DNA of 62,736 nt, the filler included, from Basidiobolus ranarum (taxonomy: Eukaryota): the NCBI GenBank assembly GCA_040143965.1. It is 18 parts of 18 records of this genome, joined end to end, with 100 filler letters (N's around TTAATTAATTAA, not from the genome) between each part and the next. Parts side by side here need not be neighbours in the genome. Positions count along the whole stretch, not along the records: positions 38,444 to 41,833 come from JASJQH010002521.1; 17 more parts are not named here. One strand, given 5' to 3'. The notes below the pieces were generated by a model. It was not told the origin of the DNA. It searched no databases and was given only the letters and a program-made list of their open reading frames with translations. Below are positions 1-62,736 of this stretch, piece after piece. The translations under genes were made by a program, and so were the position numbers. Every line of letters starts with the position of its first letter. The first letter of the stretch is position 1.

Positions 1-344
1 GGTATTGCATACGATCCCCGTGGTAGTTACTGGACACAAGAGTTTGGCAGGGCTGTCGTCTCAAGAAAAAGGTCTCCTAAATTCATACGAGGCAACAGAA
101 AATCCCAATGATCCTATGCAGTACCAAATACCCATCATAAAATAGAATACCTAGATTAATAAAACATGCTGATTTTCATATATATATATGTGCTGCTGAC
201 AGTAAGAGATGCATTTTATTTGTTGGTATTTTTTGTTTGGAGAGTTTTAATGACTATTTATTGATATCATTACCCTGGTTATTGTTATATAGGACTTAAT
301 GAATCATGTAATCTAATATACCCTGGTAGAACATAGGGTTGAAT

Positions 345-628
345 ACAGACATATATAGCTTAGTATTTAGTTATTCCATGTTTCATTAAGATATCACCCA
401 CTATTCTCATGAGGAATTCAGTTAGAAGTTTGCAGATGTATATGTTTTTCAAAGAAGCCCCAGGCCTTGCACACATATTACTGGGTCCTTCCTCAACACA
501 TTCTACATGTTAGTTTGTTTACATCTTGACAAAACTATAAATTTCAACTCAATGAATCAATAAGTGAAAACAACCAGTTCTTCTAGTTCTCCTAACTACT
601 TCTAACAAACTCCCAAAATACTTTAACA
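345..628 (+). mobile_element. LTR family A copy (Copia LTR), degraded
   Basis: Matches the repeated TATAGCTTAGTACTTAGTTATC...CAAATACTTTAACA element seen many times in the window. Confidence 0.8.
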
Positions 629-1699
629 AAAAGAAGTCTAGTACTTAACATTTAACCTTTTCATGCAGGAAATACTAATATAATAGGTTGGTCACATATA
701 AGTATTAGGAAGAAATACATTTGCCATGTTTCAATACGTGGCTATTTTGCAATCAGCTAGGCTTGGAGTTATGTGGAATCTAAAAATCTAGGCTTAAAAG
801 CAGAAATAAGGGGTATTGTGATTTTGGTTGAGAGCTAACACTAGCTCATAGATTTAGTTAGCTTCACCCAGAACTTGCGACAAACACTAAACCAAAGGAT
901 TTAGCTGTTACTACTTATATATTTTTGACTAATACTTCAACTTACATATCTTATAGGAGGTAGTAGCAAGAATCAGCTGTTTGTCAAGTGTCATTGCTAC
1001 TCTAATTCTGAGATATTCCATAGTTTCTTCACTATCAGTTCATTGCAAAAGCAAATTGATAATTTATATACTCTCAGTGTAATTAAGAGTGAGCATATAA
1101 AAACTAAACACAAGATATTTGCACTATTAGCTACCCTTTGTGGCTGCAATACATGTGCTAAAATGAGCAAAGAAAGATATGCCTGCTTATATCAATTGTT
1201 GAAACTTTGAGCAGATCAAAAGGCTTGCAGAACTTTCAATAAGCTTGAATGATGTTAAACATCAAATATCAAAAAAACAAGTTCAAAATCAACATGACTA
1301 AAAATTGTCAGAATACCTTTGTTAAAACACAATTTCACTATTAACAACTTGCATAAAATTCAAACTGATGACTTAACACTGAATTGTCACAGTTAGTTCC
1401 AGTTTGATATTGAAAACCAGTATCATCAGGACTGGGTTATTACTGCTAGACTAAGATGTGGAGGCAGTTAGGTTGTTATGCTAACAGGGCACCTTTGAGG
1501 AGTGTAACAGCAAGTTTTATGGAATTAATGGTTAAGCAATGCATAATGGTGGATGCCCATTGCTCAAAGATCAGCAAGTTGTGTATCAGGATGAGGAGTT
1601 TGCTGAGGGCTTAGTAGTGTTGGTGCAGTCTCCATGCTGCAGTGAAGCGGTCCATTCTCTCAGCTCAAGGCTGCAGCAACATCAAACTTTCCAAACATG

Positions 1700-2340
1700 C
1701 TGGGTGATCTGAAACAACTTTTCCCAGAATGCAGCAAGTGTTTACATGATCAAAATGCCATATGTTAATAAATGAGGTGCTATGTGGCTTTTTTCCATGG
1801 CTGCATCTGAGGAGGGAGGTCTGGAGCACAGAGGAGGGATAGTATGGTATCAGCTACTGGTGTGCTATAGTAAGAAACTCCCACTTGAGCCATATCCCTT
1901 ACCTCTCATGACCCTTGTATTCTAGCCAAGTTCACTGTGACTTTGGGAGGAGCTTCTCCCAGTCCCACCTACCTTCTAGAGGGGGACTTGTTTGTTGTAA
2001 GGTTATGTATTATTACAGGTCCTTCACCAGATTACTGTATAGAATAGTGCCTGGACTCTTGGGCTTTGTGTATGCAGTCACCACACATATAACACAGGCA
2101 GGATTGCAATGGATTACTGATTGACCTTCCGGAGGAGATCAACAAAGCCTATGTGGAGTTCTTTTAGCTTCAAATTTGCTTCAACCACCCTCTTATTGAA
2201 TAGGTCCTGTAGCTTGACTTAGAGGTCAGTCAACTCCCAATCTCTCTTCTACTTCATGGATTTTCTCTCAGAGGGCTCTTTGTACTCTCAGACTGGTTAC
2301 CATATGCCAGGTTTTAAGTGAGCACTAGTAGGTTTATCAT
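1700..2340 (-). mobile_element. Degenerate retroelement gag(-protease) remnant
   Basis: Minus-strand 2041-2100 translates CLCYMCGDCIHKAQES, a decayed CX2CX4HX4C zinc knuckle. An STSFIN protease-like motif lies downstream. The region has many stops. Confidence 0.4.
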
Positions 2341-3303
2341 GCCAATCAATTTGTAAGAGTGAGCAGCGTTCAGTGAAAGCTCAGCAGCCCATTCTCTAAT
2401 TTTAGAGTCAGCGACTTGAATATAGTAATTCATTATTCATTTCTTGGTGAATCAAAATTCAACACTCCCACTCAAAGAAGTTTCAGCAAAAATAAACTCT
2501 TATCACTATCATACTAGTGCACTATAACGCAATATTTCTACAGCTGATTGACTTGGCTACACCTGTGTAAAGTATCATTAATTAGAAAAGCATATGGGGG
2601 AAGTTATGGGGCATCGAAACCCATTTTGAAGTTCATCGCACTTTTATAAATCAGAAAAGTAAGCACCAATTTGTAGTGTTACAAGCCACCAATTTCGCCC
2701 ATCCAATTTTGATTTTAGCAGTCATGATTTTCGCTGATATATGTGCATACAAATTGTATCAATAAAGTAGTTAGTATTTACCTACAAAACTTGTTTTTCA
2801 CACCAGCAATAAGAAACGACAATCGCCTGATCTCAAACTTACTTTTTTGGATTATTTTTTTCAGCAGAGTAATGTTAGCGAAGTGGCTCCATTCCGTTGT
2901 TTTAAGCTGAAAAATTCCCAATTTAGAAATTCAAAATCACGTTAGGATTTTGAACGATATGTATGGTTATCCATTATCTGGCAGTATGACCGTTTGGCAG
3001 TATAACCGCACTATGAAACGCATTTGATTTCGATCTTCTTGTGTTTATTTTGTCGCTTTGCCCTCGCAGATGAATTTAGACAGCTTTTTTACTTTGTGAA
3101 AATGTACGTCCGATTTTTTCTTCTACCTTTCAGGCGGTCTGCACATCTTCAGAAAATTTCTATATTTGTAGAGTTTTCCACAAAAATCAACCTGTTTAAC
3201 GGCTCTAAAAATTTTATATTTACAAGAAATCAAGGGAGCGATGTATTGCTTCGAGTGGTATAAATGCAGGCCATTATATCCCAATCCTTTTATTCTCATC
3301 CTC

Positions 3304-3401
3304 ATGCTTTCCTTTTTACCCGCGCTCGCATTACTCCCCTTCTTACCAGCCCATGCATGGACCACCGTTGCTCCGGTTCAGAAACTCTTCCCCAAGGTGA
3401 C
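3304..3401 (+). CDS. Secreted protein, N-terminus only (truncated by contig end)
   Basis: MLSFLPALALLPFLPAHA|WTTVAPVQKLFPK has a hydrophobic signal peptide with an AxA cleavage site. TATAAAT lies about 45 nt upstream. Confidence 0.5.
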
Positions 3402-3501
3402 NNNNNNNNNNNNNNNNNNNNNNNNNNNNNNNNNNNNNNNNNNNNTTAATTAATTAANNNNNNNNNNNNNNNNNNNNNNNNNNNNNNNNNNNNNNNNNNN
3501 N
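3402..3501. other. Artificial contig-joining spacer (N44-TTAATTAATTAA-N44), first of 17
   Basis: Identical 100-nt spacers with six-frame stops at 3402, 6902, 10402, 13899, 17394, 20888, 24381, 27872, 31363, 34854, 38344, 41834, 45322, 48808, 52293, 55776 and 59257. Contig lengths are non-increasing from about 3400 to 3380. Confidence 0.98.
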
Positions 3502-5949
3502 GGCATTTGAATGGCGCATTTATTCCTCAAGCTCACATCCCAGTGCTGAGTGATCCTTTACTAGACTTATTAGCCAGATTTAGTTACAGTAGCGGATTCC
3601 CATCATTTAAGGAAGTTTAAGGAGAGTTCACCCATTCTAATTAATAACTACTCCAATGTTCATTTGGGTATTAGAATGGATTCTGATTGCGTAGGGAATT
3701 TGCTATTTGCGCTGCGATAATTAAGGTTTTAAGGATGGAATAAGGATTTCCTAATCCACGATTCCTTAAATATTGATGCAATTCAATCTATTTACCGATT
3801 TTAGACTTACAGGACCCACAATGGATACCCCTCAACATCGTAGACCCAAGATTGTACAATCCATTCAACCCCTCATCCTAACCTCACCGTTTGTTGTAAG
3901 CATTGTTCTGAATCGTGTATCATGGGGCTGGGCATAATTCCGGTCTGCATAGATAAATCATGCCCATTATCCGCTATCTACTTATTCATAGGATATTCAA
4001 TTATATGCTATTTTACAGGGATACTTGGTCTATGACAAATACAATACACCCATTCTAGGCAGTTTTTCATAACAAAACAATGAACAGCACGGATTTACTC
4101 GGATGATTTCGCATGGCTGACCTCAATGATAATTTCTATTATACAATCCCTCAATTTCATCACTCATTGAATTCTTCTATCGTGATTAACTTTCGTGCTT
4201 TCTATACAAAATACTTCATTTTTCTTAGTGTACTATCCTTGCCATGATTTACAATGATGCATACTATATACTGGCTTAGCTGTGGTATGTATATACACTT
4301 TATGCTAGGATTTAATTACTAGTCTTATTTTGTATTGTGTTTAATCTCTTTTCTCTACTAGGAAACAATAGGCTGGCCAATTCGAATGTACTTCCATCGA
4401 TAGTATTTATTGGAGGCAGATAGTGATGTCTGTTCGGTTGGTGTTTAGCCAAAGCGTTGATGCAAGATGGTGACTTTGCTATTCCTAAATGAATACGTAG
4501 TATACATTTCATACATTGAGTGATATGGAATTGAATGTGATGAGCCCTATCTATTCATCATATTGGTATGATTTTTCATACTTTTGGACCAACTCTGGCG
4601 CGTGTGATTCTTACGTGTAACAGATCTTTGCAAACGACTCTATACAGTAAATAATTATTTATTCTTAATTTTAGCGAAATTACTATACTTAAAGCTGGAT
4701 GTTCTGTTTAGAATATCGAGGAGCATGGATTTTACCTTGAGATTCATTTAGAAGTAGACAAGTATTATCACGCATAGATTGAACTTGATTCACAATGATT
4801 TGGTCACTACTAACAATCTTATTGCAACTTATTGCTTATGATATTAGATAGGCTTTTCGTAGTGATATGGATTACAATCATATACATGTATTAACTAGTA
4901 CTTGTTCAGCATATCCAATATTCACCAATTGACCAACTTGGCTCGAAGATTTCAAGATCCTATGGATGAAAATAACCCAATTTACTCACATTAATCTTCT
5001 TTTGAGCAATATATTGATTTATTTCTTGTCCTTTTAGCAACACAGTTATTGGACTTTTCGTAATAATCTTTAATCGAAATCCATGACAAAATCCATTCTC
5101 GCTAAATGTCTTCATAGTATTTTTCTAGTTCATTAGTGATGTATGTAAAGGTAGAGTTACTTCTACTAGTACATTCGTATGGAGCTAAGCATTTCCTGTC
5201 GAAGGAACCTTTAGCATACATAGTGTCATACGGCTAAATAAATTACTGGTCTATCAGAAGAAACACATGTTTGTTTGATGCAATCAAACACATCTATTCC
5301 AAAGAGTCTCATTAGCATCTTAAAGCCAAGCGCTTACTATATTAGTATAAACTGTGCGGATCAATAGTAATAAAATCACACAACAAAATAATGTTATCTT
5401 AAATTTTCAAATGCGATATTTGAATTTGGACTTTTGCATGTGTTTCCTTAAATAATAACGGGATATACTCAATGTATCAGTATTGTCCCTAGAGTGTTAG
5501 ATATGAATACCGCTTAGAACTGTTGCTGATTTGTTGCGGGTCAATATCTCATATCCAATTGGTTATATAGATATCATGTATATTACAACTATCAGACACC
5601 TTAAAGCGTGGTCAAATGCCCTAATTTCCTTCTTAATTGCCAGATGTTCCGCAGTCGCTACTTCTCATTTTGATCATAATCATTGGACTCATCAATTCAT
5701 AGTAATTGCATTTGCTAACTTTATATTTCGTTTTTTCATTTCCAAAATCCCCAAAAATGCACTATTTTATCAAAGCATGACTTTTGATATATCTATTCTT
5801 TCCTGAGCATTGAAGAAATCCCCAATGACTCCATATTTACATCATAGATCTAGTTGCTTACTTGAAATTTTTTGATTTGGTTCCATGAAGTCTGTGCAAA
5901 AACTGTAGTCAATCCATTGGTTTCAATGTAAAGCACTGATTTAAATTAC

Positions 5950-6409
5950 TGTTGGAGGATCTTGACATAATGGGGGTAGACTTTGTATATTAGAAGCAAC
6001 TTATGATAGTGTTTTTTAGTTACTTTATTCTTAAGAGTATAAGGTGACTTATATATAGAGTATATGGTGACTTATATAGTAGAAAAGTAAATCAATTGTT
6101 TGAGATATTCAGCAGTTTATGTAATAAGATATAATAGATAAGTGGGGGTAATAAGACACACTTGTTATATAGATATAGATATATTCCTATTAAAAATATA
6201 GGGGCAATTGATACATTGCTTTCTGTTTCTGATATATTTATCATAACTAAAGTTAACTAAGATGTTGAATAAAGAATAATTATCCAACATATAGATAGAG
6301 ATATTCCGATTGAGAATATATGGGCAAATGATACATTGCTTTCTGTTTCTGATATATGTATTGTAACTAAAGTTAACCAAGATGTTGAATAAAGATTAAT
6401 TATCCAACA
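5950..6409 (+). mobile_element. LTR family B solo LTR with tandem duplication of its last ~120 bp
   Basis: TGTTGG...TATCCAACA termini, with the 3' end present twice (ending at 6289 and 6409). Near-TSD ATTAC/TTTAC. Other copies at 13716-13898, 17104-17393, 27766-27871 and 41934-42190. Confidence 0.8.
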
Positions 6410-6590
6410 TTTACACATTCAAATATGAACAAACTAACTATGTTCCTATAAAAACATGAGGTATTTATAAGCTTTGTGTAATGGACCAGGTGAACTATAT
6501 GTTGAAAAGGGCATGGACAGTCAAACTGATGACTGTCTTGATTTGTCATAGAGAATAGTAACATTGGCAATTTTGTTGCCATACTATTCC

Positions 6591-6901
6591 TGTTGAAATT
6601 AGCATTGCCTAAACACCAATATAGTCATGTATAGCTTAGTGCTTAGTTATCTTATATTTCACTAAGATATTACCAATTATTCTCATGTGGAGTTTACTCA
6701 GAATATTGTCACCAACTTAGAAGTTCTCAGATATATAGATTTTGCAAACTTGTGCTAGAAGCCCCAAACTATGTACACATGTTCCTGGGACCTTCTTAAA
6801 TGCATTCTACATGTTAGTTTGTTTACATCTTGACAAAACTATATATGCCAACTTTCTACTCAATCAATCAATAAGTGAAAACCACCAATTTTTCTAATTC
6901 T
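6591..6901 (+). mobile_element. LTR family A copy (truncated by contig end)
   Basis: Begins TGTTGAAATTAGCATTGCCTAAAC, the family A 5' terminus. Confidence 0.85.
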
Positions 6902-8120
6902 NNNNNNNNNNNNNNNNNNNNNNNNNNNNNNNNNNNNNNNNNNNNTTAATTAATTAANNNNNNNNNNNNNNNNNNNNNNNNNNNNNNNNNNNNNNNNNNN
7001 NATAAGCTCTTGGATTTTGGCAAATTTCCGTAAAGAATTCAGCCAATATATCCCCGACTTGCAGTCAACAAATGTCCTGCCACAAGTAGATGTGTCATAC
7101 ACCAGCGCTAAAGGTATCGAGTGGATGCACCAAATTCGAGGCAAGTATAAGGTTCCGCAAGCAGACCGGTCATATCAATCAAGATAAGCTGATGTACTTC
7201 ACGCAAAATTAGAATTTGTATTTTCCCCTCACTACGTTTCTAGAGTCGAATAAGCTTGGATTTTGGTACTGCTAACTGAGCTATTTATCCTCATATCCAT
7301 CACCACCTATCTCATTTCCCAACTCTGATGGATCGAATCTATCCAAATTGGTGCTATTTATGTACTTATTTCTGGAATTCGATATATAACCTTGTTTACA
7401 AGAAAATTTGGTATCGTTTATCAGAACCTCAAGATTATGAATTGTTCTCCATTGTTTCGCATAAAGGACCTCCGAGTTATGGATGTTCCATTAGTAATAT
7501 ATTCACCTCACGTCCCCATATATAGCCGCCCCACTTCAGCTTTAAAAGATCGGGTTGAAATTGGTGTAGGATCCTTCCAAGTATGTACACTTGGCGTTGG
7601 GGATTCCCTTATATATAAGCACATTTATCGAGATAGCATCCGAATCGCCCTGAGCGTTGATTGTAGAGATAGAGAATGAACCATGATTTGAAACCGTTAG
7701 CAAAGCATAGAAATTAATAAAGATTAACACAGCCTTGTCTGACAATTCACAGAAGAAAATTACTTTGAACAGTTGGGAATATGTTTGGTATCCTATATGC
7801 TTTTAGCACTTATAGGTTGCAAATTACTGAATTTGAGTATATTCACTCTGATGCACAGGCTGGACATCAATCTCAAGAATTAGTCAAAATTCATGATTTC
7901 ACGCAGATAAGAGACTTGGAAAACGCTTGATACACATGCAACCAAATCTCCAATTTGCCAATTATCAGCATCAAATTTGACAAAATCTAGAAATATTCTT
8001 TTCCTAGTCTGAACATAATAAGCCAAGTTAGAATAAACTGACAAAATATCTGTTTATTAATTAAATAGCTTATCAAAGTCCTGAATGCTTGATTAATATT
8101 AAATTAATCATAGGCAATCC

Positions 8121-9045
8121 TAGGACCTTCCTTAACACATTCTACATGTTAGTTTGTTTACATCTTGACAAAACTATAAATGTCAACTGAATACTCAATA
8201 AATCAATAAGTCAAAACCACCAATTTCTCTAGTTCCTCAAACCACTTCCAACAGGTTTCCAAAATACTTTAACAGTAAATGCAATCACATACTTCAACAT
8301 TTCAGTTAATTGTATAACTACTATATTCTCTATTGCACCATCAATAACTTCAACTTCAAATTCCTTCAAAAAGGTAAAAAACCTGCAACAGTACCAGACT
8401 ACCTGATGGATAGTGGTAAGGTATTTGATGTTAAAGTATTTGGGAGCCTGTTGGAAGTGGTTTGGAGAATTAGAGGAATTGGTGGTTTTTGCTTATTGAC
8501 TTATTGATTAGAAAGTTGACATTTATAGTTTTGTCAAGATGTAGACAAACTAACCTGTAGAATGTGTTAAAGAAGATCCTAGGAATATGTGTGCAGAGTT
8601 TAAGGCTTCTGGCACAGGTTTGAAAAATCTAAATATCTGAGAACTTCTAAGTTGGTGTCAATATTCTAAGTAAATTCCTTACGAGAATAATGGATAATAT
8701 CTTAGTGAGTTATAAGATAACCAAGTACTAAGCTATATATGACTATATAGGTGCTTAGGCAATGCTAATTTCAACAGTATTCAGTTGACATTTATACTTT
8801 TGTCAAGATGTAAACAAACTAACGTGCAGAGTGTGTTAAGGAAGGTCCCAGGAATATTTGTGCAAGGCTTGGGGCTTCTAGCACAAGTTTGAAAAATCTA
8901 AATATCTGAGAACTTCTAAGTTGGTGTCAATATTCTAGGTAAATTCCTCATAAGAATAATGGGTAATATCTTAGTTCAATATAAGATAACTAAATACTAA
9001 GCTATATATGACTATATAGGTGTCTAGGCAATGCCAATTTCAACA
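8121..9045. mobile_element. Cluster of three LTR family A pieces (+ 8121-8274; - 8429-8776; - 8777-9045)
   Basis: Direct sequence match to family A on both strands, with TGTTAA/TTCAACA termini. Confidence 0.8.
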
Positions 9046-9878
9046 TTTGATTTAGAAAACTATCCACAAAGTATTAAGTATATGAATCTTGGCAAGTTAG
9101 TCTCACAGCCACGTCAATGGTTACTAGAATGATGTTTAGGTGACCAAGAATCAACCAAAAGAAAAGCTTCATAAAGTACTTACATAATATTTGTGGTTTT
9201 ACTCTTGTATTCAAGTACTAACATACCTTCAGGGTTTTTAAGTAATTCTGAAGTAAAGCTTGGAATCCCTATTGAGGAGAAATACTTATGCTTACATATT
9301 GAGAGGTACTAAATTATCTTGATGTCCTTTTTAGAATGTAATTCTCTTTGCTCTAAGCTCTCTAGCGTTGAGGTAAGCAATTAATTTTAGGAATGTTGGC
9401 TACTTGGCCTTGGGTTCCATTACAATATTAAAAGTTTACATACTGTATAATTTTAAATGGAAGTCTTTACGCGCTTCTCACCACATCCATTATATTTTCG
9501 AGATTTAATGTGTCAAACATCCACCCCTTGTATGCCATATTACATTGGAAGTTGAAAGGTATTGCTTCATAAACTATTGTTCTCTCGGTGATAAAGATCA
9601 GTCACTTAAAGCAGGTACTTTTGTATGCTAAAGCTTACTATCATATAGTTTTCGATCATTGTACATTCCAACAAATCTGGACTTAGTTGCTCAATTTGTC
9701 ATTTCTCGGTTTGGTGAGATGAGAATGACATCTAGGATCACTGTTACTTCTTGTTGATTATTCAAAGGTATTCGAGTTTAGTAGAAATTGGGCAAATTAA
9801 TAATAATCTTCAAAAAGTTTACTCAGAAAACTGTGGATACAAATGGACTAATCACTATTACAAATAGCGTCAACATTG

Positions 9879-10401
9879 CTACTGAGAAGTAAGCTGTGGA
9901 TTGCGCGCTGTTTTGTTGATGCATCGAGCCCAAAAATCATCAATTACCTCAAAGTAACCGGCAGATAAGCAAGTATCATTGTGTTGAGCATTGAATTCAT
10001 TGAAATACTTTCCTCCGGTGGTCAAAGTCTTGGCATGAAGGATCTTCATGTGCTGAGGTGGAACTATTTCATCTCGTACTCCCGAGAGAAATAATATAGG
10101 GGTTTTTTGAATGTCGGAGATAATATCCTCAGTTTTCCATTTCTGATGGCATAGAAAGGTAAAATATCCAAAAAATGGGAAAATATGAGGAATAAGTTTC
10201 GGCTATGAAAGTGAAAAAGATTCATGTTCAGTAATACATCCCATAAAGAATACTAATCATGTATGGAATTCTTTTTTACTATGCTCAAGAATGTGTTCTC
10301 AATCATCAACGCACTGATCTAAGATGCCAAAATGTTAGCTCGGGAAAGACATTGATGCATTGTACTCAATCTACCAACTTTGTCTTCATTTCTGGCTACT
10401 A
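9879..10401 (-). CDS. bem46: Bem46/ABHD13-like alpha/beta hydrolase, 3' part (exons 10401-10379, 10318-10280, 10202-9879)
   Basis: Spliced translation reads VARNEDK|ISALMIENTFLSI|PKLIPHIFPFFGYFTFLCHQKW...PILFLSGVRDEIVPPQHM...QHNDTCLSAGYFEVI. The ENTF, LSGxxDExVPPxHM and HNDT motifs are typical of Bem46/ABHD13. Two GT-AG introns. Confidence 0.88.
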
Positions 10402-10501
10402 NNNNNNNNNNNNNNNNNNNNNNNNNNNNNNNNNNNNNNNNNNNNTTAATTAATTAANNNNNNNNNNNNNNNNNNNNNNNNNNNNNNNNNNNNNNNNNNN
10501 N

Positions 10502-11481
10502 TGATCATGATGTCCTATCCAGAAGAAAATATGAAGGGAAGATGTGTTGGTTACTTCTGGATCATCTTTAACTTGGGCGGTGTTATTGGAGCATTCATTC
10601 CTTTGGGTCTTAATTTCCACTCCGCGTCGAGTGGAGTAAGTTCTTCCACTTACATCGCATTCCTCTGTATTATGATCTTTGGTGGGTTCTGCGGATTGTT
10701 AATTCTTCCACCGGAGAAGGTAGTTCGTAACGATGGTTCTCGTGTTGAAGTCGAGAAATTCAACAACGTCTGGCATGAAATCGTTGGTATTTTGAAGCTT
10801 TTCCTTGACAAAAACATGCTTCTCTTGACTCCAATCTCCCTCGCTTCCAACTGGTTTTACTCCTATCAATTCGGTGATGTCAACGGTGTATTATTCAACA
10901 TCCGTTCTCGTGCTTTCAACAATATCTTTTATTGGGCATTCCAAATGCTTGGCGCTTATTTACTAGGTTCTTTCCTCGATTCCAAGAGATTGGGTCGTCG
11001 CCAGAGAGCTCTTTACGGTTTACTTCTTGTCTTTGTCTTTATCATGGCCGTATGGGGTGGTGGTTTAGCTCTTCAACTTACTTATGATCGTGGAACTATC
11101 GCTCATTGGAAAAAAATCGACTTTAAGGGATACGATTTCCTTGATGACCGTCGTATGTTCTATTCCAGATGGTTCCTCTACTGCATGTATGGTTTCCTTG
11201 ATGCTTCCACTCAAACATATGCTTATTGGTTGATGGGCACACTGACTAATGATTCTACTATCCTTGCTCGTTACTCTGGATACTACAAGGGAATTCAATC
11301 CGCTGGTGGTGCCATCACATGGAGAATTGATGCCGTTGGAACTCCTTACATGACTGTATTCATCATTTGTTGGGCTATTTTGGGCGCTTGCTTCCCATTC
11401 ACTTGGGTGGTTGCCAATGGCGTAAAGGAAACCAATAATGATGATGTCGAGAAGCAAGAAGATGTTAAGCCTGAAGCCTAG
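10502..11481 (+). CDS. UNC-93-like MFS membrane protein (5'-truncated)
   Basis: 324-aa ORF with multiple TM helices and the motifs MMSYPEE..KGR...FWIIFNLGGVIG, F..RSRAFNN and ARYSGYYKGIQSAGGAI.W, typical of fungal UNC-93/DUF895 proteins. Confidence 0.9.
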
Positions 11482-12642
11482 AACCCCTCTCCTATGAGAC
11501 TGTAGACTGAAATTTTCTTTCCTATGAAAGATGTAGACTGATCGATCTTTATTGCTTGTGACTATTATTTACGATCAATTGTTGTTATACAAAATAAAAT
11601 TCAATATGAAGTGAAAATTTTGGTTCTGATAGTATTTCGATTCGGCTTATTACTTAGCATAGCCATTTCGGATGGATTTTATCCGGGGAGAACTGATTGG
11701 TAGTGGCCAATCATACCTGCCTACCGTATTTACTGTACTCAAAATGATTTGCTAGTAATTATTCGCGTAATATAGCGCATTTGGAGACTATTAATTTTGA
11801 TTCGTCTAAAAAAATACTGACATCGTCTAATTTTAGAGTAAAATCCTGTAAACGGTTATAAACAGACAATCTATAGAGGAAATAACTCGAGTACTACTGA
11901 ATGTGCAAATCCTGTATCTCTTCCGTATCCTAGGCTCTATAAACGTATTATGAATGTATATGGATGCAGACTCTTTCACTTTCCAACCGAGATATTTAGG
12001 GTGATTAGATATATCCCTTTTAAAATGCCATTCATAAGGTCTGGTCAAAACTTTCGTAAGAGTTTGTGAAATATATGAAATGCTTTGGTCAATATGCAAT
12101 GTGGACTTGAGACTTTATTAAATATTCCGAAATGAGAGAAAATTTGATAATGACCTTTGGGATGAGCTGGACCACGCATGGTTGGTTTTCTATATTGAGA
12201 GAATTTGAGGCTTATATAGAGAATTTTTAAGACATGAAGTTTGTGCGAATTGTAGAGATGTTATTGATCTGAAGCACGGCATTTATACCTTCAAAGGTAC
12301 TACTAAAAATAAATGACGGGCTCATCTTCAAAACATTAGGGAGAGTGAAATTAGCCATCCAGTGGGGGTGGATATCTTCAAAATCTCCGGTGCATTTGTT
12401 AGATGAATATTGACAGGAGTAGTATTTGACCAGATAGTATTGACAAACTTAGGTATGGTTAATGAATTAGTTAGGTGTATAAATCTATGGGCAACAAACT
12501 TCAACAACTTGAACCTGAGAATTAATATTGCAAAAGAAGTCTATATAACTTTATTGCAATTGAAGAAACTAAATATAGACTTGGGAAATACTAGCTAAAA
12601 GAGCATCAAATATGTTAAACATGATATATGAATAGTTGGATG

Positions 12643-12990
12643 TGTTGAAATTAGCTTTGCCTAAACATCTATATAGTCATATATAGCTTAGTACTTAGTT
12701 ATCTCATATTTCGCTAAGATATTATCCATTATTCTCAATTGGAATTTACTCAGAATATTGACACCAACCTAGATTTTCTCAGATATATAGATTTTTCAAA
12801 CTTGTGCTAGAAGCCCCAAGCTTTTCACACATGCTCCTGGGATCTTTTTTAGCACATTCACCATGTTAGTTTGCTTACATTTTACACAACTATAAATGTC
12901 AACTTTCTACTCAATAAATCAACAAGCGAAAAACACCAATTTCTCTAATTCTCCAAACCACTTCCAGCAGGCTCCCAAATACTTTAACCA
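12643..12990 (+). mobile_element. LTR family A solo LTR
   Basis: Full-length ~347-bp match to family A, TGTTGAAATT...CTTTAAC. Confidence 0.85.
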
Positions 12991-13241
12991 TATCTTTCTA
13001 AATGCTAAAATGCAAATGTTCCTTTCCATCAAGCTGCTTCTTTATGACGCAATCTCCTCCTTTGGCTATAGTCCCAGTCTTGTTGCTCTGAGATATATCT
13101 GAGATATATCTGTGATATATGAGGAAAACATATACCTAGTGGATGATATTGTTAAGATATTGTGCTCTGATTGACTTGAGAGATAGCTTGAAATGGACTA
13201 GAAATAAAGTACTTAAACCTTTTTGTTAAAAATAAAGTAAG

Positions 13242-13588
13242 TGTTCAAATTGGCATTACCTATATGCCTTTATAGTCATATATAGCTTGGTACTTAGTTA
13301 TCTTATATTTAACTAATGTATAACCCATTATTCTCAATTGGAATTTACTTAGAATATTGATACCAACTTGGAAGTTCTCAGATATATATATTTTCAAACT
13401 TGTGCTACAAGCCCCATGCTTCGCACACATGGTTCTGCAACCTTCCTTAACACATTCTAAACATTAGTTTGTTCACATCTTAACAAAATTATCAATGTCA
13501 ACTTTCTACTTGGTAAATCAACAAGTAAGCACCACCAATTTCTCTAATTCTCAAAACCACCTCCAGCAGGCTCCTAAATGCTTTTACA
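13242..13588 (+). mobile_element. LTR family A solo LTR with perfect 5-bp TSD
   Basis: TG...CA termini flanked by a GTAAG direct repeat (13237-13241 and 13589-13593). Confidence 0.9.
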
Positions 13589-13998
13589 GTAAGCAATAGT
13601 TCTGTGTTCCAAAAATCAGTGGGTATGATATGAGCCGTATTGCAGTCAATTTGGACTTGTTTGAAATTTCAGCATAGCAATGTAGAGCTCCAAAATATCA
13701 TGAGTCCAATTCTGCTGGATAATAAATCTTTACTCAACATCATAGTTAACTTTAGTTACAATACATATATCGGAAACAGAAAGCAATGTATCTATAGCCC
13801 CTATATCTAAATAGGAATATCTCAATATCTGTATAATAAGTCTGTCTTATTCACCCCACTTATCTATTATATCTTATTACACAAACTCCTGAATATCTNN
13901 NNNNNNNNNNNNNNNNNNNNNNNNNNNNNNNNNNNNNNNNNNTTAATTAATTAANNNNNNNNNNNNNNNNNNNNNNNNNNNNNNNNNNNNNNNNNNNN

Positions 13999-14349
13999 TG
14001 GTTCGATGACAAGGAATATCGCATTGTTCGTATTATGGTCTTCCTTCTGATGGGTGCCGCTGGATTTGTTCCATTTGTTCATATGGTGATGCTCAATGGC
14101 TGGACCACTACATACATATTTATCCACAGACTTGGCCAATCCTTGGGCTGTTACCTTTTAGGTACTTACCTGTATGCTAACCATTACCCTGAGAAGCTCC
14201 TCCCAGGTGTGTTTGACACATGGGGCCATTCCCATCAACTTTGGCATCTCTGCGTCATGGGTGGAATCTATTATCACTATAAGTTCTCCTTAAGCTTCTA
14301 TCAGAATAGATGCAGTTATGGGTGCAGTGAAACTTGTGGCAGCTTATGA
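13999..14349 (+). CDS. PAQR/HlyIII (Izh/adiponectin-receptor family) membrane protein, C-terminal part
   Basis: WFDDKEYRIVRIMVF...YANHYPEKLLPGVFDTWGHSHQLWH contains the PExxxPGxFDxxGxSHQxxH signature. Confidence 0.92.
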   Translation, partial: WFDDKEYRIVRIMVFLLMGAAGFVPFVHMVMLNGWTTTYIFIHRLGQSLGCYLLGTYLYANHYPEKLLPGVFDTWGHSHQLWHLCVMGGIYYHYKFSLSFYQNRCSYGCSETCGSL

Positions 14350-16059
14350 GTTGACAGTTGTACTATCTACGACTTTTCTTTCCTGTTGTTTATTTTTCTT
14401 AGCTTCATATTTGACCTTGTCATAATGAGAATTTAATTCTGGATCTCGTCTAGCAGCAACCTTTGACCTTTGTGATGGCCAAAAAATTACAGAAGCCTAG
14501 TAACATATCCTAAGGAGGCATCGTTGTCGATCATCAAGCAAATAAAATACATATTCACATTTGACATGTTGTATCCCATTCAGTGTAAGTGTAAATGAAT
14601 ACCAAATAGTGATCGTCACCCAGCTGAACCCACCACACCCTCCACTGTATCCCCTAAATTCGCTTGCTTCTATTATATAAAATTTTCAAATCCCCATTCC
14701 AGTTTCATTACGTGTTCCCAAAGTTTCTGTAATTGTGGATAATTGGTGTACTCCAGACCAATGATATTATCCGATGATCAAGATAGTTCTCAGATCGTCA
14801 GCCACTGCTAACGCCCATCGGCCATGGTACAGGGTGATTAGAACTTCACTGAATTGGTGGTGTTGTTCACTGCTATAATCCTGGAATATTCTTCAGTGTT
14901 TGTGGGGGAACCATAAATCAACCTTCATTAACATCCACTTAGGGTTGGGTTAACGAGGGTGAGGGGTGAGGGGGATGCCTTTTCCACATTTTCTTTTCAT
15001 CACTTATTTTGATAAGATTCTAGTATTCTATTGGTGGTGGTTACATCAATTAAACGAGTCCAATGTTGCATTGATAAATACTGGCTACTAATTGGATGTT
15101 GATTGTGGGTAGGAAGTCAAACTAATGGTTGGACAGGTAACAGTGAGAAGAGTCTTTAGAAAAATCCTTGGAGTGACTATTTATTGATGATTTTCTTTTC
15201 ACCGGTTAAGATATAATTACATTCAACATATCATGTCATAAACTAACTATCCTCGACTGTATAGGCTACGTAAGGCTCGGTAAAGAAATGCAACTTCTCT
15301 TTTTGTCAAGATAATCTATAACCACTCGCGAGGTATTGCTATACTATTTACCCATAAAGGCTTAGGCTAGGTGGGCGGATATATTAGTTGCGAAATGTCC
15401 TGTTCGGAAAAACTCATGGAGTTTTGGAATATTGGTGAACGAAAATCTTGGATTTGAAATCGGAATTTTTCCTATGGTTACTGAAATTAATATATATGGA
15501 TCTACGCAATTGTTCCTTTAATGAATCTGCTGAATTGAAGGTACTGATGTTACTCAAACTCGGTACTTGTATTACCAGTAGCTTCATATGTTGGCAAAAA
15601 AATCATTCTCAGTAGTTTATCTGAGTTTCTCACTTCGAAAGTACTTCCTTGGTTGTATTTTCGTTGCCCCAGGCCATATAGTCACAAGCGATGTGATGAT
15701 TTGGATACATGAAATGCTTGAATAGGATCTCTATGTCAGGATGTCCTAATCACATCCACAAACAAATAACATAGAGAATATCAAGTCTGTTTCCACACTA
15801 ATAGATTCCAATATGCAATTACTCATCATTTGAGCTACCAAAGCAGAGTGTATATGTACATCTGATAAAGCACAAGAAGCTATGCGGTTACAGGAGTGAT
15901 TAACAAATTTATGATACAAACAACATTCAATTCCTACATTAAAGTATAATCACTTTTTTAATCTTTGGCCTGAAACCCAATTCTTTGTTTTAGAGCCAGC
16001 ATCTCAAGAATACATATGAAACTCCTAGTCGACTCGAAAGTTTTTATGTAAAAGTAAGA

Positions 16060-16605
16060 ATTGTATAGTTTTGTCAAGATGTAAGTAAACAGACACAAAA
16101 AAAGTGTTAAGGAAGGCCCTCCAAACATTTGTGCAAAGTTTGATGCTTTTGGCACAGGTTTTAAAATCCATAAATCAGAGAACTTCTAAGTTGGTAAAAA
16201 TATCCGAAATAAATTCCAACTATGAAAATGGGTGATTTTTTAGTGTAATATGAAACAACTAAGTACTAAGCTATATATGACTATATAGATGATCAGGCAA
16301 TACTTACTTCTGCTAAAGTATGTTGGGAGCCTTTTGGGAGTGGTCTGAAGAGAAATTGGTGGTTTTCACTTATTGATTTATTAAGTAGGAAGTTGGCATT
16401 CATAGATTTGTGAGAATGTAGGCAAACTAATGTGTATAACATGCTAAGAAATGTCCCATAAGCATCAGTGCAAAGTTTGGGGCTCCTAGCACAAGTTTGA
16501 AAAATCCATATACATGAGAACTTCAACATTGGTGTCAATATTCTGAGTAGATTCCAATTGAGAATAATGGACAATATCTTAGTGAAATATGAGATAACTA
16601 AGTGT
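16060..16605 (-). mobile_element. Two adjacent degraded LTR family A copies
   Basis: Reverse-complement matches to family A. Confidence 0.75.
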
Positions 16606-16614
16606 TAGAGTATT

Positions 16615-17103
16615 TGGTCCATATAGATCTCCTCAGCAAGCTCACCATTCAAAAAAGTAGTTTTAACATCCACTTAATGTATAATAAACTGATACTTAGC
16701 TGATGTTGCTAAAATTAATCTAATTGAATTAAACTTTGCTACAGGAGCAAAAGTTTCTGTATAATCTATTCCTGATGTTTGGGAATAACCTTTGGCTATT
16801 AGTCTAACCTTATACCTATCTATATTGCCATTAGAGATGTATTTAACTTTAAACACCCATTGGCAGCCAATTGATTTTCTATCATTAGGTAAGTTGTTTA
16901 AAATCCAAGTTTGATTATCAATCAAAGCTTGGTACTCATCAGCCATTGCAGATCTCCAAAATTTCATGCAAGGGCCATTCAGGACCACTTTTACAGTCTG
17001 GGGTTCATGTATTTGAGCTGTGCAGGCATAGGCCCAATTTTGGGACTCATTGATATAGTAATCAGCACTATTTCTGATACAATGTGATCTCCTGGTTTGG
17101 GAC
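16615..17103 (-). mobile_element. Ty1/Copia reverse transcriptase fragment (pseudogenised), interrupted by a family B LTR at 17104
   Basis: AMADEYQALIDNQTW...CQWVFKVK...YKVRLIAKGYSQTSGIDYTETFAPVAK are RVT_2 motifs. In-frame stop before the MDVKT motif. Confidence 0.92.
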
Positions 17104-17493
17104 TGTTGGAAGATCTTGACATAATGGGGGTAGACTTTGAGTATTAGAAGTAACTTATGTTAGTGTGTTTTAGTGACTTTATTCTTAAGAGTATATGGTG
17201 ACTTATATAGCAGAAAAGTAATCAATTGTTTGAGATATTCAGGAGTTTGTGTAACAAGATATAATAGATAGGTGGGGGTAATAAGACATACTCGTTATAT
17301 ATATATAGAGATATTCCTATTTAGAATATAGGGGCTATAGATACATTGCTTTCTGTTTCTGATATATGTATCATAACTAAAGTTAACTATGATNNNNNNN
17401 NNNNNNNNNNNNNNNNNNNNNNNNNNNNNNNNNNNNNTTAATTAATTAANNNNNNNNNNNNNNNNNNNNNNNNNNNNNNNNNNNNNNNNNNNN

Positions 17494-17841
17494 ATAGATA
17501 TTACTGGGTGAAACATAATATACTGAATAGGGAATATACTGTGGTAAGTTCAAGAGTTGGAGTGTTGGGGACTGCAAGGACCAATACAAAGAGGGATGAA
17601 GTAGGGATGATCATGTGACCTTCCATGGAAGGTCTTGGTGGGAATAAACTATGTGTGGGATGACATGAAAGGTGAGGTTTCATGGAAAGTTCTAAAGAAC
17701 ATGACTTCCATATAAGGTAACGTAGATGAACTAGCACAAGATTGCCAGGAAGTGATGGCACAGCAGATATGATGTTATAATCATATAATAGAAGAGTTCT
17801 ATTTTGCAGCATATGAGTATGCCAAGATCAGAATCATGACA
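17494..17841 (-). mobile_element. LTR family C copy (TGTCA terminus, probably Gypsy-type)
   Basis: Reverse complement of 20457-20830, starting TGTCATGATTCTGATCTTGGC. Confidence 0.7.
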
Positions 17842-17859
17842 TCAAGAATGTCGACCCAC

Positions 17860-18640
17860 ATTGGCCAATGTCAGCTAGATGCAATAGCTTCACAAATCTT
17901 TTTGTAATTGAATATCAAAATCTTTCTTAAGGATTTGGGAAAGATAGGCCTACTCTATGCTAGTATTGCATACATGCCCTACTGCATCTCTTATAATGCT
18001 TAGAGATCATAGGCCCCAGCTATACATTTTGGGAGTTACCTGTGTAATGTACTTATGATGTCATGATGCCCCAAGTCAAATATTGATGGCACTATATAAC
18101 AATCTCACTAACAAATAATTGCAAAATCAGTGAAAGATATAATATAATGGCTTGATGAAACTCCAGACAATAGTAACCATCCCACACAGTGCTTATATCA
18201 GTGTTCTCCTGGGTGTTTGCATAATTTGAGTGTATTTGCATCAATAAAGCCAAATCATGGATATTAAGAAAAATGTGTCTGGCAAAACTATATTATTGTT
18301 GCCATAATTGACAATATTCTTAGTAAAGCTGCAAGAGAGACTTTTTAGTTAGATGGATGAAGCAATTCAATACTTTGTTATAGTCATGTGCTGATATATT
18401 CAAGTTGTAATGTCTCCACTTGTGTTAAAACAATTGTTGCTTGAAAGTCAGGGATATTATGACTGAATACTTTGCAAAAATTTGCAGAAATAAGGAGCTG
18501 ATTGCTGTTGTAGGTAGTTGTAAAAATTAATTATTTGCTAGGTGTTAATGTGATCTAAAGCTTCTAATGTTGAACAATTTTTCCCCAATTAGTCTTTAGC
18601 AAAAGCATAGTACTATTGTATAGCTATGTCTTAGTAGTCA
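17860..18640 (+). mobile_element. Degraded DNA-transposon (CACTA/EnSpm-like) relic
   Basis: Nucleotide similarity to the reverse complement of the transposase relics at 47600-48500 and 61700-62600. Confidence 0.5.
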
Positions 18641-18991
18641 AGTTTGTTGAAATTAACATTGCCTAATCACCTATATAGTCATGTATAGCTTACTACTTAG
18701 TTATTGTATAATTCACTGAGATATTATCCATCACTCTAAATATAAATTTATATGTGATAATTTGCCAACTTGGAAGTTCTCAGATGTATATACCTTTCAA
18801 ACTTGTGTTAAAAGCCCCAAAACTTGCACACATGTTGCTGGGACCTTTCTTAATACATTCTGCATGCTAATTTGTGTACATCTTGACAAAACTATAAATG
18901 CTAACTTTCTACTCAATAAATCAATAAATGAAAACCACCAATTCCCATAATTCTTTAAACCACTTCCAACAGGCTCCCAAATACTTTAACA

Positions 18992-19004
18992 GGTTATGAG
19001 CCCT
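18992..19004 (+). promoter_or_regulatory. Primer-binding site complementary to the tRNA-iMet anticodon stem-loop (Ty5/Hemivirus type)
   Basis: GGTTATGAGCCCT directly after the LTR end CA. Variants at about 26965, 49766 and 56664. Confidence 0.8.
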
Positions 19005-19205
19005 GAGCTTTCACTCTATGTAATATCTACTTCCCAAATCTATGTAACTTTTTCCTTTTCTGAAAAATTGGATGGAATCTATTATCAAGTTTGGAAAATT
19101 AAAATGAAAATGTTACGGTAAGAAAAAGGACTTTGGGACATTGTTGTCAAAGAAGAAAACAATGCAAAACTCTCTGAAACCAAAGTTTTACTCCAGGTTA
19201 AAAAA

Positions 19206-19583
19206 TATTGGGAAAATATGGGCTGTTTGGAGGAACTTTAGAAAAGTGGAGTTGTGAATAGCTTTGTGAGATAATTATTTATTGTCCAGAAATAAAGCAT
19301 TTATACATTTTGGTGGATATACAGAAAACTGACACTGAGGTTGCATTCAGAACATTGGTGGGAGTAAAATGAGCTATCTTTGGGGCAATTTGGACAAGTT
19401 TGAAATTTCCAATATGGAATTGCTAATTCTCACATTATTCACATATATATATGATATATGTTCCAATTAGCAGTTAAGAGATATTTGACTAAGTAATGTT
19501 GACTAACTTATATGTAGTAAATGAAATAGTTAGGGGTATAAAGATAGAGATAACTACTATGATAAAGACAATAAACTTCAACA
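19206..19583 (-). mobile_element. LTR family D solo LTR nested in Copia gag, TSD AAAAA
   Basis: Interrupts GGTTAAAAAAGA, which is intact in the copies at about 27170 and 49970. Termini TGTTG...CAATA. Other copies at 48908-49263, 52182-52292 and 55876-56043. Confidence 0.85.
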
Positions 19584-20456
19584 AAAAAGAACAATGTGCC
19601 TTTAATGTAAATTGTCTTAATGTTAAAGAAAAATTACTAATTCAATGTTCAGGAGCTGATACTGCCAAGAAGGTATGGAAAGCCTTGGAAGACACCTACC
19701 AAATAGGTTCTGCTGCCAACAAGATGTTTCTAAGAAGACAATATTTTAACTTAAAGATGAAGCCAGGAGAAGACATTAAATCACTATTTAACAGAGTCAC
19801 TACTTTAATGGGTGAAATCAAATACATTGGAGTACCAACTACTGATCAAGATATCATAGTTACAGTTTGGAATAGCCTGCCACATTAGTTTTGGAGCCTA
19901 TTAATGGCTCTAGAATCAAGAACTGAAAATATGACCTTAAAATATATATTTTGCAGACTTCTGGATGAAGATTTACACAAATCAGGACTCAACCAAAAGA
20001 ATGAGGAAAATGCTTTAATAGGCTATGGGAAACCTTCCTATAGAGGTCAAAAGCTCTCTAAGAAGAAAAGTAACACATTGTGATTTCTGTACAAGAACTG
20101 GCAATTTAAGCAAAGATTGCTTTAATAGAATTGCAAAAGAAGAAAAACATACTGAATCTAGAAATGTGGTTATAATTGAAGATCACTTGTTCATATCTGC
20201 TCTATCTATGACTACCAACAAGAGTTCTCAGACTTGGTGTATTGATTCTGGAGCCTCCCAACATTTCACAAATGAAACACACTGGTTTATGGATTATGAA
20301 GAAATTGCAATTAGAAAGGTTTTTGTGGGAGATGACCATATGTTGGATGCTATTGGAATGGGAACAATTCAAGTCAATTTAACTGGACCTTCTGAAGATA
20401 AAGTGTATACTTTTAAACATGTACTACATGTTCTAGATATTGTCAAGAATTTAATA

Positions 20457-20887
20457 TGTCATGATTCTGATCTTGGCATACTGATCTACTGCATATGCAA
20501 CTCTTCTATTATTAGATTATGACATCATATCTACTGTGCCATCCCTTCTCGGCAATCTGGTGTCAGTTCATCCAGATTACCTTCTATGGAAGTCATGCTC
20601 TTTGGAACATTCCATGAAACCTGACCAATCATGTCATCCCACACATAGTGTATTTCCACCAAGACCTTCCATGGAAGGTCACCTGATCATCCTTACATCA
20701 TCCTTACATCATCCTTGCATCATCCCTCTTTGTATTGGTCCTTGTAGTCCCTAACACCCCAACTCTCAAACTTGCCACAGTATATTCCCTATTCAGTATA
20801 TTATGTTTCACCTTGCAATATCTATATAAGCACCATGTATTTCTTGATCAGACCTCAGTCTGATCAACACCAGTTATCAATAAAGAT
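20457..20887 (+). mobile_element. LTR family C copy inserted after Copia protease
   Basis: Starts TGTCATGATT, interrupts the Copia frame after HVLHVLDIVKNLI, and runs to the contig end. Confidence 0.7.
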
Positions 20888-21495
20888 NNNNNNNNNNNNN
20901 NNNNNNNNNNNNNNNNNNNNNNNNNNNNNNNTTAATTAATTAANNNNNNNNNNNNNNNNNNNNNNNNNNNNNNNNNNNNNNNNNNNNCGGCTCCATGATT
21001 AACTGGAACAGCTCCATAGCCTCCACCTTTTGTTACGAAGATTTTCATCTATGACCGTATGAAATAGCCGCCCTAAAATTTCACCGCGAGTGGGATTATG
21101 AAACTGGTCTTGAACCAAAATACAAAGGCTTTTAGCATTGTACAGAAACAATCTCTATTGGTGTAGCATTGTCAACTCGTACTCAAAAACCCTGTGCGAT
21201 ATAGCTAGTTATACCCTTTGTATTCCGTCAGCAATATACCTACTCTGGAAGATAATGCCGATCAAAAGTCTTTATTTCTTGCAAATATGCTTTCATGATT
21301 CGTTCGCTACTCATAAACAAAGGTTAGTCTTGCGATCGAAAAGCTGAAGAAAGCAAATATTTCAAACAAAAGTCCATTAGAACAAAGGAGTTAATGTCTT
21401 GAAGTTTTCGGTCAGTTTCGGCCATTAAGATAGCTTATAAATAGCACTCGTTGGTGTACCAATACAGATTATCAAAGGAACTATCTACTAGTGAA

Positions 21496-22652
21496 ATGAA
21501 CGACAAATCGTTAGTATTTTCTGGTTACGAAGATGTTCATCCCGACTCAAAAGAGATCCCTCATTTTGTTCTAAAGTTATACAGGTGGGTGAATCAGTAT
21601 TTCATACAAATTTAATTGACTTGCTAACATTCCATTGGTAGAATTTTGGAAACTGAAAAGTATAGCGAGTATATTCGCTGGAATAATACGGGGGAAAGTT
21701 TTGTAATTCCAGATGGGCCTTTACTTGCTGCTGTTGTGCTACCTAATTTCTACAAATCCTCCACTTTTACTTCCTTCGTTCGACAACTTAACGTAAGTAT
21801 TTTCTTTGGTAAAGATATCTTACGGGGATACTGACTTGTTTATCAATCGTAGATCTATGGCTTTCGTCGAATCACTGATGCTCGAAAAGCAAAAAATCCA
21901 CCCAGTCAGTTAGCCTCAGCATTCGCTCATCCGAACTTTTGCCAGGGAAGAGTTAACAAGCTACATCTGATCAAAAGAAAGGTAAAGCGAACCTTCCGAG
22001 CCAAATGCAAAGATTTGCCGGATCTGAAGGGGAGTATTGACCACAGTTCGCTTATTCCAATCAACGGATTAGAATGTTCTTCAAGTGACACCGAGAGTTC
22101 AAACGAAATAGGTTTGTTGAGTGCGTCCTTATTGAAACAGGATAAATGAGAACTAATATATTCAGAACAGAGCATTCCCAAACAGATCATTCGGAAAACT
22201 GCCACAAGTGCCACAGCCTAATTGCTGAGGTTCAAGTATTACGAAGCATTTTACATCGCTATCAGCGCATGGAAGTTTCCACCGTGCCGCAGTCCCTCCC
22301 ATACAACCTTCCGATGGAATATGAAACCCATCCCTCTGGTTGCAACGAGATGAGTTTGAATGGCGTGCGATATCCTATGTATTCAACCGAGCCGGCGCCG
22401 CTCAGATTGCCGAATTGGTCGACAGAGATGTCCATTCCAGAAAATTCGGGATATGAGGTTACATCATCAGAGTTACCATCGTTCTTTTGTCAAGAGAATT
22501 CTGTCCCTAACTATTCATCCTCCATGGTGTGGAATACTGGGCCCTCGAATCCTCCTACTCAGCCTTATTCCGACAACATACCAACATTGTCGGTGGCTCT
22601 CGGATGGGATTCCTATACAAAATCTGATCATCGAGAGTCCCAAGCGATTTGA
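21496..22652 (+). CDS. Heat-shock-factor (HSF)-type DNA-binding protein, 4 exons (21496-21584, 21642-21792, 21853-22111, 22171-22652), ~326 aa
   Basis: Spliced translation reads IPHFVLKLYR|ILETEKYSEYIRWNNTGESFVI...LPNFYKSSTFTSFVRQLN|IYGFRR...FAHPNFCQG...LHLIKRK, an HSF DBD. GT-AG introns with CTAAC/CTGAC/CTAAT branch sites. Exon lengths sum to 981 nt. TATAAA upstream at about 21437. Confidence 0.9.
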
Positions 22653-25310
22653 TCACCTTGTTAACGCATATGACCATTCCAAATTTTGTCCATTTTCTAT
22701 CCATCCGCTCAAGCTAATAATGTCAATCCCCATATACTCGTCAATTCAGTTGTTTTAATTTTGTATTTTCTTTCTGTATTCATATCCCCTCCCCTCTCCT
22801 CTCGTCCCCTTCCCTCCCTACTTGTGCGATCCAGGAATAAATCAAATCACATTCTTGCTTGTTGTCCTGATGGTTTCACTTACGTATATTGCTGCTTGAG
22901 TCCATCGAATTTGTACTGCATTCTCAGATCATGGCGGCCAAGTCACAGAGCATCTTCGGTTAATCTTTTCTCACGGTCTCACTTCCTCGACAACGTTTTA
23001 ATGGTAGATCAGGATGGCAGTATCTTTATCTCCAACTGCCCTTAGCATGCTGCTGATGGATATCTCCCATTCGGTGTGGCCATTTACGCAAGTTTCGTTG
23101 ATCAGTGGTTGATGGTCTGATCCATTGAAATCGCTTCTTGCATAGAATCAGTATGGCAATTACCTTAGTCCTTATGTATATATAGCTTGGTTGATTTCAT
23201 GTGGTTGAACGCGTGTTTAAAGCTGTTGGTGTTAGACACTTAGCAAGCAACTATACTAGCAATGCCAACATACTCTATTATCATACTGCTGTTGTGTTGG
23301 GCGGCACCTACTCATAATAAGGCACCATTGCATTAATATTGATTAATTAGATATTCAGTACGCTGCCGGTACGGTAGCCTAAGGAGTAATAATCTATTCA
23401 GCTATATATAGACACAATCTACGGCAATCAGTTCAATCTGCTTGAAGTGTATTAAATGTTTCAACCATTGGTACCATTGTAGTCGGTCTTTGGAAAATTC
23501 GTGACCATGGATACTATATACTGAGTTCTATTTGGTCTCAAATTTTGGCCCTAGCCATTATTGTTTCTGTCTGAAAAGCGTAGCTTACATATACCCGGTT
23601 TAGTCTAGCTAAGAAATGTCTTCTGGGATATGCATTCCGATTTATAGTGCAAATTGAGAAGAGCTGCTTTGGAGCTGGTGAAGCAGACTAAGAGCCAGAC
23701 ACAGATTGAGATGGTTAGATCGGAGCAAGGCGAAATAGTAAGTGATAATGCTGATTAAGAACCAGCATTAGTCGTATTGCTAATTGGAAATAGATTTTTC
23801 TCTATAGCTATTCCCATTTTAAGTTAAGAAATATATGTTAGCACTCAGTTGATTTACAAATTGTAATAACGTGACAATCGCCAGGTCAAAGTGACTCCAG
23901 TTTCTTGTAGTGTATGATCAATTTACGTAGCTAATACTGCAAGTATGCAATTCATTGAGTTATTAGTTTAGTCGCAATTAAATATACTCTGCCTACGAAT
24001 CGATCATGATTGCCGCTCTTTATAACTTGATCAAGATATTTCAGTATTCCTATTTCTGACTGACTTTATAATTGCAATCTCTTCAACTATACATATATTT
24101 AGGAAATGTGTCCCCAATCTACTGAGGAAAAACAAGAAATGGCCACTCTGCCATACCAAGCAGCTGTTGGAAGTCTAAAGTATACTATGGTTGTAACCAG
24201 ACCTGATATTAGATGTGCTGTAGGAGCTGTGAGTTAGTACTTGACTAATCCTGGAACAATACAATGGACAGTAGTTAAAAGTGTTAAAGTATTTGGGAGC
24301 CTGTTGGAAGTGGTTTGGAGAATTAGAGAAATTGGTTGTTTTCACTGATTGATTAATTGAGTAGAAAGTGGACATTTATANNNNNNNNNNNNNNNNNNNN
24401 NNNNNNNNNNNNNNNNNNNNNNNNTTAATTAATTAANNNNNNNNNNNNNNNNNNNNNNNNNNNNNNNNNNNNNNNNNNNNTGGATGGATTTACTTGTAGT
24501 GTAGTGGAATAGTTGATAGTTGATGCAGCCCAAGCCACGAGGTCTCAGAAGGCGATGCAGGGAGGTCCATCTAGGATTAATTGCCGATTTAATATGCTCT
24601 GCACCTATCATACGCTATCGTTGCCATTTGCATTCCCTAATCTGACACTAATCGAATTCCCTTACGCTGTAGCTCACTCTCCTGAAAATTCGATTGTTTA
24701 ATCGCCTATTCAACCTGAAACAGGTTCAGTGATTTGTTCTGAGTGGCTTGTAGGGTAGGTATTTTTAGTACAAAGAACAGAGTGATGGCACGAAGTTTGG
24801 CTCAGGGAGCCACACACATCATTGCTGAATTGTCTATGAGGGTGAAGAGGCGCGATGTATTCGTCTAATAACTCGTCTAGAGTGAATGCAGGGGTGAAGT
24901 CCCGCCTTAAAGTAATCAACACTTTCCAATGCTTGATCTGAACACACAGATTTGATGATATTGTGGAACAATGACGCTCATTAATTACATTCTTTTTCTC
25001 AATTGGAGCGAATTTCATAGGCTTGGTTATTGTTAGCCCACACTCTAAAAATTCCCGATGACAAAAGGGGATCCCAAGGCAGTCTCTGGACATGTGTTTG
25101 TTGGCGGAAAAGTATAAAAAGCCTTGATCGTCCCAATCTTACCTCACGGCATTGACCCCCAATAGCTGCTGACAGGTTGAAGTCTCACTTCTTTGCTGTT
25201 CCCTTCGTATCGCTTTTCTTATCAACCCAAGTGACGAACGTAAACAGTGATTCTTAACTGATCCTAGTAAAGTGGTTATTTCTATAGATTGTCCTTGTCA
25301 TTGACGAAAA

Positions 25311-25676
25311 ATGGATTCTGACTGGTGTACAGTTTGTGGTAAACATGTGGAGACCTCTGGTCAGTTGTACTGCAACCAGACCTGCCGACAGAAAGATCAA
25401 CAGTCTGACTTGATAGTTTATGAGAAACACGATGGCGCCACACCAGTTCCCTTGATTGAGCGTTTCTCTTGTCCTCTAAAGCAACAACACCTTCGCTATC
25501 ATATCGAGTACCACGCTTCTAAAGAGCATTCCCCACCAAAAGTTGGTTACCCATTTCATTTGAAGTTATACAAGAAAAGCACTGCTTTCCGGCCAGTAGA
25601 TCTACGCCTCTTGTCGCTTACCAAGAAGTATCCTTCAATACAGTCGGGACGTCCTTTACTTACTGTTGCGCAGTAA
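25311..25676 (+). CDS. Ecl1-family (extender of chronological lifespan) zinc-binding protein
   Basis: The N-terminus MDSDWCTVCGKH...LYCNQTCRQKD fits the Ecl1/2/3 CxxC...YCxxxCRxxD pattern. TATAAAA upstream at about 25113. Confidence 0.8.
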   Translation: MDSDWCTVCGKHVETSGQLYCNQTCRQKDQQSDLIVYEKHDGATPVPLIERFSCPLKQQHLRYHIEYHASKEHSPPKVGYPFHLKLYKKSTAFRPVDLRLLSLTKKYPSIQSGRPLLTVAQ

Positions 25677-26644
25677 TCATTGAAGACCCTCACTTTGCGA
25701 TGTCTATACGATCTTGTGGACTCGCATCTTGGTCTCTTTGTTCTTAATTTCCCGTTTTGTTCTGAAGCGCTTGTGACAAATTGTACTTGTATGTACGAAA
25801 GTGTAAATAAACCTTTGTATTCCCGTATACTGCTAGAACCACTTGCACCAACCCTAGTACTTGAAGATGTATGTCTTCACCTGAAAATAGAGTTGAAAAC
25901 TAAATTCATCTTTTCATCCCAACCTGTTAGGTGATTTAATGTAGTATAGATACAGCGATTTTACCTATTGAGCTAGTTGTGGCACTGGACATTCGCAATG
26001 TGAGATACTGAAATTTAAATTCTGCCATTCTTCAACACTTGCAAATCCACACCAAAACCCGCGGCCTATCTCTGCTCTTTCCACTGATATGCATGTTAGT
26101 TAAATAAGTCCTAGTGAAACCATTAGGGATTCTGGTGACCATATTTACTTCATCTTAGAGTTTCATTCGTCTACACATAATAATTCGCTCAATGATACCT
26201 TGATTACTTTCACCTATATCCAATCAACGAGATAGAGTATCTAATTATAGAGCAATGTCTGAATCCAACACGAATCCAAATATAGTAGATGTGATAATTC
26301 ATATTAATGAGAGAACTACTCTTATCGCTTCAACAAAATATACTTTTTTTTGCATAATCTGACATCCACTATGACTGGTATATTCCTTCCAATCATTAAT
26401 ATTAATATTGTTTGATGAACAACGTAAGTAGTCTTACAATATTTGATATTATGTACACTTTACCAATTCTTGTAAACAAGGGACAAAGTGTGTCCTAGAG
26501 TAAAATCACATTGCCATAAACAGTGTATATACTATCCTCTCTCTGGAGCTTGCCCTCTGAGTCTTGTATCTCTACTTCTTCATATGGAAAATGAAACATC
26601 TTCTGAAATTCAGCGGTTAAACCCTCCTCTGACAAGCTTTCAAA

Positions 26645-27765
26645 GCTATATAGTCATATAAAGCTTGGTACTTGGTTATCTTATATTTTACTAAGATATT
26701 ATCCATTATTCTCAATTGGAATTAACTTAGAATATTTTTACCACCTTTGAAGTTCTCAGATGTATAGATTTTTCAAACTTATACTAGAAGCCCCAAACTT
26801 TGCACATATGTTTCTGGGACCTTCCTTACCACATACTACATGTAGCTTGCTACATCTTGACAAAACTATATATGTCAATTTCTACTCAATAAATCAAGAA
26901 GTGAAAATAACCAATTTCTCTAATTCTCCAAACCACTTCCAACAGGCTCCCAAACACTATAATAGGTTATGAGCCCCAAGCTTGCACTCTCTATAATATC
27001 TACTTCTCAAATTATGGAACTTTTCCCTCTTCTGAATAATTGGATAGAACCAATTGTCTAGTTTGGAAAATTAAAATGAAAATGCCACTGCAAGAAAAAG
27101 GACTCTGGGACACTGTTCTGGAGAAGAAAGTAATGTAAAACTATCTGAAACCAAAGTTTTACTCCAGGTTAAAAAAGAGCAAAGTGCCTGTAACACAATT
27201 TGCCTTAATGTTAAATACAAATTGCTAATTCAATGTTCAAGAGATAAAACTGCCAACAAGGTATGGAAAGCCTTGGAAGACCCCTGCCAAACATGTTTTG
27301 CTGCCAGCAAGATGTTTATAAGAAGACAATTCTTTAACTTATAGATGAAGCCAGGTGAAGACATTGAATCACTTATTAATAAAGTCACTATTTTAGTGGA
27401 TGGAACACAATGCATTGGTGTATCCAACACTGATCAGGATATCATAGTTACAGTCCTGAATATCCTGCCACACAGGTTTCAGAGCCTAGTAATAGCTCTA
27501 GAATCAAGAACTGCAAATCTGCCCTTAAATTATGTATTTGGCAGACTTCTGGATGAAGATTTATGCAAATTGGGATCCAACCAAAAGAATGAAAAAATCC
27601 TTTAATTGGCCATGGGAAGCCTTCCAATAAAGGTTAAAAGGACTTTACAAAGAAAAGTAACAATAATGTGATAGCTGTAAAAGAAATGGCCTTTTAAGCA
27701 AAGATTGCTTTAAAAGAATTGCAAGAGAAGAAAAAAGCATTGAGTCTGGAAATGCAATTACAACA
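26645..27765 (+). mobile_element. Ty1/Copia LTR A + PBS + decayed gag
   Basis: The LTR end is followed by GGTTATGAGCCCC, then gag MKPGEDIESLINKV...LP.RFQSLVIALESR. Interrupted by LTR B at about 27766. Confidence 0.88.
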
Positions 27766-27971
27766 TGTTGGATAATTAATCTTTATTCAACATCATAGTT
27801 AACTTTAGTTATGATACATATATCAGAAACAGAAAGCAACATATCTATAGCCCCTATATTCTAAATAGGTANNNNNNNNNNNNNNNNNNNNNNNNNNNNN
27901 NNNNNNNNNNNNNNNTTAATTAATTAANNNNNNNNNNNNNNNNNNNNNNNNNNNNNNNNNNNNNNNNNNNN

Positions 27972-29530
27972 CAATCATGAAAACATAATCAGTAATTGTC
28001 AGGGAGTATCTGACAAGGTTCCAGTTGCATTTGTTCCTAGTTTGACTGATATTCCAGCCCTAGTTACATCAGAGCATGATTCAGGTCTTGGCAGATCATC
28101 CACAAGGAGAAATAATTCAATGACCTGGTGGAACACATTCAATAGTATTATCTATTCTTATGCAGCATTCTGTGACAAGCCTCAGACTTTAGATCAAGCT
28201 CTAGAATGTCCAGAAACATAATTATAGCAAAGAGCTTTGTCTGACAGGTTTTCTTTTGCTTCAGGACAATTAAATGTGGGTTTCAAGGCTTCTACCAGCA
28301 GGGAGAAAGCCAATAGGTTGTAAATGAGTTTACAATGGCAAATACTAAGCTGATTGATTCACAGAAAGGTACAAAACAAAATTAGTTGCAAAAGGTTATT
28401 ACCAGACTCCAGGTGTTGCTTATTGTAAAACCTTTGCTCTGGTTGCTATGTTTAACTCCATTACATCATTCCTTGTACTCTCAGCCATGCATATTCATGA
28501 TTTGCATTGATTAGGTGTAAAAACAGCCTTTATAAGTGGTAATCTAGAAGAAGGCAACTATATGGAGCAAACAGATGAGTTTGTTGCCTTAAGACACCCA
28601 GACATGGTCTGTAAGCTGCAAAAGTTGCTATATGGACTCAAGCAAGCATTCAGGGCATGGTACAATAAGATGTACACCTTTTTGGAATTGTAGGAATTCC
28701 AAAAAGCACATCAGTTCACAGTATTCACATTAAAACAACTGGATATAGGACCCTTTCACTTGGCACCATATGTGGATGACGTGCTCATAGTCACAAATGA
28801 TCTGGGAGCACTTAATGTGACAAAAAGCTGCTTATCAAACCAAGTTAGATGACTGATACATGTGAATTAAGCTATTTACTTGGCATCCATATCAAGAGGG
28901 ATAAATCCAAACAGAAAATAACAATGAATCAGTCTATATATATCCTAACATCCTATTATCCTTCAACATGGAGAATAGCAAGCCTCTATCAACAGTAATA
29001 GATCCCAATGTGATCTTAATCAGACCTTTATCCAATTTGGCCAAAATGACTAAAAGCAAAGCCACAAGTTCCCATATCAATTGATGGTGGGTAGCTCAAT
29101 GTATACAATGGCTTGAGCTTGACCAGACATTGCTGTGGCAGTGGAATATTTCATCAAATATCTCAGAAATCCAGGATCTGAGCACAGAACTGCAGTAAAA
29201 TGAATATTTAGGTATTTGAGAGGAACTGTAGATATAGTACTGGAACACCCCGGCACTCCTGATGCACACAATTTTGTAATTTTAAGAGAAGGAGACTGGG
29301 GAGATAACCTTGACAATAGAAAATCAACATCTGGATACACTTTTTTCTATGGTAATGGAGCCATTACTTAGAATAGTAACCAGCAACTAATTAAAGCACT
29401 TTCTACTACAGAGACTGAGTATATAGTTGCCTCTGCTACCACACAAGAAGCTATGTGGTTAAGGAAGTTATTTATATATCTTTGATACATGCAAGAGTAT
29501 ACCATTACTGTATTTAAAGATGATTATGAC
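27972..29530 (+). mobile_element. Ty1/Copia RT-RNase H pseudogene (a different family from the LTR A element)
   Basis: Decayed motifs LVAKGYYQ, KLQKLLYGLKQA, YVDD, YQLMVGS..Y, RKSTSGYTF and STTETEY, with many stops and frameshifts. Confidence 0.9.
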
Positions 29531-29535
29531 AAATA

Positions 29536-31362
29536 TGTTTAGAGGACTTGGAAGTGTATGGGACAATACTTGGGTTTGTGCAATATACACTTGGGTTTTG
29601 TTGTATTGATTATGTTCTATTCATAGTGTGCCATGAGATAACACCACTGAATGTGCTTAGATTATAACAAACATGCCTGTTAAGTACAGGTTGAAATTTG
29701 AGTTGATATGGAGTAGTTTTGAGAAAATAATGAATATTGGTAAAAGTGATCTAATTGTTTATCTCTCAATTAGAGCAATAAGCACATGTTCTTGAATGGC
29801 AGATTTGGGTGCTAAATAATCAGAATAGGAATAAACTAATTACTAAATAAGGAATAGCTTGCCTAATTTCAATAAATTAAAGTTTTTTTTCATTAGCAAA
29901 AAACTCTGTCATGCAGTCACATCAGTTGCTGACAAGGACCATTGGGGATTTGCTATAGCACAGGATATAGGGCGAAAGAGACCATTGGAAACTATGCTTG
30001 CATTACACAAGTGGCAGAGAAAGGTACTCTCTTGCACTTGTTTACATCATGTAAACTATCAGTTGAGACAAATACGCATTCCTAAAATTACTTAGATACT
30101 TAGAAAACCCTTCAGGGATTATAAAAGATTAAAGATCTGTTTAGTAGCCTGTATCTTACACAGTAATATTTGGCAATGCAAAAGAATACTGGTGATTCTA
30201 TGATATACAACTACTTTGGATTCAAGTTAACACAGATCAGCTCTCTGACTTGGGGTCCCACTAAATGAGGAGGCCCTAGTCATGATACTGCTTGGGTGCC
30301 TGCTAAGAAAGCTTAGTAACTCATAACTACCCTTGAATGAAAATTGAAGCTATAAACAATGGAGTATGTGGGAATTTGGCATCTATATGAAAAAAGGCAG
30401 TATTAGATTTTGGAGCAAAATAATGATGATCAGCCAAATTTGGGAGCCCTAAGCTGTTCAATAGGCTCAAAGAATGGTGCCTCTAGTATGTGACCAAATG
30501 TTTGGAAGTATTGCAAGAAGTCATTTGATAAAATAGATGATTGTGGAAAGAGGGCTTCGAATAAGGTGCAAAGTTTGTAATAAGTAAATGATTCATGCAC
30601 TAGTGGCTTATTTATCTGCCTCTGCCCAATCAGGAACTTCTAATGGAGATCTAAAAATGAAGTATATTGATTCAGGAGCCTCACAGATTGTGGGAAATAA
30701 GAGCGATGCTTAACAAGTTAAGTCTACACATAATATCTAAGCAACAGAAGCAGTTTGTAAAGGCTCAGTGATGCTTAGTTTTGACAAGTATTCAGCTATA
30801 TCCTTAGTACAATTGAATGAAGTTAGTTAAGTACCCAACTTTCTTAAAAGTCTGCCATCAGTAAGCTATACAACATACCAAGGACTAAATATGGTGATTG
30901 GCAAGGATTGGTGCACTATCACCAATCTTACACTCCAGAGCAAGATGTAATTGCAGAGTGTGCTATTAGGACTGTTGTATTGGCTACTGAGATGGATTTA
31001 AGGCCTGCAACCTGTTTGATAATCATAATCAGAAGTTTGTTAAATGGCAAAATATGATTTTGGATAAAAAAGCAAGATATTCAATTCAAGTTATGGATTT
31101 GTCCAGAAAATACCATGAGCAAAATCAAGGAAGTGTTCAACAAAACTCCAGCTGCATATGAATTCAACTTATCCAATAATGCAGAACAGATCAAGTCCTA
31201 TAGTAGGATAAATAGGCCGGGGCACTTCTGGAATACTTTCACTCTTGATTTTGTAGCTCATGACCCTTTGTGACAAGCTATAGAATCTACAATAACCAGT
31301 GGGGTTCCCAGGATCAAACTGTGAGCCACATCAAGGTCTGATGATCTTTGTTCACTCAAGAT
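29536..31362 (+). mobile_element. Diverged LTR plus highly decayed Copia gag-protease relic
   Basis: The LTR-like segment is shared with 55596-55775. A YIDSGASQ protease motif sits at about 30663. Confidence 0.55.
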
Positions 31363-31464
31363 NNNNNNNNNNNNNNNNNNNNNNNNNNNNNNNNNNNNNN
31401 NNNNNNTTAATTAATTAANNNNNNNNNNNNNNNNNNNNNNNNNNNNNNNNNNNNNNNNNNNNCA

Positions 31465-32169
31465 GCCCTTCACAAGGCAGCCCTCACCAATGACGAAAGC
31501 ATCATTAACAAATTGCTTAACAAAGGAGGCCATATGGGCACCTCTAATCAATTTGGACTCACTGCGCTCGACATCATATACAACACTCCGAGCTTGCAGT
31601 CATTATATTCGCAACACATGATGACAGAGAATCAAAGGCATTCACTGGTTGGATTTTCAGAGCACAGAGGTCGTAGCCGTCAGCTTAAGCCCCTTAACGA
31701 GACATTGAAATATCTTGATGAAGAACTTCATGCAGAACCATTGAAATTGGGTGACATACTATCTGAGAGAGAAATGTCACCTCCAAGGTACGAAATCAAT
31801 TCGTCAGTGGCTCACACCCCCTATACTTCTTCAAGCGAACCACTACGCCGTGGAACCTCGAAGCTCACACAAGAAATCACTGATGTAATTATGATCAAAC
31901 CCAAAAAAGAATCAGCAATCCACTCTGGCTCCTCCGAAACATTAGTAGAAATAACTAAGAAACACAGAAAGAAATCCATGGATCTAGGAACATTTATTAA
32001 GATGATTAAGAAGAGGTGGATTCCATCCAAGAAGGATGAACATATACCTCGTCAAGAAAAACTGAAGAGTGCCTGGGATGAATCAGACTCTACACTCGAT
32101 TCATGTTGGAAGACCGACTCCAAACGATATAGTGTGCTCTCTCTAAGCCGAGTCAAGACTAATGTTTAG
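31465..32169 (+). CDS. Ankyrin-repeat protein, C-terminal part
   Basis: The frame is open from the contig start: ALHKAALTNDESIINKLLNKGG...NQFGLTALDI (ankyrin consensus), then a low-complexity tail containing SKLTQE. Confidence 0.8.
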   Translation, partial: ALHKAALTNDESIINKLLNKGGHMGTSNQFGLTALDIIYNTPSLQSLYSQHMMTENQRHSLVGFSEHRGRSRQLKPLNETLKYLDEELHAEPLKLGDILSEREMSPPRYEINSSVAHTPYTSSSEPLRRGTSKLTQEITDVIMIKPKKESAIHSGSSETLVEITKKHRKKSMDLGTFIKMIKKRWIPSKKDEHIPRQEKLKSAWDESDSTLDSCWKTDSKRYSVLSLSRVKTNV

Positions 32170-34092
32170 CTTAATTCTAAGGAGTCACAATTCTCTTCGT
32201 CATTGTTTATTTTTCGCTCGAGTCTTGATGTATATTTTTTATCCACCCAATATATAAGCCATCTCTAATTCTCAGCCTCCGGAAATTCTAGTTCGCATCA
32301 GTCACCCAAACCCCTATTGCTTTCCGACCGATTGATTCGTCGAAATATAAATGGGATTTATACTCAATATGATACCTTTTGCATTAAAATGATTCATTTA
32401 TTATCTAAAATAGCCGTAGAGAAATCATCCGTATCACATTGTGTGACAAGGGGGGCGGAGGTTGAAAACAGAAAATGGATATTGAACAGCTCATCCTTGA
32501 CCGTTTTGACTTACACCCAGACTTGAATCCAAACCACAATCTACTCGTATTGAGTGATGACTCTTTCTGCCATCATCGTCATTCCGGCCCAAATCCTATG
32601 CCTTACTAGCAATACTTAGATCCTAGCCAGTCACCGTTTGTGCGAGAATAAAAAAATCCTCTTTTGTTGTTACATTTCCCAATCCGCATGGGTTGAATGG
32701 TCGGAAACCAGATCTAAGTGATATCCTACCAGAGTACCTAGATATAGGAACAACTCCCCCCAAATCGGTATTTATCACTAATTAATGAAGCTATTTTCTG
32801 ACCCTAGTTCCAGGGTTACTTCCATGAATCCTCGGTGGAGACATACACTCACAATTGAAATCAGCCACAAATATCTGTGCAATGTACACGGCGCCAACAT
32901 AAAGCATATTTATAAACATGCATCTGGAGTAAGACGAACCAGTATCCTTTGAGCCACCAAAACCTGTTACAGCATGCATCATACTCCCATGATATATTCT
33001 GGCATATATTACCGTTTTGGTCACCCTCAGTCATTTTCGACTTTATTACCTGTAAACTAGGGCTAGTTGGGAACTTTTTCTCCTGTAACACCCAATAATA
33101 TGGCAAAGTGATCATTCTTCTGTAGCTTAATATTGGGAATGGCTTTATTTCGATATGTTTTCAATGCTTCCATTTACGTCTCTAGGCTCTATAAAGTCTT
33201 CGGAATAGGTTCAATCTAGCCTAGAAGTAAAAACTTCTATTGATGTTCGAGGTTGTTGTTGATTTCATATCAAAATAATGATAATCTAATTAATAGCGAA
33301 TGTTCAATATTCCGGAAATCGACATTTCTGATCGGTTACACTATCCCTTTGACTCGACCTAGGTATTCACCATGACAAAACCTACACACCGATATAGCCA
33401 GAGGAAACTAGAACTTGAAGAAACTCTCGAACTGGCTAGATTGGAGTGACACTTACGTTGTATAGATATAAAGTTGAGATAGATAGATGATTAAAAGCTC
33501 ATTCCAAGGCCGAATTATCTAGCACTCGTTCATCCACCTGCCAATTCTAAGATGTGGAATTGCTATTCTCAAATATGAATACTAGTTGAGGAATATATTT
33601 AGGTCAAGGATAACTAAAGATCGATCTATAGCTTCCATTTAGCATGAAATCTGCAATACTCCACCTTGAGCTATGAGAGAGTTCAGGACTTGTTCTTGAG
33701 CTGGAAACAATTATAGCAACAAGAACGATGTTTCCTAGACATCTTTCTATTTTCAAATTGAGAGCCTTAGCTACTTAAACAAGATAGGGTCAGTGAATCC
33801 AATATCTATAAGTTCTATATATTGGTAACCATTAAGAGTGTAGAATACATCAATACTTCAAGGATATTAGTACCTTTACTTCTTATCTTCTATGGTGACA
33901 TATGGAAAGAAACAGTTAAACCTATTCTAATTATCTTGCACAGCAAGTTCTGGAGAAACTTTTCAATACTTGGAATGTTGAACCACTCAGAATTGGTACA
34001 TGATTTTTGGTGATATCAATGTACTTGGCAGTTATTGTCACTGCAGGCAGGCTATGTATAATCCTTCTGATTACACTTAAAGCATTGTCAGC

Positions 34093-34171
34093 TGAATAAC
34101 AAATAGACATTTGTGAATGGCAAATAGACATTTGTGAATGGCAAATAGACATTTGTGAATGGCAAATAGAC
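34093..34171. repeat. 21-bp tandem repeat (TGAATGGCAAATAGACATTTG), ~3.8 copies
   Basis: Near-perfect units are directly visible in the sequence. Confidence 0.95.
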
Positions 34172-34954
34172 TGAGCAGTAGTTGAGCTTGATATGGTGGG
34201 CCACTTGGCAAGAGCTCATTACTTAGATAGATATCATGTTGTTTAAAATAAAGGATTAAAGAAATATTCCTAGGTATGCAACTGTTCAGAAATTTCTTAA
34301 CTTCAGTTATTGATATGCTGACATGGATTACTAGTCATAGCTAGGATTTGTTGCGGTATTTTGGGAGCCTGTTGGAAGTGGTTTGGGGAATCAGAGAAAT
34401 TGGTGGTTTTCACTTGTCAATGTATTAAGTAGAAAGTTGACATTTATAGTTTTGTCAAGATATGTTGGAGGATCTTAACTTAATGGGGGTAGACTTTGTA
34501 TATTAGACTTGTTCCATTTTATTGAGCCAGATCAGGCCAGCTAAAAAGTGTGCCAGCACAAATTGGCATGATTGGGCACTATCTGGCACAATGTTATTTA
34601 CCATTTTGGAAACAGTTTATTTTACTTATGTGGTATGTTTAAGAAAAGTACTTTTAGACATTATTGCACATTCAAAAGATAATGAAAGATTTATTCATAG
34701 TGTCTTAAGTCTAGAGCTCTCAATGGATATCTTTGAGTATGGATGTATTGAGAATTAATCAAGATTTTGACTACTTTGCCTAACTTTGATTGAGGCCCAC
34801 AAAATGATTTTCCTCTATACTTTCCTGCTACAATGCTATATCTCTTTAGGAAANNNNNNNNNNNNNNNNNNNNNNNNNNNNNNNNNNNNNNNNNNNNTTA
34901 ATTAATTAANNNNNNNNNNNNNNNNNNNNNNNNNNNNNNNNNNNNNNNNNNNNG

Positions 34955-35176
34955 CCTAGTGGCAATGTAGAGCAAGTATCAGTATTTTATGCCATACCTC
35001 TAGCTGGAAAGAAGGAAGATTGGTTGAATGGAATGCTTAAAGGATGGGATGGGTTCACTCGAAAAGCTAACAATTACATCGATGTCCCTGGTGCCCATTA
35101 CACGCTCATGAATCATCACTACGTTCCTTCGTTCCAGAAGTACCTCAAAGCAGAGCTAAGCCGATCAGGAATTTGA
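34955..35176 (+). CDS. NRPS-like A-T-TE enzyme (atromentin/quinone-synthetase-like), thioesterase C-terminus
   Basis: Translates PSGNVEQVSVFYAIPLAGKKEDWLNGMLKGWDGFTRKANNYIDVPGAHYTLM...FQKYLKAEL*. The VFYAIPL, EDWLN and YIDVxGxHYTL motifs match the TE end of AtrA/GreA/InvA-type synthetases. Absent from the ORF track. Confidence 0.88.
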   Translation, partial: PSGNVEQVSVFYAIPLAGKKEDWLNGMLKGWDGFTRKANNYIDVPGAHYTLMNHHYVPSFQKYLKAELSRSGI

Positions 35177-35514
35177 GCATATTTTCTTTTTATGTATACA
35201 TCTTATATCACACAAACTTTAGAATAAATCACAAACCATCAAACTAAACATATTGAAGAGTGTTCTTCAGGTGAAGGACACTGCAAAGGCAGATATAATT
35301 CTTGTTTAAACTTATCTGCCGAACTGTGAGTCTCTGAAAATTTGTGAAAATCATTAGACTCAGTAGGCTTGCCGGCATCACGAGTCTCTGAAGACCTGTT
35401 AATGTTGCAAATACCTGAGGACTTGCTAGGATTGCGAATACTGATGACTTGAGAGTCACATAAACCTCCAACGATGTCTGAGTATCATTGGTCTCTTAAG
35501 ACTTATGAACATTG

Positions 35515-35800
35515 TGAGCTGTGTTACAGGACAATTGTAGGTTTTCAAGATGCTTTACGGGACCACAACATATTTTCGGACTAGCGTTATAGGATAGTTG
35601 CATGCATTTGGACTAGCGCTACAGGAAAATTAGGTGTTTTTGAGTTGCGTTACTTGACATGCATTCCAGGACAATTACACGTTATTGAGCTGCCTTACAG
35701 GATAATACTATGTTTACAAGTTACAGTATAGGACAATTGCATGTTTACGAACAGGATAATACTATGTTTAATGGCTGTCTTACAGGACAATATCATGATA
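35515..35800. repeat. Degenerate ~31-bp minisatellite (consensus approx. TGAGCTGCGTTACAGGACAATTGCATGTTTT), ~9 units
   Basis: A TACAGGACAA/TATAGGATA core recurs at about 31-bp spacing. Confidence 0.7.
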
Positions 35801-37973
35801 ATCCGGGAATCTGGGAATTCGGGAATGCAATAAATTGTTGTACACTAGACAGAAATCAACAGATACTGATTTGGTGTGATTCAGTGACGTCGCCACCATC
35901 CCCATTAACATCAGATAAGCCAAATGTGTGTTTGTAAAGAATTGATCATGAGCTTGTTGACTTATTCCTAATTAAGTTACGGAATGACTGAGGAAATGGT
36001 TGAGGACACTGACTGTTGAGAAGTAAGAATATACAAGCATCTGCAATATGATGGCCAATGGATAATTTTGCTAAGAATATTACTCCCTTTCTTGAAGATA
36101 CAAGCTTTGAAGCAATGTTGAATTGAGTGCCTCCACAGACAATATCAATGATCTTGGTTTACTTAAACTTGGCAAAACATCCCTGTTTTGCAAAAGAGTA
36201 GGTGGTAATATTGTTGAAATTAGCATTGCCTAAACACCTATATAGTCATATATAGCTTAGCATTTGGTTATCTTATATTCATCTAAGAGATTACCCATTA
36301 ATCTCAATTGGAATTTACTTGGAGGTTTTCAGATATATAAATGTTGGACAAACCGTGATGGATGGAATTTCCGCAGTTATCGAAGTTCTATTATTTCATG
36401 TCTATCATCGCTTTTTATAGAAAATTCAGTATTCCACATCCCTCTCGTCATATTTTTGTCCAACTTCAAGTACTTGGGTAAATTTTTGTTGAAGTGGTTT
36501 ATTTATATCTATTATATTAATGTTACGAAAGCTACGAAGAAATTGATGTGTTATTCACATTAATCAATCAAGTAAACACTTTGATTATTTATAGCATTAA
36601 ATATCTTTTGAGTAATACACTGAATTCCAAACTTTAAACAATCCTTTTAATCGTTACCGTTATTGAGAAATGCGGATCAAATGTGTTATTAGAGGTGAAT
36701 GTTAAGAGAAGTAAGAATAGTTGTATATATCTGAATCACCAAAATAGCTCAGTAACATTCTGAACATTGACACTAGAAGAAGCCATATAGTTTATTCAAG
36801 TATTCTCCCTTAACAGTTCCTTAGGAATTAGCCACAAAGCACTCTGACATTTCAAGGTTGGTTAAATTCATCGCTGGTTAAATTCGATGAATGAATCTGT
36901 TTCCGATGTTGTTATATTCAATACACATATCAATACATATTCTGCTATTTCTATCCGATACTTGACTTGGTTTGTCTATTTAGATAATTTGTCAATTGTT
37001 GAAAGTCAGATATTGCATGCATTACTTATGACGACTATATATTCTCTTCGCTCTAGGTTATAATTTCTGTGAGTTTTACCTGAATTTTACCTTACTGACT
37101 AGTTATTCACCCTTCACACCTTGGCAGCTGATCGATCATTGATTCTTTGATCGAGGTACCAAGTGTCACCCAATAAGAACTGGAGTAAACAAAGATAAAG
37201 TGTAACATGAAACAGACCCAATCAGTTATCACTGCTTCATAGTTCATAGTTCTATGGACGTAAGTGCATGAAAAGTGATTATTGACTATCCTTGATTGGT
37301 TACAGGTGACTCTTGGTCAAGGGTTGTAGTTACTAAGAACCTCTGGTAGGTAGTGTAATTGTCTAACTATTAGTGTAATTCTCAGGGTAATATGGATGGA
37401 GATGTTAGGGTTAGATGAAGATGTTGGTGCGAATATCAGGTTCTTGTGTTATTGTCGGAGTTTATAAAATTTCAGTGAAAATAGTCATTTGTATGATCTA
37501 GGTAGAAGCGAGGGAAAAGTAGAAGTTGAGGTAGCCGCGAAACTAGATTATTGTTACAAACATCTTGTTACCCCAACAGTTGCAACACTAAAATGTTTCA
37601 GCCAATCATATCTGCCAAGAGTTCTGGCAAGTTCTACATACATGTTTCTATAGAATATAGGACGATAGTGGTATCTGCATGAGCATTTTAAAACCGATTC
37701 ACCAATAACACCGTCCTCACTGGTTCAGCGCTTAGGGATCTCGCAATAAAATAAATTCATAAAAAAATATCCAGCATACATATCATAGCTTCCGTAATGC
37801 ATGGGCTATGAGTGGATCGTTAAGCGGAAAACAAATAGATGAATATGAAACTAGCATGTAGAGTGGCTATAAATAGCGAGTGGTAGTAAGTTATATTCAT
37901 CATTCATACTCACTCTATACCACAACTAACTATCTGACATCTGAACCACTAGAGATCAATACTTCCTAAATAG

Positions 37974-38045
37974 GTAAGAAGTTATATCGCATGTTGGCAA
38001 CGTAGATATACAACTAACCTTATTTTGCAATTAATCACTTTTTAG
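37974..38045 (+). promoter_or_regulatory. 5'-UTR intron and TATA box of the NRPS-like gene
   Basis: GTAAGA...ACTAAC...TTTTAG ends 13 nt before the ATG at 38059. TATAAATA at about 37868. Confidence 0.65.
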
Positions 38046-38058
38046 CATATTTTACAAC

Positions 38059-38343
38059 ATGTCGAAATCAATCAACAACATGAACTTACTACAGGCCCTC
38101 GTTGATACAGCCAAAAACTATCCAACCCGTGGCCTTTACTATATCAATAGTTCCGACGATATTGCAAATCCTTCCTTCGATAGCTACTCCAGTCTTCTTA
38201 CGCGGGCATATAATATTGGCCAAGAGCTACGCCCACTCACACAAAATACCTCTCGCCAAATAGTTGTACTGTATTTTGACAATCATCAGGATACAATCGA
38301 GCACTTTTGGGGATCGTTAGCTGCTGGTTTTCTACCGTGTATT
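38059..38343 (+). CDS. NRPS-like A-T-TE enzyme, adenylation-domain N-terminus (truncated)
   Basis: LLQAL..TA..YP.RGL...SYSSLL...IVVLYFDNHQDTIEHFWGSLAAGFLPCI resembles the N-terminus of alpha-keto-acid-activating fungal A-T-TE enzymes. Confidence 0.8.
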
Positions 38344-38443
38344 NNNNNNNNNNNNNNNNNNNNNNNNNNNNNNNNNNNNNNNNNNNNTTAATTAATTAAN
38401 NNNNNNNNNNNNNNNNNNNNNNNNNNNNNNNNNNNNNNNNNNN

Positions 38444-38722
38444 CAAATCACGCTTGTCGCTGGTGGTAGAGGATTGTTTTTGTACTATTTTCTCTTCAAC
38501 TTTCATAGAATTATCTTGTTCTGAGTAGTCAGCGATTGATGATAGGACAGAGCTCACTAAAGATACATCCTCACGTTTAGTATGGCCACAGAACCATCTG
38601 CCGCACAGATCGTGCAAATCTCTCTTGTCTCCGGCTAATTCTTCGGTGCCATGACCCATAGGTAGACTTTGAGCAGCCATAGTGAAGACAGAAGAAGCAA
38701 CTAAAATGGTAGCGAATTTCAT
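38444..38722 (-). CDS. Secreted Kex2-processed repeat peptide precursor 1 (core DLHDLCGRWFCGHT), 3'-truncated
   Basis: MKF signal peptide, then KR-DLHDLCGRWFCGHT-KR (38579-38620), an acidic spacer and a second KR-DL at the contig end. The likely start is the ATG at 38722. TATATAA about 60 nt upstream. Confidence 0.9.
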
Positions 38723-38831
38723 ACTAGTATTGAAAGATACTTGGGATTGATATGATAACGGCAAACTGTCGCCTAGCTACTTATATAGCTTGGTGATCTT
38801 TTATGTTGGAGGCAAAATTTGGATCATGCGG

Positions 38832-38852
38832 AGTTGATTGATTCCCAGAATA
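38832..38852 (-). promoter_or_regulatory. Conserved upstream motif of precursor 1 (TATTCTGGGAATCAATCAACT)
   Basis: 19/21 identical to 41427-41447 upstream of precursor 3. Both lie just upstream of a TATA box. Confidence 0.55.
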
Positions 38853-40213
38853 TGTATCAGGTGATACACACTAGCACAATATGACTGAAAGTATTCTACT
38901 TGCTATATTTCTTTACCAAATTTGTAATATTAAACTTGATCAAAAATCATTCATGTTCGTTGGCTTATAGTCTCTATCTTCCTGTATCTGAACACGCTTC
39001 TGAATGATTATCCCAGTCTTAAACTTGTGATGTAGATCAGGCAACATGTTAGAATTGGATTCTCTACCCTTATTACTTTTCACATGCTTTCGAGACAGCA
39101 TAACCCAAGAAAACTAAATCCAGTGACGAATGTTTGCTTAATTTACAACATTAAGAAAATTATTACAATATTCAATTGAACAAAAAAATCTCCAAAATAC
39201 TTCAGTGTGGTTGAAACAAAGGCAAGAGACAGAGGAGTACAGGTCAGCGAATAAAATTCTCCGAACTATTACAATTTAGTTAAGATCAAGACAAGAAATA
39301 ACTTAGGGTTAGGGTCAGGGAAGGATTGGGTACAGGCCATGTGTATGATTAAATATTCAAAAAAAACCGGCAATAGGACTGCCAACTAATAGTTAGTTCA
39401 ATAGCTGAAAGGGGCTGTACTTTTGCTTATTGAAGACGGAGGCTTTGTACAGTCTGAGTAAGAGCAGTAAAAACTGACAATAGGCTGATGAATTTCGTAA
39501 TTATATTTGTATAATACTTGAGATTTATGTTGCAATAGAATTGCTTGAAGACTCTTGTTCTATCACCTACTTACATAATTTAGTGACCATATCTCGACCA
39601 AAATACATATGATTTGTGATGCTCAATCGCTTTATTCCCAGAGCCTTAGGTTGTACAGGCTAGGTTAGATGGCTCCTGATTCTAGTGAATATCTTGCTAG
39701 TACCGTGGGATATTTCAGAAAATAACTTTCGGTCATTTGGTTGCTTATTGACCCTAGTGAGTATTTCTTAGAAGGATTCTCAGTTGATGGATTCCAAGAA
39801 TATTAAGTGACACTAGATCGATATCGTTGATTTTATGACGTTAGAACTGGTTGATCCCTGCAGTGCCATCGATATTGGCCATACTAATATTAAATCAGCT
39901 CAAATATCTAGAGTATTTGTTTAAATGTAAAAAATTGAAGAGTCCATATGTAGAGTTATAGTAAGTGATAGAATATTTATTGATTCAATTATTTGCCAAA
40001 TAGAGTACAAAATTACAACAGTATTGTTGAAACAAGGGTAGGATAACTGACTCCGGGTCAGTGATGAATGCCACGATAAATTAGTAGGAAATATGTAGGA
40101 TATATCAACTGAACTAACCATTTGATGAATTGCAAAAGTCGCACTCACAAACAAATTCACACTATTGAAATGAAAATGTGTTAAAGTCATCAATTTTGCA
40201 AATATTCTACACT

Positions 40214-40594
40214 TCACCTACGTAAATGTTTCATATTTCTCTTTAGCTCAGACCTGGTATAATCACGTAGAGCAATGCCTCGCTTCTTAGTGTGGCCACA
40301 AAACCATCTACCACAAAGGTCGTGTAGATCCCGCTTGTCGTTAGTAGTGGATGACTGTTCATGTGCTTCGGTCTTGATGAGAGCTGTTGACTCAGTATTG
40401 GTGGCTGCTGCATCAGTTAGACTCGTTAGAGATATTTCCTCACCACGTTTAGTATGACCACAGAACCATCTACCGCACAAATCATGCAAGTCTCTCTTGT
40501 TTCCAGCCAATTCATTGAAGGTCTGACCCGTAGGTAGACCCTGAACCAGTAGAGTAAGAATAACAGAAGTAGCAATCAGACTGGAGAGTTTCAT
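40214..40594 (-). CDS. Secreted Kex2-processed repeat peptide precursor 2 (complete, 126 aa, two cores)
   Basis: Signal peptide MKLSSLIATSVILTLLVQG, two identical KR-flanked cores (40451-40492 and 40289-40330), basic tail. TATAAAA upstream. Confidence 0.93.
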   Translation of the reverse strand: MKLSSLIATSVILTLLVQGLPTGQTFNELAGNKRDLHDLCGRWFCGHTKRGEEISLTSLTDAAATNTESTALIKTEAHEQSSTTNDKRDLHDLCGRWFCGHTKKRGIALRDYTRSELKRNMKHLRR

Positions 40595-41426
40595 AGTTGT
40601 AATGGAGTGATTCTTGATTCAATGTTATTAAAGTAAAGAAGTGAGCTGTAGATATTTATATCCCTTTTGAAGACATCTTAGAATGAGATAGTGTGACCGT
40701 TAACGTTTAATGGGCTCATTTGCAGAGTATACTATACTTCGAACACATATCAGTTTGATTAGTGCATTTAAACCAGAATAGACCCGGTTATATTAACATA
40801 CTTTCAGCCTGTGTACAGCCGATCATTAATTCAGAGTATTCATGATTGATTATGTATGGAGATATCTTGCTAGGCTCACACGAAGAATTACGCTTCTCTT
40901 CCTTATATGTGCGCAAAACCATCTACCGTACAGAACATAGTGATAGTTCATCTAATATTTTACAAGCATTGACTTATTGTAGATACTTTTATGCTGTCGG
41001 TGGCATATATCGAAGTGGAAAATGGCTATGCATGGGGAAAAACCAATCCGGAAATTCTAGGGAGATTAACATGTTTTATCCTCATATTGTATAAAATGTC
41101 AATTTGAGTTATTCTAGGAATTCAACAACTGAGAACCTAGATGACACTGTCTCATTGTATTTCTACTAAGAAATTCTCGGTAAATTCAATAAGTAGCCAA
41201 ATTACCAAAACATACTTTAGAGATGAAGTTATCGAAATATTCACAGTTGATAATGATGGATAGTCTTCACTCTGGATTTATTTGTTATATATATATATGT
41301 ATACAGCCAATTCCATAATCTACGTTTTGCGAATTACCTGCGATGGAACAGGTCTTATGGCTGTACTCGATTTTTCACGAAACCTTAACCTGCCCCATCC
41401 ATTTACGGATTGTACTACCCAATTTG

Positions 41427-41447
41427 TATTCTGGGAATCAGCCAACT
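41427..41447 (+). promoter_or_regulatory. Conserved upstream motif of precursor 3 (TATTCTGGGAATCAGCCAACT)
   Basis: Counterpart of 38832-38852. The flanking promoter sequence does not align obviously. Confidence 0.55.
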
Positions 41448-41554
41448 GAGAAGTACTTCGAGATATTGACTAAACTATAAAAGTAACTAGGTATCAGAGT
41501 ACTATTCTTCACACTGATCTGTTACAATATCAATTACAATCCGCTTTCTGAGTC

Positions 41555-41833
41555 ATGAAATTCTACACCATAGCTATTGCTTCTACTGTTGTATCACTGG
41601 CTGCTCAAAGTCTACCTATGGGCCAAAACACCCAAGTAATAGCAGGAGACAAGAGAGATTTACACGACCTGTGCGGCAGATGGTTCTGTGGCCATACTAA
41701 ACGTGAGGATGCATCTTTAGTAAGCTCTGTCCTATCATCAATCGCTGACTACTCAGAACAAGATAAGTCTATGAAAGTTGAAGAGAAAATAGTACAAAAA
41801 CAATCCTCTACCACCAGCGACAAGCGTGATTTG
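41555..41833 (+). CDS. Secreted Kex2-processed repeat peptide precursor 3, 3'-truncated
   Basis: Signal peptide, KR-core-KR at 41657-41698, spacer nearly identical to precursor 1, second KR-DL at the contig end. TATAAAAG at about 41476. Confidence 0.9.
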
Positions 41834-41933
41834 NNNNNNNNNNNNNNNNNNNNNNNNNNNNNNNNNNNNNNNNNNNNTTAATTAATTAANNNNNNNNNNN
41901 NNNNNNNNNNNNNNNNNNNNNNNNNNNNNNNNN

Positions 41934-42705
41934 TGTTTTTTGATTACTTTATTCTTAAGAGAATATGGTGACTTATATAGTAGAGAAGTAAATCAATTGT
42001 TTGAGATATTCAGGAGTTTGTGTAATAGGATATAATAGATAAGTGGGGGTAATAAGACATACATGTTATATAGATATAGAGATATTCCTATTTAGAATAT
42101 AGGGGCTAATGACATGTTGCTCTCTGTCTCTGATATATGTATCATAACTAAAGTTAACTAAGATGTTGAATAGAGATTGATTATCCAACAGTTGCTTCAC
42201 AAGTAGCCATGTATTCTGCTTCTGTTCTTGAAAGTGCTATATATAAAGAACACTGTCCCACAGATGAAATGATTTCTGATTTATTCACCAAGCTTTGGCT
42301 AGAGAGAAGTTTGAGTATTTCAGATTACAATCAGATTTAGTCAATAGGAACATCTAGTCAGGTGGGAGTATTGCAATTATCACCTAGCTATTCACATTAA
42401 CTTGGTCATTTACCTCCCACTACTTTAATACTTCATGTCTAGACCAAATTTCTCAATTAGGATTTACTTAGAATATCATTTATCAAGATGGCAAGTACCC
42501 AAATATGAAAAATTCTTAAAGTTATCTTAAAGACCCCAAGCTTTGCACATGTGTTCCTGGGACCTTAGCACTTTTTACTAACTGTTATTGCCACAATCTT
42601 GTGAAAGTATAAGTACTACTTTTATTTTCTATAAATTACCAAGTGATGACAATCTGGTCTTCTAGTTCTCCAAATCACTTCTAATATCTCCCAAAGTCTT
42701 ACAAC
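41934..42705 (+). mobile_element. LTR B end, Copia RNase H tail, PPT and diverged LTR
   Basis: TATCCAACA end at 42190, an EHCPTDEMISDLFTK RNase H motif, and a GGTGGGAG PPT-like tract before an LTR-like segment. Confidence 0.7.
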
Positions 42706-42739
42706 CATGACATGGTCTCAATTTTGTAATGACTTTTGA

Positions 42740-43240
42740 TGAGATCACTGACCGAGTTGGATGTCAGAAGCACATCACTCGAGTAGGATGTAACATGGAT
42801 ATTGGAAACACTTAGGCTGCGATGAATTCACCAATAGTCTTGGGAGTAGTCTCCAAACTAGGAGGAGTCTTACATGAATGAGCTCCAGGCTGGTAGGAGC
42901 CTTGAGATCATTGCATGAAGCAGCGCTAACCCCGCGGAAATCACGCTTATGATGAGTGAAATAGAGACGGCAACCTGAAGTTGAATTTGGTTACAGTGAA
43001 TACAGGTGAGATAAGAATCGGAACAGATATTTACCAGTCGAAGTAACAACAACAAGGTTGATCAGCTTCGATTCCGAAGGGTAAACAGGGTGTAGGGATA
43101 CTATCTGGAAACTTCTAGAATCCAGCAATGGAGAGGTAGAGCACAATTGAAGGGCATACTGGGAGATGTTGGTCACCTTTGCCACACACTCGAATTGAGC
43201 TCCATCTTGACCAAGAAATATGATCTAACGCGAGGTTCAG
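42740..43240 (-). pseudogene. Nucleoporin Nup170/Nup155 beta-propeller fragment, frameshifted
   Basis: Translates FQIVSLHPVYPSESKLINLVVVTSTG|CRLYFTH...APTSLELIHVRL across an intron at 42975-43034. Frameshift and stop follow VRL. Confidence 0.7.
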
Positions 43241-44099
43241 TGTGAGTTGCTAGATATGCAAGCCAAGCTTGGTGATTAGGTTAGATACCTCGATGTTGGA
43301 GCGCTCGGTCAGCACATGCAGGGTGCTTGTTGTTTTATCCATGGTCATGTACACAATTGGATCTAATTGGGGTGGGTTAGTCGACATTAACAGAGCATAC
43401 CTCCCCCTAATTATTACCTGGAGAAGATTATTATACAGAACATGGTTTCAGTATGCCCGATTTAGTATCGCGTGGATTCGAGTTAAATCTGCTCTTGGTG
43501 TGTTACCGATTTGGAACAGTCATTCACGTGGTTAACAGCAATCTACTTGATTAATAGCCGTTCTAACTGTGGTTATATTAATCCAATTATTGTCACGGCT
43601 GACGAGTTCTCGGAATATTGCCCAAGTTGCTCCAATTAAATCCTACCAAGCCTTAGTTACTCAAATCCACGCCATTGAGTGTAGCAGTCACCGCTGATCT
43701 CACCAAACCGGAGAATAGCTCTACACCAAACAGAATTTGAAGCATATTGGATAGGGATTGGAGAATGCGACTGCCCCCACTGGCATAAAATCCCCTTTGC
43801 TGAGGATTAAAAGTTGCTTTGGTTTAGTAAATCTGTGTGTGTATAGTCAACTGGTCTTTGGATGTGCGTATACTGTCAAATTAACACGATCAGAAGTCCA
43901 TTATAGATGATTTCGGTATATTTATGATGCAAAAAGTTGCTGCGACTAAACGCAAGCGATTAGACAACTACACTATCTGACAAAGTTGTATCCATTAATC
44001 AATGGACTTCATGGTCGCAGTAAGATGACTGACGACTCTGTAGGTGCACCCATTTCATCAGTAATCATAACTCCTTTGGGAGGAGCCTGCATTCCAGAT

Positions 44100-44657
44100 A
44101 CGTAGTGGCGAGTTTCCGTTTTAGCTATTGCAACAAGTGCTCCTTCGAGACATTTGTTTGTGCTTGCTGGACGAGGCCGGTAAGAAATTCCATGCTCGAT
44201 ATCTCGATTAAAGCGCTCAGTGCCAGAAACGAGGTTGCCGAAATAAAACCAAACTCATATTTGCATGCACCTGGTTTGATTGAGCTGCTTACTGTCTGAT
44301 TCTAGAAGATATGCATGTGGCCAGCCTCGTTATCGCGGATTGCCTGGATGTGCGAATAGGTAATGTTGGGCCAATCGGTAAAATTGGCTGGGGTGAATGC
44401 TTCAATCCCTTGTTGATAGAGCGAAAATATTGCCCATTCCGCGCTTAAGAGATTTTGAAAAAGAAGGTCATACCATTGCTTGTTGGAAGGATAGGCTCGG
44501 TCGAATTTACGAGGAAAGGTGCAGTGACGCCGTCGTAGGTGCTGTAAGTAGAGCTTTTACCGGAAATGGGCCCGTAGTTCGGGTCGATGAGGTTGTTGGC
44601 TGGAAAGACGTTTGAAGTCGTTCGAACCAATAGTGAGGCAATGGCAATTGGGAGCAT
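44100..44657 (-). pseudogene. Secreted ferritin-like (Rds1-like) protein pseudogene
   Basis: Translates YGPISGKSSTYSTY...LFQNLLSAEWAIFSLYQQGIEAF...IRDNEAGH...KPGACKYEF...IEISSMEFLTGLVQQA...ETRH. In-frame TAG at 44302-44304, two frameshifts, and truncation after ETRH. Confidence 0.8.
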
Positions 44658-45421
44658 TGTGAATATAGTTGAGCTGGGTGTTCTTCAAGAGAATTTATAC
44701 CAAACACTTGGTGGTGTGCATTTTATGACAACATGTTCAAACTCACCACGCATCTTGGCAATGCCGAGCCTTAACTCAGCCCACCTTGGACTTGAGGCAC
44801 ATGGATTTTTTTGGAAATTTTTCGAACCTTGGCCCCAAATATCTCAGTTGGTGGATGATCAGCAATCCTCAACATCAAGCGGTATTTCACTGTCAAGTAG
44901 GCGTTTCTCGCTTTAAACCATTCTCAGCAACTCCAGCCTATTTATGAATGGGTTAGGGTTAGGACTCATAATCTTGCTAATAACTCAATGAGATCATCTT
45001 TAAAGTATACTAATAGGCAGCTATACAACTGTTATAATTGTTTAGTTGGCACTCACATTGACTTGGCGTTTAGATAACATTCTATGAGTACTTTATTTCC
45101 TGATCAGAATCCACTCCTGGGATTAACTTGAAATAGTTTTACCAAATTGCAAGTAAAGTTTTGGGCTAGGTTTTGCAGCTTAATGATAATCACAAATAGG
45201 TAGAACATGGGCTATCCACCAGCACATGTTGGATCTGAAATCATTGATCGGAAGACATTTTGTTGGCTTAATAGAAACACAGTCTAAGACATACATAACT
45301 AAGAACAAATGAAGCATTTAGNNNNNNNNNNNNNNNNNNNNNNNNNNNNNNNNNNNNNNNNNNNNTTAATTAATTAANNNNNNNNNNNNNNNNNNNNNNN
45401 NNNNNNNNNNNNNNNNNNNNN

Positions 45422-48400
45422 AAAAGAGCCCTTTGATGGCAGGTTAATATACTCTGGAGTCTCCTTAACCCATGGCATTACATCCATCACTGATTTAGCT
45501 GATACATTGTTAATCAGAGTAGCATACACTAATACTGACAATTTCACATGGAGTATCATTTCACCACAGGTGCATTCCATTGGGAACTCCCAGAATGTAT
45601 AGCAAGGGCCTATAATCTCTATGCATTGTGAAAGATGCAGCAGGGAATGTATTGAATACCGGCATAGATTCAGTCTATCTTCTTTGAACCTGTAATAAAG
45701 TTTTTCATATGCAATTACAAAATCATCTCACAGTTGCTGTATCTGCCTGAGATTTGCCAATGTGAGTTGAAGCTTACAAATATATTAACAATATCCACAA
45801 ACAACTCCCAATGTTGCCAATACTTATCAGGCAGAAATCTTTTCAAAATTCTACTTGAATATATTCATATCCAATACTACCAGTCTTTGTTTTATTTTGT
45901 TAGGGGCATCAATGTGTGAATCAATTGTGAAAATGCTTGGAAATGTTAAGTTACATTCATATTTTACCAGGAATCTAATCAATATCCTCTGATCTAGGTT
46001 TTTTTTAAATGTAAAGACTGGAAGTATTGTATATGTTTATACTCAAGAAAAATCTTGTAAAGCTTTTTGGGAGATACCCTACAATATTGTGCTACTCTGT
46101 ACTAAGTTCCTCCCAGATAGCTGCATGGTTAATACCAGACTGAATGTCTAGTTCAATGTTCTTCTTCCAAAGCCACTTTCTGCACACTTGTACCATAGCT
46201 TCCCTTCATACTTTTGAAAATACTTCTCAAGCACATTTGCTATTTTTTATTTCCTTGTAGTGTGACACTACTCAGGGTTCTCTGTGATGTTTGTGTGGTT
46301 TTTTGCTTGCCTTTGAGTTTGGGCTAATTTCAACACTTTGAAAGGTATTAGTTGAGGTTGGAGAGCTGTGAGTATTATTTGTAAGTGTTTTGCCAAGTTG
46401 AGAGATGGCAGGTGTTGTATAAACTTCTAAATTTAGCACACTTCCAACTGGTATACTTGGTTCCAGGTTAAAATTAAGCATTTTTGCAGTGTATCTGCTG
46501 ACATCTATGACTCTGGAAATACTGATCTTTGTAATGGTGTGAAGAATTTAGTAAATGGGACAGTAGAGCCCAAACTCACTGCCATCTCTATTTTTCCCTT
46601 GGGTTTACCAACTTCCTACTCCTTAAGTACTTTTTTAACTGCTTTTCTTTTCTTTCCACGTCAAAAATTGCTTACATTTTTCAGATGTTTTGTGAATAGG
46701 TCTGTACTTGCTCAACAGCCATTTGCTAGCAAAAACCATCAATAAGTCACTTGGAATGAGTCAAGAACCTTCAGAGTAACACTTGGTTATTGGTTTTTGC
46801 ATAATTGGCTCAAATTGAGGCAATTTTGGCCAAAGTTCCACACAGTCTCCCAAATGTTCAACCATTCATTGTCAGAGCTAGTGACAGAGGCTCTGAAATT
46901 TGGATTCTGTTGGTTTGCTGGTTCTCCTATGAGATAGCTACTTTCATGTGCCAAAGAAATATTGTGGTGTTGTATAAGCTTAATGGTCTGGCACATATAT
47001 GCTCTGCTACACAGCCAGGGTGACATTCATATGTAAGGTGTGGGATTGAATGAAATCCAGTATGATAATGCATGGAGGGTGCAGCATGTTGCTGTAGCTC
47101 AAGTACAGCATTCTAAAGGTCTGCTATCATTGTTGAGTGGCTCTTTAACTGTTGACTAGTTGCTTTAGGGCACTGCATTAATTGCAATATAGTAGCAGTA
47201 TTGCTTATCATGGTGTGTATGGCAACTTTTTAGGTTTTACTTATGATTGCATACCAATCATAATGGTGTTCTGGCTGAGATTCCCTTATTATAATGATTC
47301 TATCCAAATTGTCTATGAACCCTAACTAAAATAAAATTGATTTGATCTGGATTGGATCCACCCTGCAAAATAGGAAAACCATATGAGAACCTCGCAATAT
47401 TGTTGGCTTGCATTCTGCCAGTGACTTTGATGGTGTGAGGGCAGTTTCTTGATGGTATTTTGATGGTATTCATAGATGTTAAAATATTGATCCTCAAATT
47501 TGGCATGCATTATTCAATATCCAGCATTTTTTTCAAAAATATAATTATTGAATGGCAAATTACTGGGATTACTGCTGAAGGAATTTTAATTATATGCATG
47601 CCTTTATTAAGATATTCTAGGCTTTGTGTTCCAGCCATAATGAGAATCAAAAAATACAAAAATCTTGTTGTGTTTAGTCTCTACATATGCACATTCTTGA
47701 CCAATTAGACATACCGCAACAACATCAATATGTTTTACCAGCAAACTAACGGTGGAAAAATGACTAAACATCTGAAATTTTGTATAGCATTGACACTTGG
47801 CAAAAAGTTGACTCTTGTTACCATTCACAATGAGAATAAGTGCCTGGATTTTGGCAAATTTCAGTAAAGAATTCAGCCAATATATCCCCAACTTGCAGTC
47901 AACAAGTGTCCTGCCACAAGTAGATGTGTCATTGCTTGAATAGATTACCCCATGCCTAAAACAATATTACTCCATATCCCCATCTATCTCACCAAGAAGT
48001 CTGTCTTGCAGCTTTCCTAAAAATACTGTCAGATTATCACACAAGCAAATTAGTCCAATTATAGAGGTACTTACTCTGTGTCCATGGATTGGGCTTTGTT
48101 GCTGTTATTGTGCTCAAACAATGTGAAAACCCATAAGCACATTGAAAAGAGCCCTTTGTTGGCAGATTAATATACTCTGGAGTGTCCTTAACCCATCACA
48201 TTACATGCATCACTGATTTTGCCAATACATTGTTATTCAGATTAGCAAATGGTAATACTGATTATTTCAAACAGAGCATCATTTTACTGCAGGTGCACTC
48301 CATTGGGAACTCCCAGAATGTATGGCAAGGGCCTATAATCTCTAAGCATTGTGAAAGATGCAGCAGGGAATGTATTGAATACCAGCATAGATTTAGTCTA

Positions 48401-48807
48401 TCTTGTTTAAACCTGTAATAGAGTTTTTCATATCTAATTAAAAAATCTTTGCATAGTTGCTGTATCTGCCTGAGATCTGCCAATGTGAGTTGATGCCATA
48501 AGAATATATTAACATTATTGACAAACAACTCCCAATGTTGTCAATACTTGTCAGGCAGAAATCTTTTGAAAATTCCACTTGATTATATACAAATCTAATG
48601 GACTTGTTCCATTGTGCCAAGATCTATCAGACCTTGGATCAATATATAAGAGTAAATGTGATTGAAATTGATCATGCCAGAGGGTGATGGATAGTGCCAA
48701 ATTGTGCCACATAAATTTCAGAATACTTTATCCAATATGATATATATAGCACAATCTGGCACTATCACAGAGAACAAGTCCAATACTTCCAGTCTTTGCA
48801 TTTGAAT
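45422..48807 (-). mobile_element. CACTA/EnSpm (Tnp2-like) transposase relics, at least two fragmented copies
   Basis: Repeated YEKLYYRFK..RL.LC.YSIHSLLHL..C.EIIGPC..FWEFPMEC motif, resembling fungal CACTA transposases (H.LLH...GP....W.FPMER). Many stops. Confidence 0.7.
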
Positions 48808-48907
48808 NNNNNNNNNNNNNNNNNNNNNNNNNNNNNNNNNNNNNNNNNNNNTTAATTAATTAANNNNNNNNNNNNNNNNNNNNNNNNNNNNNNNNNNNNN
48901 NNNNNNN

Positions 48908-49263
48908 TTGGAGGAACTTTAGAAAAGTGGAGTTGTGAATAGCTTTGTGAGATAATTGTTTATTGTCCAGAAATAAAGCATTTATACTTTTTGGTAGAAA
49001 TACAGAAAACTAACACTGAGGTTGTGTTCAGAACATCTGTGGGAGTAAAATGAGATTTCTTTGGGGCAATTTGGACGAGTTTGAAATTTCCAATATGGAA
49101 TTGCTAATTCTCACATTATTCATATATATATATAATATATGTTCCAATTTTCAGCTAAGTGATATTTGACTAAGTAATGTTAATTAACTTATATGTGATA
49201 TATGAGATAGTTAGGTGTATAAAGATAGAGATAACAAATATGATAAAGACAATAAACTTTGAC
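48908..49263 (-). mobile_element. LTR family D copy
   Basis: Near-identical to 19227-19583. Confidence 0.85.
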
Positions 49264-49509
49264 AAAATCAAGCCTTTTTGCCAGTGTATCTGTTGATACA
49301 TCTGACTCCAGAAATACATGTCTTGGTAATGGTGTGAAGAATTTGGTAAGTGAGACAATAAAGCCAAAAATCACTGGCTTCCTTGCTTTTCCCTTGGGTT
49401 CACTAACTCCCTGCTACTTGAGTACATCTTTAGCTGCATTTCTTTCTTTTTCAAGTCAATAATTGCATATATTTTGAAGATATTTCATCAAGAGGCCAAT
49501 ACTAGTCCA

Positions 49510-52181
49510 ATTGCATTATCCATTATACTCATGTGGAATTTACTTAGAAGTTCTCAGATATATAGATTCTTAAAACTTGTCTTGGAAGCCCCAGACTTTG
49601 CACACATGATGCTAGGACCTTGCTTAATAAATCCTACATGTTGGTTTGCTTACATCTTGACAAAACTATAAATGTGAACTTTTAACTGAAAAAATCAATA
49701 AGTGAAAACCACCAATTTCTCTAATTCTCCAAACTACCCCAAACATGCTCCCAAATATTTTAATGGGTTATAAACCCCAAGCTTGCTCTCTCTGTAGTGT
49801 CTACTTCTCAAACTTATAGAACTTTTCCCTCTTCTTAAAAATTGGATGGAACTAACTATCAAGATTGAAAAATTAAAATAAGAATGCTGCTGCAAGAAAA
49901 AGGACTTTGGGACACTGTTGTAGGAGAAAAAAACAATGCAAAACTATCTGAAATCAAAGTTTTAATCCAGGTTAAAAAAGAACAAAGTGCCGTCACAAAA
50001 TTTATCTTAATGTTAAAGACAAATTGCAATTCAATGTTCAAGGGCCAAGACTGCCAAGAAGGTATGGAAAGCCTTGGAAGACACCTTCCAAACAAGTTCT
50101 GCTGCCAAAAAGATGGTTCCAAGAAGACAATTGTTTAAGTTAAAGATGAAGCCAGGAGAAGACATTTAATCACCAATTAATAGAGTTACTATTTAAGTAG
50201 ATGAAATGGAATGCATTGGAGTACCTACTACTGATCAAGATATCATTGTTACAGTCTTGAATAGCCGGCCACACAAGTTTCAGAGTCTAGTAATGGCTCT
50301 AGAATCAAGAAATGAAAATATGACCTTAAATTATGTATTTGGCAGACTTCTGGATGAAGATTTATGCAAATTGGGATCCAACCAAAAGAATGAAGAAAAT
50401 GCATCAATGGGCTATGTGAAACCTTCCTATAAAGGCCAAACACACTTTAAGAAGAAAGATAACACATTCTGTGATTACTGCACAAGAACTGGCCCTCTAA
50501 GCAAAGATTGCCTCAAAAGAATTGAAAAAGAAGATAAACATACTGAATCTGGAAATATGACTACAACAGAAGATCACATGTTCATATCTGCTCTATCAAT
50601 GACTGTCAACAAGGATAGTCAGATGTGGTATATTGATGCTGGAGCCTCCCAACATTTCTCAAATAAAAACCATTGGTTTGTGGATTATGAAAAATCCCAA
50701 TTAGAAAGGATTTCATGGGAGATGACTACTCTTTGGAAACTATTGGAATGGGAACAATTCTAGTCAATTTAACTGGAGCTTATGACCAGAAAGTGTATAA
50801 TCTTAAAGGTGTGCTACATGTTCCAGATATTGCCAAGAATTTAGTATCTGAAAGCAAGGCCACCTTTGAAGAGCCAAAATTCAATTTTGGTAAGACAGGA
50901 TGTGCCATCACTGATCAAAATGGGATTATTTAACTTTGGGAGAACAGGATCAGAGTATACACAAACCTACATTTATTCCAAGAGTTTTATGCTTAAGCAT
51001 AAGTTATTACAATCAAAAAACTGTTCAATTATGGAAGAAGAGATGTGGCCATGTTGGATTTGATTCATTGAGATAAATGATCACAAATTGCCTAATTTCT
51101 GGAATTCAAATTAACCAACCAACCAAAATGGAAATTTGTGAGGGTTATATATAGAGAAAACAAGTCAGGCAACTATTAAAGAGCTCTGCTTTAATCAAAT
51201 CTGTCAAAAAATTGGATCTAATTCATTCAGATTTGTGTGGACCTATGCAAAATTTATCTTTAGGTAGAAAATCATGTTTAATCACATTTATTGGCTATTA
51301 TGGAAGATACACTTGGGCCTACTTTATGGAAAGACAAGAACAAGCTATCACCATATTCAGAGATTTTAAAACACTTGTGGAGACTGAAACTGGAACTAAA
51401 GTCAGGAAAATAAGTACTGATAATGATGCAGAATATACTTCAACAATATTTAAGCACTTTTACAAAGTTCACAGAATTAAGTAAGAAAATACTTTTCCCT
51501 ATTCACCTCAACAAAATGGAGTTGCTGGCAGAGCTAACAGGATTAGGATAGAAATGGCAAGATCTGTGATAATTGCACAAAATTTATCTCATCACTTTTG
51601 GGCAGAATCTGTTGCAACAGCTGTATATCAGAAGAATAGGAGTTTTACTAGAAGTCTGTCTATATCTACACCATATCAAGCTTGGTTAGGAGTTGATCCC
51701 TGTGTAAAACATTTGAGGATCTTTGGATGTATTGTTTATGCCAAGATTATGACCAAAAATTGGTCTAAATTTGATCCAAAAAGTAAGAAATGAATATTCT
51801 TGGGTCATTGTACTCAACTAAGCCCTACAGACTTTACAATACCAAATGTTCAAAGTTAATCAAGCCCAGCAATGTTTTGCTTAATGAAAATGAAACATTT
51901 TTACCCAACATTATCTCAGATGATGATAAAAGCAATTTTCTCCTGATCCAATCATTCAAATTGATCCAAACCAAAACAATGAAGGAAATAGCATTCCTGT
52001 GAGCACTTCAACCAAAATCTGCCTACTGATGTACCCAATACAATGCCAGAAGCTATAGTACCCTTATCACAAACCAGGAGGTCAAATTGGATCAAAAATA
52101 GCCCTAATTACTATATCAATGAGTTCCAAAATTGGGCCTATGCCTGCACAGCTCAAATACATGAACCCCAGACTGTAAAAA
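49510..52181 (+). mobile_element. Ty1/Copia element: LTR A, degenerate PBS, gag, protease, integrase (decayed)
   Basis: WYIDAGASQHF, DLIHSDLCGPM, STDNDAEY, PQQNGVA and FWAESVATAVY..NR occur in Copia order. Interrupted by LTR D at 52182. Confidence 0.93.
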
Positions 52182-52392
52182 TGTTGAAGTTTATTGTCTT
52201 TATCATATTTGTTATCTCTATCTTTATACACCTAACTATTTCATATATCACATACAAGTTAGTTAACATTACTTAGTCAAATATCACTTAGCNNNNNNNN
52301 NNNNNNNNNNNNNNNNNNNNNNNNNNNNNNNNNNNNTTAATTAATTAANNNNNNNNNNNNNNNNNNNNNNNNNNNNNNNNNNNNNNNNNNNN

Positions 52393-53700
52393 TCAAACAA
52401 GTAAGTCCAGATAACTTTGAGGACTTGCTGCTAGATGTTGATCTAGGTTATTTAGATACTGATGGTAGTATATTAGAAGTTGAAGAAGAAGACAACGGTT
52501 TTGTTACAGACTCTTTGTTATTGGCAAACATTTGTCCACTCATTATACTTACTGTAAAGGAAGCAGCCTTGATTATTGAGGAAGGGAGAGTTCAATCCAA
52601 TCTTAGCAACCAGGTGTTTATTGGTTTTCTTACACTTTTACCACAGTTGATTGGCAACTGTTGCTTGCCACAAACCAGATACAAACAAACTGCAAGCTAG
52701 ACTGGACAAGCCAATGCATACCACAGCTCATTGAGCTCAAGCCACAACTCATGCTGGCCAAGAGAGAGGAACTTCAGTGGGGTCAAACTGACCACCTCAG
52801 TGCAGAGATTCAAGCAAAGTTCCTTCTGTGGAAATATCAAGGAGACAAGAAAAGTAACAGAAGCAAATCAGCATATGCTGCTTCATACCTAGGCAACTGC
52901 GGAATACTCCTGTTAATACCTACATTTTCTTATCTTTACTGCTTAGCACATCATGCAAAATCAATTAGGATTGCAGTTAAATATAGCATAAATTGTTTTA
53001 GTTGGATCATGATTGCTACTGTCTTTATGAAACACTGATAGCATGAAATCATCATATATCAAAAAAATTAATCATAGCCTATAAATACAAGTGATTTCAC
53101 TACAATTAAATGAAAAATGTCCGTCAATAAAAAGCTTGTGCAGCCATATTGGCTCAGTATGGCTCAATCCATTCACATTCTCACCCAATTAGAAGCTTAC
53201 ATGATTGAATGAATAATGTGCTGATCTAAAAACAATAAATCAGGTGATCCTGATCACTACTATCATGCTCCCAATTGATCCATCAAGTGCTGTGATTTGT
53301 CACCGGTGTGCCAAAACTATTGGTGTTTTGTAATGCAGGAGCCATTGGGCTCAATTGCAAATCAGAATACTGTGTTAATGAGGGACAAATGATTGGCCTA
53401 AATACATATGAATGTCTTGGTTATACATTTGATTGGGTAAGTAACAATATAAACTGTCAATTGTTACACATTCAATAATTTGTAAGTTACAAACTAGGGG
53501 ATGAACTTGCTTTGTAGTTACCCAAAATCTTAATTTGGCAATACTAAATTGGGTAACTTGGCATGGGCTAGCACAATATCTCCAATAAAATCATCATGTC
53601 TGATTGTTGTGGGATAGTTCCATATTGTTCCTTATAGTGTCCAATTGAGTGTTGTAGGACCCAGCCATGCTAATTGACAGATTGCACCAGATGGTGTATT
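52393..53700 (+). mobile_element. Probable decayed transposon (possibly CACTA transposase N-terminal region)
   Basis: CpG-poor, stop-riddled sequence with an acidic stretch and an LPQTRYK motif. No clean frame. Confidence 0.3.
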
Positions 53701-53781
53701 AGCAGGCTGGATCAAGCAGCACAATCTGACCTGGTCTGATGGAACAAGTCTACTTTATATGACTATTGAGTTGAGAGAGAG

Positions 53782-54129
53782 TGTTAAAACTTGCATTGCC
53801 TAAACACCTATATATTCATATACAGCTTAGTACTTAGTTATCCTATGATTCACCAAGATATTATCCATTATTCTGTATTGGAATTTAGTTGCAATATTTT
53901 TACCAACTCAAAGGTTCTCAGATATACATATTTTACAAGCTTGTGCTAGAAGCCACAAACTTTGGACACAGGTTTCTGGGACCTTCCTTAACACTTTCTA
54001 CATGTTATTTTACTTACTTCTTGTCAAAACTATAAAAGTCAACTTTTTATTCAATAAAGCAATAAGTCAAAACCATCAATTTCTGTAATTCTCCAAACCC
54101 CTTCCAACAGGCTCCCAAATACATTAGCA
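53782..54129 (+). mobile_element. LTR family A preceded by a polypurine tract
   Basis: GAGAGAGAG PPT followed by TGTTAAAAC...TTAGCA. Confidence 0.8.
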
Positions 54130-54379
54130 GTAGATAACCTGTCTTCAATGTCTGTTCCCCAAGCAACATCTTAATATCCCATCCAATCAAAGTTTAATGC
54201 CAAATATATGTATATTAAGCACAGATCCATGGTTACTTTCAAATATCTGAAAATCTACTTAACTGCTTTGATCAGATCAGATCCATATTCTTGAACACAT
54301 TGGTACACAGCTCTTACAGAATATGCAACATATTCCTATGTCCCAACCATGATAAAGATCCCACCACCAATCATATATC

Positions 54380-55580
54380 AGAACTGCTCCATTTTATTGA
54401 GCCAGACTCATCTAGCTAAAAAGTGCGCTGGTACAATTTGGCCTTATCTGGCATGGTGTTATTAACCACTTGACAAGTTGTGGTTTAATACATTTGATAT
54501 ATATAGAAAAAGTGCTTTTGTCATTATATCACATTCTAAAAACAATGAAAGATTTATTCATGGTATCTTAAGTAAGGAGCCCTTAGTGGATAACTCTGGG
54601 TATGAACATGTTGAGAATCAATCAAGATTTTGACTACTTTGCCTAACTTTGATTGAGTGCCACAGATACTATCCTCTATACTTTCCAGCAACATTTGTAT
54701 CATGGGACATATCCCAGTTCTAGCCTCTTATGAGATGTGGCACATCCTACCCTTGGGCATTCTTCTCAAATGTAGCCCTCACAAAAATAAAATCAATTTG
54801 ATCCACATTGGGTCCACCCTTCTGGAGCACAAAACTATGAGAGGACCATTACAGTAACAGTGGATTGCATTCTGCCAGAGACTTTGTAATTATTATTGTA
54901 TCTTCTTAATGGTATTATGATGCCAATCATACATGGTGAGATATTTACCCTCATATCTAGTATGCATTATTCAACTTCCAGAAATTATTAGAAAAACCAA
55001 ATTCTGAATGGCAAATTATGGGTTTACTTCTATAAGAATTTGGATTAATATGCATACCTTTATTTAGATATATAGGGCTTAATTTTCAACCACAATGATA
55101 ATCAAAAAGTATAAGAATCTTGTTGTGTCTAGTCCTTACATATGCACATACTTGACTGAGCAGACATAACTCAACAATATGAAAATGCTTTACCATCAAA
55201 CTAATGTTGGAAAATTGCTAAACATTTCAAATTTAGAGTAGCACTGACACTTGGCAAATAGCTGACTATTGTTACCATTGACAATGAGAATAGACTCTTG
55301 GATTTTGGCAAATTTCTGTAGAGAGTTCAACCAAAATATTCTCAACTGGCAGACATCAAATATCCATTCACAAGTAGATATGTCATTACCTGAATATATT
55401 ACCCCATGGCTAAAGCAACACCACTGCATATCTTGTTGCTGCTTTTGTGCTCAAACAATATGAAAACCAATGAGGGCATTTGTGAGAGCCCTTTGTTGGA
55501 ATGTTGATATGGTGTGGAGACTCCTTAACCCCTTACATCCTGTTGATGTCTGATTTTGCTGTTATACTTTGAATCAGACT
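54380..55580 (-). mobile_element. CACTA/EnSpm-like transposase relic
   Basis: Nucleotide similarity to 47300-48200, 61420-62250 and 34510-34853. Confidence 0.65.
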
Positions 55581-56179
55581 ATTGAATGTATATATGTGCT
55601 AAAAGTATTTAGGGGATTTGGAAGTGTTTTGGACAAGATTTTGATTTGTGAATTAGACACTTAGGTTTTATTGAATTGAATATGTCCTATTTATAGTTTA
55701 CTATGAAATAGGACTATTGGACATGCTTAGATCATAACAAACATGCCTGTTAAGCATGGGTGAAAATTTGAGGTGNNNNNNNNNNNNNNNNNNNNNNNNN
55801 NNNNNNNNNNNNNNNNNNNTTAATTAATTAANNNNNNNNNNNNNNNNNNNNNNNNNNNNNNNNNNNNNNNNNNNNGCTCATCTTACTCTCATAGATGTCT
55901 GAACACAACCCCAGTGTTAGTTTTCTGTATTTCCACCAAAAAGTATAAATGCTTTATTTCTGGACAATAAATAATTATCTCACAAAGCTATTCACAACTC
56001 CAGTTTTCTAAAGTTCCTCCAATCAGCCCATATTTTCCCAATAAAAACCACCAATTCTCCTAATTCTCCAAACAACTTCCAACAGGCTCCTAAATACTTT
56101 AACAAGTCTGCTAATGGTTTTGTGCTCTAGAAGGGTGGATTCAATCCAAATCAAATTGATTTTATTGTTGTTAGCAATT

Positions 56180-56900
56180 TGCAAGAAATCCCACATTTCT
56201 TACTAAAAGCATATATATAGACATTTTTTATTAGAAAAACTATGGATAATTGGTATATTAACTTGACTTGTTGTTTGACAGAAACCATAATTGCTTATAT
56301 ATCAACTAAACTATTTGCTAGGCAGCAATCTGAAAGGTTTGGACCTTCCTTAGGAACAGCCCATATGACTATATAGTTGAGGGAGAGTTTTGAAACTAAC
56401 ATTGCCAAACACCTTTATACTTATGTAAAGCTTGGAATATTTTTACTCAGTTAGAAGTTCTCAGATATATATATTTTTCAAAGAAGCCCCAAATTTTGAA
56501 CATATGTTCCTAGGACCTCTTTTAACACATTGTACATGTTAGTTTGTTTACATCTTGACAATACTATAGATGTCAACTTTCTATGCAATAAAGGAATAAG
56601 TGAAAACCACCAATTTCTCTGATCATCCAAATCACTTCCAACAGGCACAGAAATACTTTAACAGGTTATGATACCCAAGCTTGCACTCTCTCTTATGTCT
56701 ACTTCTAAATATCTTGAGCTTTTCTCTCTTACACAAAATTGGATTAAACTAACTTTCTAGTTGGGAAAATTCAAATGAAAATGCTGCTGTAAGAAAAAGG
56801 ACTTTGGGATACTGTTGTTGGCAAAGAAAACAATGGAAATCTCTGTGAAACCAAAGTTTTACTCTAGGTTAAAAAAGAACAAAGTTCCTTTAACACAACT
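56180..56900 (+). mobile_element. Copia RNase H tail, PPT, LTR A (about 56388-56663), PBS and gag start
   Basis: ISTKLFARQQSE remnant, GAGGGAGAG PPT, the LTR, GGTTATGATACCC, then the gag start KIQMKMLL. Confidence 0.75.
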
Positions 56901-58806
56901 GGCTTATCACCTTATCTACAACTTTCTTTTGTATGAAAAGCTACCTAGCATTTGCAGAATGTTGGTCCTAGCTATTTTGAAGACTTTGTGTCTACTCTGA
57001 TATAAGAAGCTTTCTATTCCCATATTTTATACTGGTAGGGGTCTACCTTACTACAGCCCAACCAAGTTACTTACTTTACCATCTCCTTATCATAATAGTG
57101 CCAATCTTTGCTAATCTCAAGTGCCATAGTAGTTGCTATATGTATTAGTAAAATCTTCTCCTGAGAGAGCTCCAAGACCACACTCTAACTGCTTCTGTGA
57201 TTTATTAAGGTTAAGAAACTTTCTATCCCTTTTGCTATACTAAAGTAAGAGATGTACTTACCGATGTATCCCTATCGTTAGTGTTTATTCTCTCCTACAT
57301 TTGGCTAAGGGTTAAGATTTTGGATTAAGTTAAAATATTGTTCTTTCTTTTCAACTTTGACATGCATCTACAATATGGTACAGCTTGCCTTCTATGTTCA
57401 ACGATTAGATATTATCTAGAATAAACAAAACATATGAGCATAAACGAGCTCAACTCTGATGTTCAACAGTTTCCTTGAACTCAATAAAATTGTGGTATAA
57501 TCATAGTAGGTTGACGTTCCTGTATTATCCAAGATTCATATTTGGAGTAGCAGCTAATAGAGATGGCCACCAACTCTAGTTCATAGTTTAAGCAACCGTA
57601 CCTGATTTGAAGTATCCATGACAGTGATTCATTTCGCAACGATCACTTGTTTCCAAATAATGATTCATAATTATAGGTCTCTATTTCTGGAGTGAATTCC
57701 AGTTTGGTTTAATAAAAGAGCGGATAAACATGGATTCTGAATGTATACAAGCACTATCATGATTACTTATTCCTAAGTAGATATATATAGTTTGCTAAAC
57801 TCGGCATATAGCAATGAGTCTTATGATGGAAGTAATACAAATCCAGTTTCCAACTAATAAGAAAGTGGCATCGTGTATTTTATCTCCCAGTCCACCACGT
57901 ATCGTGTTACCCCCTCTGAGTAACCATACGACAGGCTCGGCTCTGTTTCGAAGCCAGATTGGAACCGATATATTATGGAAGAGTTATTGTTAACTTGCTT
58001 TGTCAATTAGGAAACGTAAGCCAAGAGAAATTGCTGGGATTTTTCACATCATGGATCAGGTCAGGTTGAATTAGAGACACGATTGATCTAGTGGTGACAA
58101 TACTTTCAACTAATTACGTTGGCGTACCAAATGCGAAGATTTATCGATTTGCTGGAAGGACAAATGAATTGGATGTTACTCATGTTATATGCAAATCAAA
58201 ACCTTAATGACGACCCCAGGAGTTACTATGACTGAATGAGATTGCTCTGGCCGGTCAAATGGTGTCAATAGGTTCTCATACATAGAGTCGAGATGTTGAT
58301 CCCGTACTGAATCTAAATTCCATTGATTAATCAAATCAGATTTAATGTGATTGGAGCGGGCAATGTACTCCCGACATCATATGTGAAATAAAACTGGATA
58401 TCTGCCTGATTTCACCTTGAAATAAAGCTTGTAGATCTGACTTAATTGAAGTCACTACTACACTCGCTATTCAGAGGCTGCCATTACACACCGAAACCCT
58501 TGTTGTCATATATGATATTGTGGCTGGTTTGACCATGAAATGTTACAATGTTGAGGGCATATTGGTGACTATCATGGCCATCACTACTTACATGTTCTTG
58601 AGAAAAATGCCCCAACCTTATGTAAACGCTTATTACCACTAGCTACTGAGTACTGAGAAGTAAACAAGCTATTGGTTCAAAATGTATGATAGTCATATGT
58701 GAGTTTAGTGGGTATTTGGTTGCTTCGAAATGGCAAGTCTGGTTGAATAATTAGAGATGAATCTAGCTCATGTTTATTGGCCATAAAGTGTGTTTCTAGA
58801 CCCTAC

Positions 58807-59256
58807 TCAGTAACTATTTCTATGACGTCTTCTTCTGGGGTTGAATCCAAAATTAGGAACGAATTCTTTTGGACTGAAGCCAAACCCTCCTGTCTGGAAG
58901 AAACCGGGTTGGAAGAAATTCTTCGCATTGAAGTATCTACTACCACCGTCTTTCCGTACGTCAAAGGTGACTTTCGAGAAGTTTTTCACCTCGTCAATAG
59001 GGATCTTGAAGTAATTATCACAAACATATTTACGAGTAAATTCAGCTGACTGCATGACGGTTCTGGTCCATTGCGCTGGGCAAATTGGCGAGACATAGTT
59101 ACTATCCAAGTTGATTGTAGTAATTATATCAGCATGACGCTTTTCAGCCCGTCTCACTTTGGATTTGTTGAAACCCATCATCTTAATCCACTTATCGGTC
59201 AGTGGACATGGTTTACGTAACTTGAACCTACTAGCTTTTACTCACTATGGCTGACC
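58807..59256 (-). CDS. Hypothetical protein, 3' exon(s), 5'-truncated
   Basis: A 124-aa terminal exon with a G/F-rich, Arg-rich tail. It is preceded by an intron at 59182-59245 (GTGAGT...ACTGAC...AAG). CpG content is gene-like. Confidence 0.55.
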
Positions 59257-59356
59257 NNNNNNNNNNNNNNNNNNNNNNNNNNNNNNNNNNNNNNNNNNNN
59301 TTAATTAATTAANNNNNNNNNNNNNNNNNNNNNNNNNNNNNNNNNNNNNNNNNNNN

Positions 59357-61410
59357 AATTTGTCTTAATATTAAAGCCCATTTGCTAATTCAATGTTCAA
59401 AAGCTGAAACTGCCTAGAAGGTATGGAAAGCCTTGCAAGACACCATCCAAATGTGGTCTGCTGCCAACAAGATGTTTCTAAGAAGACAATTCTTGAACTT
59501 AAAGTTTATCTTAAAGCAGAAAAAGATACTTAATCACATTTGTTGAATATCATACAAGATATACTTAGGTACAGTTTTTGGAAAGAAAAGAAGACGCACT
59601 CTCCATATTTGAGGATCCTGAAATAACTGTGGAGACTGAAACAGGAACTAAAAACAAGAAAATAAGTACTGATAATGATGGAGCACATACTTCAACACTA
59701 TTTAAGCACTTTTGCAAAGTTAATGGAATTAAGCAAGAAACTGCTGGCCTTTATTCACCTCAGCAAAATGGATTTGCTGAAAGAGCTATCAGGATTACAA
59801 TAGGAATGGCAAAATCTATGCTAAATGCACAAGATTTATCTCATAACTTTTGGGTAGAATCTGTTGTTACAGCTATGTATCTGAAGAATAGGAGTTTGAC
59901 TAAAAGTTTGTCTAACTCTACACCATATCAAGCTTGGTTTGGAGTTAAACCTGATGGAAAACATTTGAGGATCTTTGAATGCATTGCTTATGTCAAAATT
60001 ATTACCAAAAATTAGTCTAAATTTGATGCAAGAAGTAAGAAATACATATTTCTGGGTTGTTGTACTAAAACTAAGGCCTGCAGACTCTATGATACCAAAA
60101 TTTCTAAGCTAATCAAGTCCAGGGATGTTTTGCTTAATGAAAATGAAACATTTTTACCCAAAATGATCTCAGATGATGACAAAAATCAATTTTCTCATGA
60201 TCCAATTGTTCAAATCAATTCAAACCAAAACAGTGAAGAAAATAGCATTTGTGTTGACCCTTCAACCATTATTTTGTCTAGTTAAGAACTATGATGGATT
60301 TGGCAAGATCTATTTCAAACACATACAATGACTCTCCTAACTTTTGGGTTGATACTACCACTACTGCTCTATATCTGAATAATAGGAGATTTACTAGTTG
60401 TTTCTGTATCTCTACATCATATCAAGCTTAATTTGGAGTTAAACCTGATGTAAAACATGTGAGGATCATTGGATGCATTGCCTCTGTCAAATATTTGACA
60501 AAAATTGGTCTAAATTTGAGCTAAAAAGTAAGAAATGTATATTTCTGGGTTATCATACTCAAACTAAGGCCCACAGACTCTGTGAAACCAAAATATCCAA
60601 GTTAATCAAGTCCAAGGGTGTCTTGTTTAATGAAAATGTAAGATATTCTTCCAAAACAACATCAGAAGATGACCAAAATCATATACTCCTGATCCAATCA
60701 TGCAAATCAATTCAAACCAAAACAGTGAAGAAAATAGCATTTGTATAGACCCTTGAACCATTATTTTGCCTACTGAAGTGCCCAATAAAATGCCAGAAGG
60801 TATAGTGCCTGTATCCCATACTGGGATATAAATCACATAAGAAATAGCCATGATTAGTATATTAATGTGTTACAAGATTGAGCCTATGCCAGCACAGCTC
60901 TAATGGATGAGTGACTAACTGTGAAAGTGGCCATGATTGGCTGTCACACAAACTTTTGAAGAATTGCAATAGCCAATGAGTACCGGCCTTGGATTGATTA
61001 TCAAACTTGGATTTTATCCAACTTACAAGAATCAATTGGTGGCCAATGGTTGGCTAAGGTTAAATACAACACTGATGGCAATATAGAATTGTACAATGCT
61101 AGACTAGTGGCCAAAGGTTATTCTTAAGCAGAAGGAATAGAATATTCCAAATCTTATGCTCCTGTAGCAAAGTGCAATTCAATGCAATTGATTTTAGCAA
61201 TTTCAGGTCAATATCATTTTTTTATACAACAAATGGATGTTAAAAGGCTTTTTTGAATAGTGAGCTTCCTGACAATATCTATATGGGCAAGCCAGACAGA
61301 TTTCTGGACCCATAAAACCCTACAATAGCTAGAAGACTCTGGAAAATACTCTATAGCATAAAACACTCTCCAAGAGCCTGGAATTGCAAGATAGATACTT
61401 TTTTCCCTAA
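59357..61410 (+). mobile_element. Ty1/Copia gag-integrase-RT relic with an internal duplication
   Basis: YSPQQNGFAER, FWVESVVTAMYLKNR and ARLVAKGYS motifs. The integrase C-terminal region is present twice (about 59900-60270 and 60390-60770). Confidence 0.9.
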
Positions 61411-61419
61411 CAGAAAAAA

Positions 61420-62736
61420 ATCAATTTGATATAGATTGGATCCACCCTCTAAGATAGCAAAACCATCAGAGAACCATCACAATATTGGTGGCTGGCATTC
61501 TACTAGGGATTTTGATGGTGTGACAGTGGTCTCTTGATGGTATTTTGACAGTATTAACACATTTAGAAATATTGATCCTCACATTTGGCTAGAGCAATAC
61601 AATATCTGGCAATTTTTGCAAAAATCTAATTTTTGAATGGCCAATTACTGGGTTTGCCACTGTAAGAATTAAAATTAATATGCATGCCTTTATTTAGCTA
61701 TTTTAGGCTTTTTATTCAAGCCATAATGAGAATCAAAAAACACATGAATATTGATATGTTTAGTCTCCACATATGCACAAACTTGACTGATTGGACATAA
61801 CTCAACAACATAAATATTCTTTACCTGCAAACTAACAGTGGAAGAATTGCTAAACATCTGAAATTTTGAATAGCACTGACACTAGGCAAATAGCTGACTC
61901 TTGTTACAGTTCACAATGAGAATATGTCTTGAATATTGGCAAATTTCTGAAAAGAATTCAGCCAATTTATCCCCAACTTGCAGTCAACAAATGTCCTGCC
62001 ACAAGTAGTTGTGTCATTGCTTGAATAGATTACCCCATCTATCTCACCAAGAAGTCTGTCTTGCAGCTATCCTAAAAATACCATCAGATTTTCACACAAA
62101 CAAATTAGTCTGAATTATAGAGATACTTACTCTGTGTCCATGGATTGAGCTTTGTTGGTGTTATTATTCTCAAACAATGCAAAAACCCATGAGCACATTG
62201 AAAAGAGCCCTTTGTTTGAAGGTTAATCTATTCTGGAGTCTCCTTAACCCATTGCATTCCATCCATCACTAATTTTGCTGATATATTGTTAATCAGATTA
62301 GCATAGGGTAATATTGCAATTTCACACAGAGCTTCATTTCACTGCAGATGCACTCCATTGGAAACTCCCAGAATTTATAGCAAGGGCCTATAATCTCTAA
62401 GTATTGTGAAAGATGCAGCAGGGTATGTATTGAATACTGGCACAGATCCAGTCTATCTTTTTTAAACCTGTAATAAAGTTTTTCATATCCAATGACAAAA
62501 TCTTTGCACAGTTGCTGTATCTGCCTGAGATCTGCCAATGTGAGTTGGCGCCACAAGAATATATTAACAATATCAACAAACAACTCCCAATGTTGCAATA
62601 CTAATCAGGCAGAAATCTTTTCAAGATTCCACTTGAATATATACAAATCCAATACTTCCAGTCTTTGCATTTGAATAAATGCATAGATGAGTGGATATTG
62701 ATGGGAGTCCTGGTAAAATATGATGGTATCTTGACG
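61420..62736 (-). mobile_element. CACTA/EnSpm-like transposase relic
   Basis: ORF 62293-62598 reads FVIGYEKLYY...IHTLLHL...GPCYKFWEFPMECIC. Confidence 0.7.

Follow-up and report, generated by a model that had tools for sequence, protein, structure and literature searches.

The window, by which we mean the whole 62,736-nucleotide stretch of Basidiobolus ranarum DNA analysed here, is a chain of contigs of about 3.4 kb with N spacers between them, and one of these, a single contig of 3390 bp at positions 38444 to 41833, carries members of a gene family that probably encodes secretory prepropeptides. Judged from their sequence, these precursors would be cut at dibasic sites to yield a 14-residue peptide, DLHDLCGRWFCGHT, closed into a disulfide ring, and this peptide looks new. 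B. ranarum possesses at least 23 such precursors containing 43 complete cores, 32 of which are identical. An earlier note on this DNA was therefore right that the core is multiplied within and between genes, and the three ORFs that it described, oriented -, - and +, are present as genes A, B and C (Table 1); in calling them a three-gene cluster, however, it understated the scale, since there are at least 23 genes and a decayed copy besides on the contig itself.

Table 1. Features of the 3390-bp contig, numbered from the first letter of the window (TATA-like boxes read off the sequence)
Feature	Position	Strand	Description
Gene A	38444..38722	-	partial precursor, 93 codons; contig end cuts after second DKRDL
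Gene A regions			residues 1-19 signal-peptide-like; residues 20-34 pro-region with terminal KR
Gene A core 1, DLHDLCGRWFCGHT	38579..38620	-	residues 35-48, KR on each side
TATA-like box TATATAAG	38780..38787	-	65 nt upstream of gene A ATG
Gene B	40214..40594	-	complete, 126 aa, two cores
Gene B core 1	40451..40492	-	residues 35-48
Gene B core 2	40289..40330	-	residues 89-102; then KKR and a 21-residue tail
TATA-like box TATAAATA	40653..40660	-	66 nt upstream of gene B ATG
Decayed fourth copy	40862..41008	-	remnant of spacer end, second core and tail (..YGRWFCAHIRKRSVILR..)
TATA-like box TATAAAAG	41476..41483	+	79 nt upstream of gene C ATG
Gene C	41555..41833	+	partial precursor, 93 codons; contig end cuts at same point as gene A
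Gene C core 1	41657..41698	+	residues 35-48

The first core occupies the same residues in all three genes, as had been claimed, and the tally of four complete and two cut cores is also correct. The cut cores belong to genes A and C, both of which break off after DKRDL, its D-L being the opening of a second core, and the final 180 nt of gene C match those of gene A at 175 of 180 positions. We considered whether these two genes are a palindromic artefact of assembly, and ruled this out on their 90% identity over 279 nt and the non-palindromic interior of the contig. Over 98% of the query, gene B is 100% identical to K7432_016167, a hypothetical protein of B. ranarum. A separate TATA-like box precedes each gene at a distance of 65-79 nt, which argues for A, B and C being separate transcription units. 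Scanning the window with a degenerate DNA pattern for CGRWFCGH gave five sites, against none in 100 shuffles; the fifth site, absent from the earlier note, is the decayed copy, which has an in-frame stop and in whose core C has changed to Y, G to A and T to I. The four other ORFs of the contig (53-98 aa) have no Pfam match.

The precursors of B. ranarum share a single layout, in which a signal-peptide-like start and a pro-region precede KR-core-KR, an acidic spacer and another KR-core, and all 20 full-length precursors contain two cores. In 22 of 23 rows M-(K/R) leads into a hydrophobic run ending (V/A/T/I)-(Q/E/H)-(S/G) before L-P, in which mean Kyte-Doolittle hydropathy is 1.0-2.3 and the residues at -3 and -1 relative to L-P are small, while the 23rd row is a gene model short at its N-terminus; it was by this heuristic of residue pattern and hydropathy that we judged the run to be a likely ER signal peptide. 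KR stands upstream of every core (43/43) and a dibasic site (KR, KKR, RKR or RR) downstream of 42, the exception being a core of P0014. Immediately after KR the core begins with D-L in 42 cases and with N-L in one, leaving no Ste13 X-A/X-P dipeptide, in agreement with what was first reported. Eleven of the 43 cores depart from the consensus; P0012 has a core lacking Trp and one Cys, and P0016 a core with Arg in place of His3. The description of the spacer as acidic is borne out in 20 spacers, where D+E (5-10) exceeds K+R (1-4), and both its length (26-46 residues) and its sequence (mean identity 0.40) vary freely. An AlphaFold model of gene B, built on the 23-row alignment, places a helix at residues 3-19 and is of low confidence overall (mean pLDDT 51.7, pTM 0.25); spacer residues 46-87 fall below 50, which suggests that the precursor has no globular fold. 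The genes themselves occur in series: one contig of 7692 bp contains six family genes with consecutive locus tags and another of 6667 bp contains five. We infer that the fungus gains dose from tandem gene arrays and not from many repeats per gene.

Conservation is concentrated on the core. The four intact copies in the window differ at 12 of their 42 nucleotide sites and every one of these differences is synonymous, against an expectation that 19% of random single changes to the 42-nt core would be so. When the genes of the window are compared with one another, their KR-core-KR blocks show 0 nonsynonymous and 2, 5 and 7 synonymous differences, while the flanks have pN/pS of 0.54-0.98. In the 20 rows of 23 that are full-length, pairwise identity averages 0.94-0.95 in the two cores, compared with 0.40-0.53 in signal, pro-region, spacer and tail. 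These observations support the view that the invariant core is under strong purifying selection; the copy that bears a stop codon is the copy that has lost core residues, and so the intact copies are selected for the peptide.

Relatives of these genes were found only within the genus. There are five in Basidiobolus meristosporus, whose gene models contain either a single core or two, and all seven of their cores read DLHDFCGGWFCGH, although their spacers and tails are unrelated to those of B. ranarum; it is thus the core on which selection acts. A second Basidiobolus subfamily carries the core FWNMRYYCGGWVCxH between dibasic sites, with a core at the extreme C-terminus after KR or RR; it shares with the main family only the ring and a His, and hhalign relates the two with a probability of 95.6% (E 1.1e-8). 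P0025, a distant subfamily member, is the only one with three cores. The earlier note had proposed a profile search for relatives, and when this was run exhaustively against 1.84 billion proteins nothing outside Basidiobolus matched. At the level of sequence, the family is confined to one genus and conserved between two of its species. Bacterial relatives were sought and rejected: 120 pattern matches arose among 185,579 prokaryote genomes, and the one that passed tblastn (Pedococcus, L001) lies in an alternative frame of a 1036-aa ORF in a high-GC genome, and is accordingly a chance match. The 82 pattern matches among metagenome contigs included no relative.

The claim that the core is not a described pheromone or RiPP agrees with our searches of Pfam, solved structures and the literature. 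Pfam returned nothing above its cut-offs for the B. ranarum proteins, and neither MF_alpha (PF04648) nor MF_alpha_N (PF05436) was matched by four precursors in hmmscan with E up to 10. The pieces of DUF7586, zf-RING_13, Prok-RING_2 and Int_N that did appear were short, sub-threshold and laid over the Cys/His pattern; for zf-RING_13 (PF17977) the B. ranarum proteins scored 14.9-21.3 bits against a cut-off of 25. The 27.1 bits of P0029 from B. meristosporus are a sum over two fragments (profile positions 16-37 of 68), and we rejected a RING/U-box-like domain there because no single stretch passes and the match is to a C-x4-C-x-H pattern in a secreted precursor. Among solved structures the best sequence match, a C2H2 zinc finger, had an E of 0.33, which is chance level. 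In the ESM Atlas every feature score was below the bar of 0.9, alpha-factor precursors standing at rank 4 with 0.79, and every structural TM was at most 0.35, so that we treat these matches as leads and no more. The core strings occur in no paper that we found, and the literature searched on Basidiobolus Kex2, pheromones and secreted peptides or genomes does not describe the family.

We propose that processing proceeds as follows. The precursor would enter the ER by means of a signal peptide some 19 residues long, whose last residues, (V/A)-Q-(S/G), stand before L-P. Late in the secretory pathway a kexin-type dibasic protease would then cut behind every KR, exposing a free Asp-Leu-His N-terminus. 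A Kex1-type carboxypeptidase would remove the trailing K/R, so that each B. ranarum precursor would give two copies of DLHDLCGRWFCGHT and the acidic, Ser/Thr-rich spacer and C-terminal tail would be discarded. Cys6 and Cys11 would most likely form a six-residue disulfide ring (C-G-R-W-F-C) that displays the Trp-Phe pair; alternatively, the H-x2-C-x4-C-x-H spacing could reflect free thiols that hold a metal. In a set of 250 fungi, Microsporidia and five Dikarya species are reported to be the only ones without KEX2 (PMC6339444).

The alpha-factor/KEP architecture ascribed to these genes in the first description stands as regards layout, and needs qualifying as regards membership: by formal criteria the family works like the alpha-factor and KEP families without being filed in them. 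The D-K-R that precedes the cut presumably resembles that of the alpha-factor leader. In Saccharomyces cerevisiae, prepro-alpha-factor is reported to contain four repeats in MF(ALPHA)1 and two in MF(ALPHA)2, and two is also the number of cores in the Basidiobolus precursors (PMC6339444). The Basidiobolus family differs in comprising at least 23 genes and not two, in belonging to the Zoopagomycota, in having a core with two Cys four residues apart, and in lacking both Ste13 X-A dipeptides and an MF_alpha Pfam match, the last of which puts it formally outside the alpha-factor family. With KEPs it shares the idea of a secreted protein with repeated peptides between KR, RR or KK sites, and its repeats are indeed near-identical and bounded by dibasics. 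However, both KEP catalogues, as described, demand at least three repeats (Le Marquer et al. 2019, PMC6339444; Umemura 2020, PMC7329392), and precursors with two therefore fall below the cut-off of each. B. meristosporus is given as the richest strain of the latter survey, with 43 KEPs, and the survey describes a Basidiobolus-specific KEP type, S-3, as Tyr-rich (PMC7329392); since Tyr is absent from all 43 cores of our family, the two are probably different types, as far as that description of S-3 allows a comparison.

There are also similarities with the two-Cys alpha-type pheromones of filamentous Ascomycota and a look-alike in Trichosporon oleaginosus (examples being RFCHLPGQGCSK and QSWGGCGGRGTPCW), which are described as KR-released peptides of 10-14 residues with a conserved Cys pair and aromatics (PMC6339444). 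In those examples the cysteines are 6-7 residues apart, in contrast to four in the Basidiobolus core, which lacks both the G-Q-P-C-W type motif and the Ste13 signature. No sequence relation to these pheromones was found, the exhaustive profile search having matched only Basidiobolus. Candidalysin is a longer, helical, membrane-damaging toxin. The Basidiobolus precursors, unlike its precursor Ece1, repeat one short ring peptide. What they have in common with Ece1 of Candida albicans, an opportunistic pathogen, is a secreted polyprotein that is reported to be cut at KR by Kex2 and Kex1 to a bioactive peptide (PMC6339444).

As to what the peptide does, we tentatively suggest that large amounts of it are made as a diffusible ligand with one fixed molecular target, and that it most likely serves as a self, mating or developmental signal acting through a receptor. 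This is suggested by a peptide that is identical across dozens of gene copies, small, slightly acidic and not cationic, and that would present a ring pharmacophore. Against it, at least 43 cores in the assembly is a very high number for a pheromone; a metal binder, a toxin, a structural peptide or another product required stoichiometrically would fit that number too.

That the peptide is a metal binder is, in our estimation, unlikely, but has several points in its favour. The kexin cut would expose H2N-Asp-Leu-His as an ATCUN site, making the product a secreted Cu/Ni binder for metal capture, detoxification or a copper-dependent antimicrobial action in gut and dung. D35, L36 and H37 vary little or not at all across the 23 B. 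ranarum and five B. meristosporus rows, and His is at position 3 in 42 of 43 and 7 of 7 cores respectively, the free N-terminus depending on the presumed cut; as the motif would arise only by that cut, it would explain the strict KR-D junction. The peptide offers six potential ligands (two Asp, two His, two Cys), the partial matches to zinc-binding RING-like profiles point weakly the same way, and high gene dose fits stoichiometric supply. We know of no fungal ribosomal peptide metallophore. Natural ATCUN (H2N-X-X-His) peptides with an Asp-X-His start are reported to include albumin (DAH/DTH), hepcidin-25 (DTH) and histatin-5 (DSH), a form that the predicted Asp-Leu-His start fits (PMC7701195), and hepcidin is likewise described as carrying cysteines (PMC7701195; PMC7232333). 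Hepcidin and histatin are animal peptides, however, without homology to ours, and the second Basidiobolus subfamily has no ATCUN motif: it lacks His at position 3 while keeping the ring and the His that follows, so that the oldest conserved element would be the ring and not the ATCUN site. The Arg at this position in P0016 also speaks against it.

A further alternative is that these are RiPP precursors, the KR-flanked core being tailored, for example by cross-links through Trp, His or Cys that are not a plain disulfide, into a modified cyclic toxin like ustiloxin or phomopsin. Dikaritins (ustiloxin, phomopsin, asperipin) are described as following the same precursor logic, with a signal peptide and cores between Kex2 sites (PMC7329392), Basidiobolus is reported to be unusually rich in secondary-metabolite genes (PMC7466969; bioRxiv 10.1101/2025.03.31.646025), and Cys, Trp and His give the core many reactive side chains. 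Yet we consider this distinctly improbable. The same account gives dikaritin cores as 4-6 residues long, centred on Tyr (YxIx type) and dependent on nearby DUF3328 (UstYa) oxidases; Tyr is the residue cross-linked in all three products, and according to its Table 1, 0 of 185 Zoopagomycota KEPs have DUF3328 encoded within the 15 closest genes (PMC7329392). None of our cores is Tyr-centred, the consecutive locus tags on the contigs with six and five family genes all belong to precursors, and the other ORFs beside genes A, B and C are without Pfam matches; as these contigs are short, the argument from neighbouring genes is a weak one.

It is very improbable that the protein goes unprocessed, acting as an effector or wall protein in a mature form of about 105 residues with incidental KR sites. 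Its four Cys could make two bridges between repeats, and among 154 subtilisin-like proteases surveyed in six Entomophthoromycotina, B. meristosporus included, just two are given as S8B kexins; Conidiobolus incongruus is the source of both, and none is listed for B. meristosporus (PMC6169396). Against this, the AlphaFold model has no confident fold, the spacer varies freely in length and sequence while the dibasic sites are conserved like the core, single-core gene models exist in B. meristosporus, and the second subfamily places a core at the very end of the protein. Finally, that there is no functional product, only a repeated or selfish DNA element or the annotation noise of a fragmented assembly, can practically be dismissed, for although contigs of at most 7.7 kb carry 18 of the 21 members in the database, the ends of the 3390-bp contig are assembly breaks inside a repeat and every member is annotated as a hypothetical protein, the core shows pN/pS of 0 with purely synonymous variation, it is conserved across two species, the copy with a stop codon is the one with lost core residues, and no similarity was found between this contig and the other 17 of the window.

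Returning to a secreted peptide ligand, its context is a fungus of amphibian and reptile guts that occasionally infects humans, in which dozens of gene copies preserve a single short peptide to the letter. To our knowledge, fungal peptide signals come almost only from Dikarya, the zygomycete lineages being known for trisporoid, non-peptide pheromones, and we found no peptide signal for Zoopagomycota in the literature searched. A bolder proposal, which we regard as doubtful, is that no peptide signal was known from a fungus of zygomycete grade before this 14-mer, which would be either a pheromone or developmental autoinducer or a ligand for the vertebrate host, or, in a variant, the first fungal ribosomal, protease-activated ATCUN copper peptide. 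The predicted C-x-(R)-W-F-C ring would have the same size as those of urotensin II and oxytocin, and its aromatic-basic pharmacophore may resemble that of vertebrate ring hormones. Were it a pheromone or autoinducer, it would be read by the pheromone-type GPCR family; among GPCR families, that of the mating-pheromone receptors is reported as the only one conserved across the fungal kingdom (PMC6733946). Whether true signal, metal binder or host-directed ligand, the peptide would provide an experimental handle on Basidiobolus biology. The family also points to a blind spot of the KEP catalogues, in that families gaining dose by arrays, with two cores per gene, miss a three-repeat filter. For DLHDLCGRWFCGHT we compute masses of 1658.708 Da reduced and 1656.693 Da oxidised, in accord with the 1658.7 and 1656.7 Da calculated earlier by hand; the corresponding values predicted for the B. 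meristosporus peptide are 1591.63 and 1589.62 Da. With a predicted exact mass the 14-mer can be searched for directly and is cheap to synthesise.

The 18 contigs of the window, ~3.4 kb each and linked by N-TTAATTAATTAA-N spacers, are not a single locus, and the precursor cluster is confined to one of them (38444-41833; 3390 bp, 37% G+C), which a sequence comparison found to have no DNA in common with the other 17. A degenerate DNA pattern for the ring motif (CGRWFCGH) occurs at five sites in the window and at none in 100 shuffles. All three of the paralogous open reading frames (ORFs) reported on this contig in the earlier note were found where it had placed them and in the same orientations (-, -, +), here called A, B and C, and each has the layout that it described: M-K with a hydrophobic run, a short pro-region, K-R, the core, K-R and an acidic spacer. 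The first core, again as claimed, lies at residues 35-48 in every case and is the 14-mer DLHDLCGRWFCGHT; the spacer terminates in D-K-R. In B a second core, identical to the first, follows at residues 89-102, with KKR and then a tail, while A and C reach the contig edge two residues (D-L) into a second core. The remaining ORFs of the contig have no match to anything in Pfam.

Precursor genes and remnant on the contig at 38444-41833
Feature	Position	Strand	State
ORF A	38444-38722	-	cut at contig end
ORF B	40214-40594	-	complete, 126 aa
Decayed fourth copy (spacer end, second core, tail)	40862-41008	-	between B and C
ORF C	41555-41833	+	cut at contig end

Both ends of the contig (38444 and 41833) fall at one and the same codon (..DKRDL), at the start of the repeated core DNA, and they are inverted near-copies of each other, with 175 of 180 terminal nucleotides identical. 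Short-read assemblers break in this manner on meeting a high-copy repeat, and the B. ranarum assembly is fragmented by the precursor family. A and C share 90% identity over 279 nt and have diverged in their 5' parts and promoters, and are therefore distinct genes. The fourth copy carries an in-frame stop and the core changes Cys to Tyr, Gly to Ala and Thr to Ile, next to a recognisable RKRSVILR tail; it shows what becomes of the core once constraint is gone, and is evidence for birth-and-death turnover in the array. The public model of gene B has 125 aa and ends in ..MKHLL, the uninterrupted ORF 126 aa ending in ..MKHLRR; a small 3' intron in the annotation, or another choice of end, may account for the difference.

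When 5.8 billion proteins were searched with a word index, 21 matched, all named as hypothetical proteins of Basidiobolus ranarum and the first of them gene B itself. Together with A and C these make 23 precursors with 43 complete cores, so that the original observation is both confirmed and enlarged, and the sequence, as far as it can, bears out its reading. Thirty-two of these cores match the consensus exactly; KR stands directly before all 43, KR, KKR, RKR or RR follows 42, and each of the 20 full-length members has two cores. Six family genes with consecutive locus tags share one 7692-bp contig, five more lie on a contig of 6667 bp, and 18 of the 21 database members lie on contigs no longer than 7.7 kb. 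Because members sit in arrays, mostly on short contigs, the true copy number is probably higher than the assembly indicates. Behind the second core, the B. ranarum tails preserve a motif of their own, (K/R)KRS(V/I)xLR(D/N)xLRS, modelled by AlphaFold as a helix with a pLDDT of about 70.

The conserved unit is the peptide and not the whole protein. Among the four complete cores of the window, 12 of 42 nucleotide positions are variable and all 12 differences are synonymous, where random single changes in the core would be synonymous in 19% of cases. By the Nei-Gojobori method, the KR-core-KR block has no nonsynonymous differences against two, five and seven synonymous ones in the three gene pairs, while pN/pS between the window genes is 0.70-0.98 in the signal and pro region and 0.54-0.56 in the spacer. 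In the family alignment, of which 20 of the 23 rows were compared, the cores have a mean pairwise identity of 0.94-0.95 and the other regions one of 0.40-0.53.

A profile search for relatives of the core and precursors, proposed in the earlier note and here run exhaustively with HMMER over 1.84 billion representative proteins, returned seven matches, all from Basidiobolus. Five relatives (P0022, P0023, P0024, P0026 and P0029) come from B. meristosporus CBS 931.73, and in these all seven copies of the core read DLHDFCGGWFCGH, with KR before and, in six, V-K-R after. Their spacers and tails are unrelated to those of B. ranarum, the tail motif included; P0029 retains the two-core layout, and single-core forms occur among the gene models. 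Both species also possess a second, older subfamily (P0025, P0027 and P0028; B. ranarum K7432_009182 and K7432_000260, B. meristosporus K493DRAFT_89725), related to the main one with an hhalign probability of 95.6%. Its core, FWNMRYYCGGWVCxH, is preceded by KR or RR and is fully conserved in a single copy at the C-terminal end, the internal copies being degenerate. Two B. ranarum proteins, P0019 and P0020 (K7432_012431 and K7432_014235), have a ring in which Gly replaces Arg; their tail is longer and has an extra half-core, ..LDRFC(G/E)GWFC, at the C-terminal end that lacks a preceding KR, and through this extra end they bridge the two subfamilies. Common to all members is C-G-(G/R)-W-x-C-x-H.

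Other databases returned no relative. With the B. ranarum proteins no Pfam family reached its cut-off, and those of alpha-factor did not appear at all; one B. meristosporus protein passes the sequence cut-off for zf-RING_13 only by summing two fragments over a third of the profile, a match that reflects Cys/His spacing and not a domain. Among solved structures the best sequence match had an E-value of 0.33, every ESM Atlas match fell below the 0.9 bar (alpha-factor precursors ranked fourth, score 0.79), and a metagenome scan gave nothing. The sole match in the prokaryote genome scan was a chance one, CGRWFCGH read in another frame of a 1036-aa helicase-like ORF from the actinobacterium Pedococcus sp. 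(L001, 4992-5210), and this eight-residue motif alone is not diagnostic. None of the papers in the literature searched contains the core strings, and no Basidiobolus paper describing the family was found.

The precursors have the layout of a secretory prepropeptide. We propose that signal peptidase would cut after (V/A)-Q-(S/G) and a kexin-type protease after every KR, and that a carboxypeptidase would then remove the trailing K/R, so that each precursor would yield two 14-mers while spacer and tail are discarded. Given their spacing of four residues, the two cysteines would in the simplest case close a six-residue ring in the secretory pathway, and the kexin-type cut would also expose a free Asp-Leu-His N-terminus. 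The masses calculated for the peptide in the earlier note proved right (1656.693 Da oxidised, 1658.708 Da reduced); the corresponding values calculated for the B. meristosporus peptide are 1589.618 and 1591.634 Da. Conservation is as strict at the dibasic sites as in the core, while the spacer is free both in length (26-46 residues) and in sequence; this, with the single-core models of B. meristosporus, argues that the core is the product. With regard to the protease, B. meristosporus has no S8B kexin listed in one survey (PMC6169396), and KEX2 is reported in another as missing, among 250 fungi, only in Microsporidia and five Dikarya species (PMC6339444).

The likeness to prepro-alpha-factor would lie in how the precursor works; the Basidiobolus precursors do not belong to the alpha-factor families: they match none of the profiles and, as had been noted from the start, have no Ste13 dipeptides in their cores. 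They would similarly resemble in their working the Kex2-processed repeat proteins (KEPs) of Le Marquer et al. and Umemura (PMC6339444, PMC7329392). Both surveys applied a three-repeat filter, below which precursors with two cores fall. B. meristosporus is given as the richest strain in the Umemura survey, with 43 KEPs, and type S-3 of that survey, compared here by its description only, is Basidiobolus-specific and Tyr-rich (PMC7329392), whereas the 14-mer has no Tyr and is probably of a different type. Judged by sequence, this is a new genus-restricted family within the known class of fungal peptide precursors processed at dibasic sites, and it stands out by its invariance, its copy number, a predicted cysteine ring and a predicted, protease-created N-terminus of the ATCUN (amino-terminal Cu/Ni-binding) type.

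That dozens of copies encode an identical peptide implies a single fixed target for which dose matters. The 14-mer is small and slightly acidic, with two Asp and one Arg (replaced by Gly in B. meristosporus), and hence not a cationic membrane-active peptide. Our leading guess, offered tentatively, is a signal read by a receptor, for self, mating or development. Basidiobolus zygospores are reported to arise by selfing or outcrossing (PMC7466969), and pheromone-type GPCRs are described as the only family of GPCRs that is conserved throughout the fungi (PMC6733946); a peptide pheromone is on these grounds possible but unsupported. That the 14-mer binds copper or nickel is rather unlikely: its predicted Asp-Leu-His N-terminus resembles those of albumin, hepcidin and histatin-5 and fits the ATCUN definition, H2N-X-X-His, as given in PMC7701195, but the second subfamily lacks the motif, which makes the ring the older functional element. 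A further-modified RiPP is improbable, and a secreted protein that acts unprocessed is a good deal more so, since AlphaFold (23-row alignment; mean pLDDT 51.7, pTM 0.25) produced a signal-peptide helix and a disordered spacer with no sign of a folded two-repeat domain. That the peptide has no function at all is scarcely credible. The rest of the probability is assigned to no particular reading; action on gut microbes or on the host would be one example.

Upstream of the precursor genes, A (38839-38852, -) and C (41427-41440, +) share the 14-mer TATTCTGGGAATCA, including the palindrome-like TTCTGGGAA, ~130 nt 5' of the ATG; it may serve both genes as a regulatory site. Gene B carries just TATTCTGG, at -186. 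Elsewhere in the window, other contigs carry fragments of copia-type LTR retrotransposons at 16677-17159 (-), 20022-20519 (+) and 50197-50760 (+), with the domains RVT_2 (E 1.3e-22), Pol_BBD (E 4.5e-20) and Retrotran_gag_2 (E 3.8e-07).

Follow-up and report, generated by a model that had tools for sequence, protein, structure and literature searches.

Thousands of Kex2-processed repeat precursors have been catalogued in fungi, and almost none of them has a known function. The precursor family to which the locus described here belongs, in the early-diverging fungus Basidiobolus ranarum, is an unusually clean case of such a KEP: a near-invariant 14-residue peptide under selection, at least 46 encoded copies of it, and an N-terminal chemistry that can be predicted. 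The question raised by this locus is what the peptide does after its release and, in particular, whether its first three residues, Asp-Leu-His, make it a metal-binding molecule. The preliminary description of this DNA proposed that precursor processing unmasks an ATCUN copper/nickel-binding motif, and that the mature peptide could be a metal scavenger, a copper-dependent antimicrobial or a metal-gated signal. If the native peptide binds copper, it would tie the biology of fungal peptide precursors to the way in which a gut-dwelling and occasionally pathogenic fungus handles metals; otherwise the family would still offer a good candidate for what would be the first peptide signal from the Basidiobolus lineage.

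The precursor gene and its contig

The window, by which we mean the whole analysed stretch of 62,736 nucleotides, consists of about 18 separate short contigs separated by 17 joiners, which follow from 3402-3501 onward every ~3.49 kb; their spacing declines from 3500 to 3481, the contigs being ordered by decreasing length. Since the window is a chain of separate contigs, linkage cannot be assumed between features of different segments, and physical linkage to the gene in question (gene B) covers only positions 38444-41833 (3390 nt). A Pfam analysis of 100 window ORFs of at least 75 aa revealed HlyIII, HSF and Ecl1 domains, a Nup133-like piece and decayed copia elements, all rejected as neighbours of gene B because they lie on unlinked contigs. 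The HlyIII, HSF DNA-binding and Ecl1 domains lie in exon-sized ORFs at 13951-14346, 21853-22146 and 25305-25673 (all on the plus strand), and several other contigs of the window hold decayed copia-type retroelement pieces (gag, Pol_BBD, rve, RVT_2). A scan for bacterial promoters and terminators gave 13 promoter-like sites against 13.2 expected and was set aside as irrelevant for a eukaryote.

Gene B encodes a prepropeptide whose translation reads as a signal peptide, a pro-region, core 1, a spacer, core 2 and a basic tail (Table 1). The span 40289-40492 (minus strand), on which the preliminary description was centred, opens with the codon that starts core 1 and closes with the one that ends core 2, all within this single ORF. 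The N-terminus is hydrophobic, with a Kyte-Doolittle hydropathy of 2.1-2.5 over the first ~17 residues (9-residue window), the hydrophobic stretch is kept in the aligned paralogues, and on inspection we judge it to be the N-terminal ER signal peptide by which KEPs are defined, together with two or more repeats separated by KR or RR sites. The repeats of gene B are two identical cores flanked by dibasic pairs. From this architecture, together with the selection pattern and the prior listing of homologues described below, we consider the gene B family to be KEPs, and it is very likely that the gene B product is a KEP-derived secreted peptide.

Table 1. Features of the contig with gene B and of its borders; positions count along the window
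Feature	Positions	Strand	Evidence
Contig joiner N44-TTAATTAATTAA-N44, not biological	38344..38443	.	N-run pattern
Paralogue A, cut by contig end inside core 2	38444..38722	-	Family profile, 131.4 bits
Possible 5' remnant, signal-peptide-like, without ATG	39430..39570	-	Weak profile match, E 0.032
Gene B, precursor of 126 aa (prepropeptide), stop codon included	40214..40594	-	ORF; family profile, 192.8 bits
Basic C-terminal tail, residues 106-126, x-x-L-R-x-x-L-R-S	40217..40279	-	Moderately conserved in paralogues
Lys-Lys-Arg after core 2	40280..40288	-	ORF and paralogue alignment
Core 2, DLHDLCGRWFCGHT, residues 89-102	40289..40330	-	Preceded by D-K-R, followed by K-K-R
Lys87-Arg88, dibasic site before core 2	40331..40336	-	ORF and paralogue alignment
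Inter-core spacer, residues 51-86, about 36-40 aa, poorly conserved	40337..40444	-	Paralogue alignment
Lys49-Arg50, dibasic site after core 1	40445..40450	-	R50 invariant in paralogue alignment
Core 1, DLHDLCGRWFCGHT, residues 35-48	40451..40492	-	Preceded by N-K-R, followed by K-R
Lys33-Arg34, dibasic Kex2-type site before core 1	40493..40498	-	K33 and R34 invariant in 21/21 aligned paralogues
Predicted signal peptide, ~residues 1-19, approximate cleavage site	40538..40594	-	Kyte-Doolittle, judged by inspection
TATA-like box TATAAATA, 60-67 nt upstream of gene B ATG	40654..40661	-	Sequence inspection
Decayed fourth copy, 3' portion comprising the loop and basic tail; first Cys missing	40853..40951	-	Profile, E 4.9e-07
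Paralogue C, cut by contig end inside core 2	41555..41833	+	Family profile, 132.4 bits
Contig joiner N44-TTAATTAATTAA-N44, not biological	41834..41933	.	N-run pattern

AlphaFold2, applied to an alignment of 21 family sequences, gave no usable model (pLDDT 52.6, pTM 0.27), and residues 47-87, in the region of the spacer, stay below a pLDDT of 50. The tail (K-K-R-S/G-x-x-L-R-x-x-L-R-S...) is modelled as a helix with pLDDT ~70. It may direct sorting or constitute a second product of the precursor.

Genes A and C at the two ends of the contig are an inverted duplicate, 93% complementary. The decayed fourth copy matches profile positions 95-117 and, at the DNA level, is 71% identical to gene B at its 3' end; the presence of decayed remnants between the intact genes suggests a birth-and-death turnover in the array. 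An alignment of the regions upstream of genes A, B and C reveals a TATA box common to them and places a TATATAAG box before gene A at the position that matches the TATA-like box of gene B. Genes A and C also share a TTCTGGGAATCA-type element, TATTCTGGGAATCA(A/G)(T/C)CAACT, located ~130 nt upstream of the ATG (approximately at 38850-38870 for gene A and 41420-41440 for gene C, while gene B matches it more weakly), and this may be a common promoter element; the alignment offered nothing to which a function could be assigned among the shared upstream elements.

The family and the selection on its core

Over 98% of its length, gene B matches the B. ranarum hypothetical protein K7432_016167 with 100% identity, and a word-indexed search places 21 proteins of this species in the family (E from 1.7e-77 to 5.1e-15). 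With two partial genes added to the 21 annotated ones, B. ranarum holds at least 23 genes of the family, which provide the copy number given above. Many of the locus tags are consecutive on single short contigs (six on 7.7 kb, five on 6.7 kb), which identifies the genes as tandem arrays, and these arrays break the B. ranarum assembly. A profile of the 21 sequences, run against 1.84 billion cluster representatives, gave 7 matches with E ≤0.001, all from Basidiobolus and belonging to B. ranarum or B. meristosporus only. As far as these sequence searches reach, the family is found only in Basidiobolus, where it is tandemly amplified.

Five gene models of the family were seen in B. meristosporus (P0022, P0023, P0024, P0026, P0030). 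They carry DLHDFCGGWFCGH(V/P) after D/E-K-R, and the core DLHDFCGGWFCGHV matches that of B. ranarum in 11 of 14 positions. A more distant branch, represented in both species (P0025, P0027, P0028), has cores of the type KR|FWNMR(Y/F)YCGGW-x-C-x-H-x; common to the two branches is a module of the ring and the His, C-G-G/R-W-x-C-x-H, while their N-terminal arms differ. In the B. ranarum paralogues P0019 and P0020 a third loop-like motif, G-L-D-R-F-C-(G/E)-G-W-F-C, was seen at the extreme C-terminus, with no dibasic site before it and no His tail.

Table S2 of Umemura 2020 (PMC7329392) assigns two B. meristosporus homologues, ORX98272.1 and ORX98273.1, to KEP type 468; that survey covers 7878 KEPs, and B. 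meristosporus, with 43, is its most KEP-rich strain. In the same table, these entries have a blank 'DUF3328 in vicinity' column and no pheromone-profile match. The family is already catalogued as a KEP, in the available parts of the survey with no sequence-level comment or function, and the ATCUN idea is new. Literature searches gave no match for the 14-mer as a text string, nothing relevant for ATCUN together with Kex2 precursors, no treatment of the DLHDLCGRWFCGHT peptide for ATCUN with pheromone, and no match for DUF7586. For Basidiobolus with Kex2 the only match was the KEP survey (PMC7329392), whose accessible part does not treat the peptide; for Basidiobolus with pheromone no treatment of it appeared among the matches listed, judging by titles and the start of abstracts, and for Basidiobolus with copper there was nothing relevant by title among the matches listed.

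Searches for known domains and structures were similarly unproductive. The matches to Pfam DUF7586 (PF24491), spanning 17 to 28 residues each, scored 20.2, 19.9, 20.1, 13.9, 14.9 and 14.5 bits against a gathering cut-off of 27 and were rejected; together with zf-RING_13, Int_N and others found on the precursor and nine relatives, we regard them as noise of sub-threshold short Cys-motif matches. The best hit of a PDB sequence search had an E value of 0.94, which is meaningless.

For the A/B, A/C and B/C pairs, Nei-Gojobori-type counts over the core with its flanking KR give pN of 0, 0 and 0 with pS of 0.50, 0.19 and 0.70, while in the rest of the gene pN is 0.41, 0.10 and 0.42 and pS is 0.60, 0.16 and 0.60. 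Because pN is zero in the core and 0.10-0.42 elsewhere, selection acts on the core only: the 14-mer is the selected product, and the remainder of the precursor is close to neutral. Among the four readable cores of the window, 2 to 9 of the 14 codons differ, always synonymously; cores 1 and 2 of gene B stand at the upper end of this range, with 9/14 codons changed and the peptide the same. The repeated KR|DLH start is thus no accident.

On a wider scale, we compared 50 dibasic-preceded cores from 28 proteins of the two species, 43 of these cores coming from B. ranarum. The counts are D49, L50, H49, D48, L41/F8/I1, C50 and G50 for positions 1-7, and R37/G12/N1, W49, F48, C49, G50, H50 and T43/V6/P1 for positions 8-14, so that nine positions (1, 2, 3, 6, 7, 9, 11, 12, 13) are fixed in at least 49 of the 50 cores. 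Within B. ranarum 32/43 cores are identical to the letter. A dibasic pair precedes all 50 cores and comes after 48 of them. The changes between species fall on positions 5, 8 and 14, which fits a species-specific signal, and the nine fixed positions taken with the number of identical cores fit recognition by a specific partner.

Possible roles of the released peptide

An ATCUN site is defined as an N-terminal Xaa-Zaa-His in which Zaa is neither Cys nor Pro (PMC8640992). As the preliminary description had it, every core starts with Asp-Leu-His immediately after Lys-Arg, and we see this in both cores of gene B and likewise in the first cores of genes A and C. A variable His3 in homologues was named there as an outcome that would refute the idea, and this is not what we see: His3 is present in 49/50 cores, including both of gene B and 7/7 in B. 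meristosporus, the sole exception being an Arg in P0016, and residue 2 is Leu in 50/50. The Lys-Arg pair stands directly before core residue 1, and the core start contains no X-Ala or X-Pro dipeptide. Dipeptides of these kinds are what a Ste13-type trimming enzyme removes. From the invariant KR|D junction and this lack of trimming dipeptides we infer that the mature peptide probably begins with a free, unblocked Asp-Leu-His. If so, binding of Cu(II) or Ni(II) is to be expected in vitro; the Xaa-Zaa-His class has log K values from 12.3 to about 15 at pH 7.4, which would make such binding nearly assured with a free amine, and the square-planar 4N Cu(II) ATCUN complex has its d-d band near 525 nm (PMC8640992).

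The further ligands suggested earlier, Asp4, the two Cys (Cys6 and Cys11) and His13, are at the stated places in the gene B cores, and B. ranarum and B. meristosporus both keep all six named residues (D1, H3, D4, C6, C11, H13). One can also envisage a thiolate site for Zn or Cu(I) with His3, Cys6, Cys11 and His13 as its four ligands, on the sole condition that the Cys stay reduced after secretion. We consider the ATCUN reading chemically plausible, and the predicted exposure of a motif of this definition by processing is the part of the preliminary description that stands; the functional part, in which the peptide was a scavenger, a copper-dependent antimicrobial or a metal-gated signal, does not follow, as nothing in our evidence singles out metal binding and metal binding as a function is not indicated.

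It would be logical to suggest the following route. The signal peptide would direct the 126-residue precursor to secretion, each Lys-Arg would be followed by a cut of a Kex2-type convertase, and a carboxypeptidase would remove the trailing basic residues, so that each precursor would yield two copies of the 14-mer DLHDLCGRWFCGHT, in which a Cys6-Cys11 disulfide probably closes a six-residue ring. The calculated monoisotopic mass of this 14-mer is 1656.693 Da with the disulfide ([M+2H]2+ at 829.354) and 1658.708 Da when reduced. The 14-mer may then be a diffusible extracellular signal, pheromone-like or autocrine, which a specific partner recognises in its entirety, with copper binding in a secondary or modulating part and not in the leading one. 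A likeness of the peptide to vertebrate ring-of-six peptide hormones was considered and rejected, the only basic residue of the ring, Arg8, being Gly in 12/50 cores.

Signalling as the main role is the reading we tentatively prefer, while rating its chances at somewhat below even. In its favour are the nine fixed positions, the modest difference between species and a precursor logic like that of alpha-factor. As a weak lead, a protein language model put the precursor near an MF-alpha cluster with a score of 0.83, where the best score was 0.86 (ESM Atlas), this recognition value being below the reliability mark; Pfam MF_alpha and MF_alpha_N gave no match at E ≤0.01 for the precursor and at E ≤1 for nine relatives. 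The reading is weakened by the missing MF-alpha homology and the long spacers unlike those of alpha-factor precursors, and by a number of genes and copies far above the usual need for pheromone genes. Such a high copy number suits roles in which amount matters, such as those of a chelator, a toxin or a material.

That the main job of the peptide would be metal binding, by a 4N Cu(II)/Ni(II) ATCUN complex in a scavenger, detoxifier or copper-dependent oxidant secreted in bulk, seems unlikely to us. The motif is there in nearly every core, the large gene dosage suits an amount-dependent role, and the conservation of ligands with species changes confined to non-ligand positions is a pattern that suits metal binding as well as signalling; the peptide is rich in His, Asp and Cys and anionic, with a computed charge of ~-1.4 at pH 7.4. 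The fungus inhabits amphibian guts and makes siderophores (PMC10386755), and hepcidin is a precedent, rightly cited in the preliminary description, of an ATCUN site (DTH) exposed by a convertase, furin cutting after an Arg run, beside disulfides (PMC9779829). The biological role of this hepcidin site, in the words of the same source, 'remains to be seen' (PMC9779829). Against metal binding as the main job, the non-ligand residues L2, G7, W9 and G12 are as fixed as the ligands, the ATCUN idea leaves the invariant Leu2 unexplained, and the sister subfamily with the same loop starts with F-W-N after KR. By chance alone, ~2% of processed peptides, or about one peptide family in forty, would be expected to carry His at position 3, a rate to be read against the thousands of KEPs listed in the survey (PMC7329392). 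The copper-response element TTTGCKCR of the yeast Mac1 literature is not enriched, with 3 found against 6.0 expected; its single local match lies within a decayed coding remnant. Still less probable, in our estimate, is the stronger form of the idea, by which the amplified tandem genes would supply a bulk Cu(II)/Ni(II) peptide with which copper in the amphibian gut is captured, buffered or used as a weapon; were it true, the peptide would be a fungal counterpart of bacterial chalkophores, built on a KEP/pheromone-precursor chassis.

The same abundance could serve antagonism, many genes providing large amounts of a toxin or antimicrobial directed at gut bacteria, other fungi, or host or prey cells. 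The high gene number with birth-and-death turnover of the arrays, the shape of a small secreted disulfide-looped peptide with a Trp-Phe pair, and a competitive gut and dung niche (PMC10386755) speak for such a role, which we nevertheless doubt: the peptide is anionic, whereas most antimicrobial peptides are cationic and amphipathic, its only basic residue, Arg8, is replaced by Gly in 12/50 cores, arms-race peptides usually diversify while most cores here are identical, and no PDB chain matched at E <0.9. A quite different view would take the 14-mer as the core of a further modified RiPP, so that the final product would have neither the free Asp-Leu-His end nor a simple disulfide. Many KEPs are indeed RiPP precursors, for example of the ustiloxin type (PMC7329392), the invariant Trp, Cys and His are typical cross-link sites, and tailoring enzymes may be encoded beyond the visible 3.39 kb. 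We hold this to be improbable, since no DUF3328/UstYa is flagged near the B. meristosporus homologues in Table S2 of that survey (PMC7329392), and a Pfam search of ORFs of at least 75 aa on the 3.39-kb contig, a weak test on so short a contig, revealed no tailoring-enzyme domain, DUF3328/UstYa included. An assignment to dikaritin (ustiloxin-type) precursors is unsupported for the same reason.

Comparison with known peptide systems

The closest known relative of gene B is KEP type 468 of B. meristosporus, which represents the same protein family and likewise combines a signal peptide with cores repeated between Lys-Arg sites (PMC7329392). The B. ranarum branch is far more amplified, with 21 genes and 2 partial ones against 5 models, and the available part of the survey carries no ATCUN reading, sequence logo or function for this type (PMC7329392). 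The FWNMR-type precursors, of which three gene models were found, are a sister in the same genus; they share the C-G-G-W-x-C-x-H module and the Lys-Arg release sites, and differ in the arm F-W-N-M-R-(Y/F)-Y, so that no His stands at position 3.

Two other likenesses concern the N-terminal chemistry. Hepcidin-25 has an N-terminal Asp-x-His ATCUN site that is exposed by furin-type cleavage and adjoins disulfide-bonded Cys (PMC9779829). Being a vertebrate hormone with eight Cys that acts on ferroportin, it is unrelated in sequence to the Basidiobolus peptide. Albumin gains its free ATCUN end when a propeptide is cleaved off behind Arg-Arg. Serum albumin, represented by the DAHK model peptide, has an Asp-x-His site of the same kind (PMC8640992), on a large carrier protein as opposed to the short released peptide of Basidiobolus.

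In its logic the gene B family resembles the precursor of the yeast alpha-factor (MF-alpha). There is no sequence relationship between the two, the Basidiobolus precursors have long spacers (about 36-40 aa) without X-Ala trimming dipeptides, and their peptide has a Cys loop, a His at position 3 instead of 2, and far more genes. Both share a secreted precursor with Kex2 sites and several identical copies of the peptide, and the mature alpha-factor also has an N-terminal His-type Cu(II) site, Cu(II) being said to activate it (PMC8640992).
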